Positions 1-64,000 of a stretch of 64,000 nucleotides of DNA are shown here, in pieces. Within the stretch, counting starts at the first letter, position 1. Each line of letters starts with the position of its first letter. The notes under the pieces were generated by a model. The model was not told the origin of the DNA and did not search any database. It saw nothing but the letters and a program-made list of their open reading frames with translations. Made by a program: the position numbers and the translations under genes. The DNA comes from a virus: positions 1 to 64,000 of the IMG/VR virus record IMGVR_UViG_3300031857_000091. One strand, 5' to 3'.

Positions 1-3000
1 TTCTCTTTGAAAAAGTAAAAGGGTTCTTTCATCAACAAGAGCATTAATTTCTTTACTGTTATCTTCGCCTTCTTTTTTAGTTTCAATAGTCAGCCTATTA
101 ATGCGTGCCGTTTTTTGCTGAATTTCTTTCTCTAAGTCATCAACAGAAAGCCCTATGGTTTTTTGTAACTCTTCTATAGATTTAGCAATAGATTCTCTTC
201 TACGAAGCAACTTATCTTTGTTTGTTATAACAAAAGAATCTGCGGTTGCATCATTTTCTAGTGTAGGGAAAGGAAGGTTTAGTTTATCATCAACGGTCTT
301 AAGTTCTTTCTTCAATGTCTCTATCTGTGCTTCTAATGGAGTTAATCCAATCATCGTATCGCTACCTGGAGTTAATGCCCTTTGTTGCTCAAAGGAATTG
401 ATTTGAGACTGTAACTCTGCTCTACGTTGGTTTAAGCGCAGTTCTGTCTCCGTATAATCAATAGACTCAGCTCCCATCAATAAATTAATTACAGCACCGG
501 GTGCAGCTGATACCCCAGAACTTCCAGCACTTAATCCGGGAGTGTATTTAGAAATATCCCTAAACAACTTTACTGTTTCAACTAGACTTTCATTTAAACC
601 AGGTAAGTTTTCTTCTCCTCTAAACGCATTAGTCATTTGGTTAACGACTTGCCCTACAGAGCTTCTTTTGCCTAGTTTTTCTCGTTTTTGTTGAACATCA
701 GCTAATTGACTATCAACATCCCCTAGCTCATTTTTTAATCTTGTTAATTCATCAAAAGTGTTAGTTGTATCTAGTTGAAGATATAGTGTTAAATAATTTT
801 CTAAGCTTTTTCTTTCTTCAGCTAACTTATCTTTTAATGAAATTAACTCATCAAAACTCGTTGGTTGATTTTCTTTTCCTACTTGGCTGGTCAATACATT
901 CCCAAGACCAGATAAATTCCCCTGGTCAAATAAAGAGCCTCTAGACTCACTAAAGTTATCTGGCAACAAAGGCAAATCTCTACGATAAGCAGTAGAATCT
1001 ATCCGTTTTTGAATCATGCGGATAACGTCATCAGTAGTAAATTTTTCCTGGTCTTTAGCTCTCCAAAAGGTTAAATTTAATCCTTTGTCTTGGAACGGAG
1101 TATCTCTGACTCCAGCTTGGTCTAATTGAATAATCTCAGTAGTAATCTCTATTTTTCTATTAGTCAGATTATCTAGATTTTTATTTAGCCCTTCTAATGC
1201 TTTAACACTGTTGCTTAACTGACTAAGGAAACTATTTGTACTGGTTGATTTAAACGCCATCAACACTACCAAGGTAGCTAATCCTGCTAATAATAGATTT
1301 AATCCAGAGAACCCTAGGGTCAACATACTTAAAATAGACTTTCCGGTTTTCATGCTTATTAAAGCAGCCTTGAATTTTCCTCCAAATACTTTAAAGGCTT
1401 CACCCGCTTTAAATACTTGTTCTCCAATTATTCTTAATAAAACCATTGTTTGTATCATAATTGCAAACAATGAGAAGAATTCTAAACTTGCACGAGCGAT
1501 CGCTTTTCCATTAAAGATAGAAGCAAATCCGTTATCATTACTAGATTCTCCCTTGGTTGCTGTCTGAGGAGTTTCTGCTTGAGGTGCGTAAATTTTACTT
1601 ATACTATTGTCAGCAAGTTTATTAATAAGTCGTTCAGCATCTCCTAGCTTTTTAATAAACCAAGTTAACTCGTCTACTCCCTCACCAATGTTAGAACGAA
1701 TGGCTATACCAAGATTTAAGAATGCTTCTGCCGCGCTTTTTACCCCTATTGATATTGAGCGAACAATATTAATTATTCCTTCCATGACTTGTTTAGGGTC
1801 TTTAGACAAGTCTATATAGGTTTGAATAACACGCCCTACAAGAGTACTGAAAAACCCAGTAAGCATCTCGACTGCGTTATTGATTTCAACTCCCAATATT
1901 TTGGCTAAAACCGTTCCTATGATTTCTTGGAACAATCCAAATACAAACGGGATAAGTACTAAAGACATCTTGCCGTATCCACCAGATAACGCTTTAGCAA
2001 GAGCCATAGATAAATCTAGTTTACTGAAGATAAAAGCAGTTCCTGCGACAATTTGTGCTTGTATTCCCAGAATGGCATTAAACATTAATCCGCTTTTGAG
2101 TAAAACATTGTCCATCAGCCAAAGAACTGCATCTAATGCTGTTGCTGCTGCGTTGGCAATTCCGGCAACGATTCCACCAAATTCGTCGGTCATTAATCGA
2201 CGGAAGTTGAATAATGAGTTTTCTATCTTATTTAATGTCCCCAAGAAACCCTTACTAGCTGCTTTTGCTCCTGCTCCATATTCTTCCTGGAATGCTTTAG
2301 CTAGTTTAGGTAGCAAGATATTAGAGGAAATTTCTCCTCTATCCAGAGTTGCGCTAAAATCAGCAACAGTCATACCCATTGATTTAGCTGCTAACTGAAT
2401 AGCCCCAGGTAATCTCTCCCCTATTTGACCTCTCAATTCTTCTGCTGCTACCTTTCCTTTAGAGATAACCTGTTGAAATGCTAGGAATATTAAGGAAGCA
2501 TCTTGGGCATTTAATCCCAGTGCAGCCATGGCTTGAGACACCCCTTTAAATAATTCCTCTGTATCTTGTCCCTCTAACTTACTTCCCTTGGAAGCTGCTG
2601 CTAATCGAGAAAAACCTTCAATACTAGCTAGTAAAGGCGTATTGTATTCTTGTGCTACTTGTGCTGCAAAGTCAAGCATCTGTTGCCCACTTTCTGGATT
2701 TCCCCCAATAGTCTCAAATCTGGTTTGAATAGGAGTCATGGTGCGCATTGTGTCAGCAAGCATTTGCCCAATAGGAGCTAGTTGGTTAACTGCTGCTGCT
2801 ATGGGAATTCCTAAAGCCGAAACAGAAGCAATCACTGGCGCTAACGCAACACCTATCGCCCCGGCTGGGAAGAAAGCAGAAAGATTAGCAAACATATAGC
2901 CACCAGCTTGGTCAGCTAAACCTCTAATATCATCCTCACTCATTCCAGCGTCTTGCATTTTTTTGTTAAGCCGGGATTGCATATTATCTATTGCGTTCTC

Positions 3001-6000
3001 AAGCTTTGTCCCTATCTTTTCTCCAATAATGACAGCTCTCGTTTTTTCTTTTTCCCCACCCTGTTCTTTTTTAGTTTTTTTGTTGTCTTCGGTAACACCT
3101 CTATATAAACTGTCTATAGTAGACATAGATTCTGCCCCTAGATTTAACTCTGGGCTTACAGATGCTCCTAATTGTGCAGCTATGTTATCCAATAAAACAG
3201 TAATTCTTTCAACGCTAGCCTTAATTGCTTGTAATATGGTTTGTGCCTTATCTCCCATGCCAGAATCTGCGAACAGAACAGAGTCATCTTGCTGATTATC
3301 TGAAGCAATAGTAGGCAAGGGAAAGCTTGTGTCTGGAGATAAGGGAGGTTCAATGGAAAGACTAGAAAGTGAAGTATCTAGTAACTCAGGAGTTTCTTTA
3401 GTAATTATGTCTGGGGTATCAATTGTTACCAGACTTGCCAAGTTAGTGTTAGTCGCTTGGGATGAGATAGTTTTATATGTTTTCCCTAAATCCTTAATCC
3501 CTTTATCTAGGCTTGATATTGTTTTTTCCTTGACAGCCGTACGAGAATCTAGAGATTTATCAGAATTTGCTACATTAGCTCGAGGGAGAATATCTGGTAC
3601 TTTTTCGCTTAACCCATAAAACACATCAGCTAAATTTTGAGCAAACACTTCAGCGTCTACCTCAAGTGCTTCAATCCCTTTGGATAAAGCCCCCGGTTGA
3701 GTCATTGCCAAGCTAGCGTCTACTTGTTTGCTGACTTGTTCTGCTTTGGATGGGTCAAGTAAGTTTCTCTCTGTTTTAAGATCAATTTTTGCATTTTTTC
3801 CAATGGGGAGAGAACTACTATCTTGTGCTATTGCAGCAACAGCATTGATATTATTTTTCCCAAAGGATAACTGCATAGCGTGTCGTAATTCATGCGCTAT
3901 GGTAGTAAATGCTTCTTTTGAAACGCCTTTGGATGAAGACACCATTTTGGCGATATCTGAGCTTAATGTGACCTGATTATCTTTAACAGAATAGGCACTA
4001 GCCCCTTTCAATTTATTTTCAGAGTCAATACTTACCTGTGGGAATAATCCTGCTTTGTCTATTTTGGATGGATTTAACCCAGATACTCTAAAGACTTCAT
4101 CAGCGATCGCTTTAAAGTTTTTATTTAACTGTTCCATTTCTGTTGTAGCAGAAGTATTCCCACTGTTTTTGGCACTAGCCTCTGCAAAAGCTTGTGGATT
4201 AGAAACGTATAAATCGATAAAATCTAGTTCTGCTTGTTTTTGCTCTTCTTTAGATAATCCGGAATCTTTTGTTACTTGTTGAGCTAATTTAGTAACAGAC
4301 TCCAAATCTACAGCATTTTGTGAAGGATTTATAACTTTTTTTATATCAGTTTTATTTTTTTCTCTACCAATAAGAGATGATTTTTGGGACAAGTCAACAG
4401 AATCTATCCCAGAACTAGAAGAGCTTTGTTTGAACCCGTCTACTATTTTGGGGACAACATCTGCAATTAGTCTGCCAATAATAAGACCAGTCAATAATAC
4501 TGGAAGCTTGGAGAATAAAGATTCAAACAGCCCCCCACCGGATATATCTTCACCCTCGCGTTTTTTGCCAGTATAACGAGCAAATCCTTCATCTATTTGC
4601 CGTCCTTTGGCTCTAGTTTGATTTGTTAAGCTTTCAAATAATCCTCTAACTATTTTTTCTTCTAGGGGCTTTTGACGAGTGTCGCCTTGTATTGATGATT
4701 TTATAACACCTTTAGAAAAATTAATAGCAAATCGTTCTAATAAACCTTTAAACATTTTTCCTACAAAAGATTCTTGATTGTCTTTGTTGGAATTTAATTT
4801 AAATGTGGATTTTATAACATTTGTAGCTAAATTACTAGCTACCTGCTCAAGTGCTCTTTTAAATACTTTTTCTGGAAAAGATTCTTGAGTTTCTTCACTG
4901 GATCTAGACCGTCCTGGAAATTTCATCAAATTTTCTGATAAAACTCCAACAGCAGACCCGCCAAGTAATTTTAATAAATTTATCCCACTTGATTTTAAGC
5001 TTTCTGAAATATTACCTGATGCAAAACTTTCTTTAGCTTTGTCCACAATGGCATTATTGCCTAAAGATGGTTTTTCGCCTGGAATCGGGGATCTAAATAA
5101 CTTAGCTAAGTCTTCATCAGAAAGACTTGCGTAAGGACTTGGTTGAGATTCGGAAGAAACTTTAGTAGAGTTATTGACACTTAAGTTTTCTATTAACTGA
5201 GCAAGTTCTTCATTAGAAAGACTTGCGTAAGGACTTGGCTCAGGCTGGGGAGGGACATTGGCAGGGTTACTGAATAGAGACTTAACCCTATCGCTTAAGG
5301 TCACATTTTTATCAGTTGTAAAAACTTTACTTAGCTGAGGAGCTAGTTTTTGCCCTATCGCAACAGTTACAGCTCCAATTAGAGCCTTAGTTAAGGTAGA
5401 TTGCAAACTGTCAACAGAGACCTTTCTCTCAATATTTGATTTCCCCGGGAAAACATTATTTAATAACGAAGTTCCTAGCTTAGCTACAACCAATCCGGCA
5501 ACAGCAATGGGTAAAGCTTTTTGGATAAATGTAGCCAAATCGACTTGTACTTTATCTTGCCCCTTATTGTCTTCGCCTGAGAGTTTTTGCTCACTTGCCT
5601 TACTTGGTTTTTCTAATTCAGCCCATGGGTCTGGGATATCAATTGAAGAGTCACCCATCATGTTTAGAGGAGAGATGGTGACGAAATCTTGCGCATCAAA
5701 TGCAAATTCAGGAGACGCTTGGGTTAACTTATCATCCCATATATCTGGAAGCATATCAGCCCTAAACAAAGACTCATTATTTGATGGATTAGTTCTGGCA
5801 TTAATTTCTGTTTGAACATTTCCTAAGAAGTCTTTAACTGCGGGTACAGATTCTCCACTATTAATCAACCCTCCCATAGTATTAATTAACTGTCCTATGG
5901 ATGCAAGTAGTTGCCCTCCTAGGTTGTTGACTTTTTCTAACACGGATTGGAGGCTATCTATTGCACCGCTATTATTTACTTGTTGTTGAAGGGATTGGAG

Positions 6001-9000
6001 TTGACTTATTAACTCAGGAGGGATAGCATCTATGATTCTATTTTTTGCTGCACCAACAGCATCCCTGCCTTGACTTATTAACCCAGGAGGGATAGCATCT
6101 ATGATTCTATTTTTTGCTGCACCAACAGCATCCCTGCCTTGACTTATTAACCCAGGAGGGATAGCATTTATGATGCTATTTTTTGCTGCATTAATAAAAT
6201 CTCGACCTTGATTAATTCTGTTTGCAATAGCATCTCTTTGTAGGTTGGGGTTAGACCGTACCTGATTATAAAACTCTGTACCTGTTCTGGCTATCCCTTC
6301 CATTCCTTGAGCAGCAAAACGAACACTATCATTAGCTGCTGTTTTACCAATATTTCTAAATGAATCAGCTAACTCAGGATTTATAACTTTTAATAAATTT
6401 GCAAAAACATCAAGATATTGAACAAAATTAGTTACATTATTAATCCACCCAGTATCAGGAACTCCTACAGCCTTTGAAGCATTAATTGCAAAATCTTTTA
6501 ATCTAGTATCAAATATATTAGAAAAATCTTTATTAAAACTAGCTCCAAATCCCTTTATTTCATTAACAATTCCTTCTATTTTGCTAGACACTGGATCTCC
6601 GCCTAGTTGCGATGATGACTCGTTGACAAACTTGTCTCCACTTAATCTCTCAATATTTGTTCTGTCTCCCTGAATTCCTTCTCTGAGCAAGACATTAGAT
6701 TCATCGGAAGATTGAATTAACTCTGTAAGCAATGACTCTGTTTTGTTTTTTGACTCTTTGCCTGTATTGCCACCACCGGAAGCTCTAAATAATTGGTCAA
6801 TCTCAGGAATATCAATGGGAGTACTAAAAAGTTTATCTGCTAGATTTTGAGCAAATACTTCAGCATCAGTATTAGCTGCTGTAAACCCTTTTACAGTAGT
6901 ACTTGACATCTTATTATTTGTTTCTTCGTATATAGCGTCTCCAATGTTGTTTTTGACTTCAGATAGCTTTGGCTGCGACTTATCTATCAAATCGTCTTGT
7001 ATTAGTCGAGGTATTTTTACTCCCTGAAACATAAAGCCTTTGTTTGTATTGGCTCTGTTTTGTTTTCTTCGATAATCTTTATCGGTAAACTCACTTTGAA
7101 TAGCTTTTCGTAATTCCCTAACAATTGGGATAAATGAATCTTTACTAATATTATTCCCAGAAGATAAATCTTTAGCTATACTTTCTGAAACAGCGATTTT
7201 ATTAGCTTTGCGATTATATTTACTGCCTCTTGGCAGGTTTTCGTCAGTATCAATATCTAGCTGAGGTAATTTTCCTGCTTTAGCAATTTGTTGTAATGAA
7301 ATACCTATTTCATTAAAAACGTCTTCAATTATGCGAGTAAAGTTGCTTGCTAATTTGTCAGGTTCAATCTTAGGTATTTCAATTGGGGTAGATGGAACTA
7401 TTTGAGCAATAATATCTTCAAAAGATACGTCTGTATAGTCTGATGCTGACGGTAATAAATTATCTAAACTTTGTCTTGATACAGTTTGTCCTTCATCATC
7501 AAATGATATCAATGATACTTCTGCTTGTATTTCTTCTAATATCTGGTTTGTTGTCTCTATTTTGTCTGCAACGTATTCTAAGACTGCAATCATCTTAATA
7601 GGTTCTGCTAGCCCACCTTCTAATTGCCGTTGCTGGTTACTGCCTCCTAAGCGCCGTTGTTCAGTTATATCTTGATCGCCTGCCTCGATAGCCCCTACGA
7701 TTTTATCCAAGATAATATTAGATGCAGAAATATTCCCTGCTATAGTTTCCAGAACAGCAGTCATCCGTATTGTTTCTACTTCAGGAGCTGAATCAAGTTG
7801 TGCTTGAGCACTAGGTTCAGCGATCGCTGGATTTAAAACATCTAATTTTTTACTGATTTGAGATAGTGTAGACCCCAGTAAAGCCGGATCGTTAGCAGCA
7901 AACCCTTCTCCAAAAGCCGTCGTAGCAGCCGATGCCGGGTCTGATTGTCTAAACACATTGCCAGTAATTACTCCCTCAGCTAACTTGGCAGCTCCACCAG
8001 CAGACTGGTTAATTAATACAGCTCCCAATTTTTCTACCGCGCCGCCTATTAAAGATTTAAAAAAATCAAATTGCAGTTGTGCAATAACTTCTGGGAATAG
8101 TTGCCCGGTTATTTGTCCTAGTTGCGTTGTCAAGACTTCTTGTAGTCTGACAATCACGGAAATTAACGAAGATATGCCAGAAGATATGGTACTTCCATTG
8201 TTGTTTCCACCATCTTTTTCCCCTGTATTCTTTTGACTATTATTTGAAATATTGTCTAAAATTTGTTTAGTTAAATTTGCTAAAGCAGTTTCTAATAGTT
8301 CAATAACAGAATCTTGTATCTCTGTTAATATTTCATCTAATGAATTAGCAATAATTTTAGTAATATCTAATGATACTGATTCTATTATGGCTTTTGTTGT
8401 AGAAACTAATTCCGTAAAAGAATTATTAGCAATATCTGTAATTTCTTGAATACCAGAAAATTGATTATCAAGTGATTCTATCGATTGATTAATATTTGTG
8501 CTTATTTTATCAATAGCATCTTGCACTAATGGAACAATATCAGTAGAATTTTCACTTACAGACTGATTTGTTCCTGCAGTTGCTTTAGCTCCAGATATTG
8601 TTGTCTCACCAGATAAGTTGGTTGGAGTTAATGGCTCTTTCTTTTCTGATAATTGATCAGAGATAGTAGATAATACTGCAACAATATCTGTTAATTGATT
8701 AGTAATTTTTTCTCCAGATTCTTTGACTACAGTATCTAATGTTGAGTTTATTGGAGCTGAGCTTACTTGCTCGCCTTCTTGTGTTTTTGAAGCTGGAGAT
8801 AATCCGTCTAATGCGCCACGGATTGCCTTTACTTCCCCCAAGATTTCAATCAAGTTATCATTGACAACATCTATTAACCCAAATGTTTGATTAAATTTTT
8901 CATTTGCTAAATCAGATAAAACCCCAAAATCTATATTTTCTTCATTTTCTGGACTTTCAAAAGATTTAGGAGATGATTTATCGGATGACTGCTTAGATTC

Positions 9001-9144
9001 AGTGTCTTGCGTTAATTGCTCTCTGTCTACTCCAATCTTAAGCTTATAAGCATCAAGCTCTTTTTGCATTTCTTGAAGTTGCTTGTCAATGTCAGACTTG
9101 TCTAATTGAACCCCTAGAGTAATTTTTACTGAACTTTCTGGCAT
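1..9144 (-). CDS. Giant tail tape measure protein (>3,048 aa, truncated by window edge) with two zincin-like domains
   Basis: Not in ORF track because it has no stop inside the window. ATG at 9144 gives MPESSVKITLGVQLDKSDIDKQL. The same frame is open at every point spot-checked down to base 1. Tape-measure core at ~2250-2750 (EGFSRLAAASKG..FQQVISKGKVAAEELRGQIGERLPGAIQLAAKSMG). HELRH at 3880-3894. Confidence 0.9.
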   Translation of the reverse strand, partial: MPESSVKITLGVQLDKSDIDKQLQEMQKELDAYKLKIGVDREQLTQDTESKQSSDKSSPKSFESPENEENIDFGVLSDLANEKFNQTFGLIDVVNDNLIEILGEVKAIRGALDGLSPASKTQEGEQVSSAPINSTLDTVVKESGEKITNQLTDIVAVLSTISDQLSEKKEPLTPTNLSGETTISGAKATAGTNQSVSENSTDIVPLVQDAIDKISTNINQSIESLDNQFSGIQEITDIANNSFTELVSTTKAIIESVSLDITKIIANSLDEILTEIQDSVIELLETALANLTKQILDNISNNSQKNTGEKDGGNNNGSTISSGISSLISVIVRLQEVLTTQLGQITGQLFPEVIAQLQFDFFKSLIGGAVEKLGAVLINQSAGGAAKLAEGVITGNVFRQSDPASAATTAFGEGFAANDPALLGSTLSQISKKLDVLNPAIAEPSAQAQLDSAPEVETIRMTAVLETIAGNISASNIILDKIVGAIEAGDQDITEQRRLGGSNQQRQLEGGLAEPIKMIAVLEYVADKIETTNQILEEIQAEVSLISFDDEGQTVSRQSLDNLLPSASDYTDVSFEDIIAQIVPSTPIEIPKIEPDKLASNFTRIIEDVFNEIGISLQQIAKAGKLPQLDIDTDENLPRGSKYNRKANKIAVSESIAKDLSSGNNISKDSFIPIVRELRKAIQSEFTDKDYRRKQNRANTNKGFMFQGVKIPRLIQDDLIDKSQPKLSEVKNNIGDAIYEETNNKMSSTTVKGFTAANTDAEVFAQNLADKLFSTPIDIPEIDQLFRASGGGNTGKESKNKTESLLTELIQSSDESNVLLREGIQGDRTNIERLSGDKFVNESSSQLGGDPVSSKIEGIVNEIKGFGASFNKDFSNIFDTRLKDFAINASKAVGVPDTGWINNVTNFVQYLDVFANLLKVINPELADSFRNIGKTAANDSVRFAAQGMEGIARTGTEFYNQVRSNPNLQRDAIANRINQGRDFINAAKNSIINAIPPGLISQGRDAVGAAKNRIIDAIPPGLISQGRDAVGAAKNRIIDAIPPELISQLQSLQQQVNNSGAIDSLQSVLEKVNNLGGQLLASIGQLINTMGGLINSGESVPAVKDFLGNVQTEINARTNPSNNESLFRADMLPDIWDDKLTQASPEFAFDAQDFVTISPLNMMGDSSIDIPDPWAELEKPSKASEQKLSGEDNKGQDKVQVDLATFIQKALPIAVAGLVVAKLGTSLLNNVFPGKSNIERKVSVDSLQSTLTKALIGAVTVAIGQKLAPQLSKVFTTDKNVTLSDRVKSLFSNPANVPPQPEPSPYASLSNEELAQLIENLSVNNSTKVSSESQPSPYASLSDEDLAKLFRSPIPGEKPSLGNNAIVDKAKESFASGNISESLKSSGINLLKLLGGSAVGVLSENLMKFPGRSRSSEETQESFPEKVFKRALEQVASNLATNVIKSTFKLNSNKDNQESFVGKMFKGLLERFAINFSKGVIKSSIQGDTRQKPLEEKIVRGLFESLTNQTRAKGRQIDEGFARYTGKKREGEDISGGGLFESLFSKLPVLLTGLIIGRLIADVVPKIVDGFKQSSSSSGIDSVDLSQKSSLIGREKNKTDIKKVINPSQNAVDLESVTKLAQQVTKDSGLSKEEQKQAELDFIDLYVSNPQAFAEASAKNSGNTSATTEMEQLNKNFKAIADEVFRVSGLNPSKIDKAGLFPQVSIDSENKLKGASAYSVKDNQVTLSSDIAKMVSSSKGVSKEAFTTIAHELRHAMQLSFGKNNINAVAAIAQDSSSLPIGKNAKIDLKTERNLLDPSKAEQVSKQVDASLAMTQPGALSKGIEALEVDAEVFAQNLADVFYGLSEKVPDILPRANVANSDKSLDSRTAVKEKTISSLDKGIKDLGKTYKTISSQATNTNLASLVTIDTPDIITKETPELLDTSLSSLSIEPPLSPDTSFPLPTIASDNQQDDSVLFADSGMGDKAQTILQAIKASVERITVLLDNIAAQLGASVSPELNLGAESMSTIDSLYRGVTEDNKKTKKEQGGEKEKTRAVIIGEKIGTKLENAIDNMQSRLNKKMQDAGMSEDDIRGLADQAGGYMFANLSAFFPAGAIGVALAPVIASVSALGIPIAAAVNQLAPIGQMLADTMRTMTPIQTRFETIGGNPESGQQMLDFAAQVAQEYNTPLLASIEGFSRLAAASKGSKLEGQDTEELFKGVSQAMAALGLNAQDASLIFLAFQQVISKGKVAAEELRGQIGERLPGAIQLAAKSMGMTVADFSATLDRGEISSNILLPKLAKAFQEEYGAGAKAASKGFLGTLNKIENSLFNFRRLMTDEFGGIVAGIANAAATALDAVLWLMDNVLLKSGLMFNAILGIQAQIVAGTAFIFSKLDLSMALAKALSGGYGKMSLVLIPFVFGLFQEIIGTVLAKILGVEINNAVEMLTGFFSTLVGRVIQTYIDLSKDPKQVMEGIINIVRSISIGVKSAAEAFLNLGIAIRSNIGEGVDELTWFIKKLGDAERLINKLADNSISKIYAPQAETPQTATKGESSNDNGFASIFNGKAIARASLEFFSLFAIMIQTMVLLRIIGEQVFKAGEAFKVFGGKFKAALISMKTGKSILSMLTLGFSGLNLLLAGLATLVVLMAFKSTSTNSFLSQLSNSVKALEGLNKNLDNLTNRKIEITTEIIQLDQAGVRDTPFQDKGLNLTFWRAKDQEKFTTDDVIRMIQKRIDSTAYRRDLPLLPDNFSESRGSLFDQGNLSGLGNVLTSQVGKENQPTSFDELISLKDKLAEERKSLENYLTLYLQLDTTNTFDELTRLKNELGDVDSQLADVQQKREKLGKRSSVGQVVNQMTNAFRGEENLPGLNESLVETVKLFRDISKYTPGLSAGSSGVSAAPGAVINLLMGAESIDYTETELRLNQRRAELQSQINSFEQQRALTPGSDTMIGLTPLEAQIETLKKELKTVDDKLNLPFPTLENDATADSFVITNKDKLLRRRESIAKSIEELQKTIGLSVDDLEKEIQQKTARINRLTIETKKEGEDNSKEINALVDERTLLLFQRE
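6001..6207 (-). repeat. 3 x 69-bp (23-aa) in-frame tandem repeat in tape measure gene
   Basis: Units start at 6001, 6070 and 6139; translate as GRDAVGAAKNRIIDAIPPGLISQ. Confidence 0.9.
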
Positions 9145-9228
9145 CTCTTATATCCCGCAGCGCATTACTTACCAGTATAAATTACCTATAAATATTTAGC
9201 ACTTCTATATCATGTTTTAGATAAAATA

Positions 9229-9789
9229 GTGAAAACAAAAATAATTACACCGACTAAAACAATGTTCACATCAATGAAATTAAAATTAGCTTCTTTAGTT
9301 ATTGCCAGCCTTTTGATTGAATGGGGGTCAAACAAAGTCTGTGCACAATATCCTCAGCAAGACTCAATTAGCAATAAACAGGAAGCTGTGAATTATCAAA
9401 CTATTGGATTTGGTAAGGCGATCGCATTGGGATTAGAAAAAGTTTCTTATGATTATGCAGATTACTGGATGAGTTATGTAGAGTCTCAAAACAAAGACGG
9501 TAATCTTAATGAAAGTGTGTTAGAAGATTTCGCAAGAAGAGCTTGTAATGAAGCAGGAGAAACTATTGACATTGCTGAAGTCGATAAACATTTCTCCCTT
9601 CTTTATGTAAGTTTTGTAATGGGATATACCTCTGACCTTGATATTCAAGCTTATCGGCTTGGCATTACTTCCAGAAGTTCACAGGTTAACCCGGAAGAGA
9701 TTTATGGGTTAGTACTTCAGGAAGCAGTTACCATTAAATGCCCAGAAAAACAAATCACCGGAGTCTTAAACCTAAACCGATACCATTAA
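9229..9789 (+). CDS. Hypothetical exported protein
   Basis: 186-aa ORF with signal-peptide-like segment MKLKLASLVIASLLIEWGSNKVCA; true start probably an internal Met. Confidence 0.6.
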   Translation: MKTKIITPTKTMFTSMKLKLASLVIASLLIEWGSNKVCAQYPQQDSISNKQEAVNYQTIGFGKAIALGLEKVSYDYADYWMSYVESQNKDGNLNESVLEDFARRACNEAGETIDIAEVDKHFSLLYVSFVMGYTSDLDIQAYRLGITSRSSQVNPEEIYGLVLQEAVTIKCPEKQITGVLNLNRYH

Positions 9790-9814
9790 AAGTTACGGCT
9801 AGAACATTGCAATT

Positions 9815-11701
9815 TTAGCGACTGTGTTTGTGAGTTTCCGGCTCTGATAGAGCGTGTTTCATAAAATCAAAGTCAACGATTGTAGATATATTGGCAGGAA
9901 TCGCCTCAATCTCTACCTTTTCTAGCTTAAAGAGAGGAGAATCGACAAGAAATAGATTCTTTTTTGCCCGAGATAATGCCACGTAAATTAAATTCTGCTC
10001 TTGTTGTAATTCCCAATCAGATACGGCTTTATTGGTATAGGGCAGATTAGTATAGCCCAAAACATAAAGCGTATCTGCTTCATCCCCCTTGGCTCGATGA
10101 ATAGAGCTGAGAATGATTCCACCGTCAGACTCATCGGTAAATAGTTCTTTGACTGATTCCTCAAACATGACAAAAGACCTGCATTTATCTCCAATATCAT
10201 TCATCAGGATACAAATACATTCAGCCTTGTCTGCCAATATTTCTGCTAACGATTCTTGACCATTATCTTTTAACTCTTGAATCTTCTTATTAGTCGCCTG
10301 ATTCCAGTTATTAAAGCCCTTTTGCCCGTCCCAATCATCTTGCGTCTCATGGTAAGGCTTTAACATATTAATTAATTCCCAGAATAAGTCTGCACGCCCT
10401 CTTATTTTGGCTGGCTTCTTATGCAAGTACAAGGAAACACATAACCTTACTAATGGCGCATTCATTCTTGAAACTACTAAGTCTCCGGCTTGCAGTCTCC
10501 AAATTAATGAAGTTTGCTTTATGTGCTCAACATACCCTTGACTATTTTTCTCGTAGGCAACAAAATTATTGTGATATCCTTTATCAACGATGTAATTGAC
10601 AATATTTTTACCGCAGCGATAGGTATAGCTCATGTCTATCTCAATCAAATTAAAGCGCCTTTTTAACTCATCCCAACAGTCTGGCACTGCATACTGAAAC
10701 CCATAAATACTTTGGCGAGGATCTCCTACAGCTATTATTCTTGCTCCCAACTTATAATGTTTTTCGATTAATGTTATCTGGGCATTGTTTAAATCTTGAC
10801 ATTCATCTACGAGCAAAACATTTTTACTTGTAGCAGGTAAATCTAACTTGTTAGGGAGATAAACCATGTCATCAAAATCGATTAAATTCTGTTTAATATA
10901 AATCTGATCGTTTTTCTCTAATACGTCTGGGATTGCTAATAAAATAGCTTGTTCCAGTATTTTTTGAAGAGGACCCCAGTAGACCTCTGCCTTTAATAAC
11001 AACAAATTCAATTTGTAAGTACTAATCAAGCTTTCTAGATTTTCTAAGGTGGGAGATGTTAGGGTTTTCTTGCAAGCCCCTACTATTTCTGTTTGCCAGT
11101 CTATTAAAGCTTGTTTGTTTAATGGCTTCTTTTCTCCTTTAACTGGTGTTTTGAGAAAATCAAAGAATTTACCTAGAGAGTCTAATGTCTCGGATGATAA
11201 GTATTTTACATAAATAGACATATTCCTCTTTTCCTGGTCTTCGGAAAAAAGTAAATCTATCTCGTTTGTTATTATTTTGCGGACCTTAGACTCTTCAACC
11301 TTGGGCTTTCTTCCATAACTATTTTTTATCAGCAGCGAATAACCTAATCCGTGGGAAGTTGATGCCTTTTGATTGCTTCCATCTAATACCCCGGATTGTA
11401 TCAACACATCTTTAATATGCTGATTAAAAGCAACAATTAAGATTTTAGAGCCTTTTAAGAAAAGAAATATTAACGCCTTTAATAAGGTAGTTTTTCCCCC
11501 TCCGGCTTTAGCGTTGACAATATAGTTGCTTTGAGTTTCAGCTATTGCCTCAAATATTTTTAACTGTTCATGATTCCATGGGAATTCTTTGCAATAAAAC
11601 CACCAGCTAGACGGAGTAAAAGGGTATTTACTAGATTTTCTGGGAAATGAATAATTAAAATATTTATCAAAATAAGTAGGCGGGAATAAAAAAGTATTCA
11701 T
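9815..11701 (-). CDS. UvrD/Rep-like superfamily 1 helicase
   Basis: Walker A AKAGGGKT, LVDECQD, VGDPRQSIYGF, SSIHRAKGDE, YVALSRAKK. Confidence 0.9.
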   Translation of the reverse strand: MNTFLFPPTYFDKYFNYSFPRKSSKYPFTPSSWWFYCKEFPWNHEQLKIFEAIAETQSNYIVNAKAGGGKTTLLKALIFLFLKGSKILIVAFNQHIKDVLIQSGVLDGSNQKASTSHGLGYSLLIKNSYGRKPKVEESKVRKIITNEIDLLFSEDQEKRNMSIYVKYLSSETLDSLGKFFDFLKTPVKGEKKPLNKQALIDWQTEIVGACKKTLTSPTLENLESLISTYKLNLLLLKAEVYWGPLQKILEQAILLAIPDVLEKNDQIYIKQNLIDFDDMVYLPNKLDLPATSKNVLLVDECQDLNNAQITLIEKHYKLGARIIAVGDPRQSIYGFQYAVPDCWDELKRRFNLIEIDMSYTYRCGKNIVNYIVDKGYHNNFVAYEKNSQGYVEHIKQTSLIWRLQAGDLVVSRMNAPLVRLCVSLYLHKKPAKIRGRADLFWELINMLKPYHETQDDWDGQKGFNNWNQATNKKIQELKDNGQESLAEILADKAECICILMNDIGDKCRSFVMFEESVKELFTDESDGGIILSSIHRAKGDEADTLYVLGYTNLPYTNKAVSDWELQQEQNLIYVALSRAKKNLFLVDSPLFKLEKVEIEAIPANISTIVDFDFMKHALSEPETHKHSR

Positions 11702-11822
11702 TGTTTTTGATTTATGTTTGTTGTAATTTATTTATATCAGCATTGGTGCTTTTTATTTTTAAACAAAAAAACCCGGTTATCAACCGGGGTAAATAGAAAA
11801 TGGAAAAGCAAACTAGTTAATT

Positions 11823-12236
11823 TTAATACTGTCTGCCGTAATTAAATTGTAAATAATACTGTTTTATTGCATCTAAAACCTTGTTTATTTTTTCATGTAA
11901 TTTATTTAATTCTGTATTTTTCTCTCCAAAAATAGCATCAAACATTGGCTTCGTTGATAAATGAACTGCGATTAATTCCACAACATCATCTTTTGAAACA
12001 ATTACTCCATGCGCTCTCATTTGCAACCACACAATTAATTCATCAACAGTTTCTCGCACATTTGAATCTTTTAAAATCAAAAAATGAATACTCTGTTCTT
12101 TCTTTGTCAGCTCTTCGTCCCAATCTATTTTTTGTAATTGTCTAAGCAAATCATTGATGTTGTAATTACTGTCATTCATATTAGTTAAGGAGATTTTGTG
12201 GTACTTAAATCCCCGGGGAATGCCCGGGGTAATCAA
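11823..12236 (-). CDS. Small protein resembling a fragment of type ISP restriction-modification enzymes
   Basis: VSKDDVVELIAVHLSTKPMFDAIF resembles, from memory, the SxDEAIEMLAQHLITKPVFDALF segment of type ISP enzymes; likely start at MNDSNY. Confidence 0.45.
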   Translation of the reverse strand: MITPGIPRGFKYHKISLTNMNDSNYNINDLLRQLQKIDWDEELTKKEQSIHFLILKDSNVRETVDELIVWLQMRAHGVIVSKDDVVELIAVHLSTKPMFDAIFGEKNTELNKLHEKINKVLDAIKQYYLQFNYGRQY

Positions 12237-12277
12237 AAAATGGAAACAATTGAATTAGATATTTATCTGCAATCAGG

Positions 12278-13000
12278 TTAAACAAATAATGCAATTACGT
12301 CTTCTGGATATGTGTTCACCAGCCCAAATCTTGGATCGGCTACCGGACTAACAGTGATACCATGATTCTTGCAATAAGCCGTGGCTTTTTTCCCAATAAC
12401 CGCAGCTTGTTGAACAGGAATCGCCCCAAGATTATGTTTTCTGTAGTAACCAACTACAGCTAAATAATGTCCGTTTGGATTAAATATGCGGTCAATTTCG
12501 GCATCATGTTGATGAGTTAATAATTCTAGTTCAGCTAACTTTTGTGATTGCAATTGCTGTTCAAGTTCTAACCGCTGCTGTCTTTGTTCGAGAGCGATAA
12601 TAGCTTCAGCCTGAATTTTTAGTAATTCGCCGGGAGTTAATGGCTTGGGTTCGTATTTACCTGTCTTACGAATTTGGGGAAGTACTTCACTTGTTACCCA
12701 TTTTTTAAAGGCTTTGGCTGATGGTTTTGTACTGCCAAAAATAACAGCGTATAATCCTGACTCGTTAATAATCGAAACTTTGAAAGTATTGCTACTAAAG
12801 GATTCGGCTATTTTCGCCGCTTCTATTTTTTGTGGGTTAATGACTTGCTTATCTTCTTCATCAACCAAGTCAAGCATTCGACGATTATCGACGTATTCCA
12901 GCACTTGTGCCACGTCTTTGGCAACAAACCATGGTTCATTGTCAAGAACTAAGATGCGGACTTGATTAGACTGAAAAGCAAACTGTGCTAAAATGCTCAT
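12278..13000 (-). CDS. Bro-N domain antirepressor-like protein
   Basis: EPWFVAKDVAQVL, INESGLYAVIFGSTKPSAKAFKKWVTSEVLPQIRKTGKY. Confidence 0.92.
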   Translation of the reverse strand: MSILAQFAFQSNQVRILVLDNEPWFVAKDVAQVLEYVDNRRMLDLVDEEDKQVINPQKIEAAKIAESFSSNTFKVSIINESGLYAVIFGSTKPSAKAFKKWVTSEVLPQIRKTGKYEPKPLTPGELLKIQAEAIIALEQRQQRLELEQQLQSQKLAELELLTHQHDAEIDRIFNPNGHYLAVVGYYRKHNLGAIPVQQAAVIGKKATAYCKNHGITVSPVADPRFGLVNTYPEDVIALFV

Positions 13001-13027
13001 TGTTGATCCTGTGCTATAGGGTTGACT

Positions 13028-13057
13028 GCCCCTGGGTGCTCCTACACCGCGAGGGGC
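13028..13057 (-). promoter_or_regulatory. Leader hairpin (CCCCT-cgc-GGTG-loop-CACC-c-AGGGG), copy 1
   Basis: Same bulged hairpin at 25221-25248 and 28008-28035, each ~30 nt upstream of an ATG. Confidence 0.7.
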
Positions 13058-13197
13058 TTTTTCTCATATTATCATATTTGTGATTTTACAAACTAAAAAA
13101 AGATAAAATAGAAATTAAATCCTAGTGTTGTGCCTTTTGTGCTTCCTTTCATCGATTGGGTACGAGCTCAAGGAATTTGACAACACAAGGTCAACAT

Positions 13198-13584
13198 CTA
13201 ATTTATTTTCACAATTCGGTCTGCAATAATTGATTTAACTCCTGGTAGATTCACGGCTTCTACAATTTGTGACTTTAGACCTTTGGCTACTAAAGCTCCA
13301 CTAGTTTCCCCTTGCCATTGAATATCTATCGACAAATTCTGCAAAGCTGTTACGGTTTGTTCTACCGTTATTGCCAATTGCTGTTTTGTATGTTCAATCA
13401 ATGCTTTACGATATTCAGTGCGAGAGGGAAACTCACTAGGTAAAATTTGATTAGTGGAAGATGCCTCTAGATTATCTTCTTGTAAGATAATAATTACTTG
13501 TAATTGTTCATCTTTCCCTGCATTAGTTAAGACTTCTCGCAATAAAGGATCGATTTTAGCTTGTTGAAAAGGAGTAAGATTCAT
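13198..13584 (-). CDS. Stand-alone subtilase propeptide (inhibitor I9-like) protein
   Basis: KIDPLLREVL..VIIIL..ALVAKGLKSQIVEAVNLPGVKSIIADRIV resembles S8 protease prodomains. Confidence 0.5.
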   Translation of the reverse strand: MNLTPFQQAKIDPLLREVLTNAGKDEQLQVIIILQEDNLEASSTNQILPSEFPSRTEYRKALIEHTKQQLAITVEQTVTALQNLSIDIQWQGETSGALVAKGLKSQIVEAVNLPGVKSIIADRIVKIN

Positions 13585-13657
13585 GATTTAATTGGTTTTA
13601 ATTTATTTACAATTAATAATATTCTATTTTTGAATCTTTTAATAGTCGGGGAATTCG

Positions 13658-13930
13658 TCAAATAAGTATCAATTCTTGTTCATTATTTTGCTCATCTTTA
13701 ATCATTAGTTTTTTGCCTGTACCCTTTAATCCTGCGTATAGCTGCATTACTTGAACACCTCTGATTATAACTTCATCAGGTCTTATTCCAAGCTTCTTAG
13801 CTAAATCTTTAATTATGTCGTTGTCCGGTGCTGTGACTGTATAATTAATAATTTTGTTTTTGGTTTTAGTTGCCATGAAATTTACTTTAACAGACTTTAA
13901 ATAAAAGCTAAAACTGCTTAAACCATGCAA
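13658..13930 (-). CDS. Small ribbon-helix-helix/CopG-like protein
   Basis: INYTVTAPDNDIIKDLAKKLGIRPDEVIIRGV pattern. Confidence 0.5.
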   Translation of the reverse strand: MHGLSSFSFYLKSVKVNFMATKTKNKIINYTVTAPDNDIIKDLAKKLGIRPDEVIIRGVQVMQLYAGLKGTGKKLMIKDEQNNEQELILI

Positions 13931-13945
13931 AAAATAAATTTATTT

Positions 13946-15583
13946 TCAACTATTTAGTAAAATAAAATTTAAACAAGCTTGAATCAATCCAAGAAATAGA
14001 GGATGAGGTTTATTAGGGCGAGATAAAAACTCAGGATGAAACTGCGTGCCAATAAAAAAAGGATGAGCCGGATACTCTATAATCTCTACTAGATTTTCAG
14101 TAGGGGAAACTCCACTAACCTTGTATCCACTAGCGTTAAACAATCGCAAAAATTTATTATTAAATTCATACCTGTGACGATGACGCTCATAGATACTTTC
14201 ACATTGATAAAGCAATTGAGCTTGAGTATCGTCTCTCAGTAAACATTTATAAGCCCCTAGCCTCATTGTCCCACCTATAAAATTTTGTTTTTGTTGGTTG
14301 GGAGATAAAGTAATTACTTTATTTGGCGACATACTATCCCACTCTTCACTGGTGGCGTTAGTCATCCCCATTATGTTTCTAGCCCATTCTACAACTGCGC
14401 ACTGCATTCCCAAGCAAATTCCCAGAAAAGGGATTTTAGTCTCTCTAGCATATTGAATTGCCTTGATTTTGCCTTCTATTCCCCTAGTCCCAAACCCTCC
14501 TGGAACTATTACTCCATTAACTCCCTCTAGCAACATCTGAGCGCCTCGTTTCTCGATTTCCTCTGAATCTACCCAATCAATAGTCAAGTTAGTGTCAAGT
14601 TTGGCAGCAGCATGATTTAAAGCCTCGGAAATAGACAGATAGGCTGATGGGAGCTTTACATATTTTCCTACAATAGCTATATCTATACGATGTGTTGTAG
14701 TCTTTATCCTTTGAACATAGTCAGTCCATTGAGTTAAGTTTGTATCAAATTTTGCCAATCCCAACTGGGTTAATTTTTCCAATCCCATTAAGGTTATAGC
14801 TTGACGGGCTAAACCAGCTTTTTCTAGTAGCAATGGAACTTGATAAATACTGGTTGCGTCTAAAGCGTTAATAATAGAATCTATAGGAACATCACAGAAT
14901 CCTGATAGCTTTTCTTTAACATCATCCGATATTGGGCGATCGCTTCGACAAACCAAGATATCTGGTTGAATACCTAAAGACCTTAATTCTTTTACCGAGT
15001 GTTGCGTTGGCTTTGTTTTCGTTTCTCCAGCGGTACGAATCCATGGGATTAAAGTGACATGAAGATAAAGAACATTTTCTTTTCCCACTTCCTTTTTATA
15101 TTGCCGAATCGCTTCTAAGAAAGGGAAAGACTCAATATCCCCTACAGTCCCACCGACTTCTACCAAGATAATGTCTGCATTGCTTGACTCGGCTAAACAA
15201 GTAATTCTTCTTTTTATTTCGTCGGTAACGTGAGGAATTACTTGAACCGTAGCACCGTCATATTTTCCAGCTCTTTCATTTTCTATAACTTGCGAGTAGA
15301 CTTGTCCCGTGGTGACATTATTTAATTGACTCGTAGGAATATCCGTAAATCGCTCATAATGTCCTAGATCTAAATCTGTTTCCGCACCATCTTCTGTGAC
15401 AAAAACTTCGCCATGCTGTATGGGACTCATTATGCCGGGGTCAACGTTAATATAAGGGTCAAGCTTTAGGATTGAGATTGAATACCCTCTTGCCTTTAAT
15501 AAAGCCCCTAAACTTGCAGTAACTATCCCCTTTCCTATGCTAGAGACAACGCCCCCTGTCACAAAAATAAATTTAGTAATCAT
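13946..15583 (-). CDS. pyrG: CTP synthase
   Basis: [60 protein letters not shown]. Confidence 0.98.
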
Positions 15584-16023
15584 CTTAAAACCTCAAATAC
15601 TCTATTAGTCTGTATTGGACTATCATCCGAGATGATTTTTTCTATTTGGAAGGGAAGCACTTTTAACCCATGGTAGTCTTTAAAGCATTTATTTGGTCTG
15701 GGTTTAGCCGTGAAAGAGATACAGCATTCTTTTCTTTTTGCCTTGTAAATTTCGGCAATATATTCTTGTCTGGTTTCTTCTCCAGTTAATAAGCCCATAG
15801 CCGGGACAATAAAAGAAAAAGTTAACAAGCCACAGTTTCTCTCCTGCATTACTTGTATTAAGCTAGAATCAACCTTGAAAAAACAAGGGGAAGCATCTTT
15901 AAATTTTGTCACATATACATACCCAAAGCATGGTATAAACCCTTCATACTTTAGATAATCCGTCGGAACTTCTCTAGGCAATCCCTTATCTTTTATGTCT
16001 TTCCAGCTTTTGCTTTTTCCCAT
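15580..16023 (-). CDS. Hypothetical protein
   Basis: 147-aa ORF overlapping the pyrG start. Confidence 0.6.
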
Positions 16024-16206
16024 TGATTTGTTTTATTAAGCTTGTTTTTAATAGTTTACCTTTATATTTTGTAGTGAAAGCCTTTAAATATAAACTCTCC
16101 AAACAAGATTAAAACTTTTCTTGTTTGGAGATAGATTAAATTATATGTGTGGAGATTAAAAATTTTTTATATTTATTTAGCCCTATTTGCATAGGGCTTT
16201 TCAGCC

Positions 16207-16596
16207 TTATTTACCGAATTTCTCGGTAAAATAAACGTCTCGCATCCAATCCCAAGCGTCTCCACTTGTAAAGCTTTTGTCCACTTTTTTAAGTGCTTTG
16301 GCGCACGGTAAGATTATTTCCTTAAAGACTTGCTTGTTAGTCATGGTTTTGACGTGGTTATAAGCCGTCCCAGAAATGCGACCAGTAGCTATGCCGTGGT
16401 ATAAGCCATATAGCAACTCGCTATAACCATACTCATAACCGTTATCGGGTAATCGTTTTAAAGCTCTGTATAATGGAGCATAGTCAAAATCAACTCGGAT
16501 AACTTCATTTAGCGTTTTTTCGCTAATGTAGCAAAGCTCTTTGAGAGCTTTGAGCGTAGGAACAGAGGTAATGGAAGCGGTAAAAAAAGTAGCCAT
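16207..16596 (-). CDS. Hypothetical protein (promoter-cassette gene)
   Basis: AGGAG RBS, upstream conserved promoter, downstream hairpin terminator. Confidence 0.7.
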   Translation of the reverse strand: MATFFTASITSVPTLKALKELCYISEKTLNEVIRVDFDYAPLYRALKRLPDNGYEYGYSELLYGLYHGIATGRISGTAYNHVKTMTNKQVFKEIILPCAKALKKVDKSFTSGDAWDWMRDVYFTEKFGK

Positions 16597-16649
16597 GAGA
16601 GAAACTCCTAAAAGAAAGGTTTAAGTATTGGCTCTCAACCAACTCTTTT

Positions 16650-16678
16650 ACTATAGTTGATACTTTTAAAAATGTCAA
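16650..16678 (-). promoter_or_regulatory. Conserved sigma70-type promoter, copy 1
   Basis: TTGACA-tttttaaaagtatcaac(17)-TATAGT. Confidence 0.85.
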
Positions 16679-16824
16679 GTACTTTTAAGGAAAAGTTTGT
16701 GAATAAACTTTTGAGCCTAATAAGATAGATATTAATCTTAAAAATCACTAAAGAACAATAGGGACAGTTATAACAATCGCTTCACTTTCGTGTTAGCAAG
16801 GGAAAACTACTATAAGCCTTTTCT
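16653..16824 (+). pseudogene. Degenerate duplicate of parA promoter region and first ~25 codons
   Basis: Near-identical to ~17368-17540, but ATG changed to ATA and an in-frame TAG in the Walker A codons. Confidence 0.85.
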
Positions 16825-16877
16825 TGTTTGGAGGTTAAATTATGTGTGTGGAGATTAGCGATCGCTTTTTATTTTAA

Positions 16878-16949
16878 TGGCAAAGACTGGAATCGAACCA
16901 GCTACCTGCGGGGTATGAACCCGCCGAGCTACCATTGCTCCACTTTGCT
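16878..16949 (-). tRNA. tRNA-Met(CAT), initiator type
   Basis: Cloverleaf AGCAAAG/CTTTGCC, D arm GAGC/GCTC, anticodon stem GCGGG-TTCATAC-CCCGC (three G-C pairs), T loop TTCGATT; 1:72 mismatch; CCA not encoded. Confidence 0.92.
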
Positions 16950-17017
16950 ATTTCTAGTATACCGTAACTTATTTCACGAAATATAAAAATAAAAAAAGCC
17001 CCTTTCGGGGCGGTTGA

Positions 17018-17332
17018 TTATTTTGTTAAAAACTTGAGGTTAAACTTTTTCCAGATATCTTGAGGATTATACTGTTTGCTTTTTATAGCATTGATTACGT
17101 TTTCCGCGTCATAATCTGTTAGTTTCCACTTAACTTCAGTAATGGTGTAGGTCTCGGTTTCGAGGTCAAACTCAACCTCACCTTGTTTCCAGATAACGAG
17201 ATTGCCTTTTGTATCTCTTTCTGCTTTGATTTGAGCAAACTTATAGTGAGACTCAATAAATTCTAATAAAACTTTTATTTCAGACTCGGTGCTGTAGTAG
17301 TTGTTTAGGTAGCTGGTAGGTTGTGCAATCAT
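17018..17332 (-). CDS. Hypothetical protein (promoter-cassette gene)
   Basis: 104-aa ORF with conserved promoter and GCCCC/GGGGC terminator. Confidence 0.7.
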   Translation of the reverse strand: MIAQPTSYLNNYYSTESEIKVLLEFIESHYKFAQIKAERDTKGNLVIWKQGEVEFDLETETYTITEVKWKLTDYDAENVINAIKSKQYNPQDIWKKFNLKFLTK

Positions 17333-17364
17333 GTCAGTTATTCCTGTTTTGTCTTTACTCTTCT

Positions 17365-17393
17365 ATCATAGTTGATACTTTTAAAAATGTCAA
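17365..17393 (-). promoter_or_regulatory. Conserved sigma70-type promoter, copy 2
   Basis: TTGACA-tttttaaaagtatcaac(17)-TATGAT. Confidence 0.85.
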
Positions 17394-17473
17394 GTACTTT
17401 TAGAAAAAAAGTTTGTGAATAAACTTTTGAGCCTAATAAGATAGATATTAATCTTAAAAATCACTAAAGAACA

Positions 17474-18253
17474 ATGGGGACAGTTATAACAATCGCCTCA
17501 CTTTCGGGCGGGCAAGGGAAAACTACTATAAGCTTCTTCCTGAGTAAATATCTGGCAACTAGAGGAAAAGTATTAGCCTGTGATATTGACCCCCAAGCTA
17601 ATCTAACTTTCTTTTTGGGCTACGACCTTGGCAGTACTGAAGCAAGTGCCTACGAGTTAATCACAGGAGAGGTAGAGCCTCACCACTGTATCTACTGGTC
17701 TCACAATAATGCGCAGCTGCATATTATTCCCACTGATGATGGCTTAGCAAAAGCCCAAGAATTCTTATCATCTAGTGGGATGGGCGCACTAGTCCTTAAA
17801 TCTCGCATTGCCCAGATAAAAGAGCAATTTGATTTCATTATTATTGACTCGCCACCATCTCGGACTCAACTAGCATTAACTACCCTAGGTGCGGCAGACG
17901 TGGTCATTATCCCCGTCGAAACCCACGTTAAAGGAATTAACTCATTACTTAGGACATTAGAGCTATTAGACGGCTTAAACACGTTAGGGCAGGTGACTCC
18001 AAAAATACTAGGGGTGATTCCTTTTAGAGATAGATGGATAGGGCGTACTCAACAAAGACAGTCAAGAGAGGCGATCGCCATCATGAGGGAAATTGCCTTA
18101 GAACGTGGTTTTACTGTTTTTAATTCCCTGATAGAGTCTGAGCGCTACAAGCAAGCAATAGACAAAGGGATACTGTTAGACGCTCTTGGATATCCTGAGT
18201 TAATGATTCCGTTCCAACAAATAGAGGTAGCCTTATGTCAGATTCAGCATTAA
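17474..18253 (+). CDS. parA: ParA family partition ATPase
   Basis: SLSGGQGKTT deviant Walker A, DIDPQANLT, DFIIIDSPP. Confidence 0.95.
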   Translation: MGTVITIASLSGGQGKTTISFFLSKYLATRGKVLACDIDPQANLTFFLGYDLGSTEASAYELITGEVEPHHCIYWSHNNAQLHIIPTDDGLAKAQEFLSSSGMGALVLKSRIAQIKEQFDFIIIDSPPSRTQLALTTLGAADVVIIPVETHVKGINSLLRTLELLDGLNTLGQVTPKILGVIPFRDRWIGRTQQRQSREAIAIMREIALERGFTVFNSLIESERYKQAIDKGILLDALGYPELMIPFQQIEVALCQIQH

Positions 18254-18579
18254 ACCGCTTAAACGAGAAACGCAAAATGGTTAACGAAAGAAAAGATAGC
18301 TTGTTTGATAATGCGATCGCTGACAAGCAAGAAGAATACCCAGAATACTCTAGAGTCACTATCAAAATGGAAGTAGGGATAGATTCTCGGGTACGAACTA
18401 TTTGTTCAAATGAAAAGCTAAGTAAAGAAGCTTTTATCGAGGCTACCTGTGATTGGCTCTTGGATAAGCCGGAAATTATAGAAGAAATTTTATTACTGGC
18501 AAGAAAAAAGGCTTTTTACAGGAAGCAAGTAGGAACTAAGCGCAGGGCTAAAACAATGGTGCAAAAATTCTGCGAGTAA
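18235..18579 (+). CDS. Small ParA partner (putative centromere-binding protein)
   Basis: 114-aa ORF overlapping parA end; RHH-like RVTIKMEVGIDSRVRTIC segment; type Ib-like layout. Confidence 0.6.
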   Translation: MSDSALNRLNEKRKMVNERKDSLFDNAIADKQEEYPEYSRVTIKMEVGIDSRVRTICSNEKLSKEAFIEATCDWLLDKPEIIEEILLLARKKAFYRKQVGTKRRAKTMVQKFCE

Positions 18580-18599
18580 CAAACCAAGTCCAAAACTCT

Positions 18600-18626
18600 T
18601 CGCTCTTTAATTAGAGCGATTTTTTA
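18600..18626 (+). terminator. Intrinsic terminator of par operon
   Basis: TCGCTCT-ttaatt-AGAGCGA followed by T run. Confidence 0.7.
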
Positions 18627-18664
18627 TTAATAAATATATATGTAATTATACCCTAAAATCTTTG

Positions 18665-19152
18665 ACGCATCCGTCAACCACGCAGGTTCTAGCTTGCTAC
18701 AAGTCTTGTTTTATTTTTAAACGCATTCTAATAGAAACTCTCAAACCCTTATAAAATAACAATTTTTAAAATTAGTAGTATAATAATTTTAAGCTTTTTA
18801 AACTTAAACGCATCCGTCAACCATGCAAATTTCAGCCTATTTTAACGTTATAATACAGCAGAACCTATCAAATTTAATAAAAAGCCGTTTCATCCCTTAA
18901 CCGTGCGGGTTTAAAGACTTTTTTACTAACCAATCACTAACATTAGCTGTCGGAAAAAGGTTAGGCAAAAATCGCTATCATCCCTTAACCATAATAGTTT
19001 TAACCTCTTTTCTACCCTTATCAAAAAACCGACACCCTCGCGCATCCGTCAACCATGCGGGTTTTAGGGGTTTAAAACTTTAGGTTACTTTAGCTTAATA
19101 GCTATCTTACTTTTGATATGCAAAAATTGCTATCATCCGTTAACCACAATAC
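18665..19152 (+). repeat. Array of six CATCC(G/C)T(C/T)AACC direct repeats (parS or iteron candidate)
   Basis: Cores at 18668, 18811, 18891, 18979, 19043, 19134 in a 1.2-kb non-coding gap after the par genes. Confidence 0.8.
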
Positions 19153-19904
19153 TTTTGGCAATTAGTAATATATTTGTGAGTGCTGTTTAAAAAACAAGAG
19201 GTAGGTAAAATTTTTACCCCCCCATCTATATATAAGAAGATATTTTTTTTAAACAAATAACTGGTTTATTTATTTCTAACTATCTGGTTTGGATGTTTAA
19301 AAAAAATTAATAAATTCCGGAGTGCGCGCAAATGCGCGAGAGCGTGTTTATTTTTTTTTCGGATTGGAAACCTAACAGCCAGGCGACCGCAAGTCTCAGG
19401 ATGAGGGAAACTACCGATAGCAGTTGGATTTGAGTAATTTTCTCTTTAGCCGGAAATAGTTTGTTTTTTTATTTAGCCTAAAAGTTTTGCTCCAGAGGGC
19501 GCGTGAGGCTCGAAAAAATGGATAAATGAATAATCCTATTAACTGGGTAGTAAAGTGTCTAGAATTTGACGCTAGAGGTCTCTGAGAGAATATTTGCTAT
19601 TGAGTAGGGGTGTACCCAAACAGAAAAATATCAAGCCTAACTTGCTGTAGCAAAAATATGTTTAATTAATAAAACATTTAAAAAATTAGCAAAAAGCTTA
19701 TCAGTTATGGATTGCAGTCATGTTAACAATTGTCCCTCGCACCGTATTACTTTAAAGTATACTTGTCCCTCGCGTCGTATTGCGTTAAATGTATAGATAG
19801 TTGTAATAAAATTTGTCTGGTAAAAATTGATTAAATTAATAAATTGCCAGACAATTTTTTTAAAAATTACTGTTAAGCTAAGAGACAAAATCAACATAAT
19901 TTTA

Positions 19905-20612
19905 ATGAAGAATAAAACAAAGTTAAAAGACGGTGACCATGTCTGGGAAGAATGGGGAAGGGGGTATTACTTTGAAGATAATATATATCCCGGCATTAGT
20001 TCTATTTTGTCTAAGACTATGCCCGAATCAAAGAAAAAGGCTTTAGCTAGTTGGAGAGCAAGAGTCGGAGATGCAGTCGCTGAAGAAATCTGTAATGAAG
20101 CTCGAAGCACTGGTACTCGGTGGCATAATTTCCTAGATTCATTTGCCAAAAAAGACTATATTTCGGCACAAAGAATACTGTTTCCTGATACTGATGTGCA
20201 GGATTATTATGCTCAAGCTAAAGATTTTTTGTTGAAATTTGCTTCAACAACATCAGATGTTTTAACGGAATTGCCTATATATAGCCATAAGCATGGTTAT
20301 GCGGGTACTTTCGATTGCATGGTTACAGCTGGTGGAAAAAAAATACTGCTTGACTGGAAAACGTCTATGAAAAAAAAGAAGCGGGAATGGATAGATGATT
20401 ATTTTCTTCAAGTAGCAGCCTATGCTCATGCACTGAGAGAAACAAAGGGCATAGCTGTTGACCGAGCTTCTATAGTTATTTTCTACTCTTTTCAAGAGCC
20501 AGATATTTATAAGCTCAGCAAAGATGACCTTACTGAGCAATTTGAGATATTTAAAGAGCGGTTAAAGTTGTTCTATGAATTATTTCCGTCGTCAACGCCT
20601 ATACTAAGCTAG
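19905..20612 (+). CDS. PD-(D/E)XK exonuclease (phage Cas4/lambda-exo-like)
   Basis: YPGISSILS..WRARVG, GTRWH, GYAGTFD, LLDWKTS, YFLQVAAYA. Confidence 0.85.
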   Translation: MKNKTKLKDGDHVWEEWGRGYYFEDNIYPGISSILSKTMPESKKKALASWRARVGDAVAEEICNEARSTGTRWHNFLDSFAKKDYISAQRILFPDTDVQDYYAQAKDFLLKFASTTSDVLTELPIYSHKHGYAGTFDCMVTAGGKKILLDWKTSMKKKKREWIDDYFLQVAAYAHALRETKGIAVDRASIVIFYSFQEPDIYKLSKDDLTEQFEIFKERLKLFYELFPSSTPILS

Positions 20613-22975
20613 GCAAAAATTGACGATCGCCCGTTAGAGCCATTGACATCATTCCGTCTATAGCGAGTCATTGAAACTGATTGTGTAGGTATTGCAGATA
20701 GAGAGAGAGTCATTTCATCAGGACAATAGTATAACCCATCCTGTAGCTGTTTTAAGTTATAGGAAATGTTAGTAATAATATATTCTTGCCCGTCTACCGT
20801 ACATTTAACCCCTTCCTTAAGAACTTTATAGTAACGGAAAAACATTACTCTAATTTGAGTTGTATGGACATCCATTGACTTTTTAATTAGAGAGTTTAAG
20901 GCAGCTTTTTTGCCATCATTAGGAGTCACTGCACCACTAAAACTAACTGAAGAATAAGGAACGGGACTATTAAAATCGCTTCCACTACTTGAGACTGCGG
21001 TGGGAGTGTTATTAGGCTCTTCGGATTCTTCTGGAATGCTTCTCAAAAAATATCTGTAAGTTCTATCTTCTGCATACCCACTGGGTAAATCTATACTTTC
21101 TCTATCAGGGTCAGGTAACTTGGTGTGCACCGAAGGGCGGCCGCTGTACTGAGTGGAACTTCCAATCATAATTGAAGATGATGAATGATCGCCTTCAACA
21201 GAATGAGAATAATCTGTAGTGGTAAATAATTCTGGAGTTTTTTTATCAGCTCCTACAGCTTGAGGGATTAGTATCTGTGTTTGACTGGAGTCTTTTCTCT
21301 CTTTATGGGCAATCAGTGGTGGGTAGGGAGACCCAGGGTCATTTGGATCGTCTTTGGGATTCGGTTGTAATTCTTGTATATTAGAATAGGATGATGTGTT
21401 ATAAACAAATTTATTAGGAGCACTATTTCTGGGTATTTCTATATCATCGTAATAATCTGCCATATCTGCCAATAAATACCCAGTCCTTTCAAAAATATTG
21501 TACCTAAATAATGGTGGAGAGCTAGTACTGTTTATATCTGGGAAAACAGGGTTATCGCCTGCATATTGAATTGGATTATAGAAAGTATAGGCATTATATT
21601 CTCTGGCTTTAGCTTTCCATTCCGGAGGCGGTCCATTTTCTGTATTGGTGGTAGTAGTAGTAGTCGCTGAATTGTAAAAAGTATCAATCCACAGATTAGC
21701 AGCTTCGTAGTCTCCCGATTCTCTTTTTAATCTTCCTAGTTTCCATCCAGTTTTTCTGGAGCTAGTTAAATAGCCGTCTGAGTCATAGTAATACAAAGTA
21801 GTTGTTTGTTCGACCTGTTTCCAATAATTAGAAACAGATCCTACTGCGAAAGAATTAAAGTTTAAGGGCCATTTCCCCCCATTTTCTACCATTTCGTCGT
21901 AGGCTGCACCGTTTTCGGGAAGAGTAAACAGTTGAGAAGATACAAAAACATATCCCCAGATTTGTTCCTGTACTTCTAAGGGGTTTCCGTCTTTTTCTTT
22001 TATTATTCTTGCGGTTTTAGTTCTGCCTCCATTGTCAAACACATTGCCAGGGTCTTTGAGGTCATCAGCATAATTACTGAGTAATATTATTCCTTCTGAC
22101 CCGCCGGGATGCTGTAAACTTGCAAAGCTTGTGCAATTTTCATATTCATATCTAGTGGTAACTTCTCCTTCGTTTGAACTTTCCCCAGAAATGTCTTCTA
22201 GCTCTAGCTCGGTATTTTGATAGATGGGAATCTCTTTTACTGATACTTGCATGGTTTCATCAAGAATATAAATTCTATCTATTTCAATAGAACCTATTCC
22301 CGTAACCAAAGAAACTCCTCTAATTGTAGGCTCTGAATACATTAGACATTGATTGTCACTTAGTAACAAGGCTGCTTCTAATTCTGACCGAGGAGTTATT
22401 ATTACTTCGGAGTCAGGAGCAAAATATTTTGTATAAGCCGATTCTCCGATAGAGATTGGAGTAGATAGCCTTGATTGAACGCTTCTCCAAGTTATTCTAG
22501 TAGTTTCAGAAGAAAATCTAATGGGTATATCTAATTCATGCAATGGAGTTTCTGCCCCTCTCGGTGCGTGCTCTCCCGTTAATGAAAGAGTGACTGAATA
22601 GGCAGTTTCAACAGTCGATATATATTGAGTAATGGTGTAGCTAGAAATAATAAAGTTTATCTCCATTAATCTAACTGGGCTACCAATGGTAACAGATGGA
22701 GCATCGTAACTATAAAAAGTAGCTGTAGCTGAAGGGTGCTGATCTAACCCTCTACTAATTTGGATGTCGGTAAAGTCATAATCTCCTACTTCGTCTAGCT
22801 CTTTAACTTCTCGTAAAAGTAAAGCCGTGTTGTCAAAGTTTCCTGTAGGGACTGTAGCGATCGCCCCACCATTAAACTCAGGCTGTATTGTTATTAAAGC
22901 TCCTCCATAAGTTTCCGTCTCTGTTATAGTCTCTGGAGAAATATTTAAGGTACTGAAATCAATTATGGATGCCAT
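20609..22975 (-). CDS. Large hypothetical protein, probable tail/baseplate component
   Basis: 788 aa, beta-rich, C-terminal GQEYIITNISYNL..TLSL pattern typical of hub-like proteins; inference only. Confidence 0.45.
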   Translation of the reverse strand: MASIIDFSTLNISPETITETETYGGALITIQPEFNGGAIATVPTGNFDNTALLLREVKELDEVGDYDFTDIQISRGLDQHPSATATFYSYDAPSVTIGSPVRLMEINFIISSYTITQYISTVETAYSVTLSLTGEHAPRGAETPLHELDIPIRFSSETTRITWRSVQSRLSTPISIGESAYTKYFAPDSEVIITPRSELEAALLLSDNQCLMYSEPTIRGVSLVTGIGSIEIDRIYILDETMQVSVKEIPIYQNTELELEDISGESSNEGEVTTRYEYENCTSFASLQHPGGSEGIILLSNYADDLKDPGNVFDNGGRTKTARIIKEKDGNPLEVQEQIWGYVFVSSQLFTLPENGAAYDEMVENGGKWPLNFNSFAVGSVSNYWKQVEQTTTLYYYDSDGYLTSSRKTGWKLGRLKRESGDYEAANLWIDTFYNSATTTTTTNTENGPPPEWKAKAREYNAYTFYNPIQYAGDNPVFPDINSTSSPPLFRYNIFERTGYLLADMADYYDDIEIPRNSAPNKFVYNTSSYSNIQELQPNPKDDPNDPGSPYPPLIAHKERKDSSQTQILIPQAVGADKKTPELFTTTDYSHSVEGDHSSSSIMIGSSTQYSGRPSVHTKLPDPDRESIDLPSGYAEDRTYRYFLRSIPEESEEPNNTPTAVSSSGSDFNSPVPYSSVSFSGAVTPNDGKKAALNSLIKKSMDVHTTQIRVMFFRYYKVLKEGVKCTVDGQEYIITNISYNLKQLQDGLYYCPDEMTLSLSAIPTQSVSMTRYRRNDVNGSNGRSSIFA

Positions 22976-23365
22976 CTACAGATTATATCTCCGAGTAACT
23001 TCAATTAGTTTAACTGTTGTCCCTTTGCTCAATGATTGATTTCCAATTCTTGCGCTACTACCTACTTGCTTAAGGTCAGCAATATACATTTGCCTAATAG
23101 TCATATCGCCATCATCTGGATTAATATAATCTTCTACGGTTAATCCAAGAGGAAATTGGTTTTCACTCATAGCCAGTAATCGAGTATAGATTGTCCTGCG
23201 ACCATCATTAACGGTTATCTCGCAACCAAATCTTTTTGGAAGTTTTAAGACTTGTACACTGCTACTCCCTGTAAATTGAATTTCTTCCCCTTCCCATATC
23301 TGGTTATAACCTCCTAACCATGGGATTAATTCTACATCTTCAACGACTATTTTATTAAAACTCAT
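22976..23365 (-). CDS. Hypothetical protein, possible distal tail component
   Basis: 129 aa, directly coupled to the 788-aa gene. Confidence 0.4.
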   Translation of the reverse strand: MSFNKIVVEDVELIPWLGGYNQIWEGEEIQFTGSSSVQVLKLPKRFGCEITVNDGRRTIYTRLLAMSENQFPLGLTVEDYINPDDGDMTIRQMYIADLKQVGSSARIGNQSLSKGTTVKLIEVTRRYNL

Positions 23366-23446
23366 TTTAGTTAATTTTTAAGATTAGAAAATTAAAGTAT
23401 TATTTATCATGTTGACTTATTTAAACACAAACAATAAACAAAAAAT

Positions 23447-24634
23447 ATGGAAAACGCTTTTTTATTTGCAATACAGTGCGAGAAAAATGTTTTAATGGAC
23501 GCGGTTAAATTTGCTAGTGGGTTTATTGCTGCTAGACCTAGTCATCCTATCTTAGGGGGAATGCTATTTAAGGCTCAAGATGAATTCTTAGAAATAGAAT
23601 CAACGAATTTAGACCAGGGTTGCAAAATTAAAATACCTTGCACCACTACAATCAAGGGGGGAGTCGTTTTACCAGGAAAACAGTTAAACTCTCTACTTAA
23701 TAATCTAGTGGGAGATACTATTAGTATCTATTTAACTGAAGTAAATACTAAACAAGGCATAGTATCTAATAATGATTATATAGCAGTTATCCGTTGTGGT
23801 CAGCAAGAAGCAGCATTAGTAACTAGTTCTATCAATGAATATCCTGAGATTAACTATAGTGGAGAATCAAAATTAGAGATAGATGCCCAGTTATTTAGCT
23901 CTTCTATCCTAAAAACAATTCACTGTACTTCGTCAGATTCATCCAAGATGGTGCTATGTGGAATCAACATAGCATCTTCTCCACGCGGGTTAACTTTTTC
24001 TGCAACCAATGGACATTATCTGGCTACAGCAACTATCCCCGGTCATTACGAGCAGGGTATTAGCTTAACTGTTCCAGGTGTGTTTTTGTCTAGGGTGCAA
24101 AAATTGTTGAAAACTGCTGAAACATTGACTTTTGCTATTAAGGAGAATGATTTAATTGCTGAGTTAACTACTAATCTAGGTAAAGGAGGTATTGTCGATA
24201 TTGCATTATACTCTAGACTGCTGAATGGGAATTTCCCACAATGTGAGAAGCTAGTTCCAGCTACTTTTAAAAGAGAAGTTTTATTCTCTAAAGAACAGTT
24301 AGCCCAAGCTCTAAATTTAATTGGCTGTTGCGATAGCGATGATTCACGCACAGAATATACTTGCTCGTTTGAGATACAGGATGAACAGACAAAAATCACT
24401 AAGTCTGGCTCTTCGGTTTTAAATGTTTGTCAATTAACAAGCTCAACACTGTTAGTGGGAAATGGTTTAACTATTGGGTTCAATTACCTTTATTTTAAGA
24501 ATCATCTATCGGCTTTATCTAGCGATGACGTGGTACTGAAGTTTAACAATGAGCGTAGCCCTGTGATTATGCAAGGGCAAGATGAAGCTCTAGATTCCAC
24601 TCTTTTAATTATGCCAGTGCAGTTAAAATCATGA
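23447..24634 (+). CDS. dnaN: DNA polymerase III beta sliding clamp
   Basis: RPSHPILGG, STNLD, ATNGHYL, SRLLNGNFP, IGFN, LIMPVQL; 395 aa. Confidence 0.92.
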   Translation: MENAFLFAIQCEKNVLMDAVKFASGFIAARPSHPILGGMLFKAQDEFLEIESTNLDQGCKIKIPCTTTIKGGVVLPGKQLNSLLNNLVGDTISIYLTEVNTKQGIVSNNDYIAVIRCGQQEAALVTSSINEYPEINYSGESKLEIDAQLFSSSILKTIHCTSSDSSKMVLCGINIASSPRGLTFSATNGHYLATATIPGHYEQGISLTVPGVFLSRVQKLLKTAETLTFAIKENDLIAELTTNLGKGGIVDIALYSRLLNGNFPQCEKLVPATFKREVLFSKEQLAQALNLIGCCDSDDSRTEYTCSFEIQDEQTKITKSGSSVLNVCQLTSSTLLVGNGLTIGFNYLYFKNHLSALSSDDVVLKFNNERSPVIMQGQDEALDSTLLIMPVQLKS

Positions 24635-24924
24635 ACACTAGTGACTTACTTAATTGCAATTTAGCGATCGCTGTTCCATTGGCAACAAAGGAATACAAGC
24701 AATTCCCGGAAAAATGGGAGGCTGATAGGGAATTAATTGTTAGTTATGCTGATGTTTTTGCACATCAAGGTGATGAGTTGTTATTTTACCAAAAAGGGGT
24801 AAGCGGTCAACTATTTGTAAAATTAGCCAGAGCCTTGGCATGGGCATCTTTTTTGCCTGGTGGAGTTAGATTTAATGGTGTGCTATACGAGGCTAATTTA
24901 ACTAACATGAACAAATCTCTGTAA
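24631..24924 (+). CDS. Hypothetical protein
   Basis: 97-aa ORF coupled to dnaN by ATGA overlap. Confidence 0.6.
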   Translation: MNTSDLLNCNLAIAVPLATKEYKQFPEKWEADRELIVSYADVFAHQGDELLFYQKGVSGQLFVKLARALAWASFLPGGVRFNGVLYEANLTNMNKSL

Positions 24925-25192
24925 TCAATTCCACGTGCTCTGGTGTCAATTTAAACCATTCCCCACTAGGGCTGCACCGATGAAACATTAATAATCGATG
25001 CAGTCTTTTTTCTATGGCATGGGCATTAGCTACAGGAAAAACTTTAATTAGATGTAGCCTAGCATTATTCCCTGTTTGTAGTTGCTTTACTCTCTTCAAT
25101 GGGTTGTCAGAGATACCAATTTTGTAGATAGCTTCTGTGTTTTTCTGGATTAAATAAATATATTGAGGTTTAATCTCTGTTTGTTTTTTCAT
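24902..25192 (-). CDS. GIY-YIG (T5orf172/MUG113-like) nuclease domain protein
   Basis: YIYLI..YKIGISDNPLKRVKQLQTGN..IEKRLH..GEWF. Confidence 0.85.
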   Translation of the reverse strand: MKKQTEIKPQYIYLIQKNTEAIYKIGISDNPLKRVKQLQTGNNARLHLIKVFPVANAHAIEKRLHRLLMFHRCSPSGEWFKLTPEHVELITEICSC

Positions 25193-25220
25193 AAAATTGA
25201 CATGGTATTATAAGTAAATA

Positions 25221-25248
25221 CCCCTCGCGGTGAGCAAACACCCAGGGG
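25221..25248 (+). promoter_or_regulatory. Leader hairpin, copy 2
   Basis: cccctcgcggtgagcaaacacccagggg. Confidence 0.7.
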
Positions 25249-25278
25249 TCATACATACTCATTAGCAAGTAATGCACT

Positions 25279-25587
25279 ATGACAAATTTAGCACAGAATA
25301 CCCAGGAGATTTGGCGCAAGATTATCGATCATTTAGAGCCACTTACAACTAGAGAGTTGTTAAAATATCAATGCACATTAATTGAGTTTGACGGTGAAAG
25401 CGCTCGTATTGGGATTAGTTCTGAAAACCTATTGAAACTAGTTCAAGGGAAACTGACTAATTTACAAGCAGCTTTTACCACTACTTTTCAACGTCAAATC
25501 AAAGTAACTCTAGAAGTAGCACCCATTGGGTTTGAAAAGAAAAATAACCTTCCTCCCCCCTTACCTTCTTCTGTAGCAACTGATTAA
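25279..25587 (+). CDS. Stand-alone DnaX(tau) C-terminal-like / DnaA-N-like domain
   Basis: IWRKIIDHLEPLTTRELLKYQCTLIEFDG..LVQGKLTNLQAAF..RQIKVTL resembles the C-terminal domain of cyanobacterial DnaX. Confidence 0.6.
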   Translation: MTNLAQNTQEIWRKIIDHLEPLTTRELLKYQCTLIEFDGESARIGISSENLLKLVQGKLTNLQAAFTTTFQRQIKVTLEVAPIGFEKKNNLPPPLPSSVATD

Positions 25588-25591
25588 AGTA

Positions 25592-25730
25592 TTGAAACAC
25601 CTAGACTTATTCTCGGGAATCGGTGGCTTTAGTCGAGCTGCTGATTTTCTTGATTAGAAACCCCAGGATGTAAATACTCCACAACAAGCTTATGTGGCGC
25701 TAAAAGTTTTAGACTTTTGGTTAAAGTGTG
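25592..25730 (+). pseudogene. Internally deleted C5 cytosine DNA methyltransferase remnant
   Basis: LKHLDLFSGIGGFSRAA (motif I) then TAG at 25655-25657; ~20 nt later TPQQAYVAL (motif X-like tail). Confidence 0.7.
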
Positions 25731-25753
25731 TTTTAAAAAATCTCAAAAAGTAC

Positions 25754-25782
25754 TTGACATTTTTAAAAGTGTCTGTTAACTT
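25754..25782 (+). promoter_or_regulatory. Conserved sigma70-type promoter, copy 3
   Basis: TTGACA-tttttaaaagtgtctgt(17)-TAACTT. Confidence 0.8.
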
Positions 25783-25814
25783 AGAGAAGTAAGCAAAACA
25801 AAGGAAAATAAGCC

Positions 25815-26534
25815 ATGGAATGTATTCAAATTATTGTCAAAATCGAGTCACAAGAAATCGTAAAACTTTTAAAAGAGAAAGGAAATGAGCTTGACAATCT
25901 TATTTCTTTGCATGGGCAGTACGCAACTTTCGCGGGAGATTCCACTTTTTCTTGGAAATGGTTAGCTGATAACCTTCTCTTCATGAACGATTGGTATGAT
26001 GCTGATTGCATCGAATTTCGTGAAGATAATGCTCTTATTGTAGCTGCTTTATGGCAGCATGATGGCGAAGAAGGTATTACCAAGTGGTATGCCTGCAATG
26101 GATGTAGCGACGATTTTATCGTTGACAACGAGTTTATTAGTAAAGTCATTGCAAAGATTTGGATTGAAGAAACGGATATAACTTATTTTAACTTTGACAG
26201 AACAAAATGGCTTAACGCGCGTGCTCAAAAAGCTAAGCCAGTTTCTAATAAAATTGATGTCCCTTCACGGGAACAAATTACAAGAGATTGGCTGGTGTCA
26301 TTGACTATTGCTGACTGGCAAGATTTGCTAAAGCAGCAAGTTGTCAAAACTAAGATACTAGATGACTGGGAAAATCCTATATTTAAAAAACTCCAGCTTG
26401 AGTATAAAGGATTATCTTATGAGTTTCCTAAATTGGCTTTACAAGCCATTGAAGAAGGTAAAGGATGGATTGGAGTTGAAGCTATCAAAGCCAAGCCCGT
26501 TCTCAGAGCAAAACCAGTATTAAATAAAAAATAG
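25815..26534 (+). CDS. Hypothetical protein (promoter-cassette gene)
   Basis: 239-aa ORF, AAGGA RBS. Confidence 0.7.
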   Translation: MECIQIIVKIESQEIVKLLKEKGNELDNLISLHGQYATFAGDSTFSWKWLADNLLFMNDWYDADCIEFREDNALIVAALWQHDGEEGITKWYACNGCSDDFIVDNEFISKVIAKIWIEETDITYFNFDRTKWLNARAQKAKPVSNKIDVPSREQITRDWLVSLTIADWQDLLKQQVVKTKILDDWENPIFKKLQLEYKGLSYEFPKLALQAIEEGKGWIGVEAIKAKPVLRAKPVLNKK

Positions 26535-26544
26535 GAGAATAGAT

Positions 26545-26784
26545 ATGTTTGAGAATTTGTTGATTTGGTTTGACGTCATTAGAGGGGCACGTCCCCGCCG
26601 TCATTTATGGCAGGCTCTTAGTAATTTCACCGAGAACAATGTTAGCTCACCATGGGCAAAAACTTTTAAAAGATATATCGATGATACCTATGTTTATTAC
26701 GGGGAAAGCGATATTTCTTATCGAGAATGGTTAGGGAGACATTTTTGGGCAGAATTAAATCTTGATGATTTTGAAGAGATTTAA
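26545..26784 (+). CDS. Hypothetical protein
   Basis: AGGAG RBS; followed by hairpin terminator at ~26802-26840. Confidence 0.7.
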   Translation: MFENLLIWFDVIRGARPRRHLWQALSNFTENNVSSPWAKTFKRYIDDTYVYYGESDISYREWLGRHFWAELNLDDFEEI

Positions 26785-26881
26785 TTTACTGCTTCAAGAA
26801 TAAAAAGCACTTAAGTTTGTTACAGCTTAAGTGCTTTTTATATTGGATAAAATAAATAATAGTTACTAATATAGGTTAAAC

Positions 26882-27007
26882 ATGATTATTTTATACTGCT
26901 TAAGTTTTTTGGGGATATTCTTTTTATTACTATTGTGGCGGACTGGATTATTGAATATTTTTTTTATTGCCTTTATCTGCCAATTTGAAAACCTATTGAC
27001 AAAATAA
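26882..27007 (+). CDS. Small hydrophobic peptide (41 aa)
   Basis: MIILYCLSFLGIFFLLLLWRTGLLNIFFIAFICQFENLLTK, AGGT upstream; below ORF-track cutoff. Confidence 0.4.
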   Translation: MIILYCLSFLGIFFLLLLWRTGLLNIFFIAFICQFENLLTK

Positions 27008-27017
27008 GTAAGATTAA

Positions 27018-27260
27018 TTATTCTCCTAAAGAAAAATTGTTAATTAAAAAAGCGGTAGAAATGCGATAAAGTTGATTATTTAACCGTCTGAGATAAGAAT
27101 AATCACCGTCACATTCAGTCAAGAAAAAAGTTTCGTAAACAGAAGAATCAAAATAATCAGGATAATTGCTGTAGTAAGAAAAAATATTACAGTCAGATAA
27201 TACTAATGCTCCTTGACATTTGACCTTTTGCCCTATCAACATTTCGACGTTGTACAACAT
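27018..27260 (-). CDS. Hypothetical protein
   Basis: 80-aa ORF coupled to the PEP-CTERM gene. Confidence 0.5.
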   Translation of the reverse strand: MLYNVEMLIGQKVKCQGALVLSDCNIFSYYSNYPDYFDSSVYETFFLTECDGDYSYLRRLNNQLYRISTAFLINNFSLGE

Positions 27261-27895
27261 TATTTAGTTTTGAGGGATTTGTTGATTGACTTTGATAAAA
27301 ATAAGCCAGTGATTCCTAAAATAGATGAGATAACAGTGGTAGGCTCTGGAACAGTTGTAGGCTCAAATTCTACAGGAGAGCTTGCTATCCCACTTAGAGA
27401 AAAGCTTTGATTATTTGGTATCCCTTGAGCAGAGATACTGACTTGCCCAGGTAATATATAAGTGCCGTTAGAAACAGGAACGCGCCACTGTCCATTAAAT
27501 GTTGCCCCAGTAAACCGCTGAGCACCGGACCTAAAGTTACTGCCATCTTCGCCAGGATTGTTTGGATAAAAAATAATTTTATTTGTAATTAAAGGGCTAG
27601 GAGCAGTAGGTTGCCCATTTCCAATAGTTCCTAGTGGAGAAAGATTAATAGGTTGAATATCAACAGGTCCATTAAGCCCTAAATTTGGTAACGGATTCCC
27701 ATCAGTATCTATTCCCCCAGAGAAAAAGGTAGATGTTAGGATTGCTGAATTGTTGGCAAATTTTAATTGTGTATTGCTTAAGCTTGCATCTCCGGCAATA
27801 GTAATGCGACCAACCGTGGCAGCAGATGCCATAGCAAAACTAAGATTAGCAACAGCCCCAGTCAGTAACGCAGTTAATTTAAGAATATTTTTCAT
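27260..27895 (-). CDS. PEP-CTERM sorting domain surface protein
   Basis: Signal peptide ending AMASA; C-terminal VPEP + hydrophobic helix + basic tail. Confidence 0.88.
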   Translation of the reverse strand: MKNILKLTALLTGAVANLSFAMASAATVGRITIAGDASLSNTQLKFANNSAILTSTFFSGGIDTDGNPLPNLGLNGPVDIQPINLSPLGTIGNGQPTAPSPLITNKIIFYPNNPGEDGSNFRSGAQRFTGATFNGQWRVPVSNGTYILPGQVSISAQGIPNNQSFSLSGIASSPVEFEPTTVPEPTTVISSILGITGLFLSKSINKSLKTK

Positions 27896-28007
27896 TAGCT
27901 TTAATTTTAAAAATATATCTCATTTAAAATTTAACATATTTTTTAATACGCTACCTTGATTAACTCTTTTTTTGTTTACAGAATAACGTACAATGGCAAT
28001 AGAAACA

Positions 28008-28035
28008 CCCCTCGCGGTGCGCAAACACCCAGGGG
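28008..28035 (+). promoter_or_regulatory. Leader hairpin, copy 3
   Basis: cccctcgcggtgcgcaaacacccagggg followed by cagtcaacc as in copy 1. Confidence 0.7.
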
Positions 28036-28068
28036 CAGTCAACCTACTTCACAGACAAGAGGTTAACA

Positions 28069-29202
28069 ATGAGTAATTTAGCACAATTTGCCTTTGGAAA
28101 CAATCAAGTTCGAGTTGTTTTGATTGATGGTCAACCATGGTTTGTGGCAGCTGATTTGGCAAAAATTCTAGAATATGCCAACACAGGGAAAATGCTTCAA
28201 ATTGTGGACAAAGAAGATTCCGTAGAAATTAACCCGCAAAAGTTGGATAATGCCAAAATGGTACTATCCTTTAATAGCAATACTTTCAGGGTTTCATTGA
28301 TTAACGAATCTGGGTTATATTCCGTGATTTTTAATAGTACTAAGTCGGAAGCCAAAACTTTTAAACGGTGGGTAACTAGTGATGTCCTTCCCCAAATTAG
28401 AAAAACGGGAAAATATGAACCCCAGTCAAAACTAAATATCTACGCCCGTCGAGTACAGATAGCTTCTAAATGGGAAATACCTAAAGGTTATTGGTGCGTT
28501 TTTCATGAAATATCCTTACTAGCCAATAAAGTAGGGGAGACCTATCAAGTCGGCGAGTTTGACACTCCACTACCTAAAGGTGAGTGGATTCTTTAGAGGA
28601 GATAACTAACAAATGCTAGTCATTGCTCGAAGCAACCACATTGTCATATCGTGCCTTAGCACTAATACAACAGCAGTTCACAAGGCGGTGTCAATTGCCT
28701 TTATCCTGTCAGCTATTGCTTTCAGGTTACTTTTTGCTTACGTTTTTTCACTCGCTTACAGTCTTTCTTTATGGGGGCTGAGGCTGTAGTGCATAGCACC
28801 GAGTACCATTTCGGTTACTCATTTTTTCAACAGGTGTCCCGCCACAGGGTGTTTCACCCTACCAGTAAGGTCTTAGTTGCGTACTTTTATTTTACACTAA
28901 TTTCGACAAAATATAAAGCCGTCCTCAAGGACGGGGTTTCTACCCATTTTTCTGATGACTTGATCGACGGCAGTGTAGGTCAATGTTGGAGCAAGTATCG
29001 TAAGGCTTTTGATTGGATTCAGCCCACTATATTGTTTCCCATCTTTTTTGGTGATTCTCGAGACGCTGCTCATGTGCAGGTTCATGGGTACAAGAATAGC
29101 GAGTTACCCCACTTCCGTGATTGGCTAGAAAATATCTACACACTAGAGCGATTGCCAAAATATCTAACTGGCAAATATGGGCAATTGATGAAGCGAGATT
29201 GA
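28069..29202 (+). pseudogene. Bro-N antirepressor-like gene interrupted by a 396-bp element
   Basis: Bro-N motifs. Removing 28559-28954 gives in-frame ..QVGE-Y-DLIDGSVGQCWSKYR.. to the stop at 29202. Confidence 0.88.
28559..28954 (-). mobile_element. Non-autonomous IS200/IS605-family element (396 bp), copy 1
   Basis: Left-end hairpin CCGTCCTTGAGGACGG, right-end hairpin TCCACTCACCTTTAGGTAGTGGA ending in TCAA, TCAT target 5' of left end, no target duplication, no transposase ORF. Confidence 0.88.
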
Positions 29203-29243
29203 AAATAACATAAAATAGCAACAAAACCTCCCTCGCGGTGTTT

Positions 29244-29657
29244 TTAGCCATGTTTTTCAATATCTAGTATCCATTGCGGTGTGTGTGAGGTTTCTTTCGT
29301 AAAATACTTTTGACGGTCTAATTCGTCGATTATGTATTTCAATAATTCTTCCATGATGTCATAAAATTCCTGATAATCCATATCCCAGTAAGGAAGTGAT
29401 ACAGACAAAGCATCTGGATTGTATGGAGGTATAAACTTATCTCCATATAAGATTCTGTAAAAACCGTTTTTCAATCCATCCCCATCAATGACTTTGTAAT
29501 CATTTTCAGTAAAAACAACGTATGCTCCACACTTATATTGATTTGATGTCTCGTAAATAGCTTCCTCGATAAAAGGTTTGTTGTCAAGAAAGCTTAAGAT
29601 GGTATCAAGTAATTTATTTTTATCCATGTTTACCTCATGAGTTGCAATACAAAACAT
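29244..29657 (-). CDS. Hypothetical protein
   Basis: Probable start at MDKNK with GAGG RBS. Confidence 0.6.
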   Translation of the reverse strand: MFCIATHEVNMDKNKLLDTILSFLDNKPFIEEAIYETSNQYKCGAYVVFTENDYKVIDGDGLKNGFYRILYGDKFIPPYNPDALSVSLPYWDMDYQEFYDIMEELLKYIIDELDRQKYFTKETSHTPQWILDIEKHG

Positions 29658-29864
29658 GGTACAGCAAAAAGAATCTAGGTAAACAGATAGTGCTTTAGAG
29701 CAAATCTATTTTTGGAGATATAAATTACTAAAATCCATATATATCAAGGTTTAATGTGCTTCAGAGCAAATCCTGGGGATAGCTCCAAACACAAAAAACA
29801 CCTAGGAATAAATCTTCTTAGGCGTTTTTTGTATCAATAATCATTGAACTAACACTGTATCAAG

Positions 29865-30074
29865 TTAAGCCAACTCTGCATCAAGCAAATTTTTAAATTC
29901 ATCTGGGGCTATTGATTCCCAATCCTCAGCGATCGCTTTAAGATCCGCTTCGGTGATATTGGATAAACTATTATAGTTCGCTTCAGACAACGGTTCGCCC
30001 ATGATCATAATCTTGGGAGTTAAGTCAGGGCTAGGAGGTGGGAGAGTTATCGCTTGATCCACTTGATTTTTCAT
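29865..30074 (-). CDS. Hypothetical protein, end of capsid operon
   Basis: 69 aa, overlaps upstream gene; terminator at ~29793-29830. Confidence 0.5.
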   Translation of the reverse strand: MKNQVDQAITLPPPSPDLTPKIMIMGEPLSEANYNSLSNITEADLKAIAEDWESIAPDEFKNLLDAELA

Positions 30075-30411
30075 CTACTTGAACCTCATTGGATAAATCG
30101 GCTTTTTTTCTACTTGTTTTTGTAGGATTTGTCGGAATAAACGTAGAAAGGTCAATGGGATCATCTTTCTTTAAAGTTTTTTCTAATGGGTCACTAGGCT
30201 GTGTCAAGAAAAGTGGTAAAGGTTCTGCTGTGGGGGTAATCGCCCCCCATTCTAGGTACTTTTGATAATCAGGGTGTTTCTTTAGCCGGGTAAACTCTTC
30301 ATGAGTTAGATTATTTGTTCCCGGCTCTAGATTCACCCCATCAAAAGTAGTTGCACCTTTACGAGGGTTGGGCTTTTCTTTTCCAGGATAATAGAAAAGA
30401 GTAGTAATCAT
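30031..30411 (-). CDS. Hypothetical protein downstream of capsid gene
   Basis: 126 aa, coupled to capsid stop codon. Confidence 0.6.
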   Translation of the reverse strand: MITTLFYYPGKEKPNPRKGATTFDGVNLEPGTNNLTHEEFTRLKKHPDYQKYLEWGAITPTAEPLPLFLTQPSDPLEKTLKKDDPIDLSTFIPTNPTKTSRKKADLSNEVQVDEKSSGSSDNSPTS

Positions 30412-31358
30412 TAGTTATTGGTTATTGCTATAGGAAAATCTGCATACCTGATAGTTCTAGGATAATCAGCTTGAACACTAGAAACGCTCTTATATCCGTA
30501 GACATTATATTTCATTCCTTCTTGTACTGGAGACATGACGTACAATGGGGCAAAATGTCTAACTACGTTTTTGGATTGTAGATTTAAAAAGACTAATCTG
30601 TCTTTTCCTGTTCCAGATGATTGGACTCCATTAGCTTCAAGCTCTGCACTAGCTAACTCTGGCATAGGAACAACTATAGAAAGACTTGGTAAAGTTTTCT
30701 TTAGTGTATCCATGAGAGTATCCCCCACATTATCGCTACGAAAAGTCGTATTTAGCAACTTAAATAAAGTAGGAGGGACGTATAATGCGTTGGGCATCTC
30801 TACAAAGTTAGTAGAAGTCCACACTGCATAATATTCATTGGCAATAAAGTCAATGATGTTTTTTGAAGTTGCGTTCCCAGCGTATAGCTTGTAAGTAGAA
30901 GTGTTGCTTAATGTCACTTCTGGGTGATTGAGCAAGCCGTGCACTTGATGGGAGGGTAAACCGTAAGCGCATAACTGGTGGGATTTCACATCAATCATGC
31001 GACGCATTCCCATTAATCTCTCATCCTTGAAATTAGTCACTAATTGACCATTCTTAGAGGCAAATTCACTGGCTCTGAGTTCTGGGTCAGTATAAGAACA
31101 ACCTCCAAAAATATGAACGATACGGTATATATCTTTGCCTACAGTGACTTCAGACATGGGAATATCTTGAGCTGAGCCAGTCATAATAGATGCTTGACCG
31201 TAATGCCGAACTGTTTCTACAGTGATTGTTTCTGCCCCTACTGAGATATCTCCAATTTGAGGGCAGTACAATCCGTTATCTAAATACAGTTCTGGAAGTC
31301 TTTCGCGAAGTACGATAGGGAGCTTTTGCTCTAAATAATTTGATAAAATTGCTGACAT
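30411..31358 (-). CDS. Major capsid protein (DUF2184-like, HK97 fold)
   Basis: GAETIT, YTDPELRA, AYG..VHGLLNHP; canonical order protease-scaffold-cement-capsid. Confidence 0.85.
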   Translation of the reverse strand: MSAILSNYLEQKLPIVLRERLPELYLDNGLYCPQIGDISVGAETITVETVRHYGQASIMTGSAQDIPMSEVTVGKDIYRIVHIFGGCSYTDPELRASEFASKNGQLVTNFKDERLMGMRRMIDVKSHQLCAYGLPSHQVHGLLNHPEVTLSNTSTYKLYAGNATSKNIIDFIANEYYAVWTSTNFVEMPNALYVPPTLFKLLNTTFRSDNVGDTLMDTLKKTLPSLSIVVPMPELASAELEANGVQSSGTGKDRLVFLNLQSKNVVRHFAPLYVMSPVQEGMKYNVYGYKSVSSVQADYPRTIRYADFPIAITNN

Positions 31359-31372
31359 TTATTTAAGTAGTC

Positions 31373-31873
31373 CTATGGTAAGTTGATTTGAAGTTTTGCG
31401 ATTCCAGCTCCGGTTGTCGAGCTAAGCCATCTTGCTTGAGGAATAGCTACGGCTTTATCTACTGTTGAAACGGTGTCAGCAGTTTTAAGGAATTTGCCTA
31501 CAATAGAAGCTGTTCCTGCTGCGACTCGGAAAAAGACTGGGTCTCCAGGCGCTACGGCTACTTCTGTCTCTACCCAGATATCGCCTTGAATTAATACATC
31601 CATCTCTCTTTTGTCCCCATAGCCATCCACGCCGTCAGCAGTATTTGTGTCTTCATAGATGTAACTACGGACTGCAATACCGACAAGACTAGTTTTATTG
31701 GCTGCGGGTAATATTACGTCTTGATCTCCTGTTCCTTGTACTACTGCACGACCAAAAGCTAAAACGCCACCACTGGCATTAGTTTTGGAACGAATAGAAC
31801 AAGAATCAATCCCAGATGCAATAGCCCCAGGAATTCCAGGAGTTTGAGACAAAGAATAGTTAGTAATAGGCAT
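31373..31873 (-). CDS. Capsid cement/decoration protein
   Basis: LAFGRAVVQG, GIAVRS, GDIWVETEVAVAPGDPVFFR. Confidence 0.8.
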   Translation of the reverse strand: MPITNYSLSQTPGIPGAIASGIDSCSIRSKTNASGGVLAFGRAVVQGTGDQDVILPAANKTSLVGIAVRSYIYEDTNTADGVDGYGDKREMDVLIQGDIWVETEVAVAPGDPVFFRVAAGTASIVGKFLKTADTVSTVDKAVAIPQARWLSSTTGAGIAKLQINLP

Positions 31874-31876
31874 GAT

Positions 31877-32608
31877 TTAAGCTCTTATGATTGATTTGTG
31901 TGCATTTTCGATTAACTCAATGTATTCACGTTGAGCCGCTTTTAATGAGTCAGCGCGATCATTTGTGGCGACTGCGGTTGGCAGTACTACTTTTTCTCTG
32001 GCTGAATCGGATTGGGAATGTTTAACAGCAATCTCAAACATTGCGTTAATAGCCTCGTCTGAGCGAGTACCTAAAGATTCAATGGAGTCCCCGTATCTTT
32101 TTGTAATTACTTCTTCTTTTAGTTGGCGATTGCTCATTTTCTCTAGCACCTCTTCTTGAGCATCTAGTAGGGGGAATACTTGGCGCTCTAGCTTGCGTCT
32201 TTGAGAAACTCTTTCGTCGATTGAATCGGTAATGGCAGATGATTTAGCTTCAATCTCTTTAAGTAGTGCTTCTTCTTTGGCTTGCAGTTGTTCAACTTGC
32301 CCGCGTAACTCAGTCAATTCTTTTTGTGTCTCAGAATCAATGGAGTCTTGTACCGTCGTTTCTTTTTGTTCTAACTTTTCTATCTGATTGGTTAATTCAT
32401 TAACTTTATTTGTTAATTCACAAACTTTAGTAGATACAAAAGAATCTGCTAAATATTTTTTTCCGTCTAAAGCAATGGTTTCTAGCCCGTCTAACTTTCC
32501 TTGCAGTTCTGTTATCTTGCTATCAGCTTTATCAAAACTAATTTTAAGCAAAGCTAACTGAGATTCTGGAACGTCTAAAGCTACGCCATCACGTACAAAG
32601 TTCGCCAT
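31877..32608 (-). CDS. Capsid scaffolding protein
   Basis: Coiled-coil, RSDEAINAMFE, DSLKAAQREYI C-terminus; normally the C-terminal half of DUF2213 proteins. Confidence 0.7.
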   Translation of the reverse strand: MANFVRDGVALDVPESQLALLKISFDKADSKITELQGKLDGLETIALDGKKYLADSFVSTKVCELTNKVNELTNQIEKLEQKETTVQDSIDSETQKELTELRGQVEQLQAKEEALLKEIEAKSSAITDSIDERVSQRRKLERQVFPLLDAQEEVLEKMSNRQLKEEVITKRYGDSIESLGTRSDEAINAMFEIAVKHSQSDSAREKVVLPTAVATNDRADSLKAAQREYIELIENAHKSIIRA

Positions 32609-33180
32609 AGTTTTTCTTCCTCTGATTTAATTGACTGTATATTTTTTGTCCCAATATTGTAACTATCGAGATTTAATTTTAATTGCTCTCCACCTCTAGC
32701 TTTATCGACAATAGCGATATGATTGCCCACACGCTTTGTCTGAATAAATGTTTTAGGCTTGCTAGGGTGTGGAGTTAACTCTGCCCAGTACCCCATGCTT
32801 AGTTGATTAATACCTTCTTGAGTAACAGCTTTTATCGCTTTCGCGTCTCCCACTGTGAAGATTACTTCAACCAATCCTTTATTAAGGTTTGCGGTTACTC
32901 TGTCTCCCACAGACCCTATAGCATATTGACTATAATTCTCTGGGATAACAAGCTCTTCAGGGTGATTCAATGTGACTGGCAAGCCAGCGATACTCTCTAA
33001 GTGCTCCGAGTCAAACAAAGTATCAGGAGGCACGTATTGATAATAGACCTCTCCATCATTGGTTACATATTCCATTTCTCCGGCGCGAGCTATCGCCCCC
33101 TTGACTCTTAGTAAACCTGATTTAGTAAATGAAAATTCTGCTGTTCCTTTTGTGGCAAAATCCAGAAAGTATTGTAACAA
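32581..33180 (-). CDS. DUF2213-type prohead protease
   Basis: IARAGEMEY, GLPVTLNHP, QLSMGY, NHIAIVDKARGG. Confidence 0.88.
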   Translation of the reverse strand: MLQYFLDFATKGTAEFSFTKSGLLRVKGAIARAGEMEYVTNDGEVYYQYVPPDTLFDSEHLESIAGLPVTLNHPEELVIPENYSQYAIGSVGDRVTANLNKGLVEVIFTVGDAKAIKAVTQEGINQLSMGYWAELTPHPSKPKTFIQTKRVGNHIAIVDKARGGEQLKLNLDSYNIGTKNIQSIKSEEEKLWRTLYVMA

Positions 33181-33182
33181 AA

Positions 33183-33680
33183 TTACACCTCACATTTTTT
33201 TACAGAGTTTCCTACCAAGTTTTGAAGAATACACCGTACCCGAGAAAAAGGAATTTTTAATGTTCTGGCAATTTCTGCCATTGATACTCCTTCTGAATGA
33301 AGATAAACTACCTCAGCACTTATTCCTATCTGATTCTCTTTGCTCAACTTTGACCAATTAAACCCGCGTCTTTTGTTTCTACACGGAACATTCATTTTAG
33401 CCAAAATAACATAAAGAGTAGTGCTACTTATATTATGCACTCTTAATATAGTATTTGTCGATAAACCAGCTAAATAATCTGTGACTATCGCATTAAATTC
33501 ATCCTGTGACAAATTATTAATCGAGCATCTGATTTTTTTTAATTGAACATTAATTAATCCCACTTGGTACAATATACGATATACCCAGCTATAAGAGTAA
33601 TTAAGTTCTTTAGCAGTCTCTTTGACACTATTAGTTATTAGGTATGTGGCAATAACAGTCTTTTTTGTACTTTGCAACAT
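33183..33680 (-). CDS. Multi-HTH DNA-binding protein at head of capsid operon
   Basis: Three HTH-like segments (SVKETAKELNYS, STNTILRVHNISSTT, SMAEIARTLKIP). Confidence 0.7.
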   Translation of the reverse strand: MLQSTKKTVIATYLITNSVKETAKELNYSYSWVYRILYQVGLINVQLKKIRCSINNLSQDEFNAIVTDYLAGLSTNTILRVHNISSTTLYVILAKMNVPCRNKRRGFNWSKLSKENQIGISAEVVYLHSEGVSMAEIARTLKIPFSRVRCILQNLVGNSVKKCEV

Positions 33681-34100
33681 AGCTTTAAACCTTTTTACTC
33701 CTATTTACATTTTAACGATTTAAATATGAACGGTATCCTCCAATCACATTTAGCTGCAACAATTAAATTATTTGAGATTTTAAAAACTTATATTGAATGT
33801 AAGAACTATGGCATTCATGGCTTTTTTATTACAACTGCCAACAAAACGTTAAATGATTTGATGGCTGAGATTTTCTATCTTCAGTGTATCGAAAAATATT
33901 TAAACAATAGCCCCTATGAGTTAAGGAGACAAATAAAAGAAGTGCCTGTTTCTCTACAATTTAGGACACTTTCTGAGGGTTTGGTTAAAGAAATTAGAAA
34001 TGAAGCTTATAACCAGTATTTGACCTACGCACAATTCCCTCAATCCTGCTGCGTCAAAAATGTAAAATATGTTTTGGAGACACTAGAGAAAGATGCTTAG
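33672..34100 (+). CDS. Hypothetical protein
   Basis: ORF overlapping the tail fibre start. Confidence 0.5.
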   Translation: MQHSFKPFYSYLHFNDLNMNGILQSHLAATIKLFEILKTYIECKNYGIHGFFITTANKTLNDLMAEIFYLQCIEKYLNNSPYELRRQIKEVPVSLQFRTLSEGLVKEIRNEAYNQYLTYAQFPQSCCVKNVKYVLETLEKDA

Positions 34101-37100
34101 TCAGTACGGTTCTTTTCGTCAACAATTAGCTGCTGCTGATTGGAATCTATCGGTAATGTCAGGTGGAGACTTAACATCTAATGACACAATAGAGTTTTTT
34201 GTGCAAGCTCATAACAGAGTAGGGCTAAACAAGTTATCTACTGGCAAATCAATCACCACCGGGACAGGAAGCAAGATTAGATTAACCATTAATTCTTTAG
34301 CGATCGCTTCTGGGGAAGATACTTTTAAATTTGTTATTTCGGCTCGTCGAGGTTTAGACACACCTAAGCAAATAGCAGAAATATATATCAGGGAGTCTAA
34401 CCAGTACACATTCAAGCAATTGCCTATTAGTCTTGACTTTACTAAACCTGCTCACGTCTCAACGAATCTAACCCAAGCATTATCGACAGGGAATGACCGG
34501 ATTAATGGGCAAATAAGAATAGTAGAAGGGGTATCTTATCGCTACGATAGTTTGGCAACTACCGGGGCATTCCAATCATCTCCAGGTTATTGGGTCATAG
34601 ATAGTCGTGCTGGAATTGTAAATATTATCAATACAAAAGGGCAATATGGAGCAGACCAAAGAACATCGACGGCTAATTTAGTAATTCCAGCCAAATTAAA
34701 TACTGAGGGAGATATAAAAACAGAGCCTATTGTTTTTTGGTGGAGTAATAACTTAGATTCAAATCTAGGCAACTTTTCTCCCGCCGGAATGGGCTTGAAT
34801 TTAAAGATATATTTGAATGGTGCATTAACTAATAGCCAAAATATTCCTTATGCAAACTTATTTAGCAACTTAATTACAATCAGGTTTTTAGGTTACGTAA
34901 ATTTGGCTACAGGGGTAATTAATGCTTCGTTGCCAGATGTTAATGTAGAAAAACAATGGACTCCTACAGCTAGTGGGATAACTTTACCTGCCAATCTCGA
35001 CCCCGGCTATGCAGCTGCTTATGCTATATCTGTAGAATTTAGTGGCGACTTACTAGATACAATGATTGCTACAGCAGGAACAGTAGGAATCGAATTAACT
35101 AGAGAACCTACTCCTGGTGTTTACGAACCATCCACCGGAGTATTAGGGGATAGCGTATTAGAAGGTCTTTATGTATTGCCAGAGCAAATGTTGCCAGGAG
35201 TTGCGACACTAGCTAATTATCGAGTAACTTACCGGACTCCTAGCTTTTTTATTGGGTTAGAGCCTGATGCAGCTAACCAAAAAGTAGTAATAACTAATTC
35301 CCCTACAGGATTAGCAAGAGTTAGACAAGGGGACTTAGCCAATGGGCAATACTTAAGAGCAATAGTAGGGACATTACCAGGAACTCAAACAATTAGTTCT
35401 TTTTCAAGCATACAAGGAATATCTACCAATAATTCTATAGAGTTAACTATTAATTACCCAGTCAATTCAACTAATGGGTTAGCCACGGTAAGAGGGGATT
35501 ATCCTGATGTAGTAGCAGGGAATAATCAAGCAACATTTAACGTGCCGGAAATAATTATTTATCTGCATGATACAGCTAACAATATTTACTATAAGCTGCC
35601 ATCTATTCCAGTCATTGCTGGAGCTTCTCAACAAATAACTATTAGTAATTTAAATAATGCAACACAAATTAACTCCAATAATCTCCCATCCTCTAGTAGT
35701 AGCTTTGGTTTATTTGGTTATCTTAGTCCTACTATCGCAGTTAGTGGTGTTCTGGGTAATTTTCCTTTTACTCTCTTTCGCTTAGCGATCGCTTATCATT
35801 ATCCTGAAGATAATTTGGCTATTACTTCTGTTTCTCATGCAGCTAGCCAAGGGTGTTTACCGCAGGTTAGAAGCGCTTTAGTTGATTCCCTTGAAAATAA
35901 TCTGTACTGGTTGACTCCCGCTGCTACTGTAGCCATAGCTAGACAAATTAGTGCAGATAAACTTATTGATGGTGCGGTTTTATTAGTAATAGGAACTGAA
36001 ACACTTTATCGATATGATAGTTATTCTAGTGCTACTGATGATGGGGAATTGGTACTTAAACCTAATGCTCTTACTGGTGCAGGTAGATTTATTGCCCTTG
36101 CTAGTGGAGTAGGAAGCGGTGGGCTTGATGATTTAGGGTGGAGTACATCAGCTAAGGGTGAGTTAATAAGTTGGACGGGGAGCGCAATAACTATAGTTCC
36201 TAGAGGGCAAAATGGGTATTACTTAAAAAGCGATAATTCCTCCCCTAGTGGACTTTCTTGGGCAGAAGTTACGGTAAGTCCAGGCGTACTGTTTCCTTTT
36301 GAAGAGATAGCAAACCAAGTAGCTTATAATACCCCCACAGGGGGAATTGACGTTAGACCAATGTGGAATGAAGACACAATGGATCTTTCTCCATCTCGGT
36401 ATTGCTTGGCATATTCTAATGGAGGAACTTCTTTAGATTCTTATTTTGAGTTAATTCCTACACCATCTGGAACTACAAAAAAAGTTTTAATGTTTGACCC
36501 TGCAACAACTACGTATAGTTGGGTGAATTTTACTATTGCAGGTTTGCTAGATAGTTATGGAACTAGTACCGTCGTCCCACATAACAGTCAGTTATTTTAT
36601 GATGCGTCAATCAGTAAATGGAGTCCTAGAACAGAAAAAACTGAAATAAGATTACCTAATTTAGCAGACACTTTTATAGATTCTCCCGCCAATAATTATC
36701 CTTTGATTTGGGATAATACCATGAGAAAATTTATAGTAGGAATGCCAGAATTGAGCGAAATTCAAGGGTTAAAATACACTTCTAGTACTATCCCTATTCC
36801 TGGTGACAGCTTATGGAATAACACAAAAGTCTTAGTTAGCGCCAGAAACCTAGGACAAAACCTTCGTAGCACGCAAGATTCAATTGCTGTTATTAATGCC
36901 ACGATTTCTAGCTTATCTCCTTATATTACGGGAATATCTTCTTATCAATTCACTACAGCAAGTCTAAATACCAACAGACAATTTATCCAAATAGCAACTA
37001 CTTTAAATACTATTATTGGGGGGAATGTTTTTGCTTTAGAGTTATTTTTTAGACCTGAAGAACTTAGCTCAGGGAAGACTTATGCTTTAGCATCAAGAAA

Positions 37101-38679
37101 TAATGATGTTGAAGTAGAATTTGATTTATTGATAACTGAGACATCTCCCAATATTTTTAATGTCAAATTTTTTGGATATTCAAGTGGGGGTACAATTCAA
37201 GTTGAATTAACAAGTACTGTTTCTGGTGGTCTTTTAATTAATACTTGGTATCATCTTGCTGTCACACGCAATGGAAATGATTGGAGACTATTTATTAATG
37301 GGACGATACAAGAATTAATTACGTCCTCAGCAAATCTTTTTTCTGCTTTTGCTAATCCATCTCAAATATTTCTCACGTTAGGTAGAATTAATGACCTTCC
37401 TGTTAATGACTCCACTCAATATAAAGGACTTATAGAAGATTTTCGGTTAACACTAGGGAATGCTAGATACTTTGCAAACTTTACCCCACCAACATCTCCA
37501 TTACCCGCAACAAGTGGAACAACCAGAAATGTCAAAGACTATTTTATTAGCTTTTCTGGGCTAACTGATGTTGATAACACGGTAACTCCTCAACAAGATT
37601 GGGTCCCTGCATGGTCTACTAATCAAAATAAATATATTCCTAAACCCATTGGAGCTGGGGGGAGTGTTGTGTCGTTATCTTTGAATCAGATAACAGACGT
37701 CAATGTATCTAATTCAACGACAAATCATGTTTTAGCTAAAGATGCTGATGGTGTTTGGAGGGGTAGAGCTATTGGGTCTGGGGTCACTTCCGTCAATGGG
37801 CTATCAGGCGTTGTGACTTTGAATAGTGACCAAATCATTCAAGGGACAACTAACTTATTTTTGACTCCAGGTGCGTTCGCTACTCAATTAGCAGCTGCAA
37901 ATCTTGAACAATTAGCCAACGTACAAGACAGTGTTGCAAATAATTTATACTTGCAAAAAGTTAACGGAGTCTGGCAAGGATCAAGTATTTCGTTTCCAGT
38001 TACCGGAGTAAATAATAAAACGGGCAATGTTACTTTATCTACTACTGATATTGGCGAGGGAACTCGCCTTTATTACAGTAATGAGCGGGTAGCTACACAC
38101 GTCAATACTCTTACTATTTCCAATTTTGGAGGAGTATTTACTGGGACTCCCACCACAGGTAAAATAGTATCTGTTTCTGCTGGAAAACTAACCTTTATTG
38201 ATGCACCTTCAGGATCTTTAGTTAATACAGATGGTTTAGCAGAAGGAGCTACTCGCTTTTATTACACTAATGAGCGGGTAGCTACGCACGTCAATACTCT
38301 TACTATCTCCAACTTTAGTGGGGTATTCACAGGGACTCCCACTACTGGGGCTATTCCGTCTGTAGATGCTAATGGTAAATTAGCTTTTGGTAATCCTGTC
38401 CCATTGCAAGAATTTAAAGCAGTTACGGGTAGTTACTCCGTACTTGCTGATGATCATGGAAAAATGGTAAGAATCACCAATGCAAGTACCGTAACATTAC
38501 CCACGGGATTATCTACAGGATTTCAAGTTACGTTTTTCAATGAAACTAACAGTACTATTACTTTTTCCAGTCCCGGAACAATTAAGGCTAAAGCTTTGAC
38601 GTGCTCCAATCAATACGGGGCTGTCTACGCAACACATCAAGGTAGCAATGTATGGATTTTACTAGGGGACTTGGGCTAA
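34093..38679 (+). CDS. Tail fibre / receptor-binding protein with LamG-like domain
   Basis: 1528 aa; DDGELVLKP..GRF, INTWYHLAVTRNGNDWRLFING, VTSVNG/VTGVNNKTGNVTL and EG..YY.NER fibre repeats. Confidence 0.85.
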   Translation: MLSQYGSFRQQLAAADWNLSVMSGGDLTSNDTIEFFVQAHNRVGLNKLSTGKSITTGTGSKIRLTINSLAIASGEDTFKFVISARRGLDTPKQIAEIYIRESNQYTFKQLPISLDFTKPAHVSTNLTQALSTGNDRINGQIRIVEGVSYRYDSLATTGAFQSSPGYWVIDSRAGIVNIINTKGQYGADQRTSTANLVIPAKLNTEGDIKTEPIVFWWSNNLDSNLGNFSPAGMGLNLKIYLNGALTNSQNIPYANLFSNLITIRFLGYVNLATGVINASLPDVNVEKQWTPTASGITLPANLDPGYAAAYAISVEFSGDLLDTMIATAGTVGIELTREPTPGVYEPSTGVLGDSVLEGLYVLPEQMLPGVATLANYRVTYRTPSFFIGLEPDAANQKVVITNSPTGLARVRQGDLANGQYLRAIVGTLPGTQTISSFSSIQGISTNNSIELTINYPVNSTNGLATVRGDYPDVVAGNNQATFNVPEIIIYLHDTANNIYYKLPSIPVIAGASQQITISNLNNATQINSNNLPSSSSSFGLFGYLSPTIAVSGVLGNFPFTLFRLAIAYHYPEDNLAITSVSHAASQGCLPQVRSALVDSLENNLYWLTPAATVAIARQISADKLIDGAVLLVIGTETLYRYDSYSSATDDGELVLKPNALTGAGRFIALASGVGSGGLDDLGWSTSAKGELISWTGSAITIVPRGQNGYYLKSDNSSPSGLSWAEVTVSPGVLFPFEEIANQVAYNTPTGGIDVRPMWNEDTMDLSPSRYCLAYSNGGTSLDSYFELIPTPSGTTKKVLMFDPATTTYSWVNFTIAGLLDSYGTSTVVPHNSQLFYDASISKWSPRTEKTEIRLPNLADTFIDSPANNYPLIWDNTMRKFIVGMPELSEIQGLKYTSSTIPIPGDSLWNNTKVLVSARNLGQNLRSTQDSIAVINATISSLSPYITGISSYQFTTASLNTNRQFIQIATTLNTIIGGNVFALELFFRPEELSSGKTYALASRNNDVEVEFDLLITETSPNIFNVKFFGYSSGGTIQVELTSTVSGGLLINTWYHLAVTRNGNDWRLFINGTIQELITSSANLFSAFANPSQIFLTLGRINDLPVNDSTQYKGLIEDFRLTLGNARYFANFTPPTSPLPATSGTTRNVKDYFISFSGLTDVDNTVTPQQDWVPAWSTNQNKYIPKPIGAGGSVVSLSLNQITDVNVSNSTTNHVLAKDADGVWRGRAIGSGVTSVNGLSGVVTLNSDQIIQGTTNLFLTPGAFATQLAAANLEQLANVQDSVANNLYLQKVNGVWQGSSISFPVTGVNNKTGNVTLSTTDIGEGTRLYYSNERVATHVNTLTISNFGGVFTGTPTTGKIVSVSAGKLTFIDAPSGSLVNTDGLAEGATRFYYTNERVATHVNTLTISNFSGVFTGTPTTGAIPSVDANGKLAFGNPVPLQEFKAVTGSYSVLADDHGKMVRITNASTVTLPTGLSTGFQVTFFNETNSTITFSSPGTIKAKALTCSNQYGAVYATHQGSNVWILLGDLG
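38062..38349 (+). repeat. Two ~99-bp direct repeats in tail fibre gene
   Basis: TR(L/F)YY(S/T)NERVATHVNTLTISNF(G/S)GVFTGTPTTG at 38062 and 38251. Confidence 0.85.
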
Positions 38680-39864
38680 ATGAGCAAAGAAATTGGCATA
38701 GGCAAGGCAGCCAAACTAGCCAGAGTAGGGGAGATGGTTAGTGTTTCGATAGATGGGAAAACTATTACAGCAAAAGTCGCGACAAACTTATCTAGCACCA
38801 AAGTACTTGTTTTATTTGATGGTCGTACCTATCATGCTTACCCAGAAAGTCAAAGAACTATTCTTAAAAGTCAAAAAACAGTATTAGCTAAGCATGAAAG
38901 AAGAAAGCAATCATCAAAAGTCACTATAAGTACTGCTATATTGTTCGAGGTTGCGAATTATAATCTTTCTCGCCCTCCTAGAGAAAATGATTCTTGCAGT
39001 TATTACGTTTCTGTAGACGGAAAAACTCCGAGACACATTCTTACAACTTCTGTCGTGATTACCGCTCCAATCCCAGGTGCTGGAGGTGGAAATGGTCTAT
39101 ATAGAATAAATCCAATTTTTACAGCTACTTTAACTTATTTTGGAAATGGTCGTTATAGGGGATCTATAAAATATGGAATACGCCCAACGCAACGAGAAAT
39201 AAATGGTAAGTTTTATATCATAAATTTTGCTGCAAACATGGTGGTTTTTACTGAATCATCCACGATAACTTATGGGCTTGGTGCAAGCATTCCGCCTGCA
39301 CCAGAAGACTGGCAAGATATGCACCTTAGAGATAGGTTTGTTGGAAGTTATAGTAACGAACGGTTTCTTTATGATAGTACAAGGGGCACAGTTGCTCAAT
39401 CGGGAGACCGGAATTATCTAAGGAATCTATATATTGGAAACGTAGGGGATATTGATACTGTTCATCCTTGTTTTTGGTCTGACTTTGGTGGAAATCAGAG
39501 TCCGATTGGTTCATTCGGCACGTTGTTTGACAAATTTTTACCACAAACAACAGGAACTGCCGGAAGCGCTCATTATAACATTGATGTAAAAAATCAAATT
39601 ATATTTTCTGTAATTGCAAATATAAGTTATATTGACTATACAACAACAGGCGCTTCGTTAGGAATTCAAGCTTGGAACTATAGCAAAATTTTATCGGAAG
39701 TATATGACAGAGACGTTTGTACCATGTCTAGTCGTTATATTAAAGATAGCTTTTTTGCTGATTATATTTTCCCGAAAATAGAAATATCGTCTGGGTCAAT
39801 AATTGGGCACGCCATTGCAGGTTTTGTTACTTGGTCAAATTATAAAGTTACTAAGATAGTATGA
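38680..39864 (+). CDS. Hypothetical protein, probable tail component
   Basis: 394 aa, directly abuts the fibre gene. Confidence 0.5.
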   Translation: MSKEIGIGKAAKLARVGEMVSVSIDGKTITAKVATNLSSTKVLVLFDGRTYHAYPESQRTILKSQKTVLAKHERRKQSSKVTISTAILFEVANYNLSRPPRENDSCSYYVSVDGKTPRHILTTSVVITAPIPGAGGGNGLYRINPIFTATLTYFGNGRYRGSIKYGIRPTQREINGKFYIINFAANMVVFTESSTITYGLGASIPPAPEDWQDMHLRDRFVGSYSNERFLYDSTRGTVAQSGDRNYLRNLYIGNVGDIDTVHPCFWSDFGGNQSPIGSFGTLFDKFLPQTTGTAGSAHYNIDVKNQIIFSVIANISYIDYTTTGASLGIQAWNYSKILSEVYDRDVCTMSSRYIKDSFFADYIFPKIEISSGSIIGHAIAGFVTWSNYKVTKIV

Positions 39865-40490
39865 ATACTTATAAATGGGATGGTCAGGTACAGCGCTATC
39901 GAAATAAGGAGACGGGACGGTTTGTCAAAACAGAAACAATCTTAAAATTAACTGAACAAAATATGCAACAAAAAACAGAGAGGATGTTGCAATCTTTTGA
40001 AGATGTTAAATCTGGGAGAATAAGCTTAAGTGAATATCAAAGAGAAAACCTAGAAATAATTAAGTATCTCCATACTCAGCAATATCTAGTGGCTAAAGGG
40101 GGATTTAGAACTACTACCCCGGAAGATTATCTAGAAATAGCCAGGGAGTTAAAGAATCTGCACTACCCATCTTTTAGGAGGTTTACGGAAGACCTAAGAA
40201 ACGGGGCATTAACAGAAGGTCAAGCAAGGGCGCGTATTCGCAGCTTTGGCAAAGCGTCTGAAACCCTAGCAGATTTAGGGCATCGCTCCAGCGCTAAACA
40301 AAACGGACTTACTTGGGCAAGAAGGTATTTAAGCGCCGTTGAGCATTGCTCTGATTGCCCTATTTATGCAGCTATGGGAGCAGTCACTATAGATAACCTG
40401 ATTCTTCCGGGAAGACAGTGTGAATGTAGGTTCAACTGCAAGTGTTACGTGAGATATTTTAAAACCAGAGAAGAAGCTTTGAGGAGCTGA
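39861..40490 (+). CDS. Head morphogenesis protein (Mu gpF/SPP1 gp7-like)
   Basis: EHCSDC..PG.QCECRFNCKC C-terminal Cys cluster. Confidence 0.7.
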   Translation: MNTYKWDGQVQRYRNKETGRFVKTETILKLTEQNMQQKTERMLQSFEDVKSGRISLSEYQRENLEIIKYLHTQQYLVAKGGFRTTTPEDYLEIARELKNLHYPSFRRFTEDLRNGALTEGQARARIRSFGKASETLADLGHRSSAKQNGLTWARRYLSAVEHCSDCPIYAAMGAVTIDNLILPGRQCECRFNCKCYVRYFKTREEALRS

Positions 40491-40493
40491 TGG

Positions 40494-41213
40494 TTAGCTA
40501 AACCCAGCAGCCTTATTAGCTGTAAAATTCGTAGTATAATAACAAACACTAGCTAAATGAAAATGGGCTAATTTAAAAGAACTTCTCGCAGCCTCTACGG
40601 TTGTTCCATAAGCTTTAACACCTAAATATAATTCAGAAAAACTGGTGTTATCTCTTGTATAAGCTCCACTAAAAAATTGAGTTCCATTTCTAAACATTTT
40701 AATGGTATTGTCGTTTTGGCGACAAATTGCTAGGTGTACCCATGAATTTTGAGTTACATTGCTAATCGTTCTAGTACTGCCATTATGTTCCCAAAAAGAT
40801 AAATCAGCAGCAAAACCATTTAACATGGGCTGAAATGTATATAAAGATCCATTTGGAGATGGTGGTAAAAAAGTTAAAACGCTCATTCTAACGTCTGTTC
40901 CTAGTCTTTTTATCCACATTTCCATAGTCCAAGGCGCATTCCCTAAACTAACATTAGAAATTCTTGCTGACCATTTTTGATAGGAAGACGTGCTAGATGG
41001 AAAAACCATACTGGCATTTGATCCATAGATAGAATCTCCTGTATCAAAAGTAATTGTGTTCTCAGCGTGACTTGCTCCTGTTATTGATTTTGGAGTTCGA
41101 CTTCTATCAATTAAGTCGTCCCCTCTAAGATATAAAATTGTACTAGTTGGAGTAATAGGCGCAATAGGCGGAATAATTCTTGATTGAGATATAATTCCTG
41201 GACGATTAAACAT
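40494..41213 (-). CDS. LamG/concanavalin A-like domain protein
   Basis: WTMEMWIK, NSWVHLAICR..MFRNG. Confidence 0.8.
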   Translation of the reverse strand: MFNRPGIISQSRIIPPIAPITPTSTILYLRGDDLIDRSRTPKSITGASHAENTITFDTGDSIYGSNASMVFPSSTSSYQKWSARISNVSLGNAPWTMEMWIKRLGTDVRMSVLTFLPPSPNGSLYTFQPMLNGFAADLSFWEHNGSTRTISNVTQNSWVHLAICRQNDNTIKMFRNGTQFFSGAYTRDNTSFSELYLGVKAYGTTVEAARSSFKLAHFHLASVCYYTTNFTANKAAGFS

Positions 41214-41265
41214 TTTAGTACTATCAGAAGATTAATATTCTGATAGTAGCTTTTAAAGTTTAAGT

Positions 41266-42654
41266 TTAGTTGAAGATAAAGTTATTGAGATTATTGATTG
41301 TCCCTGCATTAGTATTTACCAAGGTGGCTAATACCTGAGGTTGCCCAGCTCCTATTCCATCTCTATCAATACTGATGACAGTATTTGTGACATCAGACAC
41401 CCCTATTCTAATTATTTGGTCTGCAAGAGGGTTACCGCCTTTATATCCTATTCCCTGTAATAGTTTCGAGACATTCATTTTATCTTTACCCGGAGTAAAG
41501 TTTAGTATTTCGTCATGCCCTTCAGAAATACTATTATAAGTAAAAATGTTTTGCCCTGTTCCACCTACAAGTAAGTCATTGCCGATTCCCCCGCCATTTG
41601 CAAAAGTATTAGAAACAGTAGATCTTCCTGTTAAAACATCAAATTGAGGTCTATCAAGAAAAGATTGAGCGCTTTGTAATGGAGTTGGAGAAGACAGATA
41701 GGATGGATTTGTTAAAAGTCCAGAGCCTAAAGTGTTGGGAATTGCTCCCACTGCAATATTGTAAATTCTATCAGCAGCATTATATACATTAATTTGGTCA
41801 TATCCCCCCATCGTTTGTGCTAATCGAGTATCTGTTCGAGTTATTAAATTTTTCATTTCTAAAGGAGTCAGTTCTCTGTTTAAATATCTTTTAGCGACTC
41901 CTTGTAGTAATGCTATTGACCCTGATACAAAAGGAGCAGCAAAACTAGTACCTGCACCTCTCGTGACTGAATTAGCTCCATCGAAAATAGAAATATTAGA
42001 CCCAGGGGCGGCAGTTAAATCTATGCGACGTTGGCTAGAATCTCTAAGGGAAAGGGAATCTGATACCCCGTCTCCATTTGTACTCATGACCCCGATAACA
42101 TTATTCAATCCGCCTATTGCGCTTGCCCCTTGAGAACGATTATAATTTTGATAAAAATTTCCGGCAGATGCAACAACAGTAATTCCTTTTTGTTCAGCAT
42201 TTCCTATTGAACTATAAATCGGATTGATTGTTGAAGTAGGCATATTATTTAAAGTGTTGGAGCTATCACCTAAAGAAATATTTACTGTGCTTATTTTGTA
42301 TCTTTCTTTATTTTGAGCTACCCAGTCTATGGCTGATGCTATAGCAGAAGTGGTTAATACTTGTACAGGAATAATTTTTATTCCTGGCGCAACATTGAAC
42401 GCTACACTAGCTACTCTTGTTCCGTGAAGATTTCCATCACTGACAGAGTTGTTAGCCATAGTAAAATCTAGGTCTTTTCTGACAAAAACATCTTTAACCC
42501 CGTCATTATTGCTGTCTGCTCCAAATCCTGAATGGTTAAGGTTAAATCCTACGTCAATTACAGCTATAGTTTGTTCTTGCCCTTTGATGTTTAAGAACCG
42601 AGAATCGGCATAAAATTGTTTTAATCCATTACTGGTATAATTAATAGTATTCAT
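41266..42654 (-). CDS. S8 subtilisin-like serine protease with type I secretion C-terminal target domain
   Basis: IAVIDVG, LHGTRVA, ASAGN, GTSFAAP; GNDLLVGGTG RTX-like repeat, DEILNFTPGKDK, IDRDG. Confidence 0.9.
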   Translation of the reverse strand: MNTINYTSNGLKQFYADSRFLNIKGQEQTIAVIDVGFNLNHSGFGADSNNDGVKDVFVRKDLDFTMANNSVSDGNLHGTRVASVAFNVAPGIKIIPVQVLTTSAIASAIDWVAQNKERYKISTVNISLGDSSNTLNNMPTSTINPIYSSIGNAEQKGITVVASAGNFYQNYNRSQGASAIGGLNNVIGVMSTNGDGVSDSLSLRDSSQRRIDLTAAPGSNISIFDGANSVTRGAGTSFAAPFVSGSIALLQGVAKRYLNRELTPLEMKNLITRTDTRLAQTMGGYDQINVYNAADRIYNIAVGAIPNTLGSGLLTNPSYLSSPTPLQSAQSFLDRPQFDVLTGRSTVSNTFANGGGIGNDLLVGGTGQNIFTYNSISEGHDEILNFTPGKDKMNVSKLLQGIGYKGGNPLADQIIRIGVSDVTNTVISIDRDGIGAGQPQVLATLVNTNAGTINNLNNFIFN

Positions 42655-42847
42655 TTTATATAGCTCATGAAAGCTCTTTTCTTTAGTTTAATCAAGCTAT
42701 ATCTCTTGTTATTTAAGTGGTATAGGGGGTTTATTCATCAGTAAAATTACTTAGAAAAGAGTTTAAGGGATTTTATTGAATATTCTTATTGTTTTTGAGT
42801 AATGTTTAATTGTTAAAAAAATATTAAGATTTTTCTTGTCAAAGTAC

Positions 42848-42876
42848 TTGACACTTTTAAAAAGATAAGCTACTGT
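42848..42876 (+). promoter_or_regulatory. Conserved sigma70-type promoter, copy 4
   Basis: TTGACA-cttttaaaaagataagc(17)-TACTGT. Confidence 0.8.
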
Positions 42877-42904
42877 AGAGAAGTAAACCAAACAGGTAAT
42901 CTTC

Positions 42905-43294
42905 ATGGAAAACTTAACAGACCGTTTAGTCACAGCTACATCTCGCCATATTTTAAGTTTGCTAGAACCTATGTCTCCTCTATGGATGGTAGGGCTAGAA
43001 ATCGTCAAAGACGGAGAAAGTTTACCGGAATGTAATTTTGACGAAAACGACCTAATCACAATATTGATTGACCACTTAGAAGACTTTTTATGGAATCAGT
43101 GGAGTGGAGCACAACCATTTAATCCCTCTACGTTTACCGCTTTATGCGTTTTACTGGATGATGTGGAATGGGAAGTGATTCTGTATGAGTTAATTCCTCA
43201 GTGGCACTATTATCTTGAGTGCAAAAAAGAAGAAATAGCTCAACAAAGATTGCTTCAATTATTTGCAGATGGTGCAGCTGCTTGTGAGTTTTAA
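42905..43294 (+). CDS. Hypothetical acidic protein (promoter-cassette gene)
   Basis: 129 aa; terminator AAAACCCCTTAAA..TTTAAGGGGTTTT at ~43328-43361. Confidence 0.7.
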   Translation: MENLTDRLVTATSRHILSLLEPMSPLWMVGLEIVKDGESLPECNFDENDLITILIDHLEDFLWNQWSGAQPFNPSTFTALCVLLDDVEWEVILYELIPQWHYYLECKKEEIAQQRLLQLFADGAAACEF

Positions 43295-43461
43295 ATCATT
43301 TAAATCGCTGAAAATTTAATCAAATACAAAACCCCTTAAAACTATTGCTTTAAGGGGTTTTAAATTCTATGAGCCTCAATAACCATTTTTAGTTTAGCGC
43401 GATCGCTCTATTTATTTTGTTAGGATAAAAATCAGTTTATTGGCAGTCAGTAAATAATTAG

Positions 43462-44496
43462 ATGCTAATCAATAACGCAATCTTCAACCCCAATGGAAAC
43501 GATAGTACAGAGCATCGGTCAATCTGGTTTGGAGACACTACCAACTTGATGCAATTAAACGATGTGAAGTATTTATGGGCAGTAGGGCTATATAACCAGT
43601 TGAGAGAAAACTTTTGGATACCTCAAAAGCTTGATGTTACTCAAGACGTTACCGATTATAAGCTGCTCACAACAGAAGAGCGCCGGGCATTTGATGGCAT
43701 CCTCTCTTATTTAACCTTTCTTGATTCAATTCAAACCTGCAATTTGCCACACCTAAAGAATGCGGTAACAGCTCCAGAGGTTAGTATGTGTTTAGTTGAG
43801 CAGCTATCCCAAGAAGCTATGCACAATGCCAGCTATCAGTATATGATTGAGACAATTATTCCCTCAGATAGACGGAATAGCGTGTATGACTTTTGGAGAG
43901 AGGATAAAATACTCGCTAATCGTTGTAATTATATTGCGGGACAATACCAAGCTTATCTAGAAAACCCTAGTGGAGAAACTTACTTTATCTCGTTATTGGC
44001 AGACTATATCCTAGAATCTTTGCTATTTTATAACGGCTTTACGTATTTTTATACTTTGTCCTCTCGGATGTTAATGGCAGGGAGCTCAGATATATTCAAG
44101 ATGATTAATCGAGACGAATTAAGTCACGTGAGGTTATTTCAGAAGATGTTGCCAGAAGCTATGGAAACGTTTACCCATTCTAAAGAACAAGTCTATGAGA
44201 TGTTTGACACCGCGGTACAAAATGAGATTCTATGGACTAATCATATTATTGGGACAGATATCTTGGGAATCACAGAAGAAAGTACCGAACAATATACCAA
44301 ATATCTGGCAAATATTAGATTGAAAGCAATAGGGCTAAACTACTTGTATGATGAAGAAAAATTCAGAAAATCTCCCTATACTCACTTAGAAAGATTTGCA
44401 GATACAAAAGCCGAAGGGAATACTAAAGCTAATTTCTTTGAGGCTGGAGTCACTAGCTATAGTATGTCTTCTGGTATTTCCGGTTGGGAGTTTTAA
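43462..44496 (+). CDS. nrdB: Class I ribonucleotide reductase beta subunit
   Basis: FWIP, LTFLDSIQ, QEAMHNASY, LESLLFYNGF, RDELSH, NFFE. Confidence 0.95.
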   Translation: MLINNAIFNPNGNDSTEHRSIWFGDTTNLMQLNDVKYLWAVGLYNQLRENFWIPQKLDVTQDVTDYKLLTTEERRAFDGILSYLTFLDSIQTCNLPHLKNAVTAPEVSMCLVEQLSQEAMHNASYQYMIETIIPSDRRNSVYDFWREDKILANRCNYIAGQYQAYLENPSGETYFISLLADYILESLLFYNGFTYFYTLSSRMLMAGSSDIFKMINRDELSHVRLFQKMLPEAMETFTHSKEQVYEMFDTAVQNEILWTNHIIGTDILGITEESTEQYTKYLANIRLKAIGLNYLYDEEKFRKSPYTHLERFADTKAEGNTKANFFEAGVTSYSMSSGISGWEF

Positions 44497-44544
44497 ACAT
44501 AACAGCGATGGGGATTTTGAATAGTTAATTTGAAGCCGATAGTA

Positions 44545-44842
44545 TTTTTCCGCATAGGAGTTTTAAATTTTTTGGGTTTAAATCAACTATTTCCTTTAAG
44601 AGTTTTAAACGGTTGAACTAGTACCATTTTTTCTAGAGTTTCAAAAACTAGCTTAGGTTTTTCTTTAAGAGTTTTAAATATTTTACCTAGAGTGCTAAAA
44701 TTTAATTCCTGACAAGAGTTTTTTAGAATTTTCTAGGATGTCTTTGTAAGGGTTTAAAACATCCTGCCGCCAAAATCTTGCTAAGGGTTTTTGCGGCTTT
44801 TAAGGATTCTAAAGGTTTTTACTTTTCCTTTTAGGGTTTTTC
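44545..44842 (-). repeat. Array of ~9 degenerate 18-bp motifs upstream of portal gene
   Basis: Plus-strand consensus WTTCYTnnTAAGRGTTTT; reverse complement of the motif at 57217-57676. Confidence 0.7.
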
Positions 44843-44888
44843 ATTCTGTCGCATTTACCTATAAAATTGTTTAATCAGGACTAACACA

Positions 44889-46130
44889 ATGTCAGAAAAT
44901 AGTAAGAAATATAGAATAAATAAAGACAGTCTAAGTCGGTTATTGTCTGAGTCTGGTGGGCTAGGGAATGGGCAGTATGACCCTCTAGAATCAATTATTA
45001 TTAATAAACCAAGAAAGTATACCGCAACAGAGTTAACTGATGCCTATAGAAGTATTTGGGCTTGTCGAAAGGTTTGTGACTTCTTGCCACGGATGATGGC
45101 GCGCGGATGGGGTAAGATAAACCTAAACCTCCCAACAAATATTGAACTAGAAAACAAGTTGAATAAGGATTTATCTTTACTTCGCCACAAATATAGAGAA
45201 GGGCAACGATTAGCTAATTTATATGGCGGTGCAGTAATTATCCGTATAGTGGAAGATGGGCGGGAATACTCTGCACCAATAAATAAGGAAATAACAAACC
45301 TGCGCTACTCTCGCGTTTTTACCCCGTGGGAAATATACCCTAGATTGGATGAAAGTGAAGATATTTACTCTCCTGAATATTATGAAATGAGTGCTTCTAT
45401 CGAGGGGCAAAAAACGGTATTTAAAATTCACAGCGATCGCATTATTCGCTTCAGTGGAGCGACTACAGATTACGAGTCAATGAGACTTAATCGTGGCTAC
45501 GAAGATTCTCTCTTAGTTCCATTCCTAGACCCTTGCCTAAGATATTTAACCGCAGTTAGTTATGTTGGCGCTTCGGTTAGTAGTTTTGAGTTTGTTATTC
45601 ATAAGCTACAAAATCTGTTCACCGAGTTGGAAAATGAAGAATCTCAGTTACATCTAGCAGAACGGTTAAGGGTTGCACATAACTCTCTTAGTGCGTTAAG
45701 GGGAATGGTTGTAGATAAAGAAGAAGAAGACGTGGCTGTGGTAAGCAGAAACTATGCGGGAGTCACGGAAATTATCGCTACACTGCGAGATGAAATGATA
45801 GCTGCTTCAGGGTTGACTAAACCTCAATTCATTCAAGAGCATCCCTCTGGATTAGCTGCTACAGGACAAAGCGAGAGGCTAGCTGAGGCAGATAATATTA
45901 GAGCTTTGCAAGAAGAAAAATGGGGACAATTGATAGAGGAAGATTGCCGATTGGTGTTGAAGAAGCATAAATACTCTTACAACAATTGGAAATGGGAATG
46001 GGCTAATCTCTTTCAATTGAGCCCGTTAGAAGAAGCAGAATTACATCAAATGGAGGCTAATTCAGATGCTATCAGGATTAGCTCAGGAGTTTTGACCCCA
46101 GAAGAAATAAAGAAACGGAGAGACCTTTGA
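44889..46130 (+). CDS. Phage portal protein (DUF1073/HI1409-like)
   Basis: ANLYGGAVI, KIHSDRIIRF, PSGLAATGQS, GVLTPEEI. Confidence 0.88.
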   Translation: MSENSKKYRINKDSLSRLLSESGGLGNGQYDPLESIIINKPRKYTATELTDAYRSIWACRKVCDFLPRMMARGWGKINLNLPTNIELENKLNKDLSLLRHKYREGQRLANLYGGAVIIRIVEDGREYSAPINKEITNLRYSRVFTPWEIYPRLDESEDIYSPEYYEMSASIEGQKTVFKIHSDRIIRFSGATTDYESMRLNRGYEDSLLVPFLDPCLRYLTAVSYVGASVSSFEFVIHKLQNLFTELENEESQLHLAERLRVAHNSLSALRGMVVDKEEEDVAVVSRNYAGVTEIIATLRDEMIAASGLTKPQFIQEHPSGLAATGQSERLAEADNIRALQEEKWGQLIEEDCRLVLKKHKYSYNNWKWEWANLFQLSPLEEAELHQMEANSDAIRISSGVLTPEEIKKRRDL

Positions 46131-46169
46131 TTTATGTGACAATAAAAGAAACGCGCTTTTCTGCCTGCA

Positions 46170-46643
46170 ATGAAGCCCATAAATATCAAAACTTTAAATA
46201 CTTTATTTAGCTTGTTGACCGAAGAAGAGTTGAGTACTGACTTTGGGAAGTTTAAGCTTAAACACAAATTGATTTTAATTAAGCAATTATCTAATGGAGA
46301 TGAAACTATTGCAACAGGCGTTGATTATTTGTTAAATAACGTTCTGGCAGAAACTTTTATTGCTGATGTTGATAATCAAATACTTTTAAGCATCCATTAT
46401 TCTCCCATAGAGATTCAAGATATCAATTTAATCTTAGGACTCCCGGAAACTAATTTAGTGCTATCTGAGAACTTGTTAAATAGTGTCTACAATAAGAACC
46501 ATGATGTCCCCAAGGTTCAGGAATTATATTATCAGTTAAAAGCTAAACACTTCAAACCACCTAAATATTATCTTGACAATAAATATCAAGGGCTAACCAA
46601 TGTGGCAGATAGGTTGCAATATGAACAGGAGATGAGCAAATGA
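46170..46643 (+). CDS. Hypothetical protein
   Basis: 157-aa ORF. Confidence 0.6.
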   Translation: MKPINIKTLNTLFSLLTEEELSTDFGKFKLKHKLILIKQLSNGDETIATGVDYLLNNVLAETFIADVDNQILLSIHYSPIEIQDINLILGLPETNLVLSENLLNSVYNKNHDVPKVQELYYQLKAKHFKPPKYYLDNKYQGLTNVADRLQYEQEMSK

Positions 46644-47107
46644 ATTACGATAATTTGCCAGAGATTAATCGAGAATACCGTATACAAGAGCTTGTTTCAC
46701 CGCCTTTGTGGTTTGAAGGATACTCAATTTATCGAACTGCGTGGTGTAAAAAATGGGTGGCGCTAGTCATTCTAGACCCTGGGTTTGCGCAAAAAGATTT
46801 ATCGATTGACGAGCTATATCAGTCAATTCTTTATGAATGGGAGTTACATCATTATCCCAATGACATCCGAGGTATTCCCGTCCCAAACCCTCCTCGGCTT
46901 TATCAACTAGAGGATGCAGTCAAATATTTTTATTACAAGCAAGTAGTAATTGAGTCTGTTAAACCTAGTACAAAATATATTTCTTCAGCTTATCCTCTTA
47001 AGTTACCTTCTCGAACACAAAGCACCCCACCAAAACAAGCTAATAGGGTGCTTTCTACTATTTCCTCTATACTGAGGAGTTTGACCGGGAATGAGTCTAG
47101 GTATTGA
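46640..47107 (+). CDS. Hypothetical protein
   Basis: 155-aa ORF, AGGAG RBS, ATGA overlap. Confidence 0.65.
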   Translation: MNYDNLPEINREYRIQELVSPPLWFEGYSIYRTAWCKKWVALVILDPGFAQKDLSIDELYQSILYEWELHHYPNDIRGIPVPNPPRLYQLEDAVKYFYYKQVVIESVKPSTKYISSAYPLKLPSRTQSTPPKQANRVLSTISSILRSLTGNESRY

Positions 47108-47391
47108 ATTAGCGATCGCTCACCGGAATTCTTAAAATTCTTAATGATTGCTGTACCGCTGCTATTGGGTGAAGATTATCTAGTTTTATTAAGCGAGCAG
47201 CAAAATCTTTTACTTCCGCTAAAAGAAATAATTATTTTGTTTGTAGGCAGTTAAGAGTAGTTCACGCCATTTGATATCTGTAGCGACATCAGTAGCTTGC
47301 CACTACTTTTGTTCGCGGTGATTAACAAATAGTAACACTAAAACTCTTCTTGTTTAATTCAAAAAGAAGAGTTTTAGTAAAATTAGCTAAA

Positions 47392-47658
47392 TTAGCTAAA
47401 GCATTGATTTATCAATAGGCTATCTGACCCCATCCAGTCAGCTACATTGCTGGTTTCTTTTGCGATATACCATTCTTTTTTAGAATTCGTAGTGTAAGTG
47501 TAAACACGATAACAAGTTTTTAGATAGACATTTTCTTCGTCGGTTAAATCAGGATCTGGCAATACTAAATAAAAATCACTGCACTTAATGCTTGTTTGAT
47601 AATACTTGTCTATTATCTCCTGCATAGAATATGTGCCAACATAAGTTATTTTTTTCAT
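47392..47658 (-). CDS. Hypothetical protein
   Basis: 88 aa, GAAGG RBS. Confidence 0.6.
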   Translation of the reverse strand: MKKITYVGTYSMQEIIDKYYQTSIKCSDFYLVLPDPDLTDEENVYLKTCYRVYTYTTNSKKEWYIAKETSNVADWMGSDSLLINQCFS

Positions 47659-47712
47659 TTGTGTGCCTTCTTGTTAAAAAAAATTTTTTACTCTAAAAAA
47701 ATGGGAAAAACG

Positions 47713-47826
47713 TTAATGCGACAAACCGAAAATCAAATACAAAATTAGGAAAAGCAAGATAACGAGAGGGGCGAGAACAATTGCGGCAATTACTCCAGCG
47801 ATAAATCGAGCAAAAAAGGTAATCAT
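47713..47826 (-). CDS. 37-aa membrane peptide separated from its leader by the element
   Basis: MITFFARFIAGVIAAIVLAPLVILLFLILYLIFGLSH; its ATGA is the complement of the TCAT target. Confidence 0.6.
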   Translation of the reverse strand: MITFFARFIAGVIAAIVLAPLVILLFLILYLIFGLSH

Positions 47827-48222
47827 TGGAAAAATGGGTAGAAACCCCGTCCTTGAGGACGGCTTTATATTTTGTCGAAATTAGTGTAAAATAAAAGTAC
47901 GCAACTAAGACCTTATTAGTACGGTGAAACACCCTGTGGCGGGACACCTGTTGAAAAAATGAGTAACCGAAATGGTACTCGGTGCTATGCACGACAGCCT
48001 CAGCCCCCATAAAGAAAGACTGTAAGCGAGTGAAAAAGCGTAAGTAAAAAGTAACCTGAAAGCAATAGCTGACAGGTTAAAGGCAATTGACACCGCCTTG
48101 TGAACTGCTGTTGTATTAGTGCTAAGGCACGATATGACAATGTGGTTGCTTCGAGCAATGACTAGCATTTGTTAGTTATCTCATCTAAAGAATCCACTCA
48201 CCTTTAGGTAGTGGAGTGTCAA
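47827..48222 (+). mobile_element. Non-autonomous IS200/IS605-family element (396 bp), copy 2
   Basis: Inverted copy of 28559-28954 with roughly ten substitutions; preceded by TCAT (47823-47826); ends GTGTCAA. Confidence 0.88.
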
Positions 48223-48243
48223 TTGTTGTCTCTAAATTGAAAA

Positions 48244-48456
48244 CTAAATTGAAAATTCGCTAATTGCGGTAGACAATCGGTCTATTTCTGCCAATTTATA
48301 GTGAGGAATAACCAGAACAAGGTCATCCCCAGTTCCGCAGGTTTCTAGGCTTACTACCCAGTTTTTCCAAGTTCTTTGAACCAGTAAAATTCGGTCTGTA
48401 TCTATGTTTAGCTGGGTTGCAATAATTTGTTTTTGGAGATCTTGATTAATTTTCAT
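48244..48456 (-). CDS. Hypothetical protein
   Basis: 70-aa ORF in promoter-cassette operon. Confidence 0.6.
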   Translation of the reverse strand: MKINQDLQKQIIATQLNIDTDRILLVQRTWKNWVVSLETCGTGDDLVLVIPHYKLAEIDRLSTAISEFSI

Positions 48457-48505
48457 AGTTTGCTGTGTTATTTGAAGAGACCCGCCGGAGATGGCGGGAA
48501 AAAGC

Positions 48506-48820
48506 TTACATGATAAACAAGTCTATTGCAGTTTGAATCCGGCTATGATAATTTTCTATTGCCGGAGTGTACTTGAAGCTTTCTATTGCCCCAATTTCCT
48601 TGTTGTTGTACAAGTCATAAATAAAAGCCGTGTAAACGCTGTAACTCGAACAATATCGCGTAGCCGGGAAATCTTTTCGGCTCAAGACTACCAAGTATTG
48701 CTCAGACAATTCTGAGCACAGAAGCCACTCGGGGTTGCTTATTGTTTGGCTAGGGCGAGGAGTTAAAGGGGGTAAATTTACTTTAGTTTGTGAAATAACT
48801 GGTAAAGCTGGTGAATTCAT
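48506..48820 (-). CDS. Hypothetical protein (promoter-cassette gene)
   Basis: 104 aa, CAGGA RBS. Confidence 0.65.
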   Translation of the reverse strand: MNSPALPVISQTKVNLPPLTPRPSQTISNPEWLLCSELSEQYLVVLSRKDFPATRYCSSYSVYTAFIYDLYNNKEIGAIESFKYTPAIENYHSRIQTAIDLFIM

Positions 48821-48855
48821 TGATTTAATTTCCTGTTTTTTGGTTTACGCTTCCT

Positions 48856-48884
48856 ATCCTAATTTATCCTTTTAAAAATGTCAA
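48856..48884 (-). promoter_or_regulatory. Conserved sigma70-type promoter, copy 5
   Basis: TTGACA-tttttaaaaggataaat(17)-TAGGAT. Confidence 0.8.
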
Positions 48885-49010
48885 CCAGATTGAGGAAAAT
48901 TTTTTTCTCTCTTATTTTTGGTAAAATAAAAGGATTCCTTGAATTCTCGAGTTAATCGAGATTCCTGTTTTGTTTACGATTTACGGCGATCGCTACAGCC
49001 GTTTCCTTTT

Positions 49011-49340
49011 TTACCATCGCAACTTAATCGCTTCATAGATAAGCTCTACCCATAACCCGTTTACCATTTTGCAGGATAACTGGAACACCAAATAGCCGTG
49101 ATATTGTGCAAGATTATATTTTTCATAGTCTCTGTCTAACCCTACTCCTGTCCCGTGGGCTTTGGGTGAGCGAGAATAAGTCCCCCCTTGTATCTCTACC
49201 GCTACTTGAGAAGGTAGATGAGCAAAATCAAATCTAAACTTTCTCCCGGTGATAAGCTGCACTTCTCTATCAAGGATTACTAGAGGGTATGTCTTCCCCC
49301 ATAATGTTAAAAATTTTTCTTCTATTTTTGATGAAGGCAT
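49011..49340 (-). CDS. Vsr/DUF559-like PD-(D/E)XK endonuclease
   Basis: RKFRFDFA..VAVEIQGG..H..DYEKYNLAQ.HGY. Confidence 0.8.
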   Translation of the reverse strand: MPSSKIEEKFLTLWGKTYPLVILDREVQLITGRKFRFDFAHLPSQVAVEIQGGTYSRSPKAHGTGVGLDRDYEKYNLAQYHGYLVFQLSCKMVNGLWVELIYEAIKLRW

Positions 49341-49416
49341 GAATGTTTATTATTGTGATGATAATTTGCCAAAGTTACTATTAATATAACTTTGATAATA
49401 CTAAAACATCAACATC

Positions 49417-49713
49417 ATGATAATTAGAACTATTCAATTATTTGTTAAAACAACTAACTATCGATACATTACCGAGGTCTATAACCATTTATCTAAATCA
49501 TGGTCACCTATAGAAAAATGTCATTATCACTATAAAGATGCCAAGGTGCGAATTAACGAGGGCATTGTTTTTTTAGTGGGACATAGTATAGACAACGAAA
49601 CAGAGTTAAGTAATTTTACTGTTGATTTTTTGGGACAATCTATTGATTGGAATGATGATACAATAGTTTATAAATATATAGAATGGATTGATTATTTTAG
49701 TGCTTACTATTGA
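49417..49713 (+). CDS. Hypothetical protein
   Basis: 98-aa ORF. Confidence 0.5.
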   Translation: MIIRTIQLFVKTTNYRYITEVYNHLSKSWSPIEKCHYHYKDAKVRINEGIVFLVGHSIDNETELSNFTVDFLGQSIDWNDDTIVYKYIEWIDYFSAYY

Positions 49714-49955
49714 TGTCTTAGTAATGTTATATTTTTAAAAGCAATATTTGTTTAAATATAATCTTTTATTTTTTGCTCTCACAAAAAGCTTGTGGGAGTT
49801 TTATTATTTCACAAAAAAAATACCAAAATTCATTTAAAAATTAAGCTTAATTCGTTTAGTCGCTTAAACTGCTATTTATTCTGATTACGTCTTACTGCCT
49901 TTATTCGTAAGGATTCTTACAATTAGATGTGACATGATATTTAGGTGTTAAGCGT

Positions 49956-50417
49956 ATGGCTACTAATTTTTTGGTAGGGGGTGGCAACAAGGTAAGCGTC
50001 AAAGTAACGGCAATACCAGAAACTGTTGCAGAACCTCAAAATGGTGGATCTACTCTTTTATATGGTGGAACTCAAGCTGGATTCAATATCTCTGCTGACC
50101 AAACAGATTCTAAGGTTTTTGAAGACGAGCTAGGTTTTGCTTTTGGTGTAGTCACAGGTCAATCATGGGACGTTCCTTGGACAGCTAACCTTTTGACTGC
50201 TGACCCTGGGCATCAAATTTTAAAAGCAGCTGCAATCGGTGCTGTTTCTGGGAAAAAAGTCGGTATCACAGTTGAAGTCAAAAACCAAGCTCAGGCGACT
50301 ATTTCCAAGCTGGATGGAGTAGCTATAGTTACAAATTATTCAGAAGATTATCCTGCTGATGGAATCTTAACTTATAACTGCACCTTTACTGGTTACGGAA
50401 GTCCAACACTTAGCTAA
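49956..50417 (+). CDS. Tail tube (major tail) protein, siphovirus type
   Basis: SWDVPWTA, GVAIVTNYSEDYPADGILTYNCTFTGYG (TP901-1-like). Confidence 0.8.
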   Translation: MATNFLVGGGNKVSVKVTAIPETVAEPQNGGSTLLYGGTQAGFNISADQTDSKVFEDELGFAFGVVTGQSWDVPWTANLLTADPGHQILKAAAIGAVSGKKVGITVEVKNQAQATISKLDGVAIVTNYSEDYPADGILTYNCTFTGYGSPTLS

Positions 50418-50445
50418 TAAAACAGATAATAAAGAGGTGATTTAA

Positions 50446-50769
50446 ATGGCGGCTATTCAACCTACCGATATTTTTAGTGGTTACACTGCTGATGGAAACG
50501 GGCTTACAATTCCTTTTTCTTCAATTCCTGGACTTACTGCGGCAGAAGCTCATGCAGCAACTGGAGATGCTCGCGAAGTTTTACGTCTTATTTTAGAAAA
50601 GTATTTTGTTGCTATAGAAGCAATGCCTGCCAACGAAAAGCCTGCTTTTATGAGTATCTCTAGAGGCAGCTTAGTTGGTTTAACATCTAGTACAGTTCGC
50701 AGAAGTTACTCAATATCTTTTGATGAATCAGTTGGAGCTGTGGCAACTTCTATTAGACCAGAGCCTTAG
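50446..50769 (+). CDS. Hypothetical virion-associated protein
   Basis: GAGGTG RBS, cotranscribed with tail tube. Confidence 0.55.
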   Translation: MAAIQPTDIFSGYTADGNGLTIPFSSIPGLTAAEAHAATGDAREVLRLILEKYFVAIEAMPANEKPAFMSISRGSLVGLTSSTVRRSYSISFDESVGAVATSIRPEP

Positions 50770-50850
50770 TTTTGATTGACACACATTATTTGTGAAAACA
50801 TAAACCCCCTCTTTGTAAAAAAAAGAGGGGATGTTTGGTAACTAAATTTT

Positions 50851-51114
50851 TTAGAATTCTACAGGCGGTTTGTCTGGGTAATAATCTATGTACTCGGTTA
50901 TAGGAACATTAATTGTTCTTGTTTTAACAACTTCGTAGCAAGTGTTAGACAAATAGCCTTCACTTTCGTCATGCTGAACCCAGTCGTATTCCTCAACTTG
51001 TTCTTGTATTTTGATACATTTTAACGCTTCATAGAAAGCGTCAAAAGATGTACGAAACAGACTCAATGCTTCTTCTATGTCGGTTACTGTTTGGCTGTTG
51101 GGTGTCATGTGCAT
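50851..51114 (-). CDS. Hypothetical protein (promoter-cassette gene)
   Basis: 87-aa acidic ORF. Confidence 0.6.
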   Translation of the reverse strand: MHMTPNSQTVTDIEEALSLFRTSFDAFYEALKCIKIQEQVEEYDWVQHDESEGYLSNTCYEVVKTRTINVPITEYIDYYPDKPPVEF

Positions 51115-51140
51115 TCATTGCTTGTTTTGTTTACTCATCT

Positions 51141-51170
51141 ACCTTAGCACGATACTTTTAAAACTGTCAA
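51141..51170 (-). promoter_or_regulatory. Conserved sigma70-type promoter, copy 6
   Basis: TTGACA-gttttaaaagtatcgtgc(18)-TAAGGT. Confidence 0.75.
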
Positions 51171-51207
51171 GTAAATTTACAAACAAAACAAACATCCGCA
51201 AACAATC

Positions 51208-51645
51208 CTAAAAATTAAGTGATAGTTGAGTCACCCTTTCCTTTTTTTTAGCCAGTAAAGCAACAAGCGCAGTAATCAATCTAGCTGTTTCTTCATCAGT
51301 TAATGTATCAGCCTCTTCAATAGTTCTCTCAATCAATCCTGGCTTGTTTTTAGCTTCTTGTGTTTTTGTGTTGTTTAAATGAGCAATCAATTCATCTGGA
51401 GAAATCTGCATCAATTCAGCCATTTTGTAGATATGCTCGTTTTTTGGATAAGATTTAGCCTGTTCCCAGAATGTCACGGTGGATGTAACTACCCCAAACT
51501 TTTCTGCCATTATTCTACGTACCCAGTAACACTTTTCTCTTTCTTTATGGCAAATGATTCCCCATCTTTGGGCTGGGGTTTGCTGTTCGTACGGGATTTT
51601 TAACAAAGCATCTATCTTCATCATGGCGGTTTCGTTATCTGTCAA
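51208..51645 (-). CDS. XRE-family HTH transcriptional regulator
   Basis: MAEKFGVVTSTVTFWEQAKSYP..MAELMQISPDEL; divergent from replication genes. Confidence 0.8.
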   Translation of the reverse strand: MTDNETAMMKIDALLKIPYEQQTPAQRWGIICHKEREKCYWVRRIMAEKFGVVTSTVTFWEQAKSYPKNEHIYKMAELMQISPDELIAHLNNTKTQEAKNKPGLIERTIEEADTLTDEETARLITALVALLAKKKERVTQLSLNF

Positions 51646-51811
51646 ACTAATCTTTTATTGTTTTTATTGTAACCAAAGTTTTGCAAAGTAAAAACAAATT
51701 ACTAAAAACTCATATATATAGGATACGGTTTAAAATATAAAGTTTGTTTGTAAATTGTTTAAAAAATAACCATCGTCGATTAAAATGTAAAAACGTCTAA
51801 GAGGAAAATTT

Positions 51812-52645
51812 ATGCTCTTCCAACTTAACCAATTGAAAATCACCCCTGATTCTTTTAGATTGCTTTATGCGATCATAACAGCCGCTTATCACTCCAAAGT
51901 ATTGGAAACTACTCACAAGAGTCTACAGAAAGACTCTAGACTTAGTGAGTATAAAGTGCGAAACTCTCTACTAGAACTAAAAAAAGAAAAACTTATTACA
52001 ACCAAAACAAGTACTGATGGCATAAAGATAGTTCTTGGACAACAAATAATTGAAATGATTTATCTAGACTATACAAAAAAAGGAGCTAGTCAACGAACAA
52101 GAAATATGGCTGAGATAAAAAAGTCTCAACCTCCCAAACAGGAGGTAGAAGCTACGAAGTGCCAGACATTATCGACGCAGAGCTTGACTCCATCGAACCG
52201 CCAGAATACTTCAAAGCCTTCTTTGCGAAGCACTTCCAAGAAAGGAATTTTGACGGAGACAGTGAGTCAAACTCCGAAACAAGTACAGACAGCACCAGAG
52301 AAGCCACCAACAAAACCAACAAAACCACCGACGACCAAACGCCCACCATCAAAACCACGAACAAGCCAAAAGCTAAAGGCTTCGGATAAAAAGCCTTATA
52401 TCACCACCAGAGGGACTCTCTACAAGTTTTTTGAGGAATGGCTCAAAAATTATGAGATTTTAAGCGAACTAGATATAGCTTGTCTTCTCAAGAAAGATGA
52501 TCAGAAAATGATGCGCTATTGGATAAACTTTCAGGACTATGCCCGTTGCTGGTTGAGCCGTAATCGGCAAATTGAAAGACCGGAGAGAGACTTAAACAAA
52601 ATCAAGGCGATGAAAAAATTCGCGGGATTAGCCAAAGCGAGTTAG
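51812..52645 (+). CDS. Putative replication initiator (N-terminal winged HTH, low-complexity linker)
   Basis: LQKDSRLSEYKVRNSLLELKKEKLI wHTH; directly upstream of dnaB. Confidence 0.55.
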   Translation: MLFQLNQLKITPDSFRLLYAIITAAYHSKVLETTHKSLQKDSRLSEYKVRNSLLELKKEKLITTKTSTDGIKIVLGQQIIEMIYLDYTKKGASQRTRNMAEIKKSQPPKQEVEATKCQTLSTQSLTPSNRQNTSKPSLRSTSKKGILTETVSQTPKQVQTAPEKPPTKPTKPPTTKRPPSKPRTSQKLKASDKKPYITTRGTLYKFFEEWLKNYEILSELDIACLLKKDDQKMMRYWINFQDYARCWLSRNRQIERPERDLNKIKAMKKFAGLAKAS

Positions 52646-52719
52646 CTTTTTTGACCAAGATAAGAGATAATATTTTCTTGTCTAAACAAGTTTGTGAATT
52701 AACAAATAAAGGAGTTTGT

Positions 52720-54075
52720 ATGACAACGCAAGGGAAGCTACCTCCAAATTCTCTATCAGGAGAAGAAAGTTTACTAGGGTTACTATTAATGAATAGCGAT
52801 AACCTTCTCGAAATTCTCCAAGAGCTGGATGTCAGCGATTTTTATTCTCCAGCTCATCAAAAAATCTTTGAAGCTATAAAGCAATTGCATCGAAAAAATA
52901 AACCAGTGGACTTGATTACAGTCACACTGGCTTTAGAAGACGTAAATCACTTAACAAGTGTGGGGGGAAGACCCAAGCTTGCTGATTTAATTGAAAAAGG
53001 ATATATGTGTTACAACCCAATGGAGGTTGTGAATGTTATTAAACATAATAGCATAAAACGCAAGATACTATCAATAACACATGAGATAGCAGGGCAATTG
53101 TATGACCCCAGCACAGAAGCTTTAGAAATAATTCAGGAATATACAGAGATTCTTTTAGGGTTGGGAGATAGACTGCGCCCTACGACTAATGGACTGCGAG
53201 ATATTCAAACAATCATGCCAAATGTTTTGGATGACATCGAAAAACTAAATAGTGAAGAGGATACCGTTTCATTAAATACAGGACTTTATGACCTTGATAA
53301 ATTAACTGGAGGGTTTCCAAGAGGTTCGTTTTCTGCTATAGTTGCTCGAGCTGGCATGGGAAAAACAACAACTGCCGTACAAATAGCAATGAATTTAGCC
53401 CAACAAGGCAAGAAAGTCTGTTACTTTTCTCTGGAGATGACTGAGGTTCAATTGGTCAAGAAAATAATGGCTCGAATAATAGCAAAAGAAGATCCTCATC
53501 CAAAACTTAATGCTTCAAATCTTTTCCGAAGCCAAGGACTAAAAGACGTGAGAGATTTAGAGCTTTTTATTTCTGCTATTCCAGCAGCAAGTGAATTAAG
53601 TTTTTTGATAGACGAGTATTCAAGTACAACAGTTGATCACATTCGCAACGAATTAACAAAACAAGTCCAGAAAGGACAGAAGCCGGATGTTGTTTTTGTT
53701 GATTATGTTGGGATCATGGATATTGAATCAAAATATCGAAACAGGGTATTAGAATTAGACCATACTCTCAAACAGTTGCGAGCAATTGCAAAAGATTTTG
53801 ATGTAGCACTAATTGGACTAGAACAAATTAATCGAGGAGTCGAATCTCAATCCGATAAACGTCCTGCAATGAAAGATATTCGGGGAACAGGCGGGTATGA
53901 ACAAGAAGCTGCCTTAATACTAGGTTTATATAATCCTGACTATTACAAACCCGAAGAAGCTCCACCCATGGGAATACTAGAGATAATTGTCCTTAAAAGC
54001 CGTTTTGGAAAGCCCGGAACGGTCAAGGTAGGGTTTGAACCTCAATACAATAGACTTCGTAATCTGGCTTTGTAA
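52720..54075 (+). CDS. dnaB: Replicative DNA helicase
   Basis: PPNSLSGEESLLG, DFYSPAHQKIF, ARAGMGKT, FSLEMT, FVDYVG, QINRGVE; GGAG RBS before ATG 52720. Confidence 0.95.
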   Translation: MTTQGKLPPNSLSGEESLLGLLLMNSDNLLEILQELDVSDFYSPAHQKIFEAIKQLHRKNKPVDLITVTLALEDVNHLTSVGGRPKLADLIEKGYMCYNPMEVVNVIKHNSIKRKILSITHEIAGQLYDPSTEALEIIQEYTEILLGLGDRLRPTTNGLRDIQTIMPNVLDDIEKLNSEEDTVSLNTGLYDLDKLTGGFPRGSFSAIVARAGMGKTTTAVQIAMNLAQQGKKVCYFSLEMTEVQLVKKIMARIIAKEDPHPKLNASNLFRSQGLKDVRDLELFISAIPAASELSFLIDEYSSTTVDHIRNELTKQVQKGQKPDVVFVDYVGIMDIESKYRNRVLELDHTLKQLRAIAKDFDVALIGLEQINRGVESQSDKRPAMKDIRGTGGYEQEAALILGLYNPDYYKPEEAPPMGILEIIVLKSRFGKPGTVKVGFEPQYNRLRNLAL

Positions 54076-54122
54076 TATTGCCTTAAACTCATTTACTTGA
54101 TACTATTGAAAACAGCAAGTAA

Positions 54123-54437
54123 ATGAGTTTTTATTTAGCCATGAAAAAAACAAGAAGACAACTAGAAACCTACCAAGCCGTTTATCAACGGAATAAGTAT
54201 GCTCCAGTAAAAAAGAAGCTGTGTGAAGAAAAAAAAGAAAGTTTTCTCGCTCGTTATCCTGACTGGGAAAAAAAGAAATCTCGTCTTACTAATGAAGAAA
54301 TATATATTATTAGTAGTTACTATGGTCTTAATGGACATAGAGAATTTAACAGAAAAATAGCCAAGGAACTTAATATAAGTACGCAATGGCTATACGAGAA
54401 AAGAAAAAAGATAGAAGCTAAACTAGATCAAGATTAG
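54123..54437 (+). CDS. Stand-alone sigma70 region 4-like HTH protein
   Basis: LTNEEIYIISSYYGLNG..KIAKELNIS..EKRKKIEAKL. Confidence 0.7.
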   Translation: MSFYLAMKKTRRQLETYQAVYQRNKYAPVKKKLCEEKKESFLARYPDWEKKKSRLTNEEIYIISSYYGLNGHREFNRKIAKELNISTQWLYEKRKKIEAKLDQD

Positions 54438-55236
54438 CCTCGGTTAATCCAAAAGCTTCTAAAGATAACTGAAAAGGATTATCTGGAATACACTCAACCA
54501 AAGATAGCATCATTTGTGCTATCTTTTGTATTTCTAGTTGCGCATCGGAAGAATTTCGTAGTCGCTGGAAATGAACAAAACTTCTAAAGTTAAAAGTAAC
54601 ATCAAAATCTACTTGCTTGCAGTAAGGAAGAAAGTACCTGCTACATTCTTTTGCTCTTTTTCTTCCTACTACTGGAGTCAATCTAGAGCAAGTCAAATGA
54701 TATAACCTGTGCCCTAACTCGGCATAGGAATTAAGTAAATTAATAATATCTCCAGGCTCGTTAAATTCTGGATAATTGGCTAAAGTTTCTGATAAATCAT
54801 TTACTAGATGAATCTCTGTCCCGTCAAATGCAGCCCAGTCTGAGGGGAGATACCACTTATCAGGAAGTTCTTTGTATCTGGCAGATTCCGTGTTAATAGA
54901 CACACCAATACGATGTTTAAGAAAGTGGATATGACTAGCGATATCGGCTCGTACCTGAAAATGTAAGGTACTTTTTTCAAAGGGAGTATGATGACCTGCT
55001 CTAGCCAAAGAGAGTAACAATTCTTTCGGCGATCGCTTTCTATTTTTTTTTGTGTCTTCAAATAACGAATTAATCCAAGTCTTCCCTCCAGAACCATCAT
55101 TTACTGATTTTTCATAAAGAGATGATAGGGAGTCTATATTATCTAAACAGGTAGACTGCCAAGCTGATAAACAATGGGTTTCGTCCCCACCGTAGTAACC
55201 CATTAAAGCAACAAGATTTTGATGACGATATTTCAT
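54418..55236 (-). CDS. thyX: FAD-dependent thymidylate synthase
   Basis: GHHTPFE, KHRIGVSINTESARY, AKECSRYFLP, NFRSFVHFQRLR..AQLEI. Confidence 0.93.
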   Translation of the reverse strand: MKYRHQNLVALMGYYGGDETHCLSAWQSTCLDNIDSLSSLYEKSVNDGSGGKTWINSLFEDTKKNRKRSPKELLLSLARAGHHTPFEKSTLHFQVRADIASHIHFLKHRIGVSINTESARYKELPDKWYLPSDWAAFDGTEIHLVNDLSETLANYPEFNEPGDIINLLNSYAELGHRLYHLTCSRLTPVVGRKRAKECSRYFLPYCKQVDFDVTFNFRSFVHFQRLRNSSDAQLEIQKIAQMMLSLVECIPDNPFQLSLEAFGLTEANLDLV

Positions 55237-55868
55237 TAAACTTTTGAGAATATGACTGTTTGAGGTTGATTTTGATACTTGCCTTTTCTGTCAGAGTAAG
55301 ACGTTTGGCACGATTCCCCTTTGAAAAAAAGAACTTGAGCTATTCCTTCATTAACATACAATCGACATGGGGTGTTGGATGTATTAGCAAATTCTAGAGT
55401 AAGATAACCGCGCCAACCAGCTTCTAACGGCGTTATGTTGGCAATTATTCCAGCTCTAGCATAAGTTGATTTTCCCAAACATACCCCAGTCACATCCTCT
55501 GGCATATTAAAAGCTTCTACAGAGACTCCTAGAGCATAGCCATGAGCGGGGATAACGAAGAATTCGCCATACGAATCGACTATACTAGTTAATTGCTCGA
55601 CCGAATCCTCGTTAAAACACTTCGGGTTATTAATTTTTTTTGTTAGCAGAAAATTACCAGACTTTTTAGTTTTTCTACTCGTAAATATCCGAAAATCTTT
55701 TTCGGATAACCTGATATCATAGCCGTATGAACTTAACCCATAGCTAATTACTTTACGGTTATTTAGTCTAGAAACCAACTGCTTTTCAAACGGGGCAATC
55801 ATTCCTGCTGTATTAGCTAAGTGATTAATTTGTTTATCATTTAGAATCATCGCTAACCTCTGCTTCAT
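55236..55868 (-). CDS. dcd: dCTP deaminase
   Basis: SYGLSSYGYDIRL, GKSTYARAG, TPLEAGWRG, EGIAQ, GKYQNQ. Confidence 0.95.
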   Translation of the reverse strand: MKQRLAMILNDKQINHLANTAGMIAPFEKQLVSRLNNRKVISYGLSSYGYDIRLSEKDFRIFTSRKTKKSGNFLLTKKINNPKCFNEDSVEQLTSIVDSYGEFFVIPAHGYALGVSVEAFNMPEDVTGVCLGKSTYARAGIIANITPLEAGWRGYLTLEFANTSNTPCRLYVNEGIAQVLFFKGESCQTSYSDRKGKYQNQPQTVIFSKV

Positions 55869-56229
55869 TAACTAATTGACTAAATTGAGAAAACTTATCT
55901 CTTTTGTTTATTAATAGTTTTAATTTATTTGACTCCAGTAAAATATCTAGCCCATCATTAAATGATTCGGTTACCACTATTCCAAGCAACGTTATACAAG
56001 ATTGTTCTTTAATGTCAGGATAAGCCAATTTTAAAGCTTTGATTAAATAAGCGTAAATAGGCAATGGCTCGTATACTTGCATTTGAGTTATCCATTCTGG
56101 ACTTTTATAAAGCAGAATAATCTCAGGTATTCTGGGAGACTCCTTTAATAACTTTATTAAAGAAGTTAAGATGGCTTTATTCCCTGTATAAGTATCCTTG
56201 ATTTGCGATAATCTAATTTCTGTTATCAT
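55837..56229 (-). CDS. Hypothetical protein
   Basis: 130-aa ORF overlapping dcd start. Confidence 0.5.
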   Translation of the reverse strand: MITEIRLSQIKDTYTGNKAILTSLIKLLKESPRIPEIILLYKSPEWITQMQVYEPLPIYAYLIKALKLAYPDIKEQSCITLLGIVVTESFNDGLDILLESNKLKLLINKRDKFSQFSQLVNEAEVSDDSK

Positions 56230-56264
56230 CTCAATAATTACTCTAGTTGCGAGAAATGTATTAA

Positions 56265-56810
56265 ATGATTATAGCTGTAGAGGGAATCAATGGAAGTGGA
56301 AAAACAACTTTAATAAACAAACTAAAACAGACTTTAAAAAACCAAAACCCTATAATTACTCATCATCCTAATAACTATTCTTTTGAGGGAGAAAAAGCCT
56401 TAGATTATTTTGCAGAAAATAACAATTTACTAGGTGGGTTATGGGCACTAGAAGATATTAATCGTTCTTATGCGATTGCTCAGCAAAACCCCAAGAATTG
56501 TTACATCTGGTCTCGATGCCAAATGTCTGCACTAGTTTATAATGGCAAATTCCATAAAGACTTTACCGCATTAAAAAACAAGATTTTTAGAGACAAGTCT
56601 TACCCAGACTGCCTGATTTATTTAGATATTCCCCTTGAGACTTGTTGGGAAAGAGTAATTACTCGCAATCGAACCAGAGATGTAGATTTAACACTAGAAA
56701 AACTAAAACAAGATTATTTTCGGTATCAAGAGATAAAAAATATATTTAAAACTCTTCACCAAGAAAATAAAATCAAGTATTATTTTGAATATAAATTAAA
56801 AAATGATTGA
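56265..56810 (+). CDS. tmk: Thymidylate (dNMP) kinase-like protein
   Basis: IAVEGINGSGKTT, SALVY, PDCLIYLDIP..ERV..R. Confidence 0.75.
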   Translation: MIIAVEGINGSGKTTLINKLKQTLKNQNPIITHHPNNYSFEGEKALDYFAENNNLLGGLWALEDINRSYAIAQQNPKNCYIWSRCQMSALVYNGKFHKDFTALKNKIFRDKSYPDCLIYLDIPLETCWERVITRNRTRDVDLTLEKLKQDYFRYQEIKNIFKTLHQENKIKYYFEYKLKND

Positions 56811-57163
56811 TTATGATATCTGAAGAAATATTTTACTGCAACATTCCTGCGGATAAAAATTATCCAGAAATTAAATTAAAATGTTCTGCTTTTCGATGTG
56901 ATGACCATAGTATGTTTGTCAATGGATACTATGAATTTTCCATTGATCAAAAAGAATACGAAACTTATCACGCAATTTGCCGGATAAAAACTAAAGACCA
57001 GGAAAATATCTGGGTGGAGAATTTATATTCTGCTGTTGCAAATGAAATTGAACACCAATATCAGTTGTCTGTTGAGATATTTGATGAACAAGGGTACTGG
57101 GATTTTGACTGTTTCCCAAGATTTGTGTTTAGCTATGTTTATGATGCTTATAATAAAATTTAA
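56807..57163 (+). CDS. Hypothetical protein
   Basis: 118-aa ORF. Confidence 0.55.
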   Translation: MIMISEEIFYCNIPADKNYPEIKLKCSAFRCDDHSMFVNGYYEFSIDQKEYETYHAICRIKTKDQENIWVENLYSAVANEIEHQYQLSVEIFDEQGYWDFDCFPRFVFSYVYDAYNKI

Positions 57164-57216
57164 AAATCTAAAGCACGTTCAACTCTAAAAGATTTTTGTG
57201 GAGAAGCTATATTCTA

Positions 57217-57676
57217 AAAAACCCTTACTAGGAATAATATTGTTGATTATTTAAAAACTTTTAAAACCTCGGTTTTAAAAAACTCTTGCCAGAAATAAAA
57301 ATCAACAATGTTATTTAAAACTTTTGTTGTTAATACATAACCTCGATTGCAAACCCTATATTAGGAAAAGACATTACCAAAAATTATAAAAAACTCTGTT
57401 AAAAATAAGTTTAGCAGTTTATAATTATAGTTACCCTGAAAAAATCAAAAAAACTTTTACTAGAAATTAACTAATTATCAAAACCCTTACTAGGAATAAA
57501 AAATCAAAAGCTATAACAAAACTCTTATTAGAAATCAAATAATTATCAAAACCCTTAACAGGAATAAAATTTTATTAAAATAAAAAACTTTCATTAAAAT
57601 AAAATTTTGTCAACGGGTTAAACAAATCCTTTTAGGTATAAAATCAAGAACTGCTAAAACAAACTCTTTTTAGACA
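57217..57676 (+). repeat. Array of ~11 degenerate AAAAC(C/T)CTTAYTAGRAAT motifs upstream of terminase
   Basis: Cores at 57222, 57283, 57354, 57394, 57454, 57484, 57522, 57552, 57588, ~57627, 57664. Confidence 0.75.
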
Positions 57677-57706
57677 CTGTTAATAAGTTATTATTTTTTA
57701 TTCATT

Positions 57707-59083
57707 ATGTTAATTCCCTCTATTGAAACTTTTGTTACCGAACCTTATCTAATAGGTAAAGATATCACCTTTCGCCCGATTCAAAAAGAAATAATATATG
57801 ACTTCTGGAATAAGCCCTACACAATGGGGGTATGGTGCTTAGGGAGAAGAAGCGGTAAAACCTTTTGTGCAGCGGCAAGCGCGGTTTATGCCTGTACAGC
57901 CTTAGCCCCTATCTTCAAGAAATATATTAGAGCCAATGAGAGTTATTATGTTTTATTCGTTGCCAATAATGAAGAGCAAGCAAAAATTGCTCTTGACCAA
58001 GTAAAAATATTCTTGGAGAATTCCCCTACACTGAAGATGCTGATAAAAAGCAATAACGCAACTTCAGTGACATTGAAGAATGGAGCTATTTTTAAAGCCG
58101 TCCCAAATACGGCTAAAGGTGTACGTGGTTACTCCGTGGCGTTGGCTATCTTTGATGAAGCTGCACACTATAGAACAGGATATGGGGAACAGACTGGGGA
58201 ACAACTTTATCAAGCGATCGCCCCATCTATAGCCCAGTTTGGTGACTATGGTCGGTTATTGATGATTAGTACCCCTTGGACCAAACAAGGGATATTTTAT
58301 GACAACTACCAAAAAGGTTTATCTGGACAATACCCAGAGATTCATGTAGCTAATTACCCAACATGGGAAGTCAACCCCACTATCTCGGAAGCTTTTCTAG
58401 CCTCAGCAAAAAAACGAGACCCTATCATGTATGAGGTTGAGTATGGAGCTAACTTCTCGGTAGACTTTGCTGCGTTCTTGGATGTAGATAAAATTAGGGA
58501 GTCAGTTACTTTATCTGGCACAACACCTCCTCAAAAAACTTATCGCAACAAGTATTTATTGGCTCTTGACCCTGCCTTATCTGGAGATGCTTTTACTGCG
58601 GCGATCGCCCATCAAGAAGGAACTAAGTTAGTTGTTGACTATCTCCATGAGTTTCTTCCATCATTTCATCAAGGGAGCAAGAAGGTAGTAGACATTAGCA
58701 AGGTAGAAGAATGGATTATGGCTCGACACCAGGATTACGGGTTTAAGAAGATAGTTTTAGACCAATTCCAGAGCGCTTCTACTATTCAGCGACTCAATGC
58801 AAAACTAGGCTCTAAAATTGCCGAATTAACCTGGACGCATAACAATAAAATCATTGCTTATGGCTATCTAAAGGAATTATTTAACCTCAATCAAATAGCT
58901 CTATACCCTCACGACAAAACTATTAGCCAGTTAACTAACTTGCAGGTTCATTACAATAAGTCGGGTTCTTGGACTGTATCTGGAGGAAGTGGACTGCAAG
59001 TAGATGATTATTGTTCGGTATTGGCTGCTCTAGCTTTCATTTCTAAGGACAGTAAGGATGTGGGGTGGTCAAAATATGCTTAA
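57707..59083 (+). CDS. Terminase large subunit
   Basis: GRRSGKT, VRG, IFDEAAH, ISTP, ALDPA, DD at C-terminal nuclease end. Confidence 0.93.
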   Translation: MLIPSIETFVTEPYLIGKDITFRPIQKEIIYDFWNKPYTMGVWCLGRRSGKTFCAAASAVYACTALAPIFKKYIRANESYYVLFVANNEEQAKIALDQVKIFLENSPTLKMLIKSNNATSVTLKNGAIFKAVPNTAKGVRGYSVALAIFDEAAHYRTGYGEQTGEQLYQAIAPSIAQFGDYGRLLMISTPWTKQGIFYDNYQKGLSGQYPEIHVANYPTWEVNPTISEAFLASAKKRDPIMYEVEYGANFSVDFAAFLDVDKIRESVTLSGTTPPQKTYRNKYLLALDPALSGDAFTAAIAHQEGTKLVVDYLHEFLPSFHQGSKKVVDISKVEEWIMARHQDYGFKKIVLDQFQSASTIQRLNAKLGSKIAELTWTHNNKIIAYGYLKELFNLNQIALYPHDKTISQLTNLQVHYNKSGSWTVSGGSGLQVDDYCSVLAALAFISKDSKDVGWSKYA

Positions 59084-59169
59084 TTGGCTTTAATTGGCTG
59101 TTTAATTGGACAAGAAAAAAACCGCTAACCAAGAGTCAGGTTAGCGGGAAAAAGAAGCTTTAGCCGTAG

Positions 59170-59865
59170 TTAGTTCATGCGGTTAATGCAACGGCGCATA
59201 GCTTCATAAGGTTCTAGTCCCATTTCGATAGCTAATCCGATAGATTCTTGAGTAGTTGTCAGCTTTACTAGCGTCTCATTATCTAAATCATCTCGCGTGC
59301 CATCTTCAATTCCTAGCCCGGCTTGCATCTCATGGATGAATTTACCGTACTGCCAATTTTCTGTGTACCCATAAGCTTTTAGAGAATCAGTCAGATATTT
59401 TTTGAATGTTGTCTTTGAGCGATCGCGGTTGAATATCCATGCTTGACGCTCTTCTGTTTCAAATTTGACATGAAAAGCATCTGAGAATAATTGCTGGAGA
59501 GAAAGTCCCATCAAAGTCCTTGAAAGGTCAATAGCGATTGGGTTTTGTTTAATAGCTAGCTCAAAAAGTACTAACTCAAAATTAGATAGAAGCAATACGT
59601 TAACGGCTTTTGGGTTTAGAGTAGTATTCCACTTGTCGAACTGGAAAGATGCGCCCATTATAGATTTAATAGCTCTAGAAGCTTGGTTTTTGTCGAACTG
59701 AAAAAGACTACAAATTTGTGGCACTGCAATCCCAAAAGTTCCATTTTCAATCATTAAGCCTTCTAGTTTTAAACTGCCAATGCAAACTGTCGCCAATTCA
59801 GCGCGTGGATATGATACCATTTCAGAATCCTCAAGTTGTGTTTGGGGTCGCCGACGGTAAAACAA
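59170..59865 (-). CDS. Antirepressor-like DNA-binding protein
   Basis: RAELATVCIGSLKLEGLMIENGTFGIAVPQI N-terminus typical of cyanobacterial prophage regulators; likely start MVSYPRA. Confidence 0.5.
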   Translation of the reverse strand: MFYRRRPQTQLEDSEMVSYPRAELATVCIGSLKLEGLMIENGTFGIAVPQICSLFQFDKNQASRAIKSIMGASFQFDKWNTTLNPKAVNVLLLSNFELVLFELAIKQNPIAIDLSRTLMGLSLQQLFSDAFHVKFETEERQAWIFNRDRSKTTFKKYLTDSLKAYGYTENWQYGKFIHEMQAGLGIEDGTRDDLDNETLVKLTTTQESIGLAIEMGLEPYEAMRRCINRMN

Positions 59866-59946
59866 AGTTGAAGTGTTTCGAGCATTTCTTCTTTGTGTCG
59901 GTGTTACTATTTTGGTTAACGGTTTTTTGGATTTACCTTACGTCAT

Positions 59947-60627
59947 CTAACATTCTCCTGATTCCTCTTGCTCTAATGTCTTTTCCAAAACTTCAATAAC
60001 TTGCATTGCTATCTTCTTCCAATCAAAAAAGTTTCCCTTCTCTATGTGCAACCGAAATTTATTGATAAAAAATATCTGTACTACACCGTGAATGCTTTTC
60101 ATCTTGTTAGCTAGTGCAATCATTTTTTCATCCTGATAATTTTCATATAAAAGGATGTTTGTGTCAAGAAAAGCACAATCTCTGCCTAAAGAATCGTTTT
60201 TGATTATTTCTAATTGAAATTTTTTCCCAGACAAAGAGGTGTACTCAAACCTTTCTTCTAAAAGATTCCGAATTTGCTCAGCTATTTCTGACCATTCAAA
60301 CAAATCCCCTTTTTGTAAATACACTCGGTATTTATGAATAAAAGATACAATCGCTATCCCTTTGATATTGTTTATTTTTTCGGATAATTTACCCATCTGT
60401 TTGTCTCCGTATTCGACAAATAAAGCTGTTGTTGTATCAAGATAGGCACAATCTCTGCCTAAAGGATCGTTTTTGACTCTTTGTAGTCTAAATTTTTCCC
60501 CAGAAGATGATGTGTAATCGAATATTGTCAAAAATGTAGTATCAATACTTTGGTTTAGGCTGATTGTATCTTGATGTAAGTTCATTGGTTTTTGAGGTAA
60601 ATTCATTGCTTCTTGAAGTAAATTCAT
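59947..60627 (-). CDS. Protein with two tandem Nfu/NifU N-terminal-like domains
   Basis: Internal duplication (ND.LGRDCA.LDT .. I.G...V/IF..K.R....KG..F.W..IA.Q). Confidence 0.55.
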   Translation of the reverse strand: MNLLQEAMNLPQKPMNLHQDTISLNQSIDTTFLTIFDYTSSSGEKFRLQRVKNDPLGRDCAYLDTTTALFVEYGDKQMGKLSEKINNIKGIAIVSFIHKYRVYLQKGDLFEWSEIAEQIRNLLEERFEYTSLSGKKFQLEIIKNDSLGRDCAFLDTNILLYENYQDEKMIALANKMKSIHGVVQIFFINKFRLHIEKGNFFDWKKIAMQVIEVLEKTLEQEESGEC

Positions 60628-60665
60628 TGTTTTTTATGATGGTATTTGTTAGGATTGAGTACTTA

Positions 60666-61421
60666 CTAGCTTAGCTCAACGCGGTAAGACCGAAATGCTT
60701 TTGATACGCAGTAGTCAAGTACCGCACCTTCAACTTCAGGATTGTTGGCGGGATACATAGTCGCTGGAATCTGCTTCGCTGAAGCATTTGAGTAGCGTTG
60801 ACCTGTTCCTTCAATAAGATGGGCACAACGAGATTTAACGTATTTTCCAAGTGTGCACCCAAAATTCCTGGGAACTTGGAATCCTAAGCGGATAGCAACA
60901 TCCACTGCACCTTCTAATAGCGGTGCAGTAGTTCCAGGTAACATTTGCTGTTCAGCTAGTAGGGCATTACCTAGTTTATTTTTAAGAAGCTGGGCTAACT
61001 GCAAATCTCCACAATCAGTAAAATACTTAATAGTGGAAGCTTGTACACGGATATCTTCAGTGGTAACCGTTATTACTGGTTGAGGTTGTGGTTGTGCTGA
61101 TTGCTCTATCAAATGTTTAATATGCAAATTGCACCACACATGGAACTCAGGGGATAACCATTGAGCAAAGGCGATCGCTATCAATGGATGTGCCCACGTT
61201 CCCTGTTCAAAGTTTCCAGAATTTCCTTTCAAGCTAACTAATAATTGTGATGCCGGAATTCCGGTTTCACTCGAAACGGCTTCTATATATGCTTTTGAGT
61301 TATTTGTGTCTAGCCAATGGTTTACTTTTTTACTGAAAATCGTAGCCATTTGAGTAAGACAAACAAAATCGTCCTTATCTCGCTACTCAAATGTACTGCC
61401 TTTCCAAGTTAATTCAGTCAT
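60666..61421 (-). pseudogene. KilA-N domain protein with in-frame amber codon at position 13
   Basis: AGGAG RBS, MTELTWKGSTFE*RDKDDFVCLTQMA..GTWAHPLIAIAFAQWLSPEF; TAG at 61383-61385. Confidence 0.8.
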
Positions 61422-61603
61422 ATTTTCTCCTAGATTTTTATTGGAGAACAAGCAAACGCGCCAAAAATTGTTAAAATTTTAAACGTCGGCTAGTCCTTTT
61501 AGCTGGCTGCGCTGAATGCGATAGGCGGTAGCGCTAACTACCCCTTGTTCGCGGCGCATGAAAGTATCTTAGCAAAGATTTGTAAATAAATAAACTAAAT
61601 TAG

Positions 61604-61912
61604 TTAATTCGTAATAATCTTTAACCAAGTTTTCCGTAACTGCTTTGCCCCTGGGGAAAAGTTTTTATCATCTGCCAAAACATACTCCTCAATTAGAAAC
61701 TTGATTTGTTCTATGGCTTCACGCAATAACTTTTCTTTGGTGTGAGCAAAAACCGATAGCTCTAATCTTGGCTGATGAATAATCAACAAGGGGAGTCTTT
61801 TTTGATTATTATTTTCAACTTGCAGAAATAGCTCTAGTTCCGGCTTAAAAACATAAGTTTTGCCTTGTAGCTTGACACGGTCAATAGTAATGCAATCATT
61901 CTTGTCTAGCAT
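61604..61912 (-). CDS. Hypothetical protein
   Basis: 102 aa, GAGG RBS. Confidence 0.6.
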   Translation of the reverse strand: MLDKNDCITIDRVKLQGKTYVFKPELELFLQVENNNQKRLPLLIIHQPRLELSVFAHTKEKLLREAIEQIKFLIEEYVLADDKNFSPGAKQLRKTWLKIITN

Positions 61913-62609
61913 TAGGTAACCCTCTTACGACATTTGTCATCACCAAGTAATAGTTAGAGTAACTCATGGTAACGATGTTAGAGTCACTCTCTGGAGTAAT
62001 AACCCGAATAATGTTATCTGGATTATCAACAGATTTAAGTAACATAGATGTGTGTTCTTTTCTGTTGACTTCCCAAATAACCAAAAATCCACAAAAAAGT
62101 TTATAGCCTATTACCAGAGGGCACAAAACTAATATATTACAATCAACTCCGACAAACGCCCTGCTTTTGGCTATTCTTCCTTTATCTTTTAGCGCACTTA
62201 GTTCCTTGATAGGTAACACCCCAACCGCCCAATTAGATAACAGCTGATCTTTGACCAAAGAGAAAAAGGTAGTAGCTACATCTGGGCTAATATCTGAGGA
62301 GGAATCAGGTTTAAAGTAGAAGAAATCGGACGGCGTAACCCCAGAACCCTTCTTCGGGTCTCTGTTGGCATTAACAAAATAGCTGGTGAGTGTTGCCATA
62401 CCAAGCTCCTGGTAATGCAAGTCTTCCTTGTAAAATCTGTGTCCATATTCTAGTGCCTGAAAAATAATATTAATAGGTGTGTTGCCAAAGTTTTCATGGT
62501 TGAACCTAGAATCGTGAGGAAAGTACTTATGTACTCTCCAGAAAATCTCGACCCAATCAATATCTACGCTGCTGCTTCCTCCTCTACTTTCACCCCTTTG
62601 ATTTTTTTT
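61896..62609 (-). CDS. Tail assembly chaperone, frameshifted (gpT-like) part
   Basis: -1 frame is open from the A8 run at 62602-62609 through IDWVEIFWRV.. into ORF 61896-62420. Confidence 0.75.
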   Translation of the reverse strand, partial: KKNQRGESRGGSSSVDIDWVEIFWRVHKYFPHDSRFNHENFGNTPINIIFQALEYGHRFYKEDLHYQELGMATLTSYFVNANRDPKKGSGVTPSDFFYFKPDSSSDISPDVATTFFSLVKDQLLSNWAVGVLPIKELSALKDKGRIAKSRAFVGVDCNILVLCPLVIGYKLFCGFLVIWEVNRKEHTSMLLKSVDNPDNIIRVITPESDSNIVTMSYSNYYLVMTNVVRGLPNARQE

Positions 62610-63139
62610 ACTGTCACCGCTTCTTCAATATCATCCGTGTCTAACTCTTCTAGAGGGAGTCTTCCTCTATTCATTTCTTTTATGCAGAATATCTCTAAAT
62701 GTCTCAATAACCGAGTTGGGACTAAGTCAGGATTTCCTACGTCTTTTATTGTCCATTCTGCACACTCAGGACATCTGAACCTTAACATAACATATGCGTA
62801 AATAAGTCGTTTAATCCCTGCGTTTTCTTCTTGGACTCGGCGTAATCCCATTAGTCCTTCCATATCGCCTTTCATCAGTTTGGAAGCGTCGTTATTGCGA
62901 ACGGAATCCCAAACCTCTTCTACAGGAGTTCCCGTCTTTTCCGAAATATTATTTACCAACTTAATGAGCATTTGCTCAGTATCTGGCAATTCTTTTATTT
63001 CTTCATCAATCTTCATTTTCTCATTAGGAGTAAGGTCATCGTAACGAGGTAATGCAATTGTCCCAGACCGTTCATCTCCAATAATCACTAAATCTTGTTT
63101 AACAGGCTTAGTGACAAAAGGAAGTGATTTAACTGTCAT
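62564..63139 (-). CDS. Tail assembly chaperone (gpG-like)
   Basis: 191 aa, GGAG RBS, slippery A-AAA-AAA near the 3' end. Confidence 0.7.
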   Translation of the reverse strand: MTVKSLPFVTKPVKQDLVIIGDERSGTIALPRYDDLTPNEKMKIDEEIKELPDTEQMLIKLVNNISEKTGTPVEEVWDSVRNNDASKLMKGDMEGLMGLRRVQEENAGIKRLIYAYVMLRFRCPECAEWTIKDVGNPDLVPTRLLRHLEIFCIKEMNRGRLPLEELDTDDIEEAVTVKKIKGVKVEEEAAA

Positions 63140-63215
63140 AAGAAAACATCTCCAATAAGATTAGTTATAATAAAAACAAACTATGTATATATTAATTTAA
63201 TAAAATAAAAATAAA

Positions 63216-63785
63216 ATGTTATCTAACGAAGCTTTTGAAGATCTGGTAGAAGGTCTCATCTTTCAACAAAAAACTCGAGAAGAGATTTATAAAAAAACTA
63301 AAGCAAGTAAAGAAAAGATTGCTGAGACAACTAGGAATCTCCGTGATAGATGGTTAGACGAGTCTAGTCATAATTACAGCCTACAGTCTAATCTTGCTTA
63401 CACAGAAGCACAGATTAATTATTTAATCAAAGTAGCTTTTCATTCTTTCTTGCTCAGTCAACGAAGAAAAGTTGTTGTTTATAAGAACGATGTCACCAAT
63501 CAAAAAGGTCCTACAATAGAAACTCACCGAATTGAGCCTACTAATGCTGGCGATGTTTCTTTCTTGAGATTAATTCATGAACTTATTAAGCAAAGAATTA
63601 CACTTAACAAGTTAGATAAAATTAATTATGAGGGGAACGATTTAGACCCAGAAACACTCATGGAATTTTTTGAGTGGAAGGCGTTGGCTAGAAAGTCACA
63701 AGAGTTGGGAATTAAACAAGATTTAACTCCTCAGTTGTTAGAAGAATTTTTAACATGGCATCATCAACAACAAAATGCAAAGTAA
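63216..63785 (+). CDS. Putative terminase small subunit
   Basis: N-terminal HTH-like segment, helical middle, LIKQRITLNKLD resembling the R.KLLGLD motif. Confidence 0.5.
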   Translation: MLSNEAFEDLVEGLIFQQKTREEIYKKTKASKEKIAETTRNLRDRWLDESSHNYSLQSNLAYTEAQINYLIKVAFHSFLLSQRRKVVVYKNDVTNQKGPTIETHRIEPTNAGDVSFLRLIHELIKQRITLNKLDKINYEGNDLDPETLMEFFEWKALARKSQELGIKQDLTPQLLEEFLTWHHQQQNAK

Positions 63786-63960
63786 TTACGAAATTCAACA
63801 AGCAATCAAAAGAATCTTAGACGCAAGAACTCCTAAAATACAGCGGTCTTATGATTCTAATTTGGGTAAAAATTTAAAAGTGACAATTAAAAACAAGACA
63901 ATCAATGTCTCGACGGAGATGAATTCTCTAAAAATAAATAAACGAGGAAGTTTTAGATAA
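63775..63960 (+). CDS. Hypothetical protein
   Basis: 61-aa basic ORF; next ORF (MDEIEKLIEEAFG) starts at 63960 and leaves the window. Confidence 0.45.
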   Translation: MQSNYEIQQAIKRILDARTPKIQRSYDSNLGKNLKVTIKNKTINVSTEMNSLKINKRGSFR

Positions 63961-64000
63961 TGGATGAAATTGAGAAACTAATTGAGGAAGCATTTGGTCA

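Follow-up and report, generated by a model that had tools for sequence, protein, structure and literature searches.

A protein-less IS200/IS605-type element with a putative omega-RNA in two copies in a phage genome

A 396-bp element occurs twice in the freshwater cyanophage DNA analyzed here, and the interpretation that we favor, with a probability of about 80%, is that each copy is a protein-less IS200/IS605 derivative (PATE) originating from a cyanobacterial host, equipped with a promoter-like site and an RNA homologous to the omega-RNAs of TnpB, and both mobilised and loaded into TnpB in trans. The window, i.e. the whole stretch of DNA that was analyzed (64,000 nt), corresponds to the initial 64 kb of an IMG/VR virus record of 83,430 bp, whose completeness is estimated at 68%.

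The element, its ends and its relatives

A repeat finder run on the 64-kb window returned an inverted repeat of 400 nt with 98% complementarity (28559-28958 versus 47823-48222), which contains the two copies of the element in opposite orientations (Table 1). The copies are 98% identical, two of their 10 mismatches lying immediately after TCAT. In both cases TCAT directly precedes the element, TCAA ends it, the flanks are unrelated and target duplication is absent. Each copy displays one hairpin at the left end (CCGTCC-TTGA-GGACGG) and another, bulged one at the right end, and closes with AGTGTCAA; the hairpins are subterminal and imperfect at both ends, and terminal inverted repeats are absent. 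The initial annotation of this DNA had placed both copies, and the two flanking strings that it took for guides, at exactly the right positions, and the TCAT on the 5' side, the terminal hairpins, the final TCAA and the lack of target duplication that it described are all seen in both copies.

Beyond the window, positions 75216-75269 of the record (L003:1501-1554) contain a third piece, which corresponds to the final 54 nt of the right end. This remnant makes up all of the sequence separating a cas6 gene (Pfam Cas6, 3.2e-36) from a gene encoding a 472-aa cas8-like protein, the ATG of which follows it directly. In a contig of run X10, the left end of the element abuts sequence resembling the start of this cas8-like gene, so that a relative may carry a full copy at that site.

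Table 1. Features of the window related to the two copies of the element
Feature	Position	Strand	Remark
BRO-N antirepressor-like gene split by copy 1	28069-29202	+	N part 28069-28558, C part 28955-29202; Bro-N domain, E 1.1e-23
Presumed guide, 3' flank of copy 1 (ACTCGCCGACTTGATAGG)	28541-28558	-	would need transcription to read on; putative role, by the TnpB family mechanism
Copy 1, 396-bp protein-less IS200/IS605 element	28559-28954	-	inside the BRO-N antirepressor-like gene
Terminal AGTGTCAA, copy 1	28559-28566	-	inside the R1 domain
Right-end hairpin, copy 1	28567-28587	-	inside the R1 domain
3' TnpB omega-RNA-like scaffold (model R1), copy 1	28559-28735	-	142 bits
TTGACAC, copy 1	28688-28694	-	pairs with the last 7 nt of the element
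5' structured RNA domain (model R2), copy 1	28735-28883	-	141 bits
Promoter-like site, copy 1 (TTTATA, 17-nt spacer, TAAAAT)	28889-28917	-	mirrored from copy 2
Left-end hairpin, copy 1 (CCGTCC-TTGA-GGACGG)	28919-28934	-	shared by 57 of 401 sampled cyanobacterial genomes and by the TnpB elements L006, L094 and L095
Target (transposon-adjacent) motif TCAT, copy 1	28955-28958	-	ATGA on the BRO coding strand
Target motif TCAT, copy 2	47823-47826	+	ATGA start of the 37-aa membrane peptide on the minus strand
Copy 2	47827-48222	+	R1 domain 48046-48222, R2 domain 47898-48046; variant TG as its first two bases
Left-end hairpin, copy 2	47847-47862	+	
Promoter-like site, copy 2	47864-47892	+	
Presumed guide, 3' flank of copy 2 (TTGTTGTCTCTAAATTG)	48223-48239	+	putative role

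The left end of the element is present in 57 of the 401 cyanobacterial genomes sampled. Among 50 distinct insertion sites, the bases before it are TCAT in 42, TTAT in six and something else in two, and the sequence further upstream is random. A gene-less element of this family (L087; G007:C65, about 50160-50620) directly follows the terminal TCAA of a different TnpB element; because this copy starts right after a foreign TCAA, the motif is a target lying outside the element. It follows that TCAA is itself usable as an insertion site, which gives rise to tandem arrays.

Using a 19-mer of the right end against one genome per species, we retrieved a locus of a Crocosphaera MAG (L006) in which the same left and right ends surround a 414-aa ORF. 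The product is recognized as TnpB by Pfam (OrfB_IS605, 2.3e-28, together with a Cas12f1-like TNB domain), and the locus is, as judged from its sequence, a TnpB-only insertion sequence. Two further TnpB-only elements (L094 and L095) have both ends in common with the phage element and encode TnpB proteins 62% and 64% identical to that of L006. Autonomous elements with the same ends, for which the initial annotation had recommended searching the host genome, exist in cyanobacteria. A Y1 TnpA is encoded in all five of the checked genomes that hold the RNA module described below, and at one locus (L139) the TnpA (Y1) gene adjoins a left end of the same type.

Homologous elements of 380-400 nt, 67-71% identical to that of the phage, were found in five genomes (G346, G166, G058, G007 and G001) and in a metagenome contig, G166 containing at least seven copies. 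These are the nearest chromosomal relatives, none exceeding about 71% identity. Searches of cultured phage records gave no match to the element, and the sole match in plasmids was a left end in a Picosynechococcus plasmid; the interior pattern was absent from viral contigs and was found at four loci of metagenome contigs, each belonging to a known subtype. Several family members have unusual architectures. In G206, the element takes a 784-nt form whose left hairpin is interrupted (L048); a G166 member (L080) has a GGCAGGGGAGG-type repeat block nested in a hairpin of its 5' domain; and a 341-nt hybrid (L020:1314-1654, G230) combines a 5' RNA domain of the window type with the last ~110 nt of a Crocosphaera-type tnpB element, the crossover lying within the shared AAAAGUAG-hairpin region.

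The tnpA and tnpB genes are absent from the element, as the initial annotation had stated, and also from the whole 83,430-bp record (estimated to be 68% complete). The element contains no conserved reading frame: frames differ among family members, nothing inside it matches Pfam, and 46 of the 52 indels found in five pairwise comparisons of family members are not multiples of three. The interior might have proved to be decayed coding sequence, a possibility raised from the outset; what it holds instead of a conserved frame is covarying structure. We also considered a duplicated cassette with a reverse-strand gene for a small protein, which would have 58 aa in copy 1 and 87 aa in copy 2, as could be suspected from a reverse-strand ATG placed after a purine-rich stretch. 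This reading was rejected as highly improbable, since the frame stops at different places in the two copies, has no Pfam match and is unconserved in relatives, where indels are mostly not multiples of three.

Because both copies share their ends with TnpB-encoding elements, lie at a T[C/T]AT target without duplication and lack a conserved frame, we class them, on these sequence features, as a PATE. The assignment to the IS200/IS605 type made in the initial annotation is borne out by the same observations and by the restoration of the host frame when the element is removed (see below). Two other origins were discarded. The Nezha MITE, characterised by terminal inverted repeats together with direct repeats, is unrelated, and a simple deletion derivative of the Crocosphaera tnpB element was dismissed on the grounds that tblastn and blastn similarity is restricted to the last ~40 nt.

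A structured RNA with two domains

The interior of the element is predicted to encode a structured RNA of about 325 nt on its sense strand. RNAalifold applied to 11 sequences gave 64 predicted pairs, 23 of which show compensatory changes; the fold includes a long-range helix of 7 bp, in which TTGACAC pairs with the last seven bases of the element, and the right-end hairpin, which shows compensatory changes across the family. In the 3' half, 93% of cells were paired (slid controls, 31-53%) and 10 pairs had changed on both sides, values as high being reached in 0 of 500 shuffles for the paired cells and in 1 of 500 for the double-change pairs. The 5' half behaved similarly, with 94% of cells paired, 12 double-change pairs, slid controls of 38-54% and 0 of 500 shuffles as high; with 17 model-fitted sequences, 92% of cells were paired and 19 of 27 pairs were double-change pairs (0 of 500 shuffles; slid controls, 38-48%). 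As G-U combinations far outnumber A-C combinations in paired cells (93 versus 9) and the predicted fold is more stable for the sense alignment (-46 kcal/mol) than for the antisense alignment (-35 kcal/mol), the RNA is probably read in the left-to-right direction of the element.

A promoter-like site (TTTATA, 17 nt, TAAAAT) stands just after the left hairpin and ends 6 nt before the conserved RNA. In the aligned family members, a -10 box reading TATAAT, TAAAAT, TAAGAT or TACAAT is found 7-9 nt before the start of the conserved RNA; the -10-like TAAAAT that had been noticed ahead of the non-coding interior is thus part of a promoter-like site whose -10 box is conserved in relatives. In the contigs of metatranscriptome X19, the only form in which this run was used, the element interior was uncovered, a result that is uninformative on expression; a 32-nt match in X19 belongs to another organism's copy.

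For similarity searches, the RNA was split into two covariance models, R1 (174 positions, 3' half), built from the 3' half of gene-less elements, and R2 (151 positions, 5' half). Neither domain is catalogued: the window copy and four relatives gave no match in Rfam at E values up to 10.

In both copies, R1 extends up to the terminal TCAA. It matches the tnpB 3' ends of Crocosphaera, at 41 (L006) and 38 bits, and those of 10 of the 12 further tnpB genes of the same clade, always in the orientation of the gene, with scores of up to 60 bits (E 5e-13, L094) and of 51 bits for L096; E values of such home-made models are rough, and the right-end hairpin, a site for the transposase as well, contributes part of each score. 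Indeed, matches to the hairpin alone reach 14-26 bits, so that about half of the weaker scores is due to the transposase site. The strong matches extend well beyond this hairpin. In the Crocosphaera elements and in ten further loci, the match runs from just after the RuvC-III motif to the terminal TCAA, and the alignments of L006, L094 and L096 all retain the AAAAGUA motif at the start, the first hairpin and the helix formed with the last bases. Compared to the tnpB-linked scaffold, the gene-less form carries an additional helix of about 54 nt. In a second TnpB clade, which shares the left end, the R1 match is confined to the right-end hairpin. Note that the homology of the 3' domain to tnpB elements becomes visible with the covariance model and is missed by blastn and tblastn.

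Since R1 matches the 3' ends of tnpB genes, the last 177 nt of the element probably correspond to a TnpB omega-RNA scaffold. The folding and covariance modelling that the initial annotation had called for hence yielded both a covarying fold and a link to tnpB. Its proposal that the right end encodes an omega-RNA stands for these last ~177 nt and does not extend to the other ~150 nt, a domain of its own that tnpB elements lack. Of the five module-bearing genomes searched, four encode a TnpB of the matching clade, as does the Crocosphaera MAG, and none is encoded in the phage record. By analogy with the published mechanism, the RNA would be transcribed into the flank, processed and loaded onto TnpB, which would then cleave the empty allele.

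R2 behaves differently from R1, in that it matches gene-less elements only and none of the tnpB loci among those searched. It was found in five of 151 genomes (seven matches), an R1-type 3' domain being present in the same element in five of the seven cases; for the R2 match of L149, no R1 match was found. The 5' domain (~150 nt) occupies the place of the tnpB gene, between promoter and scaffold, and because it is without counterpart in tnpB elements, the whole RNA is not simply an omega-RNA. Our guess is that the 5' domain stabilises an omega-RNA that has ceased to be excised from a tnpB mRNA, or helps to process or load it.

Phage genes and natural alleles

Copy 1 splits a BRO-N antirepressor-like gene. 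Deleting 28559-28954 fuses the two frames into an open one encoding a 245-aa BRO-N protein, and intact homologues (P0002, P0003, P0013, P0015 and P0004) read ..VGE[Y/F/H]DLIDG.. across the junction. Uninterrupted homologues from the database are 238-276 aa long and up to 100% identical to the C-terminal BRO piece; a search of related loci with the N-terminal part matched the Bro-N domain only and did not reach the junction. A 143-aa ORF (28771-29202, plus strand), which corresponds to the recorded protein P0001, starts in the element and reads into the C part of BRO; this gene call is a chimera that the insertion brought about. Copy 2 sits between a leader and the ATG of a minus-strand gene for a 37-aa hydrophobic peptide. 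Each copy runs antisense to its host gene.

The surroundings of the BRO gene vary in other ways. A 42-nt inverted repeat links 28003-28044 to 13020-13061, several of the metagenome contigs show breaks or divergence at 28003 and 28035, and an X10 contig joins 28005 to 29130, with the whole BRO region removed.

That the length of the element is a multiple of three and that its removal restores the BRO frame would also be expected of a self-splicing intron-like element leaving the BRO mRNA so that the gene stays functional, as in IStrons, which combine IS605 ends with a group I intron (10.1101/2023.11.20.567912). We rejected this reading, which we consider scarcely credible: five family members gave no Rfam match, intron models included, at E values up to 10, i.e. 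the intron signature was not found; the RNA strand is antisense to BRO for copy 1 and to the flanking genes for copy 2; and the two insertion sites share no exon sequence past the 4-nt motif.

The antisense orientation of both copies could alternatively mean that the element is chiefly a regulatory cassette, whose promoter drives antisense transcripts out through the right end, while the right end read in reverse would provide downstream genes with a ribosome-binding leader and a TTGACA box, the cas6-cas8 junction being an example. TTGACA does open the right end in reverse complement, and it is at the inner end of the 54-nt remnant that the cas8-like gene begins. Conservation and covariation, however, track the fold of the sense-strand RNA rather than the flanks, the same RNA module is found at unrelated chromosomal sites, and the Shine-Dalgarno-like bases differ between the copies; we regard a mainly regulatory role as improbable.

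We aligned contigs of four public runs to positions 27000-31000. In X6 and X10, two freshwater metagenomes from different studies, one contig each joins 28559 to 28956 and thereby skips 396 nt; X4 contains the filled form and X6 both filled and empty forms. Owing to the four ambiguous letters of the joint (TGAC), the empty allele reads GAG TTT GAC, i.e. on the element strand it has TCAA, not TCAT, before the guide match. The initial annotation had held that the guide matches the insertion-free allele next to a TCAT motif; the guide match is there, with precisely 396 nt skipped, but the motif beside it is TCAA in the sole natural empty allele seen. Exact empty-site strings with TCAT were absent from viral contigs for both copies. 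By the logic of the family, a guide match flanked by TCAA, the element's own end motif, should not be cut.

The BRO codon at the junction (28558/28955) varies in homologues: with Tyr or His, the opposite strand retains TCAT, and with Phe it reads TCAA. The lake empty alleles are of the Phe form. The lake empty allele could be an old polymorphism (the Y, F and H alleles all occur) or result from a microhomology deletion of 4 bp; precise excision did not produce it.

These alleles bear on whether the element is anything more than an inert hitch-hiker, i.e. a PATE by descent that decays slowly as a passive insertion, whose RNA is not used by TnpB during infection, and which matters only in that it breaks or uncouples phage genes (the BRO antirepressor, the 37-aa membrane peptide). 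This is possible, though in our judgment not probable. A natural empty allele with TCAA instead of TCAT is in keeping with it, as are the lack of TnpA and TnpB in the phage record, the reduction of the third copy to 54 nt and the state of copy 2, which has two changes at otherwise invariant paired positions. On the other hand, the two copies remain 98% identical and have kept nearly all family-invariant positions and helices, and the coexistence of filled and empty alleles in X6 points to recent mobility or maintenance.

Proposed mechanism and relation to known systems

In the interpretation that we favor, a PATE acting in trans, the element would have entered the phage genome from a cyanobacterial host, the TnpA of which would move it in trans. 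The RNA would be transcribed from the left end to the right end, running about 16 nt into the flank, and be loaded by a host TnpB of the matching clade. The loaded TnpB would cut TCAT followed by the flank sequence, i.e. the insertion-free allele, and recombination would then restore the insertion or spread it, including into co-infecting relatives. We also entertain, as a speculative and rather unlikely extension, that the element is an RNA-guided drive: the phage-borne copy would borrow the host TnpB to cut and convert insertion-free sibling phages, the 5' domain would be a new module for competing for TnpB or for processing, and the TCAA allele of the lakes would be drive-resistant.

Gene-less guide-RNA elements have been published as a kind. 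PATEs 'often encode omega-RNAs', to be used in trans (Meers et al., 10.1101/2023.03.14.532601; Geobacillus stearothermophilus), and mobilised stand-alone omega-RNAs function in trans, their biological role being described as unknown (Altae-Tran et al. 2023, PMC10691335). Like these, the phage element has no protein gene, hairpin ends common to TnpB elements and a fixed-motif insertion without duplication; its scaffold likewise abuts the right end, so that the flank would provide the guide, and it would need both TnpA and TnpB in trans. Unlike the PATEs described, it is phage-borne and polymorphic in lake metagenomes, its RNA family is not in Rfam, and it has an extra conserved 5' domain of ~150 nt with its own -10 box, absent from tnpB-encoding relatives.

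The TnpB-only (IS1341-type) elements L006, L094 and L095 resemble it in the left end, the T[C/T]AT target and the right-end hairpin with GAGTGTCAA, and in the omega-RNA core (AAAAGUAGC, a hairpin, GAGUAG.GG, and UUGRCAC pairing with the last 7 nt). In these relatives, a TnpB of 390-420 aa is encoded and the omega-RNA lies within the end of the gene, whereas in the window element the 5' RNA domain replaces the gene and the scaffold has an extra helix of ~54 nt. The tnpB insertion sequence that cyanophage A-1(L) carries, identical to copies of its host Anabaena (10.64898/2026.02.14.705889), is a parallel case, in which a freshwater cyanophage acquired an IS200/IS605-family element of its host; that sequence encodes TnpB, whereas the element of the window encodes RNA only and would have to borrow the nuclease. 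IStrons are similar in that a structured RNA fills most of an IS605-type element and protein-less derivatives exist; they differ by their intron signature, not found here, and the RNA strand of the present element is antisense to the interrupted genes.

For phage annotation, the element explains both the split BRO antirepressor gene and the chimeric 143-aa call. Gene-less IS200/IS605 elements that keep just a guide RNA are known and little studied; the present case adds a phage setting in which filled and empty alleles coexist, an uncatalogued RNA family and a 5' domain specific to gene-less elements. The RNA family defined here, of ~325 nt, shows strong covariation and lies outside Rfam, and its 5' domain of 150 nt, which appears only where tnpB has been lost, gives a hint of how a parasitic guide RNA can do without excision from a tnpB mRNA. 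The coexistence of filled and empty alleles of a phage gene in lake samples makes the TnpB homing and retention model testable in phage populations and, were the drive reading true, the action would fall during infection or lysogeny.
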